Source: Pacificibacter maritimus (GTDB lineage: Bacteria > Pseudomonadota > Alphaproteobacteria > Rhodobacterales > Rhodobacteraceae). From it: a stretch of 32,000 nucleotides of DNA. Of the stretch, positions 1 through 32,000 are shown piece after piece. The stretch spans positions 418,031-450,030 of the forward strand of contig NZ_RKQK01000001.1 in the NCBI RefSeq assembly GCF_003814915.1, written 5' to 3'. How positions within the stretch are numbered: the stretch's first letter is position 1; each line of letters begins with the position of its first letter. The notes beneath the pieces are model-generated. The model was not told the DNA's origin. It saw nothing but the letters and a program-made list of their open reading frames with translations, and ran no database searches. The position numbers and the translations under genes are program-made.

Positions 1-111
1 ATTTTCTTCGTGGCAGATGGCACGGGCGGGCACGCTTTTGCAGTGACCTTGGCAGATCACAATGCGAATGTTGCCAAGTGGCGTCAGATCGAGGCAGAAC
101 GCGCCAATTAA
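1..111 (+). CDS. mltG: 3' end of an MltG/YceG-like endolytic murein transglycosylase (partial; start lies outside the window)
   Basis: Frame 1 is open from the window edge to TAA at 109-111 and reads [36 protein letters not shown]. This resembles the conserved YceG/MltG C-terminus as I remember it (E. coli ...[21 protein letters not shown]...). Confidence 0.6.
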
Positions 112-142
112 GTGTTTGTCGTTTGAATTTGATATGAAATAG

Positions 143-172
143 AAAGGGCGCCTTGCACAGGCGCCCTTTTTT
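143..172. terminator. Bidirectional rho-independent terminator between the convergent mltG and channel genes
   Basis: Stem GGGCGCC (146-152) pairs with GGCGCCC (160-166) around a 7-nt loop. It is flanked by AAA on the left and TTTTTT (167-172) on the right. Confidence 0.75.
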
Positions 173-197
173 ATGTGACCGTTTTTAGGCTTGCGGA

Positions 198-971
198 TCA
201 ATACAATCCATCGGTACCGATCCGTACGGTTTCGCCGCAATGTTTACAGTGAATTGCATCAGCGTCATGTAAAAACAGTCCGCAGGTGGCGCAATCAAAA
301 CGGACTTTTGCAGGACGAAACAGCACTTGCGCCAAGCGTAAAAACAATGTCACGCCAAAGAACATCACAGCGATGGACACCATACGGCCCTTGGTGCCTT
401 CCAAAGTGATATCGCCAAAGCCAGTGGTGGTCAGGGTGGTGATGGTGAAATAAAGCGCGTCGGCATAATTGCGAATGGCAGGGTTGTCGTTATGTTCCAG
501 CGCATAGATGAGCCCTGTGGTGACAAAGATAAACACCAGTAAATTGATTAGAGCGACGATAACGTCTTCATGCTTGCGAAACACAACAAAGTCGTGCCGA
601 AGGCGGTTCATCAATTGGTAGGTGTGGAGCAAGCGCAGGGTCCGCAAGATCCGCAAAAATCCCAATCCTTCGCCAGCGAGCGGGGCTAAAAATGATATCA
701 AGGCAGCGATATCGGCCAAGGTCGAAGGTCGCGTGAGATACCACATCCGTCGATCTGCTGTGTAAACGCGGGCGGAAAAGTCGATCAAGATGAGCACACC
801 AAAGACCAGATCCAAGCGTTCGATCCACATCGCAGGCGCGAGGAAAGATGTGCAGACGACAAAGCAGATGGTGATCAGATCAAAGGTCAAAATAGCATAG
901 CGAAACCGATGGGCGCGCGGGCTGTTGCCTTCGTAGAGCGCATTGAGCGTATCGGAAAATCCTGTGGCCAT
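198..971 (-). CDS. Voltage-gated-type K+ channel family protein with a C-terminal zinc ribbon
   Basis: 257-aa ORF with several hydrophobic helices, an S4-like Arg repeat (LRILRTLRLLH) and a K+ selectivity filter (TTTGFGD). The C-terminus carries CATCG...CKHCG (CxxC-N13-CxxC). AGGA lies about 9 nt upstream of the ATG. Confidence 0.8.
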   Translation of the reverse strand: MATGFSDTLNALYEGNSPRAHRFRYAILTFDLITICFVVCTSFLAPAMWIERLDLVFGVLILIDFSARVYTADRRMWYLTRPSTLADIAALISFLAPLAGEGLGFLRILRTLRLLHTYQLMNRLRHDFVVFRKHEDVIVALINLLVFIFVTTGLIYALEHNDNPAIRNYADALYFTITTLTTTGFGDITLEGTKGRMVSIAVMFFGVTLFLRLAQVLFRPAKVRFDCATCGLFLHDADAIHCKHCGETVRIGTDGLY

Positions 972-1083
972 CGATCTTTGTCCTTTTGTCTTTATGCCTT
1001 GTCATGAAATGTTTTGCCCTGTGTTTCAAGGGGCTGTCACGGGTGCGCCCTTTGGTTTAGTGAAACGTAAATTGGTGCGAACT

Positions 1084-1112
1084 TTGACTTAACCAATTGA
1101 AAACATTAAATA
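1084..1112 (+). promoter_or_regulatory. Candidate sigma70-like promoter for the GTA cluster (TTGACT-N17-TAAATA)
   Basis: TTGACT at 1084-1089, a 17-nt spacer, then TAAATA at 1107-1112, about 160 nt upstream of the g1 ATG. A second TTGACT sits at 1115-1120. Called by sequence pattern only. Confidence 0.3.
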
Positions 1113-1272
1113 ACTTGACTTCTTGGGCATTTTCAGGCACTTCTAAATAGGCTAGAAGACGTGAGTGTATGATCTGGCGCAGTCTGTGGGGGTTGCGCAA
1201 ATTTGATCACTGTTACGGGGTGAGCCCGTCTCACGTCTCTCGTGCGGAGAATGCATGAGAGGCAGGTAGAAC

Positions 1273-1614
1273 ATGACTTTGCAATCATCTGTGGGGGATG
1301 ACGATGGCCCAAAAGATATTCTTGGGTCTGCAAATCGAAACCTAGAACGGACCATCATGGCCCTTGATACGGCGCTTTGTCGTTTGGAAAATGATGATCT
1401 TGATGCTGGGGCTGCGGTTCAAAAAGCCATCGCAGAAATGCGGCGCGCCCAAGACACAGCCCTGAAAGAAAGGCAGAAAGTTGATGACGACCGACGAAAA
1501 CTCGACCTTGCGACTTCAGACAGCGCCATCGACTTTGACGCAGCACGGGCTTCGATCCTTGATAGCTTGGATCGCGTCCGAAGATCGCGCCGTCCAGATT
1601 CAGTTTCTGAATGA
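1273..1614 (+). CDS. g1: GTA g1, small-terminase-like protein
   Basis: 113-aa charged, helical ORF directly upstream of and overlapping the TerL frame. This is the position of RcGTA g1. AGG lies 6 nt before the ATG. No motif can be recognised by eye. Confidence 0.6.
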   Translation: MTLQSSVGDDDGPKDILGSANRNLERTIMALDTALCRLENDDLDAGAAVQKAIAEMRRAQDTALKERQKVDDDRRKLDLATSDSAIDFDAARASILDSLDRVRRSRRPDSVSE

Positions 1615-2905
1615 TCTGGAAAGCCACGATCAGGGAGCGCTTTTGGCGCTCCCTTTCCTATTTGAGGCATGGGCCTTAGATCACCAGATGCCGCCCGAAG
1701 GCGATTGGCGCACATGGGTGATCATGGGCGGGCGCGGCGCAGGTAAAACACGCGCTGGATCTGAATGGGTGCGCAGCATGGTGGAAGGGTCGCGGGCCTT
1801 GGAAAAAGGGCGCGCCAAACGTGTGGCGCTTGTGGGCGAGACCTACGACCAAGCCCGTGAAGTGATGGTCTTTGGCGATAGTGGCATTCTGGCCTGTTCA
1901 CCGCCTGATCGTAGGCCGACATGGGTGGCCACGCGGCGCACGCTTGTCTGGCCCAATGGGGCTGAAGCTATGGTGTTTTCTGGAAATGATCCTGAAGCGT
2001 TGCGCGGTCCACAGTTTGATGCCGCATGGGTGGATGAATTAGCGAAATGGAAAAAACCGCGCGAAGCTTGGGATATGCTGCAATTTGGTCTGCGTTTGGG
2101 CGATAATCCGCGCCAAGTCGTTACAACGACGCCGCGCAATGTGGGGATTTTAAAAGAAATCCTAGAACTTGCCTCAAGCACCGTGACCCGCGCCCCGACA
2201 GAAGCAAATGCAGCCAATCTGGCGCCGTCATTCTTGGAAGAAGTGCGGATGCGCTACGCAGGCACGCGCCTTGGTCGACAAGAATTGGACGGGGTTTTGC
2301 TTGAGGAAGAAGAGGGCGCTTTGTGGTCTTTGCAGCAGCTTGAAGAAAACCGTGCGGACAAGCTGCCAGACTTTGATCGCATCGTTGTGGCTGTTGATCC
2401 GCCTGTCACCGCGCATGCTGGATCAGACGAATGTGGGATTGTCGTTGTGGGCGCCGTGACCCAAGGCCCGCCACAAGATTGGTGCGCTTACGTGTTGGAA
2501 GATGCGACCATGTCGGCTGCAAAGCCCACCGCTTGGGCAAAAGGCGCGATTGACGCATTGGAACGCTGGGAAGCCGATAAAATCGTGGCAGAAGTCAATC
2601 AAGGCGGTGATTTGGTAGAAAGTGTGATTCGTCAGGTGGATGCTTTGGTGCCCTATAAATCTGTGCGCGCCACGCGGGGGAAATCAGCGCGGGCCGAACC
2701 TGTGGCCGCATTGTACGACCAAGGGCGCGTGCGTCACAGTCGCGGATTGGGCGCATTGGAAGATCAGATGACTAAAATGACGGCGCAGGGCTATAAGGGC
2801 TCGGGATCACCAGATCGTTTGGATGCTTTGGTCTGGGCGGTACATGAGCTGATGATTGCGCCTGCGGCCAGTCACAAACGCCCACGGATACGTACCTTAG
2901 GGTAG
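1481..2905 (+). CDS. g2: GTA g2, terminase large subunit
   Basis: Walker A motif GGRGAGKTRAG, plus the WVDELAKW and VVTTTP motifs and a C-terminal nuclease region (VAVDPP...DECGIVV). The start is uncertain. The longest ORF starts at TTG 1481 / ATG 1484 and overlaps g1 by about 130 nt. TTG at 1559 is an alternative. Confidence 0.9.
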   Translation: MMTTDENSTLRLQTAPSTLTQHGLRSLIAWIASEDRAVQIQFLNDLESHDQGALLALPFLFEAWALDHQMPPEGDWRTWVIMGGRGAGKTRAGSEWVRSMVEGSRALEKGRAKRVALVGETYDQAREVMVFGDSGILACSPPDRRPTWVATRRTLVWPNGAEAMVFSGNDPEALRGPQFDAAWVDELAKWKKPREAWDMLQFGLRLGDNPRQVVTTTPRNVGILKEILELASSTVTRAPTEANAANLAPSFLEEVRMRYAGTRLGRQELDGVLLEEEEGALWSLQQLEENRADKLPDFDRIVVAVDPPVTAHAGSDECGIVVVGAVTQGPPQDWCAYVLEDATMSAAKPTAWAKGAIDALERWEADKIVAEVNQGGDLVESVIRQVDALVPYKSVRATRGKSARAEPVAALYDQGRVRHSRGLGALEDQMTKMTAQGYKGSGSPDRLDALVWAVHELMIAPAASHKRPRIRTLG

Positions 2906-2933
2906 GCATATTTCGAAAGTATTCCTGAATTGG

Positions 2934-2980
2934 CGGCCTCGGTTTGTCACGCAAGTGGTGAACTGGGGCCGTTTTTTATT
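2934..2980 (+). terminator. Strong rho-independent terminator immediately after g2
   Basis: CGGCCTCGGTT (2934-2944) pairs with AACTGGGGCCG (2961-2971). The helix extends through G-U pairs to CAC/GTG and is capped by a GCAA tetraloop (2951-2954). TTTTTT follows at 2972-2977. Confidence 0.7.
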
Positions 2981-3394
2981 GGTGTACATACAGTATATGA
3001 CCGAGCTCAACTTTGATTTTCTTCCATTATACTGTTGTAAATCAATACCTTAATTGTGGGTGTTGCGTGGTCAAAGCTGCACAGAACGCTCTGCTAGTAA
3101 GTTCTTTTAACCTATCCCTTAAAACTCATTCTACCGAAGGCGAACAGACAGCAGCCCTGCTGCAGTGGATCGCAAACGGTCACAAGTTTTGGGAAGGCGC
3201 GGGCACCGCGGCGGGCTGAGATGCGCGATAAGCGGATCATGCTCCCTTTCCAGACCCTTGGGTGGCCCCATGCGAGAGGGCCCCCAAGGGTCGAAGTTTG
3301 AACAGTGAGCCATGCGGCTTTGGGGCTTGCCCGAAGGTGCATTTGCGAGATGCCGATGGGGCATCGTTGGACAGTTTTGAGGAGAGACACGGAT

Positions 3395-4654
3395 ATGGTG
3401 TTTGACTTTATGAAGCGCGGCGCCGCAGCGCAGCCCGAGGTAAAAGCCTCAGCAACAGGGCCAGCGGTCGCCTACTCAAGCGCAGGTCGTGTGGCATGGA
3501 GCCCCCGCGATACAGTCACTTTGACCCGTGTGGGGTTTAGCGGCAATCCAGTGGGTTTTCGGTCGGTCAAGTTGATCGCAGAAGCCGCAAGTGCCTTGCC
3601 TTTGATCTTGCAAAATGCCGATGCGCGTTTTGAAAAACATCCGCTTTTGTCTGTGATTTCACGTCCAAACCCTGTTCAGGGTCGCAGCGATTTGTTTGAG
3701 GCGCTTTATGCGCAGATCTTGTTGTCGGGCAACGGATATTTGGAAGCTGTCGGCGAATGGGGCCAAGTGCCTGCGGAATTGCATGTGCTGCGCTCTGATC
3801 GCATGAGCTTGGTGCCTGGTGCAGATGGCTGGCCCATTGCCTATGAATATGCGGTTGGCAATCGTAAGCATCGTTTTCACGTCGAAGATGGCCATTCTCC
3901 CGTGTGTCACATCAAATCTTTCCATCCCAGCGATGACCATTATGGGTTGTCGCCGATCCAAGCGGCGGCCACGGCGATTGACGTGCATAATTCTGCATCG
4001 CGCTGGTCCAAGGGGCTGCTTGATAATGCAGCGCGTCCTTCAGGTGCGATTGTGTATAGCGGTTCTGATGGTCAAGGCACGATGACGGCGGATCAATATG
4101 ATCGCTTGTTGATGGAAATGGAAAGCAATCACCAAGGTGCGCGCAATGCAGGGCGTCCGATGTTGCTAGAGGGTGGTTTGGATTGGAAACCGATGGGGTT
4201 CAGCCCCTCTGATATGGAATTCCAAAAAACCAAAGAAGCCGCCGCACGTGACATTGCACTGGCCTTTGGCGTGCCGCCCATGTTGTTGGGTATTCCAGGT
4301 GACGCGACCTATGGCAATTACCAAGAAGCAAACCGCGCGTTTTACCGTCTGACGGTGCTGCCTTTGGTGCAAAAAGTTGCAGGCTCTGTCGGGCATTGGT
4401 TGTCTGAAATGACGGGCGAGGCAGTCGAGTTAAAACCCGATCTGGATCAGGTTTCTGCCCTTGCACCTGAACGAGATGCCCAGTGGAATCGTGTGGCCAA
4501 GGCTGACTTTCTGACGGCTGATGAAAAACGCGCCATGTTGGGATTGCCGCCGTTGAGTGCCCAAGCGCAGGCCGAAGTTTTTGACGATGTTTCATCACTG
4601 GAAGCGTCGATAGATGATGTGGATACCCAAACTGAGGAGACGCCAGATGCGTAA
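3395..4654 (+). CDS. g3: GTA g3, HK97-family portal protein
   Basis: 419 aa from ATG 3395, with GGAGAG at 3381-3386. Portal-like segments include YEYAVGNRKHRF, GLSPIQAAA and FGVPPMLLGIPGDATYGNYQEANRAFY. The ORF track extends to 3305, but that stretch has no RBS. Confidence 0.9.
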   Translation: MVFDFMKRGAAAQPEVKASATGPAVAYSSAGRVAWSPRDTVTLTRVGFSGNPVGFRSVKLIAEAASALPLILQNADARFEKHPLLSVISRPNPVQGRSDLFEALYAQILLSGNGYLEAVGEWGQVPAELHVLRSDRMSLVPGADGWPIAYEYAVGNRKHRFHVEDGHSPVCHIKSFHPSDDHYGLSPIQAAATAIDVHNSASRWSKGLLDNAARPSGAIVYSGSDGQGTMTADQYDRLLMEMESNHQGARNAGRPMLLEGGLDWKPMGFSPSDMEFQKTKEAAARDIALAFGVPPMLLGIPGDATYGNYQEANRAFYRLTVLPLVQKVAGSVGHWLSEMTGEAVELKPDLDQVSALAPERDAQWNRVAKADFLTADEKRAMLGLPPLSAQAQAEVFDDVSSLEASIDDVDTQTEETPDA

Positions 4655-5234
4655 GGAATTTGCAGGCGGGCTAGAGCATAAATTCATGCGAATTGGCGAA
4701 GATATCAAGGTTACGGATGGTGTCAAAATCGAAGGCTACGCCTCGTTGTTTGGTTTGGCCGATCAGGGTGGCGATATCGTTCAGATCGGTGCCTATAAGA
4801 AATCATTGAATGATCTCAAGGCCAAAGGTCGATCTGTTAAGATGCTTTGGCAGCATGATCCAGCACAACCTATCGGCATTTGGGATGAGGTGCGCGAAGA
4901 CGCGCGCGGTCTCTATGTCAAAGGTCGGCTGCTGACGGATGTCGAAAAGGGACGCGAAGCTGTGGCCTTGATCGAAGCAGGTGCGATTGACGGATTGTCG
5001 ATTGGCTACCGCACGGTGCGTGCGCAAAAGCATCGCGACCAAAAGGATGGCAAGGCCGCGAGGCTATTGTCGGAATTGGAACTGTGGGAGGTTTCACTCG
5101 TGACATTTCCCATGCTTCCGCAAGCGCGTTTGATAACGGAAGAAAAGGGCGATGATCCTTGTTCTGACGAACATCTGATGCGCGACCTCGCGGACGCTTT
5201 CACAAGCGCACGCAAGCTGCTGGCCCGCGACTAA
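4647..5234 (+). CDS. g4: GTA g4, HK97-family prohead protease
   Basis: IEGYASLFG...DQGGDIV...MLWQHD...PIG...DGLSIGY is typical of the S78/HK97 prohead protease. ATG 4647 is preceded by GAGGAG (4634-4639) and overlaps the portal stop by 8 nt. Confidence 0.88.
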   Translation: MRKEFAGGLEHKFMRIGEDIKVTDGVKIEGYASLFGLADQGGDIVQIGAYKKSLNDLKAKGRSVKMLWQHDPAQPIGIWDEVREDARGLYVKGRLLTDVEKGREAVALIEAGAIDGLSIGYRTVRAQKHRDQKDGKAARLLSELELWEVSLVTFPMLPQARLITEEKGDDPCSDEHLMRDLADAFTSARKLLARD

Positions 5235-5282
5235 GGCCAGCGTTCTCACCCTCTAACCAACAAAACACAAAGGATTGTTTGG

Positions 5283-6509
5283 ATGAGCAAAACCGAGACA
5301 AACGCTCGGGCCGGTACCGGTGTGTCCGATATGTCGGCTAAATCAATGCCGGTTATGGGCGGTCCTGCCACTGAGGTGAAGACCGCGCTGGCCGGTTTCA
5401 TGAGTGATCTCAAAGACTTTCAAACCGAAATTAAATCTAAATTTCAAGAACAGGAAGAGCGACTGACCATGCTTGATCGTAAATCACATAATTTTGGCCG
5501 TCCGGCCCTTTCCGTAGCCCAAGAGGTAGACATGTCCCATAAATCAGCATTCGGCACATATGTGCGCAACGGAGACGACGACGCATTGCGTGGTTTGGAA
5601 CTTGAAGGCAAAGCGATGTCTTCAGCCGTAAATGGCGATGGTGGCTATTTGGTTGATCCGCAAACGGCTGATACGATTAAATCAGTTCTAAAATCAACTG
5701 CTTCTATCCGTTCTATCGCCAATGTGGTGAACGTCGAAGCCACATCTTATGATGTGTTGATCGACACAACGGATGTCGGCACTGGTTGGGTATCAGAAAC
5801 GGGGAGCGTGTCTGAAACTGGCACGCCAACGATTGATCGCATTTCGATCCCGCTGTTCGAATTGTCAGCTTTGCCCAAAGCGTCACAGCGTTTGTTGGAC
5901 GATGCGGCGTTTGACATCGAAGCATGGCTTGCGGGTCGTATTGCTGATAAATTTGCGGCCTCTGAAGCCTCTGCCTTTATCAACGGCGATGGTATCGACA
6001 AACCAACGGGTATTTTGGCCCATGCACAGATCGCCAATGATTCATGGGCTTGGGGCTCTTTGGGTTATGTGGCTACTGGCACAGATGGCGGCTTTGATGG
6101 CGCAAATCCAGCGGACGCGATTGTTGAGCTCGTCTACTCACTCGGCGCGCAATACCGCGCAAACGGTACATTCGTGATGAATTCCAAAACTGCTGGCCAA
6201 GTGCGCAAGCTCAAAGACGCTGACGGCCGTTTCTTGTGGTCCGACGGTTTAGCTGCAGGCGAACCTGCACGTCTCATGGGCTATCCTGTGTTGATCGCAG
6301 AAGACATGCCTGACATCGCATCTGACGCAGCTGCCATCGCCTTTGGTGACTTCGCGGCAGGCTACACCGTGGCCGAGCGCCCAGATCTGCGCATCTTGCG
6401 TGATCCATTTTCAGCCAAGCCACATGTCCTATTCTACGCAACAAAGCGCGTTGGTGGTGATGTGAGCGATTTTGCAGCGATCAAACTGTTGAAATTCTCT
6501 GTCGCTTAA
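5283..6509 (+). CDS. g5: GTA g5, HK97-family major capsid protein
   Basis: 408 aa with an N-terminal delta/scaffold-like helical region, then GGYLVDPQ, ELSALPKASQRLLDD and PFSAKPHVLFYATKRVGG, which are typical of the HK97 fold MCP family. Confidence 0.92.
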   Translation: MSKTETNARAGTGVSDMSAKSMPVMGGPATEVKTALAGFMSDLKDFQTEIKSKFQEQEERLTMLDRKSHNFGRPALSVAQEVDMSHKSAFGTYVRNGDDDALRGLELEGKAMSSAVNGDGGYLVDPQTADTIKSVLKSTASIRSIANVVNVEATSYDVLIDTTDVGTGWVSETGSVSETGTPTIDRISIPLFELSALPKASQRLLDDAAFDIEAWLAGRIADKFAASEASAFINGDGIDKPTGILAHAQIANDSWAWGSLGYVATGTDGGFDGANPADAIVELVYSLGAQYRANGTFVMNSKTAGQVRKLKDADGRFLWSDGLAAGEPARLMGYPVLIAEDMPDIASDAAAIAFGDFAAGYTVAERPDLRILRDPFSAKPHVLFYATKRVGGDVSDFAAIKLLKFSVA

Positions 6510-6526
6510 GTCCTGAAAAAGAACGA

Positions 6527-6561
6527 GTTCGTGCCTGATCGGTGATCGGTCAGACACGAAC
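6527..6561 (+). promoter_or_regulatory. Stable stem-loop in the capsid-g6 spacer (possible attenuator or RNA stability element)
   Basis: GTTCGTG (6527-6533) pairs with CACGAAC (6555-6561). The helix continues through CTGATCG/CGGTCAG, giving about 15 bp with one mismatch and a 5-nt loop. No U-tract follows. Confidence 0.5.
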
Positions 6562-6678
6562 GGTGGGTGCGCGTCTCGTTTGACGTGTTGTCTAGCTGCT
6601 CCCCCTCCGTCCGAGCAACACGGGGGCGCGCATCCATCATCACAAGTGGCAGGGGGACCCGGAAATCGGAGATGTACC

Positions 6679-7275
6679 ATGATGTTAATGGAGCAAAGCC
6701 AAGTACCCACAGCGGTACTGCCGGTCGCACAGTTCAAAGATCATTTGAGACTGGGCACAGGCTTTGGCGATGACGGGGTTCAGGATGGGGTTCTTGAGAC
6801 ATATTTGCGCGCGGCACTCGCAGCCGTCGAGGCGCGTACAGGTAAGGTCTTGATTGAACGTGATTTTGCTTGGACCTTATCAGCGTGGCGCGACCTTGGC
6901 ACACAAACACTGCCTGTCGCCCCAGTGACTGCGATCACAGCCTTGGTGATTGTAGATCGTTTGAACGTAGAAACTGTGATCGATGCTGGCAAATACTTGC
7001 TGGATAAAGACACCCACCGGCCGCGGATCGTGTCCAGCGGTTTCGTATTGCCGCCTGTGCCTGTTGCGGGCTCTGCACGGATCGAATTTAGCGCAGGCTT
7101 TGGCCCTACTTGGGGTGATATTCCAGCGGATATTGCACAAGCCGTGATGTTGTTGGCTGCGCATTTCTACGAGCACCGTCATGCGGCTGCTGTGTCAGGC
7201 CAATCTATGCCTTTTGGGGTGAGCGCACTTTTAGATCGCTACCGCAATGTGCGTTTGTTTGGAGGACGTGGCTGA
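6679..7275 (+). CDS. g6: GTA g6, head-tail adaptor (gp6-like connector)
   Basis: 198 aa from ATG 6679, with GGAGA at 6667-6671. The position after the MCP and FKDHLRLG...LETYLRAALAAVEARTG are typical of gp6-like connector proteins. Confidence 0.8.
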   Translation: MMLMEQSQVPTAVLPVAQFKDHLRLGTGFGDDGVQDGVLETYLRAALAAVEARTGKVLIERDFAWTLSAWRDLGTQTLPVAPVTAITALVIVDRLNVETVIDAGKYLLDKDTHRPRIVSSGFVLPPVPVAGSARIEFSAGFGPTWGDIPADIAQAVMLLAAHFYEHRHAAAVSGQSMPFGVSALLDRYRNVRLFGGRG

Positions 7276-7616
7276 TGTCGGCAATGGTTCACCTAAATCG
7301 CAAACTTATTTTAGAAGATGCGCAGCGCGCCTCTGACGGGGCGGGTGGTTATGTGGAAACATGGACGCAGTTGGGCACGCTTTGGGCCTCAATTCAAGCG
7401 GGGACAGGGTCGGAAAAATCCGAAGATTTTGTCACAGTCTCCCGCGTGCCACTGAAAATCATCGTGCGGGGCGCGCCAGTGGGATCACCACGTCGCCCCA
7501 AACCTGATCAACGCTTTATCGAAGGCGGACGCGTGTTTCGTATTCTATCGGTCACTGAAAAGGATGCGGGGGGCCGCTACCTTACATGTCAAGCGCGTGA
7601 GGAGGTTGCATCATGA
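7275..7616 (+). CDS. g7: GTA g7, head-closure/stopper protein
   Basis: 113 aa. The start overlaps the g6 stop (TGATG). Size and position match RcGTA g7. Confidence 0.75.
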   Translation: MSAMVHLNRKLILEDAQRASDGAGGYVETWTQLGTLWASIQAGTGSEKSEDFVTVSRVPLKIIVRGAPVGSPRRPKPDQRFIEGGRVFRILSVTEKDAGGRYLTCQAREEVAS

Positions 7617-8023
7617 GTTATGGCGTATCAGCGGCCCTGCAAACGGCTGTCTTTCAAGCCCTGTCCAATGACGCAACGCTTGATGGTTTGGTCGGGGGGG
7701 CGATCTATGACGCGGCGCCTACGGGCACTGTGCCTGCGCTTTATGTGAGTTTGGGGCCAGAGGATGTGATTGATGCTTCTGATAAAACTGGCCAAGGGGC
7801 ACGGCACGAATTTGTGGTCAGCGTTGTGTCGGACACAGCAGGATTTTTGACTGCCAAAGGTGTGGGTGCCGCCATTTCAGATGTGCTCGTTGATGCTGAT
7901 TTGCCCCTCACACGAGGGACATTGATCGGGCTTTACTTTGTGTCGGCAAAAGCGCGGCGCGTTCAAGACAGTGATGTGCGCAGGATCGATATTCGGTTCA
8001 TGGCGCGTGTTGAAGATTCCTAA
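7613..8023 (+). CDS. g8: GTA g8, tail terminator (DUF3168-like)
   Basis: 136 aa. ATGA overlap with g7. Size and position match RcGTA g8. Confidence 0.75.
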   Translation: MSYGVSAALQTAVFQALSNDATLDGLVGGAIYDAAPTGTVPALYVSLGPEDVIDASDKTGQGARHEFVVSVVSDTAGFLTAKGVGAAISDVLVDADLPLTRGTLIGLYFVSAKARRVQDSDVRRIDIRFMARVEDS

Positions 8024-8047
8024 TTTCTTATCAAAGGGGCTTATGAA

Positions 8048-8461
8048 ATGGCTGCTCAAAACGGAAAAGACCTACTTATCAAACTCGACATGACTGGCGC
8101 TGGTCAGTTCGAAACTATTGCTGGTCTTCGGGCCACGCGGATTTCATTCAACACAGAAAGTGTCGATGTGACATCACTGGAAAGTTCCGGTGGTTGGCGC
8201 GAACTTTTAGGGGGAGCAGGTGTAAAATCTGCCTCCATTTCAGGATCAGGAGTCTTCAAAGACCAAAACACGGATGAACGTGCACGTCAGATTTTCTTTG
8301 ATGCAGAGGTGCCGAATTTTCAAGTGATTATCCCTGATTTCGGCGTGGTTGAAGGCCCGTTTCAACTGACATCAATCGAATATGCGGGGTCTCACAATGG
8401 CGAGGCCACATATGAGCTGTCGATGGCCTCTGCGGGCGCTTTGACCTTTACGGCGGATTAA
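8048..8461 (+). CDS. g9: GTA g9, major tail (tube) protein
   Basis: 137 aa with AAAGGGG upstream of the ATG. GKDLLIKLD...FETIAGLR...S resembles TP901-1-type major tail proteins. The position matches g9. Confidence 0.85.
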   Translation: MAAQNGKDLLIKLDMTGAGQFETIAGLRATRISFNTESVDVTSLESSGGWRELLGGAGVKSASISGSGVFKDQNTDERARQIFFDAEVPNFQVIIPDFGVVEGPFQLTSIEYAGSHNGEATYELSMASAGALTFTAD

Positions 8462-8464
8462 GCA

Positions 8465-8779
8465 ATGGCAAACCCCTTCGCAGGTGAGGTTGCACTCACA
8501 CTTGATGGCACACGCTATGTCTTAAAGCTCACTTTAGGTGCTTTGGCTGAGCTTGAGGCAGGTCTGGAAACCGACACATTGGTGGCTTTGGTTGAACGCT
8601 ATGAAGCAGGCAATTTTTCCACAGCAGATGTCTTGCGTTTGGTCGTGGCTGGCCTGCGGGGGGGCGGCTGGACGGGTGGCTACGATGACATCCTTAAGGC
8701 CGATATTGCAGGCGGACCATTGGAAGCTGCACGGGTGGGGGCTGCGCTGATCGCGCGGGCTTTCACTGTGCCAGGATAG
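8465..8779 (+). CDS. g10: GTA g10, tail assembly chaperone-like protein
   Basis: 104 aa, starting 4 nt after g9. NPFAGEVALTLDGTRYVLKLTLGALAELE is typical of the GTA family protein that follows the tube gene. Confidence 0.75.
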   Translation: MANPFAGEVALTLDGTRYVLKLTLGALAELEAGLETDTLVALVERYEAGNFSTADVLRLVVAGLRGGGWTGGYDDILKADIAGGPLEAARVGAALIARAFTVPG

Positions 8780-8786
8780 GTTGCCT

Positions 8787-9023
8787 ATGTCGCTCATTTC
8801 CAACGGTGGTTTCGATTGGCCCGCTTTGATGCGGGCAGGGATGAACGGTTTGCGCCTAAAGCCAAATGAATTTTGGGCGCTGACCCCAGCCGAGCTTTTA
8901 TTGATGCTTGGCGCAGGATCAGGATCTGCACCGCTTAGCCGGTCGCGACTTGATGAATTGGCACAGGCCTACCCAGATACAGTCTCGGGCAGTGCTACGG
9001 CGAAAGGGCAAGAAAATGGCTGA
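8787..9023 (+). CDS. g10.1: GTA g10.1, small tail-assembly protein
   Basis: 78 aa from ATG 8787 (TTG 8781 is also possible). FDWPALMRAGMNGLRLKPNEFWALTPAELLLML matches the rcc01693-like family as I remember it. Confidence 0.7.
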   Translation: MSLISNGGFDWPALMRAGMNGLRLKPNEFWALTPAELLLMLGAGSGSAPLSRSRLDELAQAYPDTVSGSATAKGQENG

Positions 9024-9678
9024 TATTAATGGTCTCGATAAATTTGATGACAAGCTGTCTCAGATGGAAGATGCAATCGGCGGCGCTGAAGCAATGGCAG
9101 CGGCGTTCAATCAAGAAATGGTGCGCCTGCAAGCGACTGTGGCGGAAACTCAGCGCGAGGTTGCCGTGTTGGAACGCGGCATTTCTCGGGGGTTGAAACG
9201 CGCCATAGACGGTTTGGTTTTTGATGGCGATACATTGGCTGAAGCCATGCGCGGTGTCGGTAAGTCCATGCTGGATGCCGCGTATAACGCAGCCGTAAAA
9301 CCCGTGACAAACCATGTCGGGTCTGTGCTTGGAAACGGCTTGGAATCCATCATTCAAGGTCTCTTGCCATTCGAAAACGGGGGCAGTTTTTCCCAAGGGC
9401 GCGTCACGCCTTTTGCCTCTGGCGGTGTGGTGTCAAACCCGACCTATTTCCCCATGCGTGGCGGCACAGGTTTGATGGGCGAAGCAGGGCCTGAAGCGAT
9501 AATGCCCCTGTCACGCGGTGCCAATGGCAAGTTGGGTGTGCGCGCTGAAGGGGGTGCCAAAAATATCAATGTGACGATGAATATATCGACGCCAGATGTT
9601 GAAGGTTTCCGCAGATCCAATTCGCAAATCGCCGCTCAATTGAACCGCGCCATTGGGCGTGGGCAGCGCAACCAATAG
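9016..9678 (+). CDS. g11: GTA g11, short tail tape measure protein
   Basis: 220 aa from ATG 9016, overlapping the g10.1 stop by 8 nt. It has a coiled N-terminus and a Gly-rich C-terminus (FASGGVVSNPTYFPMRGGTGLMGEAGPEAIMPL) typical of TMPs. The short length fits the short GTA tail. Confidence 0.85.
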   Translation: MADINGLDKFDDKLSQMEDAIGGAEAMAAAFNQEMVRLQATVAETQREVAVLERGISRGLKRAIDGLVFDGDTLAEAMRGVGKSMLDAAYNAAVKPVTNHVGSVLGNGLESIIQGLLPFENGGSFSQGRVTPFASGGVVSNPTYFPMRGGTGLMGEAGPEAIMPLSRGANGKLGVRAEGGAKNINVTMNISTPDVEGFRRSNSQIAAQLNRAIGRGQRNQ

Positions 9679-9742
9679 CGCAATTCATTTCATAATTTCA
9701 GGCCTTTTGCGCCTTTTAAGCCATCCGATAAAGGGGGAAAAC

Positions 9743-10375
9743 ATGGGTTTTCATAATGTAAGATTTCCAGCCAACCTAAGCTTTGGTTCCGTGGGTGGCC
9801 CTGAACGGCGCACCGAAGTTGTGACTTTGGCGAACGGTTTCGAGGAGCGCAACACGCCTTGGGCGCACTCGCGCAGGCGTTATGATGCAGGACTTGGCAT
9901 GCGGTCTTTGGACGACATCGAGGCGCTCATTGCATTTTTCGAGGCACGTCAGGGGCAGCTTTATGGGTTTCGCTGGAAAGATTGGTCGGATTTCAAATCA
10001 TCGAAAGCGTCAAAATCAGTCAATTTTGAAGATCAAACCATTGCCTATGGGGATGGTGAAACCTCAGTTTTTGCTTTGAACAAAAGCTATAGCTCTGGCG
10101 AGATTACCTATGTGCGCCCTATCACAAAGCCTGTTTTGGGTACTGTGAATATCGGCTTGCAAGGTGTTGAATTACAAGAATCTATTGATTGGACAGTGGA
10201 CACAGCAACAGGGTTGGTCACGTTTTCCGTCCCCCCCGAAGAAGGAATTTTAATCTCGGCAGGCTTCGAATTTGACGTGCCTGTCCGCTTTGACACCGAC
10301 CGTATCGCCACCTCTGTTTCATCGTTTCAAGCGGGCGAAGTGCCGAATGTGCCTATTGTCGAGGTGCGCGTGTGA
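9743..10375 (+). CDS. g12: GTA g12, distal tail protein (DUF2460 family)
   Basis: 210 aa from ATG 9743, with AAGGGGGA upstream. MGFHNVRFPANLSFGSVGGPERRTEVV is the typical N-terminus of this family. Confidence 0.85.
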   Translation: MGFHNVRFPANLSFGSVGGPERRTEVVTLANGFEERNTPWAHSRRRYDAGLGMRSLDDIEALIAFFEARQGQLYGFRWKDWSDFKSSKASKSVNFEDQTIAYGDGETSVFALNKSYSSGEITYVRPITKPVLGTVNIGLQGVELQESIDWTVDTATGLVTFSVPPEEGILISAGFEFDVPVRFDTDRIATSVSSFQAGEVPNVPIVEVRV

Positions 10376-11280
10376 TGGCCGATTATGCATTGAAAAACCA
10401 CTTAGAAACTGGCGCAACCACGGTTTGTCGTTGTTGGGCCGTGATCCGAAAAGATGGCGAAACCTACGGGTTTACCGATCATGATACAGACCTTGAATTC
10501 GAAGGCATGGTCTTTGGTGCGGATTCAGGTTTGACCGCAAATGCGCTAGAGCAATCCACTGGCCTGTCCGTTGACAACACGGAAGCGCTTGGGGCTTTGT
10601 CATCTGCTGCTGTCACAGAAACGGATATCCAAGCAGGTCGTTTTGACGGCGCTGCGGTAAAATCATGGTTGGTGAACTGGGCAAATGTTTCTGAACGTGT
10701 TGTGCAATTCAACGGCACCTTTGGTGAAATAACCCGATCTGCAGGTGGGTTTCGGGCTGAACTGCGCGGGCTTACTGAGGCGTTAAATCAACCGCAAGGG
10801 CGGGTCTATCAGTCAGGCTGTGGTTCTGTTCTGGGCGATGCACGCTGTAAGTTCGATGTGAATGACCTCGGCTATCACACTGAAATCATAGTTGAAAAGG
10901 TTGAGGACGGAAAGTTTTTCGACTTTGCATCCTTAGAGGGATTTGATGACCGTTGGTTCGAAAACGGCCGTCTTATTGTGCAATCTGGCGCGGCTGAGGG
11001 CCTGTTTGGCATGATCAAAAATGATCGGCTGACCTCTCAGGGACGCAGAATTGAACTGTGGGAAGATCTTCGTGGCAAGATCGCTCAAGGGGATCAAATA
11101 CGGCTTGAGGCAGGGTGTGACAAGCGCGCTGAGACCTGCCGCTTGAAATTTGATAACTTCCTAAATTTTAGCGGCTTTCCACATATTCCGGGTGAAGATT
11201 GGCTGACCTCATACCCTGTCTCAAACGGCCAAAATAATGGCGCAAGCCTATATGGCAATACGTCAGGTGGGTCAGAATAA
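10375..11280 (+). CDS. g13: GTA g13, baseplate hub protein (DUF2163 family)
   Basis: About 301 aa. TGATG overlap with g12 (GTG 10372 is an alternative start). TTVCRCWAVIRKDGETYGFTDHD and CDKRAETCRLKFDNFLNFSGFPHIPG are typical of the family. Confidence 0.85.
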   Translation: MADYALKNHLETGATTVCRCWAVIRKDGETYGFTDHDTDLEFEGMVFGADSGLTANALEQSTGLSVDNTEALGALSSAAVTETDIQAGRFDGAAVKSWLVNWANVSERVVQFNGTFGEITRSAGGFRAELRGLTEALNQPQGRVYQSGCGSVLGDARCKFDVNDLGYHTEIIVEKVEDGKFFDFASLEGFDDRWFENGRLIVQSGAAEGLFGMIKNDRLTSQGRRIELWEDLRGKIAQGDQIRLEAGCDKRAETCRLKFDNFLNFSGFPHIPGEDWLTSYPVSNGQNNGASLYGNTSGGSE

Positions 11281-11720
11281 TGCAAGCTGAAACAATTGTA
11301 TCCGCCACTCGCGAATGGATTGGCACCCCATATGTGCATCAAGCGTCTTGCAAAGGGGCTGGCACCGATTGCTTGGGTCTCCTGCGCGGCGTTTGGCGTG
11401 AGCTTTACGGCCAAGAGCCTGAACTCGTTCCCGCCTATACCCAAGATTGGTCAGAGCCACAGCGCGATGAACGACTGCTCCACGCCGCACAGCGCCATTT
11501 GGTGCAAAAACCGTTGGAGCAAATGCAAGGCGGTGATGTTTTGCTGTTTCGCATGCGCAGTAAAAGCGTGGCCAAGCATGTTGGAATCGTGGCGACAGCG
11601 GGTGCCGCACCGACATTTATCCATGCTTACAGCGGGCATAGCGTGGTTGAGAATGCGCTGACAGCGCCGTGGCGTCGCCGTGTGGCGGCCTGTTTTTCAT
11701 TCCCTCAGAACGGAGGCTAA
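11280..11720 (+). CDS. g14: GTA g14, NlpC/P60-family cell wall peptidase
   Basis: 146 aa. TAATG overlap with g13. GTPYVHQASCKGAGTDCLGLLRGVW contains the catalytic Cys context, and a downstream H (AKHVGIV) fits the catalytic His. Confidence 0.85.
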   Translation: MQAETIVSATREWIGTPYVHQASCKGAGTDCLGLLRGVWRELYGQEPELVPAYTQDWSEPQRDERLLHAAQRHLVQKPLEQMQGGDVLLFRMRSKSVAKHVGIVATAGAAPTFIHAYSGHSVVENALTAPWRRRVAACFSFPQNGG

Positions 11721-11723
11721 GTC

Positions 11724-14700
11724 ATGGCAACTATTGTACTTTCCGCAGTGGGTGCCGCCGCAGGTGCATCAATCGGTGGTGGCGTATTCGGATTATCATC
11801 CGTCGTGATCGGTCGCGCAATTGGCGCGACTATCGGGCGTGCTATTGATCAACGTGTCATGGGTGTCGGCAGTCAAGTCGTTGAAACCGGAAAAGTGGAT
11901 CGGTTTCGCCTAACAGGGGCGTCAGAAGGCACTGCGATTGCGCAGGTCTACGGACGCATGCGTGTTGGTGGCCAAGTGATCTGGGCCACGCAGTTTCAAG
12001 AACAATCGACCACCTCTGGCGGAGGCAAGGGCGGGGCGCAGCAGCCTAAAGTTACAGAATATAGCTATTCGATTTCGCTCGCGATTGCTCTTTGCGAAGG
12101 TGAAATTTCACGCATCGGTCGCATTTGGGCAGATGGGATCGAAATTGAACCAACGGATCTGACGATGGAGGTCTACACAGGCAGCGAAGATCAGATGCCA
12201 GACCCCAAAATGGAAACCGTTGAGGGGGCAGGCAATGTGCCAGCGTACCGCGGGCTGGCCTATGTGGTTTTACAAGATCTGAACCTTGCGCGCTTTGGCA
12301 ATCGTGTGCCGCAGTTCACCTTTGAAGTGATGCGCCCAGATCAAGCTGAGGGCCCCAAAAGCGATCTCACACATCTTGTAAATGCCGTTGCTATGATCCC
12401 TGGCACGGGGGAATATGCATTGGCGACCTCACCTGTCTACTTACAAAGTGGGCTAGGCGAAACTGTGGCTGTCAATGTGAATTCGCGGTCGGGTAAAACC
12501 GATTTTGACAGTTCCGTTGACGCTCTCAAAGACGAGTTGCCCAATTGTGGATCAACGTCATTGGTTGTGTCTTGGTTCGGTGACGATCTACGCGTTGGCA
12601 ATTGCAGCTTGTTGCCAAAAGTGGAGCAGGCCGCGTCAGATGCGGCTGACATGCCGTGGACAGTTGCTGGATTTACACGCTCTACTGCGGCATTGGTTCC
12701 GCGTGATGGTGATGACCGTGTTGTTTACGGCGGCACACCGTCTGACCAATCTGTCATAGAAGCGATCACAGCCTTGCAAAACGCAGGGCAGGACGTGATG
12801 TTTTATCCGTTTATCCTTATGGATCAACAAAATGGCAACGGGCTGACAGACCCTTGGACGGGCGCATCAGACCAACCTGCCTTGCCTTGGCGTGGGCGCA
12901 TTACGACCTCTATGGCTCCTGGCCAAACGGGGTCGACGGATGGCACGAGCGCTGCAGATGCAGAGGTCGCAAACTTCATTGGTACAGCGCAAATCAGCGA
13001 TTTTGCCATTGTCGATGGCGCGGTTCAGTATTCTGGTCCAAATGAAGCCTCTTACCGTCGCATGATTTTACATTACGCGCATCTTTGTGTTGCCGCAGGC
13101 GGGGTCGAAGCCTTTTGCATCGGCTCTGAAATGCGCAGTTTAACCCGTATTCGCGGGGCCAATGGGTTTCCTGCTGTTGATGCTTTGGTGCAATTGGCCG
13201 CTGATGTGCGCGCCATTGTCGGACCTGAATGCAAGGTCAGCTATGCCGCGGACTGGTCTGAATATTCTGGCTATTCCATTGATGGCAATCTGTATTATCC
13301 GCTTGATACACTTTGGGCGGATGACAATATCGATTTCATTGGGATCGACAATTACATGCCTTTGTCAGATTGGCGTGATGAAGATGGCCATGCGGATGAA
13401 GCCTATGGGTCGATCTACAATCTCGATTACCTAAAAGACAATATCGAGGGCGGCGAAGGCTATGATTGGTATTATGCCTTTGACGAGCACGCAGACGCGC
13501 AGATCCGCACGCCTATCCAAGACGGTGCTTACGGCGAAGATTGGGTCTGGCGCTACAAAGATTTACGTGGCTGGTGGGAAAATGATCACCACGAGCGCTT
13601 GAATGGCGTGCGGGTAGAAGCGCCGACATCGTGGGAACCCAAATCAAAACCGATCTGGTTCACAGAAATCGGCTGTGCTGCGATTGATAAAGGCACCAAT
13701 CAGCCCAATAAATTCATCGACATCAAATCGTCTGAAAGCTCACTGCCGAAATATTCGAACGGACGGCGGGATGATTTCATTCAGCTGCAATATGTGCGGG
13801 CTTTGACGGAATACTGGGCGCAAAGCGATGTGAATCCTGTATCAGACATCTATGGCGCACAGATGATTGATATGAGCCGTGCCCATGTTTGGGCATGGGA
13901 TGGCAGACCTTTTCCAGCCTTCCCAACGGTGACATCTTTGTGGAGTGACGGCGGTAATTACACCAAAGGGCATTGGCTTAACGGGCGGTCTACCGCGCGG
14001 TCATTGGGCGATGTTGTGGCCGAAATTTGTACACGATCTGGCGTGAAAGACTTCAATACCAAAGAACTTTACGGCTTGGTACGTGGCTATACAGTTGGTG
14101 AAATTTCTGGCGCACGTTCTGCACTTCAACCTCTCATGCTGGCCTTTGGGTTTGAAGCGATCGAACGCGACGGGATTTTGACGTTTAGGTCTCGTGATGG
14201 CAAATCCAAAGCTATGGTTTCGTCAGAGCAACTGGCCCTGACTGCGGATCAAGAGTCCGCAGTGCAACTGACACGCGCCCCCGAAGCTGAAGTCGCCGGA
14301 AAAGTGCGCTTGAGCTTCGTTGATGCGGATGCCGACTATGGCATGCGGGCCGAAGAAGCCGTGTTTGCAGACGAAGAAAGCCGTCTTGTGTCGCAATCTG
14401 AACTGCCTTTAGCACTCACACGCGCTGAAGGCCGCCAGATCGTTGAGCGCTGGTTGGCCGAGGCGCGTATCGCACGCGATACAGCACGTTTTTCCTTTGC
14501 GCCGTCTGATTTTGAATTGGGCGCGGGGGATGTAATTTCTCTCGAAGACAAGGATGGTAAATCTTTGTACCGCATTGATCACGCCACATTGGGCGATGTG
14601 CGTGAAGTCGAAGCGGTGCGCGTAGAACCAGAGACCTATGAACCCTCTGAAACCGTTGACGAATTGTTCGAAGCGCAGCCCTTTTATGCACCTGTACCTG

Positions 14701-15626
14701 TCTTGGCGCAGTTTCTGGATTTGCCTTTGCTCTCTGGCGAAGAAACACCCCATGCACCTTATGTGGCAGCCACTGCAACAACATGGCCCGGCTCGGTTGC
14801 GGTCTACGGGTCCAGCTCTGACAGCGGCTATCAGTTGAATAAATTGTTGCCAAGCTGGGCGACCATTGGCGTGACGCAAAACACCTTGGTGGCAGCTGAA
14901 CCTGCGCTTTGGGATCGTGGTGCGGCGCTGCGGGTGAAACTTGTCCGCGGCACCTTGAGTGGTGCGGATGAACAGGCAGTTTTGAACGGTGTCAACATTG
15001 CGGCAATCGGGGATGGATCGTCTTCCAATTGGGAAGTGTTCCAATTCGCCAAAGCAGAACTTGTGGGACCAAACACCTATGAGGTGTCAATGCGGCTGCG
15101 CGGGCAGGCGGGCACCGATGGGCTTAGCGCCACTTGGCCGATTGGATCGCGGTTCGTCCTAGTCAATGAAACCCTGCGTCAAATTGATCTTGCGCAATCT
15201 GCACGGGGCTTGGCGCGTCACTACCGTATTGGCCCTTCGCAGCGCCCCAATGATGACCCCAGCTATCAGCACTTTGTTGAGGCCTTCGACGGTATCGGCC
15301 TGCGCCCCTATGCGCCTGCGCATCTGCGCGCGGCTGCAAACGGATCAGGCGATACAAGTTTTACTTGGCTGCGCCGCAGTCGGATTGATGCGGATAGTTG
15401 GCAGTCGGTCGATGTGCCTTTGGGCGAAACCGTGGAAAGCTATGTGGTGCAGGTTATCCAAAGCGGGTCGGTGCTGCGCGAAGACTATGTGGCCACCCCA
15501 AGCTGGACATATACGGCGTCTCAGAAAACTGCGGATGGGCTGACAGGTCCGTATTCCGTTCAAATTGCCCAGATTTCCGAAAGTTTCGGACCGGGCCTTT
15601 ACAAAAGGATTGATCTCAATGAGTGA
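11724..15626 (+). CDS. g15: GTA g15, megatron/host-specificity baseplate protein
   Basis: 1300 aa with GGAGG upstream. It has an N-terminal TM/Gly-rich segment and a central TIM-barrel-like glycoside-hydrolase region (FCIGSEMRSLT...GIDNYMPLSDWR...WFTEIGC). Size and position match RcGTA g15. Confidence 0.9.
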   Translation: MATIVLSAVGAAAGASIGGGVFGLSSVVIGRAIGATIGRAIDQRVMGVGSQVVETGKVDRFRLTGASEGTAIAQVYGRMRVGGQVIWATQFQEQSTTSGGGKGGAQQPKVTEYSYSISLAIALCEGEISRIGRIWADGIEIEPTDLTMEVYTGSEDQMPDPKMETVEGAGNVPAYRGLAYVVLQDLNLARFGNRVPQFTFEVMRPDQAEGPKSDLTHLVNAVAMIPGTGEYALATSPVYLQSGLGETVAVNVNSRSGKTDFDSSVDALKDELPNCGSTSLVVSWFGDDLRVGNCSLLPKVEQAASDAADMPWTVAGFTRSTAALVPRDGDDRVVYGGTPSDQSVIEAITALQNAGQDVMFYPFILMDQQNGNGLTDPWTGASDQPALPWRGRITTSMAPGQTGSTDGTSAADAEVANFIGTAQISDFAIVDGAVQYSGPNEASYRRMILHYAHLCVAAGGVEAFCIGSEMRSLTRIRGANGFPAVDALVQLAADVRAIVGPECKVSYAADWSEYSGYSIDGNLYYPLDTLWADDNIDFIGIDNYMPLSDWRDEDGHADEAYGSIYNLDYLKDNIEGGEGYDWYYAFDEHADAQIRTPIQDGAYGEDWVWRYKDLRGWWENDHHERLNGVRVEAPTSWEPKSKPIWFTEIGCAAIDKGTNQPNKFIDIKSSESSLPKYSNGRRDDFIQLQYVRALTEYWAQSDVNPVSDIYGAQMIDMSRAHVWAWDGRPFPAFPTVTSLWSDGGNYTKGHWLNGRSTARSLGDVVAEICTRSGVKDFNTKELYGLVRGYTVGEISGARSALQPLMLAFGFEAIERDGILTFRSRDGKSKAMVSSEQLALTADQESAVQLTRAPEAEVAGKVRLSFVDADADYGMRAEEAVFADEESRLVSQSELPLALTRAEGRQIVERWLAEARIARDTARFSFAPSDFELGAGDVISLEDKDGKSLYRIDHATLGDVREVEAVRVEPETYEPSETVDELFEAQPFYAPVPVLAQFLDLPLLSGEETPHAPYVAATATTWPGSVAVYGSSSDSGYQLNKLLPSWATIGVTQNTLVAAEPALWDRGAALRVKLVRGTLSGADEQAVLNGVNIAAIGDGSSSNWEVFQFAKAELVGPNTYEVSMRLRGQAGTDGLSATWPIGSRFVLVNETLRQIDLAQSARGLARHYRIGPSQRPNDDPSYQHFVEAFDGIGLRPYAPAHLRAAANGSGDTSFTWLRRSRIDADSWQSVDVPLGETVESYVVQVIQSGSVLREDYVATPSWTYTASQKTADGLTGPYSVQIAQISESFGPGLYKRIDLNE

Positions 15627-16329
15627 TACAACCCGTTTTTCACTGCCCCTTTTGCAGGCCGCACAGGCGCAAAAACATGTGACAATGAACGAAGCTCTGA
15701 CCCGTGTCGATGGGCTGTTGCAACTGACTTTAAAGTCCATCACAGGCAACACGCCGCCCCTTGCTCCGCAAGATGGTGATGCTTACGGCATCGGCCCTGC
15801 GGCCGTGAATGATTGGTCGGGGCAAGAGGGAAATATCGCACTCTTCGCCAATGGAGGCTGGGTTTTCATTGCGCCAAGTCTCGGCATGCGCGCCTATATC
15901 GCTGACCAATCTGGCTTTGCCACATATGATGGCGCGGGCTGGATTTTAGGGGCTCAATCCTTATCCGCCAATGGCGCTGGCATGCAGTTTATGGTGCGCG
16001 AAATAGATCACACCATCACTGCGGGATCTGTGTCAAATGTAGGTTTCGCCATACCCGGTCAAGCGGTGGTCTACGGTGTGACGGGGCGGGTCATTTCCGA
16101 GATCACAGGCAGTTTGTCGGGCTATTCTGTTGGTGTTTCCAGCTCATCCAACCGATATGGATCGGGCTTGTCCTTGGCCAACGGCAGTTGGATGCGCGGC
16201 CTCACAGGTACGCCTTTGACCTATTATTCGGACGAGGATCTCGTTTTAACGGCTGAAGGTGGCGATTTTACAGCAGGTGAAATTCGTTTGGCAATTCACT
16301 ATGCGCAATTCTCGCTGCCGCGCGCCTAA
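15619..16329 (+). CDS. DUF2793-family protein translationally coupled to g15 (candidate fibre/receptor-binding protein)
   Basis: 236 aa from ATG 15619, overlapping the g15 stop by 8 nt. MSDTTRFSLPLLQAAQAQKHVTMNEAL matches the DUF2793 N-terminal signature I remember (QAQKHVTHNEAL). The C-terminus is Gly/Ser-rich. Confidence 0.75.
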   Translation: MSDTTRFSLPLLQAAQAQKHVTMNEALTRVDGLLQLTLKSITGNTPPLAPQDGDAYGIGPAAVNDWSGQEGNIALFANGGWVFIAPSLGMRAYIADQSGFATYDGAGWILGAQSLSANGAGMQFMVREIDHTITAGSVSNVGFAIPGQAVVYGVTGRVISEITGSLSGYSVGVSSSSNRYGSGLSLANGSWMRGLTGTPLTYYSDEDLVLTAEGGDFTAGEIRLAIHYAQFSLPRA

Positions 16330-16352
16330 GCTGGCAAAAGATAAGAATTTCA

Positions 16353-16384
16353 AGCCCCTGTAGGTTCTCCTGCGGGGGCTTTTA
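16353..16384 (+). terminator. Rho-independent terminator ending the GTA operon
   Basis: AGCCCCTGTAGG (16353-16364) pairs with CCTGCGGGGGCT (16369-16380) around a TTCT loop, followed by TTT. Confidence 0.7.
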
Positions 16385-16484
16385 CGTTGCGATCATGCCG
16401 ATATGACTTATTGCACAGCACAATTACTTGTGCTTTGAACGCGAAGCCTATCTATGATAAGCTAAGTGAAAGAGGATCGGTCCT

Positions 16485-17297
16485 ATGGCAAAAATACGTG
16501 CAAAACTTTCTGAATTGGATCCCGTTTGGACCCAAATCATTGGCGAAGCCCATGACGCGGTGGATGCAGAACCTTTGCTGGGCGGACTTATTCACGGCTG
16601 TATTTTGCACCACAGCACGCTTGAGGATGCTTTGGCCTACCGTTTGGCGCAAAAACTGGCCTCTGCGGATATGTCAGAACAACTGCTGCGTGAATTGATT
16701 GATCAAGCCTATGCTGATGATCCTACTTTGGGGCAATCTGCGCGCGCTGATATTGTTGCGGTCTTTGATCGCGATCCTGCTTGCCACCGCTATATTCAGC
16801 CTTTGTTGTATTTCAAAGGGTTCCAAGCGATTCAATCCTACCGAATTGCCAATTGGTTGTGGCGTCAGGGCCGTAAAGATTTGGCTTATTTCGTGCAAAT
16901 GCGCGTCTCTGAACAATTTACGATCGATATTCACCCCGCCTGTAAGATCGGCCAAGGCCTGTTCTTGGATCACGCCCATGCGCTGGTCTTTGGTGAAACC
17001 TGTGTGATTGGCGATAACGTGTCTATCTTGCATTCTGTGACGCTTGGCGGCACTGGCAAAGAAGACGAAGATCGTCACCCCAAAATTGCGGATGGCGTTT
17101 TGATCGGGGCAGGCGCTAAGGTTTTGGGCAATATCAAAATCGGTCAATGCTCGCGTGTGGCCGCTGGATCTGTTGTGCTGAATGACGTGCCCAAATGCAC
17201 GACGGTTGCAGGCGTCCCTGCCAAGGTCGTGGGCGAGGCTGGATGTTCGCAGCCTTCCGTTTCTATGAATCAACTGATTGGCGCACGCGAAAAGTAG
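16485..17297 (+). CDS. cysE: Serine O-acetyltransferase
   Basis: 270 aa with an N-terminal SATase helical domain (DPACHRYIQPLLYFKGFQAIQSYRIANWLW) and a hexapeptide-repeat C-terminus (IHPACKIGQGLFLDHAHALVFGETCVIGDNVSILHSVTLGGTG). Confidence 0.93.
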   Translation: MAKIRAKLSELDPVWTQIIGEAHDAVDAEPLLGGLIHGCILHHSTLEDALAYRLAQKLASADMSEQLLRELIDQAYADDPTLGQSARADIVAVFDRDPACHRYIQPLLYFKGFQAIQSYRIANWLWRQGRKDLAYFVQMRVSEQFTIDIHPACKIGQGLFLDHAHALVFGETCVIGDNVSILHSVTLGGTGKEDEDRHPKIADGVLIGAGAKVLGNIKIGQCSRVAAGSVVLNDVPKCTTVAGVPAKVVGEAGCSQPSVSMNQLIGAREK

Positions 17298-17329
17298 CAT
17301 TCGCGTTTTATGTTGCGTTTAATACATTC

Positions 17330-17364
17330 CCCCGCATCTAGAACGCTAGATGCGGGGTTTTTTT
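17330..17364 (+). terminator. Rho-independent terminator of cysE
   Basis: Perfect 12-bp stem CCCCGCATCTAG / CTAGATGCGGGG with loop AACG, followed by TTTTTTT (17358-17364). Confidence 0.85.
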
Positions 17365-17402
17365 GTTCGATTTGTGCAAGTTTTTATCAGTGCTACACAA
17401 GC

Positions 17403-17426
17403 AAAAGGCCCCGCAAATGCGAGGCC
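17403..17426 (-). terminator. Rho-independent terminator of the pdh operon
   Basis: On the minus strand: GGCCTCGCA, a short loop, TGCGGGGCC, then TTTTGCTT. It lies about 25 nt after the pdhC stop. Confidence 0.65.
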
Positions 17427-17452
17427 TTCAACCAAATCGATATTCAAAAAAC

Positions 17453-18766
17453 TTAGGCCAACATCGCCACTGGGTTTTCCAAGTTGTCGACAATCGCATT
17501 CAGCAAGTTCGCGCCAACCGCGCCGTCAATCACGCGGTGATCAACAGACATAGTGACAGACATCACTGTCGCCACTGTCAATTCGCCGTCTTCGCCAACG
17601 ATGGGTTGCTTTTTACCAGCGCCGACAGCCAAGATACCCGCATGCGGTGGATTCACGATGGCGTCAAAGTTGTCGATGCCAAACATGCCCAAGTTAGAGA
17701 TCGCGAAAGAACCGCCCTGATATTCATGCGGTGCCAATTTGCGATCACGCGCACGGCTGGCAAGGTCTTTCATCTCTGTGGACAAGGCCGACAACGATTT
17801 CATGTCAGAGTCTTGCAACACAGGCGTGAACAATCCGCCTTCAATCGCCACAGCCACCGCCACGTCAGACGCTTTCATCTGCAACACACGGTCACCCGCC
17901 CAAACAGCATTGGCTTCAGGCACTTGCTGCAAAGCAACAGCAACGGCTTTGATGATAAAGTCATTGACTGACAATTTCACGCCGCGTGCTTCCAACTGCT
18001 TGTTCAACTGCGAACGGAATTTCAGCAAAGCGTCCAATTTGATATCGCGGCGCAGGTAGAAATGCGGCACGGTTTGCTTGGCTTCTGAAAGACGCGCTGC
18101 AATCGTTTTGCGCATTCCGTCGAGTTTGATTTCTTCGAAGCTGCGGCCTTCGTACATTTTGGCAACGGCCTGAGCGGAAGGGCCTGATGGGGCCGCTGCT
18201 GCGGGGGCTGATGTTTTTTGCGGCGCAGCAGCTGATGCTTCAGCTTTTGGCGCGGCAGTGGCTGCCTCGACATCGGCTTTGACAATGCGACCTTTGGGGC
18301 CAGAGCCTTTAAGCTGCGACAGATCCAAACCCTTTTGGGCTGCGATACGGCGCGCCAAAGGAGAGGCAAAAATGCGTTCGCCTGAGGCTGCAACGGGGGC
18401 TGCAGGGGCAGGGGAGGCATCCGCCGCCTCTGCTTGCTTTGGCGCCTCAGACTTTTCGGCTGCCGCTTCAGCGGGTGCTGCAGGGGCAGATGCACCAACA
18501 GAGTCCATTGCTGATGCGTCTTCGCCTTCTTCCAGCAAAATCGCGATTTGCGCGTTCACTTTTACGCCTTCGGTGCCCTCGGGCACAGTGATCTTGCCGA
18601 TCACACCTTCGTCGACGGCCTCGAATTCCATCGTGGCTTTGTCTGTTTCGATCTCGGCAATGACATCGCCAGAGTTCACTTGGTCACCCTCTTTCACCAG
18701 CCATTTGGCCAATGTGCCTTCTTCCATTGTTGGAGAAAGCGCGGGCATGAGAAGTTCGATAGCCAT
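17453..18766 (-). CDS. pdhC: Pyruvate dehydrogenase complex E2, dihydrolipoyllysine-residue acetyltransferase
   Basis: 437 aa with a lipoyl domain ([12 protein letters not shown]), Ala/Pro linkers, an E3-binding domain ([16 protein letters not shown]) and a catalytic domain (DHRVIDGA). Confidence 0.93.
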
Positions 18767-18778
18767 GTGTCAGTCTCC

Positions 18779-20155
18779 TTAACGGTATGTGACAGCTTTA
18801 ACCGCCGCGACGACTTCGTCGGTGGTGATCAAAGCATGTTTTTCAAGGTTGGCAGCATAAGGCATTGGCACGTCTTTGCCTGTGCAGTTAATCACTGGGG
18901 CGTCCAAGTAATCAAAAGCGCGTTCCATGATCGTTGCTGACAAGTGGTTGCCGAAGGATGCCACAGGGAAACCTTCTTCGACTGTGACGCAGCGGTTTGT
19001 TTTCATGACAGATGCCAAAACCGTATCGTAATCGACGGGGCGCAGGGTGCGCAGGTCGATCACTTCGGCTGAAATGCCTTCTTCGGCCAGCTTGTCTGCC
19101 GCTTCCAGAGCATAGGTCATGCCAATACCGAATGAGACGATCGTCACATCTGTGCCTTCACGCCAAATGCGGGCTTTACCGAATGGGATCGTGAAATCAT
19201 CCATGTCAGGCACATCGAAAGATTTGCCGTACAAGATTTCATTTTCCAAGAAGATAACAGGGTTATCATCGCGGATCGCTGATTTCATCAGACCTTTTGC
19301 ATCTGCCGCGGAATATGGCATTGCCACTTTCAGGCCAGGCACTTGGGAATACCAAGAGGCGAAACAATGTGAGTGCTGCGCACCCACACGCGCCGCAGCA
19401 CCATTGGCACCGCGAAACACCATAGGCGCGCCCATTTGACCGCCAGACATATACAATGTTTTGGCCGCTGAGTTGATCAGGTGGTCGATCGCTTGCAATG
19501 CAAAGTTGAAGGTCATGAATTCAACGATAGGGCGCAAGCCGCCGAAAGAGGCGCCTGTTGCGATACCCGCAAAGCCGTGTTCTGTGATCGGTGTATCAAT
19601 CACACGCTTGGGGCCGAATTCATCCAGCATGCCTTGGGAAATTTTGTAGGCACCTTGGTATTCACCCACTTCTTCGCCCATCAAAAAGACGTTTTCGTCG
19701 CTGCGCATTTCCTCTGACATCGCTTCGCGGATCGCTTCGCGCACGGTCATGGTTTTCATCTGAGTGCCCTCTGGGTAGTCAGGCTCGACAGCTTTGGATT
19801 CCACGGGCGCTGCAGCTTTCGCGGGCGCTGCTGCTGGGGCTTCTTTTGCTGGGGCTTCAGCTTGTTCTGGCGCTGGTGCAGACGAGGAGGCGCTCAGGTT
19901 TGACGCGTCTTCGCCTTCTTCAGCCAAAAGCGCAATCACGGCGTTCACTTTCACGCCTTCAGTGCCTTCTGCAACAAGAAGCTTGCCAACGATACCTTCA
20001 TCGACGGCTTCGAATTCCATGGTGGCCTTGTCGGTTTCAATTTCTGCAATGATGTCACCTGAGGCAACTGTGTCGCCCTCTTTGACGAGCCATTTTGCGA
20101 GTGTGCCTTCTTCCATTGTCGGGGAGAGGGCGGGCATAAGTAGTTCAATAGCCAT
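18779..20155 (-). CDS. pdhB: Pyruvate dehydrogenase E1 beta subunit with an N-terminal lipoyl domain
   Basis: 458 aa. An N-terminal lipoyl domain ([12 protein letters not shown]) and Ala/Pro linker precede a transketolase-like E1-beta ([13 protein letters not shown]...[12 protein letters not shown]). This is the arrangement typical of alphaproteobacteria. Confidence 0.93.
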
Positions 20156-20176
20156 GAGTAAATTCCTCTCTCAGGA

Positions 20177-21178
20177 TTAGGCGTAAATGTCTGTCCAAAG
20201 CTCTTCAAGGGCAGGCTCTGGGCTGGTTTTTGCAAATTCTGCTGAGGCGTTCACCACGGCTTTGATCTCTTTGTCGATCGCTTTGAGATCATCCTCGGAA
20301 GCATGCTTGCCTGTCAAAAGCAAAGACCGCACCGCTTCGATTGGATCGCGCTCGTCTTTCATCTTTTGCACTTCTTCGCGTGAACGGTATTTTGCAGGAT
20401 CTGACATAGAGTGACCGCGGTAACGGTATGTTTTCACTTCCAAAATATAGGGGCCTTTGCCTGCACGGCAATGCGCCACAGCTTTTTCAGAGGCTTCTTT
20501 GACCGCCAAAACATCCATACCGTCTACTTCTTCGCCTTTGATACCGTAGGCTGCGCCACGTTCCCAAAGTGATGGAGATTTGGTTGAGCGCTGCACGGAT
20601 GTACCCATGGCGTATTGGTTGTTTTCAATGACAAAAATCACTGGAAGATCCCAAAGCATCGCCATGTTGTAGGTCTCGTAAACCTGCCCTTGGTTGGCCG
20701 CGCCATCGCCGAAGTAGGCGAATGTCACATTGTCATTGCCTTTGTATTTGTCAGAAAACGCAAGACCCGCACCCAGTGGCACCTGTGCACCCACGATACC
20801 GTGGCCGCCGTAGAAATGTTTCTCTTTCGAGAACATATGCATGGAGCCGCCTTTGCCTTTTGAATAGCCGCCTTCGCGACCCGTCAATTCGGCCATCACC
20901 CCGTCAGGGTTCATCCCGCATGCCAACATGTGGCCGTGGTCGCGGTAAGATGTGATGCGCTTGTCACCTTCTTTGGTGGCAGCTTCCAAGCCTACAACCA
21001 CGGCTTCTTGGCCGATGTAGAGGTGACAAAAGCCACCGATTAAACCCATGCCATATAATTGGCCCGCTTTTTCTTCAAAGCGGCGGATCAGGAGCATGTC
21101 CTTGTAATAGGCAAGCAATTCGTCTTTTGATACATTCGCTTTGCTCGCGGAATTTGCGGTGGTTTTCTTGGGGGCCAT
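20177..21178 (-). CDS. pdhA: Pyruvate dehydrogenase E1 alpha subunit
   Basis: 333 aa with FCHLYIGQEAV, the TPP motif GDGAANQG and YRYRGHSMSDP. A strong SD (GGAGGAGG, complement of 21186-21193) precedes the start. Confidence 0.93.
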   Translation of the reverse strand: MAPKKTTANSASKANVSKDELLAYYKDMLLIRRFEEKAGQLYGMGLIGGFCHLYIGQEAVVVGLEAATKEGDKRITSYRDHGHMLACGMNPDGVMAELTGREGGYSKGKGGSMHMFSKEKHFYGGHGIVGAQVPLGAGLAFSDKYKGNDNVTFAYFGDGAANQGQVYETYNMAMLWDLPVIFVIENNQYAMGTSVQRSTKSPSLWERGAAYGIKGEEVDGMDVLAVKEASEKAVAHCRAGKGPYILEVKTYRYRGHSMSDPAKYRSREEVQKMKDERDPIEAVRSLLLTGKHASEDDLKAIDKEIKAVVNASAEFAKTSPEPALEELWTDIYA

Positions 21179-21202
21179 GCGGCGTCCTCCTCCAAAATCG
21201 CA

Positions 21203-21228
21203 GATATAGTTTAGTATTAAACTATATC
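21203..21228. promoter_or_regulatory. Perfect 11-bp inverted repeat 25-50 nt upstream of the pdhA ATG (candidate operator or 5'-UTR hairpin)
   Basis: GATATAGTTTA-GTAT-TAAACTATATC. The arms are exact reverse complements. Confidence 0.5.
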
Positions 21229-21347
21229 ATAAAGCAGTTTGAATGGAATTGCACGGATAAATTGCAGTTCGTTTGCTTGGTCTGGCCGCATACGGGTGCA
21301 AGCCTATGGAAATGTTTAATTTTTCAGGGATTAAATAGCGAGATTGG

Positions 21348-21386
21348 ATTCGCTAAGGCTGCGTTTTACGGCAAGCCTTAGCGAAT
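21348..21386 (-). other. 13-bp perfect inverted repeat overlapping the ftsB stop codon
   Basis: ATTCGCTAAGGCT (21348-21360), a 13-nt loop, then AGCCTTAGCGAAT (21374-21386). The ftsB stop (complement of 21378-21380) lies inside the right arm. No U-tract follows on the minus strand. Confidence 0.5.
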
Positions 21387-21680
21387 GACCAACTCATCGG
21401 CGCGCACATATCCCAAGACGTCTCGAGCTTGTTCGTCGAGTAGGTCTAGATCTAAGTATCCGTCAGACATGCGCAAAGTTTTATTGCGCATGACTTCCAA
21501 ATTTATCGCAAGCCGATCACTCTTCTCGTGTAGGTCTTCAAGCTCCGCCTCAATTTGAATGCGACGGAACAGCCCGTACTCACCTTGCACTGCAGCAAAG
21601 GTGAAGTAACCGCCCAATGTGACGATTACGGCTGTATATATCAGAACAGCGAGAGGGGGACGTTTGCGATTGGACGCCAT
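21378..21680 (-). CDS. ftsB: Septum formation initiator family protein (FtsB/DivIC)
   Basis: 100 aa with a single N-terminal TM segment (LAVLIYTAVIVTLGGYFTFAAV), a coiled coil, and the typical C-terminus (LDLDLLDEQARDVLGYVRADELVI). Confidence 0.85.
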   Translation of the reverse strand: MASNRKRPPLAVLIYTAVIVTLGGYFTFAAVQGEYGLFRRIQIEAELEDLHEKSDRLAINLEVMRNKTLRMSDGYLDLDLLDEQARDVLGYVRADELVIR

Positions 21681-21757
21681 GATAGGGGGTTGCCTGTAGT
21701 TTACTGCTCACACGGCCACCTCTTATGGGTGATCCGTTTGAAGACTATGCCATAGGC

Positions 21758-21837
21758 GAATCGCTTTGTGAATCCCTTTTCGAATCACAACATCATTTTT
21801 TTTATCAGCACGGTGCATCAGATTCGTGTTTGGAATC
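21758..21837. promoter_or_regulatory. Cluster of five GANTC (CcrM methylation) sites in the ftsB upstream region
   Basis: GAATC at 21758, 21770 and 21782; GATTC at 21821; GAATC at 21833. The spacings are 12, 12, 39 and 12 nt. Confidence 0.5.
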
Positions 21838-21860
21838 AGAGTGTTAACAGGTCACCCTGA

Positions 21861-21905
21861 AAAAGCAAAACGGGACACAGCATATAGATGCGCGCCCCGT
21901 TTTTC
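21861..21905 (-). terminator. Probable terminator of the aldolase gene
   Basis: On the minus strand: AACGGGGCGCGCAT, loop CTAT, ATGCTGTGTCCCGTT, then TTGCTTTT. The helix is imperfect, with G-U pairs. Confidence 0.45.
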
Positions 21906-21924
21906 CGACTAAATGTTGTAGCTC

Positions 21925-22818
21925 TTATCCCGCAACAGAGGCCGCATGGATTTCACTGGTTGTTGCATTTAAGATAGCATCAAAATCTGTATCGGCTTGT
22001 TTGGCACTTAGCCCTTCGATCAAAGCGCGTGAGAAAGACGCGATCATGCCTGTGTTTAGCGCCAATTTTGCGTTGGCTTCCTCACGGGAATAACCACCAG
22101 ACAGTGACACAACTTTCAAAACACGCGGGTGGTCCACCAAGGGTTTGTAAAAATTCGGCTCAGTCGGCAAAGACACTTTCAACATCACCTGTTTGTTGGG
22201 GGCCAGCGCATCAAGTTGCGTCAAGATTTCTTCGCGCAAGATGGCTTCTGCTTCGGCTTTGTCTTTGATCGTGATTGTGACCTCTGGTTCAAGCATCGGC
22301 ATTAAACCTGCTTTGATCACCTGTTCGCCGATTTCAAATTGCTGCGCCACAACGGCTTTGATGCCCTCACGATTGGCCGCATTCACGACAGAGCGTTCTT
22401 TGGTGCCGAAAACGCCCAAATTGGCTGCGCGCGCCAGAAGATCATCCAAATCAGGATTGGGCTTCATCAATTGCACGCCGTTTTCTTCGGCTTCCAAGCC
22501 TTTGTCGATTTTTAAAAACGGCACGATGCCTTTGTCTTCAAACAGATATTTTGGGGTTGGTTTGCCCGCGACATCGCGATCCATTGTCATTTCAAACAAG
22601 ATCGCGCCGATCACTTTATCGGAAGTAAAAGACGACGACTGCATGATGCGCGACCGCATTGCGTGGATCATGTCAAACATTTCGCTATCGCCGTTGTACT
22701 CATTCGGCTCAATGCCGTATTGCGCCAATGCTTTCGGGGTGGAGCCTCCAGATTGGTCAAGCGCTGCGATAAAACCTTGGCCATCACGGATTTTGGCGGT
22801 CATTTCTTGGATCGACAT
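21925..22818 (-). CDS. fba: Fructose-bisphosphate aldolase, class I
   Basis: GFIAALDQSGGSTPKAL is the typical class I FBA N-terminus. I prefer the ATG at 22818, which has AGGA 5 nt upstream. The longest ORF starts at 22830 (4 codons more). Confidence 0.9.
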   Translation of the reverse strand: MSIQEMTAKIRDGQGFIAALDQSGGSTPKALAQYGIEPNEYNGDSEMFDMIHAMRSRIMQSSSFTSDKVIGAILFEMTMDRDVAGKPTPKYLFEDKGIVPFLKIDKGLEAEENGVQLMKPNPDLDDLLARAANLGVFGTKERSVVNAANREGIKAVVAQQFEIGEQVIKAGLMPMLEPEVTITIKDKAEAEAILREEILTQLDALAPNKQVMLKVSLPTEPNFYKPLVDHPRVLKVVSLSGGYSREEANAKLALNTGMIASFSRALIEGLSAKQADTDFDAILNATTSEIHAASVAG

Positions 22819-22906
22819 GGGAGTCCTCATTGCATTTATGCCCCTTTGGGGCGGGATCAGGGAATTTCTAGATTTGCTTAGCGCTGCTTTGACAGTGGCG
22901 CAATTC

Positions 22907-22962
22907 TGATGGCGCTAACAAAAAAAATGGTTGCGCTAACTGTTGCTCTGTTATCGCTAACA
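22907..22962. promoter_or_regulatory. Three tandem LacI-type palindromic operator candidates upstream of fba at 21-bp phasing
   Basis: TGATGGCGCTAACA (22907-22920), TGGTTGCGCTAACT (22928-22941) and TGTTATCGCTAACA (22949-22962). They match the idealised palindrome TGTTAGCGCTAACA at 12/14, 11/14 and 13/14. Confidence 0.5.
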
Positions 22963-23032
22963 CATTGTTCATACAGGTATTTTTGCAAAACAAATTTTGC
23001 ATCATTGGCTGTCATTCGGGGGCGCTAGCCGC

Positions 23033-23066
23033 AAAAACGCCCGCGCAAATTCATGCACGGGCGCTT
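23033..23066 (-). terminator. Rho-independent terminator of pgk
   Basis: On the minus strand: CGCCCG, a 14-nt loop, CGGGCG, then TTTTTG. It lies about 30 nt after the pgk stop. Confidence 0.6.
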
Positions 23067-23096
23067 AAAAATCTTTGGGTCAGGTTTGGTTTGGGT

Positions 23097-24272
23097 TTAA
23101 CCGAGCGCCTCAACACCTGGCAGGGTTTTGCCTTCCATCCATTCCAAGAAAGCGCCGCCTGCGGTCGAAATATAGGTAAAGCGATCCGCGACACCTGCCG
23201 CATTGATGGCTGCCACGGTATCGCCGCCGCCTGCCACAGAAATCAAATCCCCAGCTTGGGTTTGCTTGGCAATCACATCAAGCATCGCAAAGGTGCCCGC
23301 GCCGAAAGGTTCCAATTCGAATACGCCCAAAGGCCCGTTCATGATCAATGTTTCACTGGCAGAAATGACATCGTTCAACCGTGCGATTGACTTGGGGCCA
23401 GCATCAAAAATCATCGCATCCGCAGGGCAGGCCGCCACATCAACGGTTTCATTTTTGGTATTGGCAGCGAATTCCCAAGCGACCACCACATCAATCGGCA
23501 AGATAATTTCGCAACCAGCCTCATCTGCCTTTTTCAAAATGTCGCGCGCCGTGTCTGCAAGGTCATGTTCGCAAAGAGACTTGCCAACATTCACGCCCTG
23601 AGCTGCCAAAAACGTATTGGCCATGCCGCCACCAATCACCAAGTGATCAACTTTGCGTACCAAATTGCCCAAAAGTTCGAGCTTGGTTGACACTTTTGCA
23701 CCCCCAACCACGGCCACAACAGGGCGTTTGGGTGTGGCCAAAGCTGCCTCAAGTGCTGAAAGTTCGGCCTGCATGAGGCGACCCGCACAAGACGGCAACA
23801 GTTTTGCCACACCAGTGGTCGAGGCATGGGCACGGTGCGCAGCCGAAAAGGCATCATTGCAAAAGATATCGCCCAAAGAGGCCAAAAACTGCGCCATTTG
23901 CGGATCGTTATCCGTTTCCATGGCTGTGAAACGCGTGTTTTCTACCAAAACCACAGATCCTGCGGGCAGGGCGTCGAGCTGTTCGCGGGATGGGCGTTCG
24001 ATGAATGTCACGTCACGACCAAGTGTTTTTGTCACGGCAGGCATGATATGCGACAACGACAAGTCAGCAACATATTCACCTTTTGGGCGACCAAAATGCG
24101 CCAGCATCACAGGGATGCCGCCTTTTGCCACGATGTCATCAATCGTTGGTTTTATGCGCTCAATGCGCGTCGCATCGGTGACAGTGCCGTCTTTCATGGG
24201 CACATTGATGTCCACACGTGTGAGAACGATCTTGCCGTTCATGTCCATATCGTCGAGCGTTTTCCAAGCCAT
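23097..24272 (-). CDS. pgk: Phosphoglycerate kinase
   Basis: 391 aa with [37 protein letters not shown] and [14 protein letters not shown]. Confidence 0.95.
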
Positions 24273-24451
24273 CGGAGTGTCCTTGCAGGGTCTGTTGCAT
24301 GTATTTAGCTCTGTTTTAAGCGCTCAGATGTTTAGGTCAATGGCAGCTTGTCGGCGCTGAGCCGCAAAGGGGGAAACTTGCCCTTTTACTTCGCCGCTCA
24401 AGCCCTTAGATTGCCCCCAAACACACTTTATATATGACAAGGAGCCGCAAG

Positions 24452-24958
24452 ATGGCTGATATCAAAGATCCCGAAAACACAATCCTGATCGAACTTGAGC
24501 ACGGCCAAGTTGTGATCGAACTTCTTCCAGATGTCGCACCGCAACACTGTGCGCGCATGAAAGAATTGGCGCGCTCTGGTGCCTATGACGGCGTTGTGTT
24601 TCACCGCGTGATCGACGGCTTTATGGCGCAAACTGGCGACGTACAATTCGGCAACCAAAACAAAGATTTCGAAATCCGCCGCGCGGGCACTGGCAGCTCT
24701 GATTTGCCTGATGTTCCAGCAGAGTTTTCCAGCCTTCCACATGATCGCGGCACTTTGGGTGCGGCACGTTCGCAAAACCCAAACTCTGCTAACTCTCAGT
24801 TTTTCATCAACTTTTCCGACAACCACTTCCTGAACAATCAGTATACAGTTTATGGACGCGTGCTGTCAGGCATGGAAGCTGTCGACAAAATTACCCGTGG
24901 TGAGCCAGCGCAATACCCTGATTGCATGATCTCTGTGAAAGTCGCAGCCGATGCTTAA
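24452..24958 (+). CDS. ppiB: Peptidylprolyl isomerase, cyclophilin type (cytoplasmic)
   Basis: 168 aa from ATG 24452, with AAGGAG at 24439-24444. Motifs FHRVIDGFMAQTGD and NSANSQFFI are present. Confidence 0.9.
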   Translation: MADIKDPENTILIELEHGQVVIELLPDVAPQHCARMKELARSGAYDGVVFHRVIDGFMAQTGDVQFGNQNKDFEIRRAGTGSSDLPDVPAEFSSLPHDRGTLGAARSQNPNSANSQFFINFSDNHFLNNQYTVYGRVLSGMEAVDKITRGEPAQYPDCMISVKVAADA

Positions 24959-25511
24959 ATCAGCTCTGGCGACTCTTGCGATTCTGGCCTCAGTGCCAGC
25001 ATTCGCAACAGGTCTTGAAATCACTGTCGCTGGCGAAGCGAACGGCGTGATCAAAATTGATCTGCTTGAAGATGTGGCACCTGGTCATGTCGCACAGATC
25101 ACCCAATTGGCCGCCGATGGTGCCTATGACAATGTGGTGTTTCACCGCGTCATCGATGGCTTCATGGCGCAAACGGGCGATGTGCAATTTGGCAAATCAG
25201 ACGCAGAAGATTTCAACATGTCACGTGCTGGCATGGGGGGGGCTGAAAACGCGGATCTGAAAGCTGAGTTTTCTGATGAGAGCTTTGATGCGGGCGTTGT
25301 TGGCATGGCGCGATCTTCCAGCCCAGATTCTGCCAATTCGCAGTTCTTCATTATGTTCGCCCCTGCGCCGCATTTGAATGGCCAATACACAGTTGTTGGC
25401 CGTGTGACGGAAGGCATGGACGTGGTCAATGCGATCAAAAAGGGTGCTGGCCCGAATGGATCTGTCATTGGCGAACCTGACAAAATGGTTTCTGTCTCCG
25501 TGACCGAATAA
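24951..25511 (+). CDS. ppiA: Peptidylprolyl isomerase, cyclophilin type, with a signal peptide (periplasmic)
   Basis: 186 aa with signal peptide MLKSALATLAILASVPAFA, FHRVIDGFMAQTGD and NSQFFIMF. The start overlaps the ppiB stop by 8 nt. Confidence 0.9.
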   Translation: MLKSALATLAILASVPAFATGLEITVAGEANGVIKIDLLEDVAPGHVAQITQLAADGAYDNVVFHRVIDGFMAQTGDVQFGKSDAEDFNMSRAGMGGAENADLKAEFSDESFDAGVVGMARSSSPDSANSQFFIMFAPAPHLNGQYTVVGRVTEGMDVVNAIKKGAGPNGSVIGEPDKMVSVSVTE

Positions 25512-25560
25512 GACGCCTATCTCTGTCGCAAAAGACAGGTGGTGTTGAAAGGAATTTGAA

Positions 25561-25586
25561 AGGCCCTGCAGTCGCGGGGCCTTTTG
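25561..25586 (+). terminator. Possible terminator after ppiA
   Basis: AGGCCC ... GGGCCT short stem followed by TTTT (25582-25585). Confidence 0.4.
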
Positions 25587-25625
25587 CTTATGGAGCTTTT
25601 ATTTGCGAAAAGATGCTATAAATGC

Positions 25626-25650
25626 AAAAAAAGGGGACATAAATGCCCCC
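25626..25650 (-). terminator. Rho-independent terminator of tyrS
   Basis: On the minus strand: GGGGGCAT, loop TT, ATGTCCCC, then TTTTTTT. Confidence 0.7.
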
Positions 25651-25677
25651 TTCTTCAATCAAAATGTTCGATTTGTG

Positions 25678-26931
25678 CTATTTTAAAACGACCAAGGCAT
25701 GGCGTTTTTTGCCTGCTGACAGTTTCATAGGTGTTGCCAAATCAGCGGGTGTCACCATGACGCCTGCATCTTTGTGGTCTGCGTCATTCACCTTCGCGCC
25801 ATTATCGGAAAATAAGCGTTTGGCTTCTTTGCCTGTGCCTGCAAGCCCTGCACGGACGAACAATTGCACGATAGAAATCCCATCGCCAATCTCATCTGCT
25901 GTCAGTTCCAGCGTTGGCAGGTCATTACCTGTACCGCCCTTTTCAAACACTTCGCGTGCCGTGGCTTCGGCTGCATTTGCCGCTTCACGACCATGCAAGA
26001 GTGCTGTCACTTCATTGGCCAGAATGATTTTTGCCTCGTTGATATCAGAGCCTTGCAAGGCGCCCAAACGCTCACATTCCGCGACGGGCAACTCAGTGTA
26101 GAGCTTCAAAAAACGCCCCGTGTCGGCATCCGTCGTGTTGCGCCAGAATTGCCAGAATTCGTAAGAACTCAGCATATCTTCATTCAGCCAGATCGCGCCA
26201 GATTGCGATTTGCCCATCTTTTTGCCGTCCGATGTGGTCAGCAAAGGCGAGGTCAGCCCGAAAATAGAATTGTCGATCACGCGGCGCGTCAAATCGATGC
26301 CGTTGACAATATTGCCCCATTGATCCGACCCGCCCATTTGCAACATACAACCGTAACGACGGTTGAGCTCCAAAAAGTCATAAGCCTGCAAAATCATGTA
26401 GTTAAACTCAAGGAACGACAGTGATTGCTCGCGGTCCAAACGCGATTTCACGCTTTCAAACGACAACATGCGGTTGACCGAGAAATGCTTGCCGATGTCG
26501 CGCAAAAACTCGAGGTAATTCAACCCATCAAGCCATTCGGCGTTGTTCAGCATCAGCGCTTTGTTCGGCGCGTCTGTTTCATAGTCGATATAGGCCGCGA
26601 AGACGCTTTTGATGCCTGCGATGTTCTGGTTGATCTTGTCTTCGGTCAACAAAGGGCGCTCATCTGCGCGAAAGCTAGGGTCGCCCACTTTCGTGGTGCC
26701 CCCGCCCATTAAGGTGATCGGTTGGTGGCCAGTTTTTTGCAACCAACGCAGCATCATAATCTGGATCAACGACCCCACATGCAGCGATGTGGCCGTCGCA
26801 TCAAAGCCGATATAGGCTGGCACAACACCTTTGCTCAGGGCTTCATCAAGGCCTTGATAGTCTGTGCAATCGGCCAAAAAGCCGCGCTCTATCATCACTG
26901 CCATAAAGTCTGATTTGGGGTGGTATGTCAT
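25678..26931 (-). CDS. tyrS: Tyrosine--tRNA ligase
   Basis: 417 aa with the class I HIGH-like motif ([11 protein letters not shown]), KMSKS-like KKMGKS, and a C-terminal S4-like domain. Confidence 0.95.
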
Positions 26932-27003
26932 TGCAATTTTTATCCATATTAAGGGCTAGCAATGCCTGATATATCTGGCTCAGCGCCAAAGGGAAAGAGA
27001 GTC

Positions 27004-28101
27004 ATGACGGTGAAAAAACAAGTAGAGCCGATTTGGATCGCAGGTTGTATGTCTGGCACCTCTTTGGATGGGGTTGATGTGGCGCTTTTGCGCACGGATG
27101 GCATTGATATTTTTGAGTTTGGCGACAGCACATTTCGCCCATATAGCGTGGATGAACAGTCGCTTTTGCGTGACCAGTTGGGACTGTGGCAGGCCAGTGA
27201 CGCGGCCGTCGAATTGATTGAGACCGCCCATGCCGAAGCGCTATCAGCATTGCAAGGCTTTGAAATGGTTGGATTTCATGGGCAAACCTTTGCGCATGAT
27301 CCGCGTGGGCTTGGCACCTATCAAGCGGGGAATGGTGCGGTGTTGGCGGAAGTTTTGCAACAAACGGTTGTCTGGGATTTTCGCAGCAATGATGTGCAAA
27401 TGGGCGGGCAGGGCGCGCCTTTGGCCCCGTTTTTCCACCATGCTTGCGCGCGTTATATCAAGGCCACGGCGCCGCTTGTGTTTTTAAATTTAGGCGGTGT
27501 GGGCAATCTGACTTGGGTCGACCCCAGCATCGATGATCCTGCGCAGACTGGCGCTTTGTTGGCCTTTGACACGGGGCCAGCCAATGCGCCGATCAATGAT
27601 TTATGCATGGCGCGTTTGGGGAAATCTTTTGATGATAACGGCGATTTGGCAGCTTCTGGTCAGGTGGATGCGGCGCTTTTAGATCAGTTTATGCAACACG
27701 CCTATTTCATGAAGATGCCGCCTAAGTCCTTAGATAGAAATGATTTTCACGATATTTTGACGCAGGTCGAAAGCCTGAGTGATCAAGATGCCGCCGCGAC
27801 CTTAACAGCGATGGCTGCCGCATCTGTGGCGCAAGCGATGGACCATTGCCCAAGCCCACCTGCGCGGATTTTGGTGTCGGGGGGCGGCAGTCGAAACGCG
27901 ACATTGATGGCAATGATTGCTGCAGGCGTGGATTGCGCCGTCGCGCCCATCGAAACTGTGGGTTTGGACGGCGATATGCTTGAAGCCCAAGCCTTTGCCT
28001 ATCTTGCCATGCGGGTCAAACGCGGTCTGCCGACAAGCTGCCCCAGCACCACAGGCGTCGCGGCTGCCATTGGCGGCGGGCGGATTTCAAAGCCCGATTA
28101 A
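27004..28101 (+). CDS. anmK: Anhydro-N-acetylmuramic acid kinase
   Basis: [14 protein letters not shown] near the N-terminus and the GGG..N C-terminal motif ([10 protein letters not shown]). ATG 27004 is preferred because it leaves a 72-nt divergent spacer with tyrS. The longest ORF starts at 26962. Confidence 0.88.
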
Positions 28102-28181
28102 GGCGCGTGTTTTAAATAGTTTAACGATTTTCACAGGCTGCATTTTACATGTTTTAAAGGCTTTGGGGCGCGAGTTTTGCG

Positions 28182-28213
28182 TTAGGGGGAATTTTTCAGA
28201 AAACTCCCCCTAA
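28182..28213 (+). terminator. Long hairpin/terminator after anmK, marking the left edge of the AT-rich islet
   Basis: TTAGGGGGA-A-TTTT, loop TCAG, AAAA-C-TCCCCCTAA. This gives 13 bp with one mismatch, followed by GGTTTTC. Confidence 0.6.
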
Positions 28214-28358
28214 GGTTTTCACGTTATGAAATCAGTGCGCCATCATATCGTGCTTGATCTCTTCGCCAGACAGGGCTGCCGTAAGGTAATGTATCCCAGA
28301 CTTTTGCTGGGGAGTTTACGGGAAAAATATGTTTTTCCCCGCTGGGGTGGTTTTGGGT

Positions 28359-29426
28359 CTAGAAAGGGATCTCCGAGTAGGGGATCGAGGGTTGCTTACT
28401 GGGGTCGTCCCAATCTGTGAAGTCTAGGATGTCATCAAGTAAAATAGGACTGACCGTTCCTGAAAGGTTGTCTGACCAGAACTTTTTACGCTCTAACCAA
28501 GTCCCTTCTTGGTTTCTTTCAACAATATGAATATTGGTTTCGGGAGAGCGCTTTTTGAGTAAGTCGTTCAGGTGGCTATCAGCCCCACCATACCCAAAAA
28601 GGATGATTTCGTCAGCTTCTCGGATACACTTTGGCAACCGAACCTCCCAATAATCTTTGAGTACATCGCAGCTCTCAATGAGCTGGAGCTTTAAACCTGT
28701 TGGCCCAAGGATAATCTGATTTTTCCCTTCAGCATTCTTTGGAATTGGTAGGTTATCTCTGGTCCGCTTTGCTGATACTCCATCGTCCTTTTTATAAAAT
28801 AGGGGAGTGCCATGTAGATGAAGGTATGTTCCTCTTGGGTTTTTGCTATTGTACCAGTTAAAGGTTTTGGGGGTATATGATGTTTGAAAGCCGTCACCTA
28901 AAGATGTTTCATCTACTTTTGCTCTGCATAGTGGAAAGGCTTTTCCGGTGACATTTTGGCGATTGAATGGGGCATACAATAAGGTGTCATAGTTAAGTGT
29001 TGCTACATGGCTTCGGGATTTGAAAATATAGTCAATCAATGGTTGAGTGAATGTCCGCCATAGCGCTTCTTGGGGTGGATCAAATTGAAATTCATGAAAA
29101 TAGTGTGCAACTGCATAGATGTACTTTTCTAGCAGGCTTGGAAATTGAGCAGCATTTGTATTCAGCCAATGACTAAGTGTCTCTGGTTCAATGCTCAATT
29201 TCAACATTGAATGGCCTATGAGTGCCGTATATGCAGAACGAAGATCAGCCTCTGATGTTGGGCCGATTGCTGCGTCAAAACCTTTCAGCGATGCGATGAT
29301 TTCTTTTTCATTTTCGTCAAATAAGTCGCTACCCCAAACTGATGTCATGGCCGCTTGAAGTTGAAAATAGTCATTGTCTAGGGCGCGTCCTAAACCGTTT
29401 CCGAATACGATTAGCTTTCTGTTCAT
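28359..29426 (-). CDS. Orphan SIR2_2/DUF4917/AbiH-like Rossmann-fold protein (candidate NADase-type anti-phage effector)
   Basis: 355-aa ORF in a visibly AT-rich segment. Ordered motifs: IVFGNGLGRAL (6-16), ATLNYDTLLY (142-151), YLHLHG (201-206) and ILFGYGGADSHLNDLL (275-290). GGGGA lies just upstream of the ATG. The family call comes from remembered motif patterns, not a search. Confidence 0.8.
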   Translation of the reverse strand: MNRKLIVFGNGLGRALDNDYFQLQAAMTSVWGSDLFDENEKEIIASLKGFDAAIGPTSEADLRSAYTALIGHSMLKLSIEPETLSHWLNTNAAQFPSLLEKYIYAVAHYFHEFQFDPPQEALWRTFTQPLIDYIFKSRSHVATLNYDTLLYAPFNRQNVTGKAFPLCRAKVDETSLGDGFQTSYTPKTFNWYNSKNPRGTYLHLHGTPLFYKKDDGVSAKRTRDNLPIPKNAEGKNQIILGPTGLKLQLIESCDVLKDYWEVRLPKCIREADEIILFGYGGADSHLNDLLKKRSPETNIHIVERNQEGTWLERKKFWSDNLSGTVSPILLDDILDFTDWDDPSKQPSIPYSEIPF

Positions 29427-29505
29427 ATGTCCCCGGTGAAATTAAACTTTTGTTATCTGTTCAGCGTAGTGGGGTAAAAAGTGAACATCAAGTCGTTGCG
29501 CATGC

Positions 29506-29534
29506 AAAAAGCCCCACCAAATGGCGGGGCTTTT
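29506..29534 (-). terminator. Rho-independent (bidirectional-looking) terminator of eno, marking the right edge of the islet
   Basis: On the minus strand: GCCCCGCC, loop ATTT, GGTGGGGC, then TTTTTGC. A-runs and T-runs flank both sides. Confidence 0.75.
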
Positions 29535-29609
29535 GTCACTTTGTCACTCCGTCTCAGCGCGGCACAACGCGCGCTTTCAACATGGCACTTAAAAAATGCC
29601 TGTGTGGCC

Positions 29610-31006
<1,397 letters not shown>

Positions 31007-31075
31007 TTTGGGTGACGGTTTTAGCGGCTGGTCTAGGCCATAGATTGGCAACAGTCTGGGCGCGGAGCCATCCGG

Positions 31076-31495
31076 CTAATCTGTATCGGGATGAATTTTG
31101 ACGCCAAACAATTCCAAACGGTGTCCCGTCAGGCGGTATCCCAATTTTGTGGCGATTTTTTCTTGAAGCGCTTCGATATCGTGATCAACAAATTCGATGA
31201 CCCTGCCTGTGTCCACATCTATCAGATGGTCATGATGTGCGCGTGCGGCGGGCTCATATCGGGCGCGGCCATCGCCGAAATCAACCTTGGCCAAGATACC
31301 GCAATCTTCAAGCGTTTTCACGGTACGGTAAACGGTGGCAAGTGAAATATGCGGGTCGATTTGTGCGGCGCGTTTGAACAATTCTTCGGCCGCAGGGTGG
31401 TCTTTGGCCTGATCTAAAACCTGCGCAATGATTTTGCGTTGCCCTGTCATGCGCATGCCGTTTTCTTTGCAGCGATCTAGAATTGTGTCGGTCAT
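31076..31495 (-). CDS. irr: Fur-family transcriptional regulator, probably Irr-type
   Basis: 139 aa from ATG 31495 (the longer ORF begins at TTG 31546). It has a winged helix (ISLATVYRTVKTLEDCGIL) and HHDHLIDVDTG, where classical Fur has HHDHLxCxxCG. The CxxC zinc site is therefore missing, as in Irr. Confidence 0.7.
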   Translation of the reverse strand: MTDTILDRCKENGMRMTGQRKIIAQVLDQAKDHPAAEELFKRAAQIDPHISLATVYRTVKTLEDCGILAKVDFGDGRARYEPAARAHHDHLIDVDTGRVIEFVDHDIEALQEKIATKLGYRLTGHRLELFGVKIHPDTD

Positions 31496-31725
31496 TTCAC
31501 ATCCAGTCTTTGGGGGCAGGCCCCGTATTGCGATAAAATGCAACAAGACAAGGCTGCACGCGTGTTTTCAAGTTTACCACAAAACAAAACAGCACGAAAT
31601 CCATCAGGTGGTGGAATGACTTTTTTAACGAATTTATGCGAGACCTATCGAACCTATCTGGATCGCGCGGTGCACTCATCTTGCCCTTATAGGTTTTTTG
31701 TTGCCGTAAAAGGGAGTGAGCCTGC

Positions 31726-32000
31726 ATGTCGCTGATGGAGAATTCGAAACGCGCTTTTGATTGTGCCGAAAACACAGCAGAAGTCGCGGATATTTTGCGT
31801 GTCGCACGCGATCTTATTGAACGTGTAGGGTTTTCACGCTTCTCAATGGGCGAATTGGCACAAAACGTCGATATGGCGAAAGGGGCGATTTATATTTTCG
31901 CCGAAACCAAAGAAGAATTGTTTGCAGAACTCTACCTTGAAGCGCTGAAAAATTTTATATCCTTGGTGCTGCCCCATGCGGCGATGGACACGGCTTTGAC
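31726..32000 (+). CDS. TetR/AcrR-family transcriptional regulator (N-terminal part; runs off the window)
   Basis: ATG 31726 with AGGGAG at 31711-31716. The translation MSLMENSKRAFD...ILRVARDLIERVGFSRFSMGELAQNVDMAKGAIYIFAETKEELF shows the typical TetR HTH pattern. Confidence 0.75.
   Translation, partial: MSLMENSKRAFDCAENTAEVADILRVARDLIERVGFSRFSMGELAQNVDMAKGAIYIFAETKEELFAELYLEALKNFISLVLPHAAMDTAL

Follow-up and report, generated by a model that had tools for sequence, protein, structure and literature searches.

The window, that is, the whole 32,000-nucleotide stretch of Pacificibacter maritimus DNA analysed here, carries a GTA cluster of the RcGTA type in which Pfam matches identify TerL (1481-2905; Terminase_6N/6C, stop codon TAG at 2903-2905), the portal protein (3395-4654; Phage_portal, E 1.5e-88, ATG at 3395), the prohead protease and an HK97-type capsid protein. 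The portal protein is 91% identical to its counterpart in Pacificibacter marinus DSM 25228. The GTDB genus of the source genome also takes in Celeribacter species, and "genus" in the counts below refers to this Pacificibacter/Celeribacter group. A terL-portal spacer was found in all 24 same-genus genomes examined, with lengths of 154-1034 nt. In the window it leads from a terminator (2932-2977) through an AT-rich linker into a GC-rich structured stretch that includes the hairpin at 3253-3292, and the spacer as a whole folds with a z score of -5.05. The terminator, the AT-rich stretch and the GC-rich hairpin described in the first-pass annotation were all recovered by computation. The features of the spacer, all on the + strand, are the following.

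2932-2977, + strand: intrinsic terminator after terL, with a 19-pair stem, a GCAA loop and a T6 run
2978-3057, + strand: AT-rich linker confined to the closest relatives, with an exact IHF consensus WATCAANNNNTTR at 3040-3052
3058-3146, + strand: conserved, unstructured, non-coding motif of ~90 nt, seen in 24/24 genus genomes
3060-3089, + strand: two-part box, with Box 1 GTGTTGCGT at 3060-3068 and Box 2 at 3080-3089
3091-3146, + strand: C/U-rich, G-poor half of the motif, with two -10-like TA.AAC words; predicted partner of the portal ribosome-binding site
3179-3302, + strand: predicted structured leader module, with a three-way junction at 3190-3252 and hairpin H4 at 3253-3292
3312-3365, + strand: two further leader hairpins, 3312-3342 and 3349-3365 (GAUGCC/GGCAUC)
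3380-3397, + strand: portal Shine-Dalgarno (SD) sequence AGGAGAGA at 3380-3387 and ATG start at 3395

Terminator and AT-rich linker downstream of terL

The terminator begins 27 nt past the terL stop codon. Its stem (2932-2973) comprises 19 pairs including G-U, 9 of which are G-C, and encloses the GCAA loop at 2951-2954; the T6 run follows directly at 2972-2977. The calculated fold has -28.3 kcal/mol (z -4.2; 1 of 200 shuffles equally good), and the site ranks first among the terminator-like sites in 18 kb. A G+C-rich hairpin with a U run, located on the sense strand past a stop codon, identifies the element as an intrinsic (Rho-independent) terminator, in agreement with the first-pass annotation, which had placed a strong one right after the TerL stop. 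Its accompanying premise, that a GTA cluster is normally a single operon free of internal terminators, is outdated, as the CcGTA cluster of Caulobacter has a terminator at the same terL-portal junction (PMC11150451).

A simple hairpin-plus-T-run finder applied to 94 Rhodobacterales terL-portal spacers returned a sense-strand terminator in 44 of 94, compared with 9 of 94 for the antisense strand. Within the genus the respective counts were 19 of 26 spacers and 6, and among the other Rhodobacterales 25 of 68 and 3. The terminator hairpins of the genus fall into at least five unrelated sequence types, all sited just past the terL stop; the long hairpin of the window has homologues with altered stem sequence in P. 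marinus and in two MAGs. At the level of sequence, such changing hairpins at one place look like terminator turnover with retention of function. Most relatives retain the terminator position while its hairpin sequence changes, and this speaks for a function of the element. Four genomes (G016, G018, G007 and G019) have no terminator in this spacer, hence termination at the junction is frequent but dispensable.

A recurring cassette was seen in other Rhodobacterales spacers (L104, L106, L110, L112, L116, L117, L119 and L125-L127), whose hosts include Paracoccus, Tateyamaria, Marinosulfonomonas and others. It comprises, in order, a hairpin, GTATTT-N5-8-AAGAAGAAG, and a terminator hairpin with a T run directly before the portal ribosome-binding site, and may represent a repeated intergenic element.

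The G+C content falls to 0.38-0.41 over 2951-3100 as compared with ~0.54 in the flanks, which bears out the AT-rich stretch that had been described by hand count. The linker is absent from the four terminator-free genomes. The IHF consensus within it, a predicted site only, is an exact match located 5 nt upstream of the conserved motif, and just 4 matches to this consensus occur in the 32-kb window. The pattern lies at an offset of -22 from GTTGCG in both the window and P. marinus, with the two copies differing only at degenerate positions; it was not found next to the motif in other relatives.

Conserved motif and the box shared with the gafA-like gene

Alignment of the g2-g3 junction, which the first-pass annotation had proposed for Rhodobacterales, showed within the genus that the motif is kept in 24/24 genomes, invariably downstream of the terminator position and with almost fixed spacing; the structured module further downstream was found in 10 of 33. 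The motif consensus reads GGTGTTGCGY-N12-CAGCGCACGC-CTGCTCAGAACTTCTTTTA-CCTCTCC-TTTAGAAC-..-TTTCACCGACGGCGCGG. Over the ~70 alignment columns and 24 species the sole indel is one 1-nt gap (G002), and a 12-nt segment of fixed length but freely varying sequence separates invariant blocks; columns T65, A66, A68, A69 and C70 are invariant. No consensus RNA structure was found in the motif alignment, and the window copy folds worse than 200 of 200 shuffles (z +2.3). In the terminator-free genomes the motif starts 5-18 nt past the terL stop. The source genome (3.08 Mb) contains a single significant copy (E 7e-18). Outside the genus only marginal matches were obtained, the best in a Loktanella-like MAG (E 0.006), and word counts likewise gave no broad conservation of the motif beyond the genus. 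Fixed geometry, variable filler and lack of structure typify promoters and protein-binding sites in DNA. Together with the presence in 24/24 genomes, the single copy and a reading frame that is broken in relatives (see below), they make the motif look like a DNA site and unlike an RNA structure or a gene.

The two-part box, GTGTTGCGY-N13/14-GCG(A/C)ACG(G/C), makes up the 5' half of the motif; its Box 2 is degenerate in the window (CACAGAACGC versus the consensus CAGCGCACGC). In the 3' half, G makes up 14% of the C/U-rich block, which carries TAGTAA at 3095-3100 and TAAAAC at 3120-3125, the TA.AAC words being 24 nt apart. The TTGCGY of the box lies 24-27 nt from the first TA.AAC-like word. A consensus scan of 2906-3394 on either strand found no sigma-70-type -35/-10 pair (TTGACA-like and TATAAT-like, 16-18 nt apart). 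Therefore, an internal promoter would have to be non-canonical or activator-dependent.

Several other identities were considered for this region and rejected. Resemblance to an rRNA boxA is too weak, with agreement at 7 of 12 positions between the rrn leader GCTCTTTGACAT and the motif GTTCTTTTAACC. By eye, the window has TTAA-N8-TTAA, without conservation, where a CtrA box would read TTAA-N7-TTAAC, and the spacing of 19-20 seen here does not fit the LexA direct repeat GAAC-N7-GAAC. Pairing of Box 1 with Box 2 into an RNA hairpin would involve only 4 pairs and lacks covariation. Separately, the rRNA operon leader of the source genome (G000:C7 1-480) was seen to carry a putative rrn promoter TTGCGG-N17-TAGAAC, a C-rich discriminator and a boxA-like TGCTCTTTGACAT, which can serve as local standards for promoter words.

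The source genome encodes a GafA-like protein of 398 amino acids with an N-terminal HTH and a C-terminal DUF6456 domain (E 5e-57), a domain content that matches the architecture described for GafA. A search via the DnaA C-terminal family yielded DnaA itself only, and the gene was recovered through DUF6456; it was detected in 33/33 genus genomes, and Caulobacter was matched in the control search as well. Upstream of the gafA-like gene, at -235 to -292, the box recurs as GTGTTGCGY-N14-GCGAACGG in 27 of the 29 genus genomes checked, in the orientation of the portal-side box, its spacer being longer by 1 nt. In G003 and G043 the region before gafA is matched by the motif HMM with E 3e-5, and the match reaches as far as TTTTAC and TTTAAC. 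Of the 124 copies of GTGTTGCGY in the source genome all but 8 fall within long ORFs, and 2 of these 8 are the portal-side site and the gafA-side site; the chance of finding the word upstream of the gafA-like gene is ~0.005. No further copies with both boxes were found in this genome, and the genes that follow the other six intergenic sites, none of which has Box 2, are housekeeping genes or unknown, uppS/cdsA and a MacB-like gene among them. Thus, as expected for a shared operator, the same two-part sequence stands in the same orientation before the portal gene (24/24) and before gafA (27/29), and the same factor probably controls both sites. The gafA site and the g3 site are not alike in the geometry 3' of the box. 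The gafA-side box sits in an intergenic region common to a divergent DUF6477 gene (97-aa protein), and hence its target gene there is ambiguous.

The same gafA-DUF6477 intergenic region (L137:480-740; G000:C1 ~529030-529290) also contains ATTGTTTCC twice as direct repeats and once inverted as GGAAACAAT, and a CtrA-like TTAACCTTTGGGTAAC site is located ~130-150 nt before the gafA-like start. Both the repeats and the CtrA-like site are conserved across the genus.

The two-part box was not found upstream of g1. Pairwise local alignments of the motif with the g1 upstream region were not significant, an HMM of the g1 upstream region gave no match to the terL-portal spacers, and the motif HMM gave only marginal matches to a few g1 regions (best E 0.006), so that a motif-like element there was rejected. 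A sigma-54 -24/-12 pattern upstream of g1 was likewise dismissed by eye, as its spacing is wrong. The g1 upstream region carries other conserved elements, namely GCTAGAAGACGTGGG, CCTGAGGGGG and an SD-sequestering hairpin. As GafA would be expected to act upstream of g1, the missing box is the main weakness in naming GafA as the factor.

Two conserved architectures of the g1 upstream region (window 1060-1200; loci L032-L055) were observed in the genus. Type A reads GTTAAC..ATTGAAAAC..AACTTGACTT-N28-GCTAGAAGACGTGGG and type B reads GGTTAACGC-N13-GCCGCGCGCCGG-TTTTAACCAATTTTAC-N25-GCTGGAAGACGTGGG, and both then carry the invariant CCTGAGGGGG. The g1 Shine-Dalgarno sequence GAGAGG lies in the 3' arm of a hairpin, GTCTCTCGTGC / GCATGAGAGGC (window 1215-1262; g1 ATG at 1273), which is maintained genus-wide with G-U and compensatory variation. 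Given this conserved hairpin, the leaders of both g1 and the portal gene appear to sequester the Shine-Dalgarno sequence.

In six Celeribacter-type genomes an ORF of ~165-190 amino acids occupies the opposite strand between the terminator and the motif. Its product is a predicted membrane protein with two transmembrane segments that belongs to no Pfam family and occurs in two sequence types, copies being 15-36% identical. Examples are given below.

L009:2259-2747, L010:965-1462, L011:1844-2386, L013:636-1145 and L025:1851-2432, - strand: spacer ORFs of Celeribacter

Such an insertion would make simple read-through from g2 awkward, and transcription seems to call for a start signal further downstream, past the ORF.

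Predicted structured leader of the portal gene

The ~250-nt leader that extends from the motif to the portal ATG aligns throughout between the window and seven relatives. Its most stable element, H4 (3253-3292), folds with -32.9 kcal/mol and z -5.0 (0 of 200 shuffles as good), which substantiates the very stable GC-rich hairpin reported earlier at about 3254-3291, and it forms in 8/8 aligned sequences with compensatory stem changes. The hairpin at 3349-3365 is kept in 8 relatives with G-U/A-U variation only. The small helices near the portal ribosome-binding site had been described as mutually exclusive; 3312-3342 and 3349-3365 coexist in the minimum-energy fold. In the consensus structure of the leader 88% of the cells pair, compared with at most 56% when partners are slid. 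Double-sided changes occur in 7 cells, a number reached by 5 of 500 shuffles and drawn from only 8 related sequences. A covariance model of the leader module (R1) finds exactly one copy in each of the 10 genus genomes that carry it, the match in the source genome being 3179-3302, and other species of the genus have different structured inserts between the same conserved ends.

The sequence GAGGAGAGACACGGATATGGTG at the portal start is near-invariant in most of the genus. For ~14 of 24 species, partition-function folds of the 24 leaders predict pairing between the portal Shine-Dalgarno sequence and the C/U-rich half of the motif, and the mean unpaired probability of the Shine-Dalgarno sequence is 0.19 versus 0.31 with shuffled upstream sequence, a modest difference among species that are related and not independent.

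The portal leaders of several Celeribacter species (L009, L011, L013 and L016) contain two to three tandem-like repeats of the word GTTTGAG(A/C). One copy, AGTTTGAAC / GTTTTGAGG, also occurs in the window, at 3295-3303 and 3374-3382.

Interpretation and comparison with known systems

The reading that we favour, and to which we assign about an even chance of being correct, is that the spacer consists of a terminator, followed by a regulator-dependent internal promoter or operator and then by a structured 5' leader for g3-g15. The terminator at 2932-2977 would end, or strongly attenuate, transcripts arriving from the g1 promoter. The motif at 3058-3146 would act on the DNA level as the internal promoter or operator, and GafA itself would be the most likely candidate for the factor that acts on both the portal-side and the gafA-side boxes. 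Transcription from the motif would then proceed through its C/U-rich half and the ~250-nt leader with its three-way junction and hairpins, and the predicted pairing of the C/U-rich start of this leader with the portal Shine-Dalgarno sequence, for which support is modest, would add translational restraint. As judged from sequence comparison, the GTA cluster is thus probably run as two separately controlled units, g1-g2 (terminase) and g3-g15 (particle). The outcome would be a separate dosing of terminase and structural proteins and an extra layer of safety on a lethal programme. Three roles had been offered in the first-pass annotation: separate or attenuated expression of g1-g2 and g3-g15, an internal promoter with a structured leader, and an unannotated sRNA. 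The second fits the comparative evidence best because of the fixed-geometry motif that shares its box with gafA, the opposite-strand insertions in Celeribacter and the conserved leader; a free-standing sRNA is not supported.

A more specific version of this proposal is put forward tentatively, as it is doubtful that all of its parts will hold. In this version the nucleotides recognised by GafA, or by a partner repressor, would be those of the two-part box, which would mark a so far unrecognised second, internal GTA promoter before the portal gene, such that GTAs of the roseobacter group would be organised as two regulated units. The TA.AAC repeats and the C/U-rich leader would constitute a Q-like loading or pause site combined with an anti-Shine-Dalgarno lock.

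The principal alternative, which we consider somewhat unlikely, retains a single operon in which all transcription starts upstream of g1. GafA, a fused homologue of the Caulobacter proteins GafY and GafZ, would modify RNA polymerase so that it passes the terminator at which basal polymerases stop, and the motif and leader would act on the RNA level only, by control of portal translation, as a Rho-loading or Rho-blocking tract, or as processing or stability signals. This alternative draws on the Caulobacter terminator at the same terL (gtaT)-portal (gtaP) junction, which GafZ overcomes in concert with NusA, NusG and NusE, and on the suggestion of the same authors that GafA acts likewise (PMC11150451); a BaGTA preprint proposes that antitermination is general for alphaproteobacterial GTAs (bioRxiv 10.1101/2024.11.20.624540). 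It is consistent with the GafA-like gene encoded in the source genome, the widespread terminators at the terL-portal junction, the C/U-rich, G-poor and unstructured 3' half of the motif, which resembles a Rho-loading or protein-binding RNA tract, and the predicted pairing with the portal Shine-Dalgarno sequence. However, the motif is equally conserved where no terminator needs to be bypassed, events on the RNA level can hardly account for its constant spacing around a variable sequence or for the box in common with the gafA upstream DNA, and in several species genes on the opposite strand have been inserted upstream of the motif. The two models are compatible, as a GafA-loaded polymerase could start, or be re-licensed, at the internal site.

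Three further explanations compete less well with the internal promoter or operator and its structured leader. It is improbable that the motif and the structured region form an independent small RNA or a riboswitch-like sensor with no promoter role. The single-copy three-way junction and hairpin are conserved with some compensatory changes, in a spacer with an overall z of -5; but the Rfam search that the first-pass annotation had proposed (Rfam 15 covariance models, 2700-3600, both strands) gave 0 matches at E up to 10, the module is restricted to a minority of genus genomes with other inserts at the same place elsewhere, the covariation is modest, and the module is not followed by a terminator and runs straight into the portal ribosome-binding site. 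Evolutionary debris, that is, a scar of gene insertions and deletions where these are tolerated, whose terminator would be a fortuitous remnant of an inserted gene, is very improbable: it would account for the variable length of the spacer, the extra ORF of some species and an AT-rich linker present only in close relatives, but not for the invariant position and spacing of the motif across the genus, the replacement of terminators by unrelated ones at the same place or the conserved leader structure. A small protein encoded in the spacer, e.g., by 3013-3219 (+), is an extremely improbable explanation, since the peptides that are similar in several species where the frame through the motif is open owe this similarity to nucleotide conservation, and substitutions show no synonymous bias, no start codon is conserved, 1-nt indels in G008, G019, G021 and G002 shift the frame, and downstream parts differ; as had been judged at first reading, this ORF and that at 3112-3390 (-) are of low quality, without a Pfam match and with frames that 1-nt indels interrupt in relatives.

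GTA production kills the producing cell, which makes the switching-on of the ~15-kb cluster a central question. Termination and antitermination between terminase and portal have been shown only in Caulobacter and merely suggested for the Rhodobacterales, and the present locus adds comparative evidence that terminators at this junction are common in the latter order. Reports of internal GTA terminators appear to be limited to Caulobacter and Bartonella, and the frequency of such terminators in the Rhodobacterales, the box common to gafA and the portal gene, and the conserved leader appear to be undescribed. The two-part box is a specific DNA target open to mutation, by which the sequence recognised by GafA, or by a partner, could be mapped. 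If the internal promoter is real, the separate dosing of terminase and particle proteins would change the design of reporters and induction experiments for marine roseobacter GTAs.

In the Rhodobacter puf operon, intercistronic hairpins confer segmental mRNA stability by protecting upstream segments. By analogy, stable hairpins between the genes of the GTA cluster could set different upstream and downstream levels. In contrast to the terminator described here, the puf hairpins lack a full terminator U run, and such a mechanism leaves the conserved unstructured motif unexplained.

GafA of R. capsulatus binds its own promoter and the GTA structural-gene promoter on fragments that contain a -35 element (Fogg 2019, PMC6363796; Sherlock and Fogg 2022, PMC9638019). 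Similarly, in the present genome the region before gafA and a site at the GTA structural genes have in common a box with a -35-like TTGCGY. In R. capsulatus, by contrast, the structural-gene site lies upstream of g1, with none reported between g2 and g3, and the GafA-binding fragments have not been narrowed down to single nucleotides; the box is a candidate GafA site.

In lambdoid late control (PR'-tR' with Q, Q21) and in BaGTA with BrrG (bioRxiv 10.1101/2024.11.20.624540), a promoter-proximal DNA element loads the factor that enables passage through terminators, and these loading sites require a -10-like repeat in the initially transcribed region. The two TA.AAC words, 24 nt apart and 3' of the two-part box, are reminiscent of the -10 element and -10-like pause element at Q-type loading sites, although this is a resemblance only. 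Unlike the Q-type and BrrG arrangements, the terminator here is located upstream of the motif rather than downstream, and the downstream hairpins have no U runs.

The closest parallel is the CcGTA of Caulobacter crescentus, in which terGTA lies between gtaT (large terminase) and gtaP (portal), activation depends on GafYZ and IHF, and GafZ mediates antitermination (Tran and Le 2024, PMC11150451). There, IHF acts as a co-activator of the GTA promoter and binds, in addition, within the terL-portal interval (PMC11150451). The CcGTA terminator comprises three 150-bp GC-rich direct repeats, with gtaQS in the gap, whereas a single canonical hairpin with a U run is found here; the opposite-strand ORFs of Celeribacter recall by their position the extra gtaQS genes at the same junction. 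For CcGTA no second promoter has been reported and the GafZ-binding palindrome lies inside the upstream promoter, in contrast to the box shared with gafA, which is located downstream of the terminator in the window. As in clusters gated by a GafZ/Q-type factor, a GafA-family gene is present and a terminator separates terminase from portal, read-through itself being predicted only. Thus, the two homologous clusters have in common a terminator at the same junction, a GafA/GafYZ-family gene elsewhere in the genome, IHF-type sites, and a lethal programme that would be gated by termination.

Follow-up and report, generated by a model that had tools for sequence, protein, structure and literature searches.

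The window analysed here, a 32-kb stretch of the Pacificibacter maritimus genome, contains a solitary open reading frame between anmK and eno whose 355-aa product, judged by structural and motif criteria, is predicted to adopt the immune-type SIR2 (SIRim) fold, its NAD site being intact and invariant. This solitary, AT-rich gene is patchily distributed and has diversified into alleles at one chromosomal position; its carriers include prophages, integrative elements and a plasmid. As a small, partner-less, predicted NAD-degrading SIR2 protein with relatives on prophages and plasmids, it is a good candidate for a one-gene anti-phage defence, and on balance it probably constitutes a self-contained NAD-depleting abortive-infection system made of one protein. 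The defence reading is weakened by the housekeeping neighbourhoods of the family, the lack of a call by any defence model, its absence from deposited phages and BFVD, and the lack of a sensor domain and of a clear promoter. The features of the locus are the following:

28359..29426, minus strand: CDS of the predicted stand-alone SIRim-type SIR2-like protein, 355 aa, ATG start (ORF, homology, model)
29388..29408, minus strand: VFGNGLG codons (residues 7-13), glycine-rich loop after β1 (conservation)
28986..29000, minus strand: TLNYD codons (residues 143-147; invariant residues, alignment to PsSIR2)
28809..28820, minus strand: HLHG codons (residues 203-206) with the putative catalytic His205 (conservation, PsSIR2 alignment)
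28572..28598, minus strand: FGYGGADSH codons (residues 277-285), distal NAD-binding motif GYGGxDxHLN (conservation, PsSIR2 alignment)
29016..29360, minus strand: codons of the variable helical cap insertion (approximately residues 23-137; DSSP helices, column entropy)
29427..29505, minus strand: 5' untranslated/promoter region, from the eno terminator to the start codon (sequence)
29506..29534, minus strand: eno intrinsic terminator hairpin, inverted repeat from about 29507 (folding and inverted repeat)
28318..28342, minus strand: hairpin about 17 nt past the stop codon, CGGGGAAAAA/UUUUUCCCG (folding)
28182..28213, plus strand: anmK terminator hairpin, right boundary of the islet (folding and inverted repeat)

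The ORF product is 100% identical to P. maritimus EDD53_0428, and the ATG start is supported by the N-terminus, MNRKLIVFGNGLG, which aligns with all homologues. On either side lie the AnmK gene (26962-28101, plus strand; PF03702 at 2.6e-67) and the enolase gene (29610-30887, minus strand), and the ORF list of the interval holds no further ORF between the SIR2-like gene and anmK or eno. The eno terminator (-23.4 kcal/mol, z -4.15, followed by UUUUU) is the conserved left cassette boundary in all eno-linked genomes, and the anmK hairpin (-19.2 kcal/mol, z -2.8) folds strongly on the minus strand too. The hairpin past the stop codon (-12.1 kcal/mol, z -2.7) is not followed by a U-tract; it is possibly a 3' end or a stabiliser. 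A Shine-Dalgarno-like GGGGA precedes the ATG by 3 nt. No consensus sigma-70 promoter was detected upstream of the gene by a consensus scan that also missed both real hairpins; the Celeribacter cassettes carry TTGACA-17-GAAAAT at the place equivalent to 29427..29505. Site-specific integration or transposition at the anmK-eno locus was ruled out, as neither a tRNA, flanking direct repeats nor a target-site duplication was found at the locus, nor an integrase in the window.

The four motifs that the original prediction had listed in order (VFGNGLG, LNYD, HLHG and FGYGGADSH) are all present in that order and are conserved in an alignment of 52 homologues, whose identity to the query is 31-80% (mostly 33-41%). 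Residues N145, D147, H205, G278, Y279, G281, D283, H285 and N287 are invariant, as are T143, Y146, L204 and G206, while conservation of G9, N10, G11 and G13 is 90% or higher. By analogy with sirtuins, the glycine loop is likely to bind the NAD phosphates. In a profile alignment, TLNYD, HLHG and GYGGxDxHLN align with TTNYD, KLHGS and GYSYKDQHIN of PsSIR2, the only PDB sequence-profile match in which TxNYD, LHG and GYxxxDxHxN are aligned; a PDB search with the single query sequence was unproductive. TLNYD corresponds to TQN[IV]D of sirtuins, and in SaSir2 and ThsA catalysis depends on the Asn/His dyad (PMC11514289; 10.1101/2024.09.18.613514).

The AlphaFold (AF2) model of the protein (pLDDT 92.1, pTM 0.91) has as its best Foldseek match in the PDB the SIR2 subunit of SIR2-HerA/Nezha (8suw_B, E 2.5e-9, TM 0.57), a system whose structures are, over the full length of the protein, the nearest solved fold (8suw/8sub/8uae/8j4u; PsSIR2 8w9l; also PD-T7-2). 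The SIR2-HerA subunits are followed by Avs5 SIR2-STAND and then by sirtuins, the matches to which are weak (E at least 4.5e-3, TM 0.31-0.40). SIRim proteins are defined by a SIR2 Rossmann fold with at least seven β-strands, a variable helical loop after β1, the Asn/His pair and the lack of a Zn-binding Cys tetrad (Bonhomme et al., 10.1101/2024.09.18.613514). The model contains nine DSSP strand elements, with helices over residues 11-137 right after β1, and the Asn/His pair is supplied by the invariant N145 and H205. Cys prevails in just two columns of the alignment, which leaves no Zn-binding tetrad, and the cysteines of the query (167, 253 and 267) fall at none of the family columns where Cys predominates. 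The protein is equally no canonical sirtuin deacylase (CobB/SIRT), since the tetrad is missing and PF02146 matches neither the query nor the homologues. Alignment, profile alignment, AF2 model and Foldseek thus agree with the SIR2-like fold and Asn/His pair proposed at the outset. Mean column entropy is 2.38 in the helical cap versus 0.73-0.86 in the catalytic motifs, and the cap (about residues 23-137) may be regarded as a candidate sensor or regulatory surface; neither Pfam nor the AF2 model reveals a recognisable sensor domain in the 355-aa protein.

The protein had also been likened to SIR2_2, DUF4917 and AbiH. Family-wide, there are matches to the first two but not to AbiH, and the query itself is below the SIR2_2 threshold. 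With 18.5 bits (E 0.0022) against SIR2_2 (PF13289), the query falls short of the gathering cut-off of 24.5 bits, whereas E<0.01 is reached by 48 of the 52 homologues (best 4.4e-13), many being precomputed as PF13289; the family is therefore SIR2_2-related and the window protein a divergent member of it. DUF4917 (PF16263) is matched by 31 of the 52 homologues at E<0.01 (best 6.7e-7), the query being without a match at E<=10. The AbiH model PF14253 matches neither the query (E<=10) nor any of the 52 homologues (E<0.01), and AbiH is not among the PADLOC matches; membership in AbiH was dropped for want of HMM support, and AbiH was kept as an architectural analogue only. Aga_SIR2 models give weak matches (~25 bits) in 47 of the 52 members, confined to the SIR2 core.

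None of the models in PADLOC, NCBIfam and PHROGs calls the query protein. The best PADLOC match is PDC-S21 (PDLC04960/04961; E 1.6e-6 and 3.3e-6), likewise a single-gene candidate, whose two 336-position models are together collinear over most of the protein, but the score of ~25 bits is far under family-membership level. The PDC-S21 models match 43 of the 52 members (best 4.6e-11), prophage and plasmid homologues scoring no better, and the relation of the query to PDC-S21 is, as judged from these scores, distant. The family comprises 226 representatives at E<1e-30, and the best 150 of these are nearly all ~310-370 aa long or shorter fragments, without domain fusions. A literature search found no paper on PDC-S21, on DUF4917 with SIR2, on the E. 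coli homologue WP_001533280.1 or on any other family member. The gene is a one-gene candidate not yet in the defence catalogue searched (PADLOC), although a solitary SIR2-like architecture is known from AbiH; since no PADLOC model represents the family, defence censuses based on PADLOC would miss it.

The SIR2 subunit of SIR2-HerA is similar to the query in size (~340-400 aa), in its helical cap and in the lack of a Zn module, and is a proven NADase with the Asn/His dyad (PMC11514289). However, identity is only 14-17%, and no HerA ATPase is adjacent to the gene here or in 64 homologue contexts. The SIR2 subunit is autoinhibited without HerA and needs HerA assembly (PMC11514289), so that activation in the present HerA-less case would be intrinsic or phage-triggered; for the same reason a hidden unlinked partner is conceivable. 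The protein could then be a SIR2 NADase effector dependent on a signal or partner that resides elsewhere in the genome or in the phage (a second messenger, as for KomC and ThsA, or an unlinked ATPase, as for SIR2-HerA). This alternative, which we consider unlikely, fits the inactivity of the closest solved relatives in the absence of HerA (PMC11514289), the small-molecule gating of KomC, a SIR2-like-domain protein (PMC13434031), and the lack of a discernible sensor domain. Nevertheless, no partner recurs in the 64 contexts, and the gene travels by itself, both as a 1199-bp single-gene cassette and as a lone moron in prophages, a mobility that would make little sense for a protein dependent on an unlinked host partner.

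ThsA (Thoeris), DSR1/DSR2, SPARSA SIR2-APAZ/pAgo, Avs5 and KomC (Kongming) have the SIRim catalytic domain, and presumably the NAD+ depletion chemistry, in common with the query. Yet they possess a fused sensor (SLOG/Macro, a large C-terminal domain, APAZ or STAND) or an obligatory ThsB, pAgo or KomA/KomB, whereas the query family consists of a single domain (~310-370 aa in the best 150 of 226 representatives) with no conserved neighbour. The 355-aa single-domain protein has neither the C-terminal SLOG/Macro of Thoeris nor the large fused domain of DSR1/DSR2, Avs5 and SPARSA, and no TIR (ThsB) or Ago gene lies nearby. To our knowledge, every mechanistically understood bacterial SIR2 defence system gates its NADase by a fused sensor or a partner protein. 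AbiH, a protein of ~350 aa known since 1996, is, of the bacterial systems that have been named, the only one to set a precedent for the architecture, but it has no HMM-level sequence similarity to the query family. This lactococcal protein is a single-gene, sirtuin-like abortive infection protein found on ICEs and is grouped with SIRim (PMC13064643; 10.1101/2024.09.18.613514); its mechanism is unknown (PMC13064643), and it therefore offers no mechanistic template.

How a SIR2 protein might act without a partner is plausibly illustrated by vertebrate FAM118B/FAM118A. FAM118B (SIRanc) is a stand-alone, single-domain SIRim protein (cryo-EM construct of residues 24-334) annotated as SIR2_2, with a catalytic N163/H206 pair and no Zn module, and its NAD processing requires self-assembly into filaments (PMC12700824; 10.1101/2024.09.18.613514). 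Unlike the query, these proteins are eukaryotic, and they are absent from its top Foldseek matches. The original prediction knew of no characterised system of exactly this architecture, a view superseded by the precedents of AbiH (PMC13064643) and FAM118B (PMC12700824).

Characterised bacterial SIRim proteins are antiphage NADases (10.1101/2024.09.18.613514). In an abortive-infection system of the kind we favour, the SIR2-like protein would be kept inactive in uninfected cells and would be switched on by phage infection, probably through direct recognition of a phage product by the fast-evolving helical cap or surface regions, and also or alternatively by self-assembly into an oligomer. The active protein would then hydrolyse NAD+ at the N145/D147/H205 site, and the loss of NAD+ would starve both phage and cell. 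We infer protection as such, and likewise its triggering by phage, oligomerisation, which surface acts as sensor, and NADase chemistry as opposed to ADP-ribosyl transfer. If a ~350-aa SIR2 protein does protect alone, it would reveal how little a SIR2 domain needs in order to sense infection, and could clarify the AbiH and vertebrate FAM118 proteins.

The stand-alone architecture claimed for the gene held up in a wider sample: no partner is found in the interval, and all-versus-all clustering of neighbouring genes, first for 16 contexts and later for 64, yielded no recurrent partner gene beyond local synteny. HerA, TIR, SLOG, Ago, STAND and KomA/B partners were not found in Pfam-annotated neighbourhoods or by Pfam on the immediate upstream ORFs. 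The sampled chromosomal copies reside among housekeeping genes (eno, pncB, thyX, ABC-F and pyrB) and not in defence islands; the gene adjoins eno in 6 genomes, and the Loktanella copy is directly downstream of NAPRTase (NAD salvage). Proximity to eno and to NAPRTase, together with housekeeping neighbours elsewhere and chromosomal contexts that are not defence islands, would be in keeping with an accessory NAD-dependent physiological enzyme, such as a protein ADP-ribosyltransferase, a deacylase or an NAD-turnover enzyme tied to central or NAD metabolism. We find such a role improbable, since the protein displays SIRim features without the Zn-binding module, by means of which sirtuins bind acyl-lysine substrates (10.1101/2024.09.18.613514). 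Moreover, the gene is missing from most relatives, a near-identical strain included, is foreign in composition in its hosts, has alleles that diverge to an extreme degree at one locus, occurs on prophages and a plasmid, and has upstream neighbours that are mutually unrelated according to Pfam.

As the original prediction anticipated, homologues do occur in mobile contexts, namely prophages, the vicinity of serine recombinases and a transposon-rich plasmid. The 21 IMG/VR loci place them beside replication-O/Ren-like genes, integrases and a methyltransferase. In E. coli, the homologue WP_001533280.1 lies beside hokD in a Qin-like prophage and is present in 46 complete genomes, which makes the defence hypothesis testable with standard coliphage panels. 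Large serine recombinases are found near the homologue in 4 loci, CHAT and T5orf172 neighbours in 2, and the Marinobacter plasmid copy lies between ISL3, Tn3 and IS21 transposases. Such prophage, recombinase and plasmid settings, and the occasional CHAT or T5orf172 neighbour, hint at an association with defence that the sampled chromosomal contexts do not show. No homologue was detected in deposited phage genomes (GenBank phage tblastn) or in BFVD (Foldseek). The prophage accessory slots beside hokD and Ren-like genes and the transposon-rich plasmid surroundings might point to a selfish or phage-serving module, that is, an addiction toxin stabilising its carrier or a prophage gene steering host NAD for the phage. 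We attach little probability to this: no antitoxin-like small ORF is consistently adjacent in the 64 contexts, no mobile element is recognisable around most chromosomal copies, and the gene is absent from virulent and other deposited phage genomes. Besides, morons of this type in prophages as a rule mediate superinfection exclusion, itself a form of defence.

With a GC content of 0.431 (GC3 0.407), against 0.50-0.55 (GC3 0.51-0.62) for the neighbouring genes, the gene is the lowest-GC 1068-bp stretch of the 32-kb window (z = -4.5 relative to non-overlapping windows). The hand counts of G+C on which its foreign composition had first been noted (26, 26, 34 and 36 per 60) proved exact on recounting. 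In hosts with a GC of 0.52-0.60 the gene has 0.43-0.47, and homologue GC is below that of the flanks in 57 of 64 contexts. This deviation, together with a clean presence/absence indel in near-identical genomes, supports the horizontal or accessory character that had been proposed. Low GC, the lack of a clear promoter in the window copy and the sub-threshold Pfam score could also be taken as signs of a decaying, non-functional remnant of a horizontally acquired gene. That is very improbable given the intact, full-length frame, the confidently predicted fold, the invariance of catalytic and NAD-binding residues across homologues ~35% identical to the query, and the equally intact metagenomic homologue (P0002), which is 80% identical.

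At the anmK locus the gene is present in 1 of 80 species representatives, and it corresponds to a 1199-bp single-gene indel between genomes with 98% identical flanks. In four Celeribacter genomes and in Halocynthiibacter, the slot directly after the eno terminator is occupied by a diverged homologue, and this occupation of the same slot rules out a one-off recent insertion. Three deep allelic lineages, crossing genera, are found at the eno slot; the central ~840 bp of the gene are 30-58% identical between genomes whose eno genes are 97% identical, while the gene ends are ~90-98% identical, a pattern indicative of mosaic recombination. The clean indel at 98% identity, the mismatch between lineages and species, and the mosaic structure together rule out simple vertical inheritance. 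Conservation at this locus with host-like composition had been named in advance as grounds for refuting the prediction. This is half the case: the slot does recur, but nowhere does the composition resemble that of the host, and the gene occurs patchily.

A more speculative extension of the single-protein defence reading, which we offer tentatively and consider doubtful, is that of an uncatalogued family of self-sufficient ~330-aa SIR2 immune proteins that would combine sensing, through the hypervariable cap or surface, with NAD+ depletion in one domain. Their ancient allelic specificities at the post-eno slot would be swapped via the conserved motif-coding gene ends, making the slot an MHC-like polymorphic locus in marine Rhodobacterales, and the E. 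coli cousins would be prophage exclusion genes. With its deep recombining allelic lineages, the eno-anmK slot could offer a small natural setting in which to follow diversifying selection acting on a putative immune gene. The anmK-eno interval is itself no defence island: in 18 relatives the ORFs of this gap are mostly ordinary accessory genes (Cupin_5, GNAT, transporters and similar), and two of the ORFs match PDC-S31.

The SIR2-like gene that the original prediction placed alone between anmK and eno is an open reading frame of 355 aa with an ATG start, and the N-terminus of its product matches all homologues in the alignment residue for residue; a database protein from Pacificibacter maritimus is 100% identical to it. 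The two terminator hairpins said to bound the gene were both recovered, as inverted repeats I3 and I5, and neither is listed by a simple consensus scanner. Outside the anmK/eno pair lie tyrS, a cyclophilin gene and fur. The features of the region are:

26962-28101, plus strand: anmK (PF03702, 2.6e-67)
28182-28213: anmK terminator hairpin (I3; -19.2 kcal/mol on the plus strand; -20.6 kcal/mol, z -5.05, on the minus strand)
28359-29426, minus strand: SIR2-like open reading frame
29507-29534: eno terminator hairpin (I5; -23.4 kcal/mol, z -4.15), directly followed by UUUUU
29610-30887, minus strand: eno

The anmK hairpin folds better on the minus strand and may therefore act as a terminator for both convergent genes. 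A further hairpin (CGGGGAAAAA/UUUUUCCCG), devoid of a U-tract, is located at 28318-28342 on the minus strand, ~17 nt past the SIR2-like stop codon.

The gene has 43.1% GC and a GC3 of 0.41, compared with 50-55% and 0.51-0.62 for its neighbours, and is the lowest-GC 1068-bp stretch of the window (z -4.5); the four GC counts initially made by hand were exact on recount, and the observation as a whole held in every particular. Regardless of the host, GC of the gene lies at 43-47% and GC3 at 0.41-0.51 in each of the eight genomes examined, the hosts themselves having 52-60% GC and the neighbouring genes a GC3 of 0.61-0.80. Globally, GC content is below that of the flanks in 57 of 64 gene contexts, by 7.7 points on average. 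A second, weaker GC dip is found at 21000-23000 of the window (0.46-0.49, against about 0.52).

On its own, the window protein has no match in NCBIfam, PHROGs or the PDB sequence search, falls below the cut-off of Pfam SIR2_2 (18.5 against 24.5 bits) and retrieves only ~25-bit matches among PADLOC models (PDC-S21, a candidate defence system, and Aga_SIR2). Relatives are nevertheless detectable: 149 were found at E<=0.001, the 120 listed being 226-370 aa long, mostly about 320-370 aa. Across an alignment of 52 sequences (31-80% identity to the window protein, mostly 33-41%), SIR2_2 is matched by 48 members and DUF4917 by 31, as had been anticipated, while the expected relationship to AbiH was not borne out (0/52). 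Aga_SIR2 (47/52) and PDC-S21 (43/52) are matched widely, always weakly, and the scores of the prophage and plasmid homologues against PADLOC models do not exceed those of the window protein. An exhaustive profile search across 1.84 billion representative proteins yielded only 226 matches at E<1e-30; among the best 150, nearly all consist of a single domain of about 310-370 aa or are shorter fragments, so the family appears, among the matches listed, to be small, compact and unfused.

All four motifs initially recognised (VFGNGLG, LNYD, HLHG and FGYGGADSH) are conserved in the alignment. Residues E59, T143, N145, Y146, D147, Y151, D178, L204, H205, G206, K220, K246, G278, Y279, G281, D283, H285, N287 and W317 are invariant; that the gene is dead is extremely improbable. 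The three NAD-site motifs are the most conserved parts of the protein (column entropy 0.7-1.4), whereas the helical cap, like residues 153-198, 213-242 and 293-340, is highly variable (2.4-2.5).

An AlphaFold2 model built from the family alignment (pLDDT 92.1, pTM 0.91) has as its top PDB structure matches the SIR2 subunits of SIR2-HerA/Nezha complexes (E 2.5e-9, TM about 0.57), followed by the Avs5 SIR2-STAND protein and, weakly, human sirtuins. Profile search of PDB sequences gave PsSIR2 of SIR2-HerA as the sole match, pairing TLNYD with TTNYD, HLHG with KLHGS and GYGGxDxHLN with GYSYKDQHIN. The secondary structure of the model comprises 7 or more strand elements, with a long insertion of helices (residues 11-137) right behind the first strand, and no cysteine tetrad is present in the aligned family; strand count, helical insertion and lack of the tetrad are the features by which Bonhomme et al. 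separate immune SIR2 proteins (SIRim) from deacylating sirtuins (10.1101/2024.09.18.613514). The Asn/His catalytic dyad of such enzymes has been validated experimentally in ThsA (N112/H152), SIRanc (N163/H206) and SaSir2 (N226/H287) (10.1101/2024.09.18.613514; PMC11514289). Alignment and model together show a predicted SIRim-type NAD site that is intact in the window protein.

Those bacterial SIRim proteins that have been characterised consume NAD+, act against phages and stay off until infection; a change of oligomeric state or the formation of filaments is often part of activation, as ThsA, Avs5, SIR2-HerA and FAM118B illustrate (PMC12700824; PMC11514289; PMC13434031). We consider it somewhat probable that the window protein is a one-gene abortive-infection NADase. 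Such a protein would consume NAD+ when triggered by infection, and its variable cap and surface regions would be the likeliest surface for recognising the trigger.

In fold and motifs, the nearest known protein is the SIR2 subunit of SIR2-HerA, but HerA is missing here. In architecture it is AbiH, a single-gene, SIR2-like, ICE-borne system of unknown mechanism (PMC13064643) that shares no detectable sequence-profile similarity with the window protein. Vertebrate FAM118B is likewise a stand-alone SIRim, although one dependent on filament formation (PMC12700824), whereas PD-T7-2 consists of two genes (PMC9519451) and KomC is part of a system of three (PMC13434031). PDC-S21 is only a distant candidate, on which we found no publication. 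Our literature search found no paper on the present family, which would therefore seem to be uncatalogued within the SIRim antiphage-type NADases, with a minimal architecture so far seen otherwise only in AbiH. This would hardly surprise a specialist, since most SIRim proteins have already been argued to be immune (10.1101/2024.09.18.613514); still, PADLOC models lack the family, its E. coli representative makes testing easy, and allelic lineages that recombine at one fixed slot, as they do here after eno, are uncommon and appealing.

With AnmK as bait, we fetched 80 species-representative Rhodobacterales loci, P. maritimus not being among them. The tyrS-anmK pair is kept in every locus, and the anmK-eno interval ranges from 64, 80 and 163 bp (the empty sites L044, L055 and L079) to 5.7 kb (L014). 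Only one of the 80 loci, L005, carries a family member (sensitive search with 52 family queries), the gene thus being accessory. Fillers in other species include Cupin_5 (10 loci), GNAT acetyltransferases, DUF2238, a TRAP transporter, an aquaporin and a desaturase; these are ordinary accessory genes, and the interval was rejected as a defence island. Two of 56 gap ORFs match PADLOC PDC-S31 (E 7.7e-24), and DUF4238 is found on one gap ORF. The closest AnmK relative (83%; TyrS 94%) is in a MAG labelled Celeribacter sp. (JBLHXX010000105.1), the contig of which ends 314 bp past anmK.

The closest named relatives of the window protein occupy the same slot, as the first gene past the eno terminator and in the direction of eno:

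L081, Celeribacter halophilus: 49% identity
L083, Celeribacter sp.: 41% identity
L084, C. litoreus: 40% identity
L085, Halocynthiibacter sp.: 36% identity
L005, Celeribacter MAG

The proposed horizontal or accessory character of the islet is supported. The gene is AT-rich and absent from L006, a locus labelled C. halophilus with flanks 98% identical to those of L081, where 1199 bp holding this gene alone correspond to 66 bp and the break falls directly past the eno terminator; a one-off insertion is too simple, since the slot is also filled in Celeribacter and Halocynthiibacter. In L085 (7935-9466) only ~20 nt separate the eno terminator hairpin from the start of the SIR2-like gene, too few to hold a promoter of its own, and the stop codon runs into the start of the resident Cupin_5 gene, which suggests expression through read-through and translational coupling in this genome.

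The eno-linked genes have diversified into three deep lineages that do not follow genus boundaries (window and L081, 50% identity; L083 and L085, 55%; L084 and L005, 65%), and a Loktanella copy from another locus nests among them. Between L081 and L083, eno is 97% and the downstream genes are 95% identical, and the SIR2-like genes are alike at their ends (about 88-92% over the first ~40 nt, 95-98% over the last ~170 nt), whereas the ~840 bp centre (L081 8037-8877) is only 30-58% identical. This mosaic reflects allele replacement by recombination, the breakpoints lying close to the ends that encode GNGLG and GYGGxD, and that precisely the centre has been swapped is consistent with specificity being under selection. 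The window contains no tRNA, integrase or flanking direct repeats, so the gene most likely moves by exchange through homologous flanks.

All-versus-all clustering of 16 and then 64 contexts revealed no recurrent neighbour family beyond local synteny, as the predicted lack of a partner gene implied, and Pfam assigns unrelated functions to ten immediate upstream neighbours. The protein is, by gene context, apparently a genuine stand-alone one, and an effector dependent on an unlinked partner or signal is unlikely. Upstream neighbours at other loci include pncB/NAPRTase (Loktanella), ABC-F (Thioclava), thyX, a DUF2971 gene and ABC ATPases. In Loktanella ponticola (L082 6665-9023), the NAD-salvage gene pncB precedes the homologue by 44 nt in the same direction, which could be chance or a functional link of NAD breakdown with salvage. 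The eno and pncB adjacencies and the housekeeping neighbourhoods speak for a non-defence NAD-dependent enzyme, which we likewise regard as improbable next to an abortive-infection NADase.

Mobile elements also carry the family. It was not found in deposited phage genomes or BFVD, and is present on 21 IMG/VR viral or prophage contigs (7 protein clusters); a selfish or phage-serving module is a distinctly remote alternative to the defensive NADase. According to PHROGs, L096-type contigs have replication O-like and Ren-like exclusion genes just upstream and an HNH endonuclease ~1.4 kb downstream; the homologue adjoins an integrase in L091, adjoins a DNA methyltransferase in L092 (integrase ~2 kb off) and has a portal gene ~1.8 kb upstream in L088. 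Of 5,426 complete E. coli genomes, 46 carry the L096-type gene, in one copy each and annotated 'SIR2 family protein'; it comes in two sequence types, one >=99% and the other 80-90% identical to L096, and the E. coli homologue WP_001533280.1 is 32% identical to the window protein. In E. coli N1420 (L195 9102-10061) the gene belongs to a Qin-like lambdoid prophage, where it lies upstream of a Q-type antiterminator and is flanked by YdaT-family/DUF977 replication-region genes on one side and hokD-rem on the other; morons typically occupy a slot of this kind. Near the homologue, four metagenomic loci (L125, L128, L136 and L175) encode a large serine recombinase (Resolvase, Recombinase and Zn_ribbon_recom), and elsewhere a CHAT-domain protein (L155 4773-5822) or a T5orf172/MUG113 protein (L174 4697-5938) is encoded immediately upstream. 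The sole plasmid copy, on Marinobacter pMAQU01, sits amid ISL3, Tn3 and IS21 transposases.
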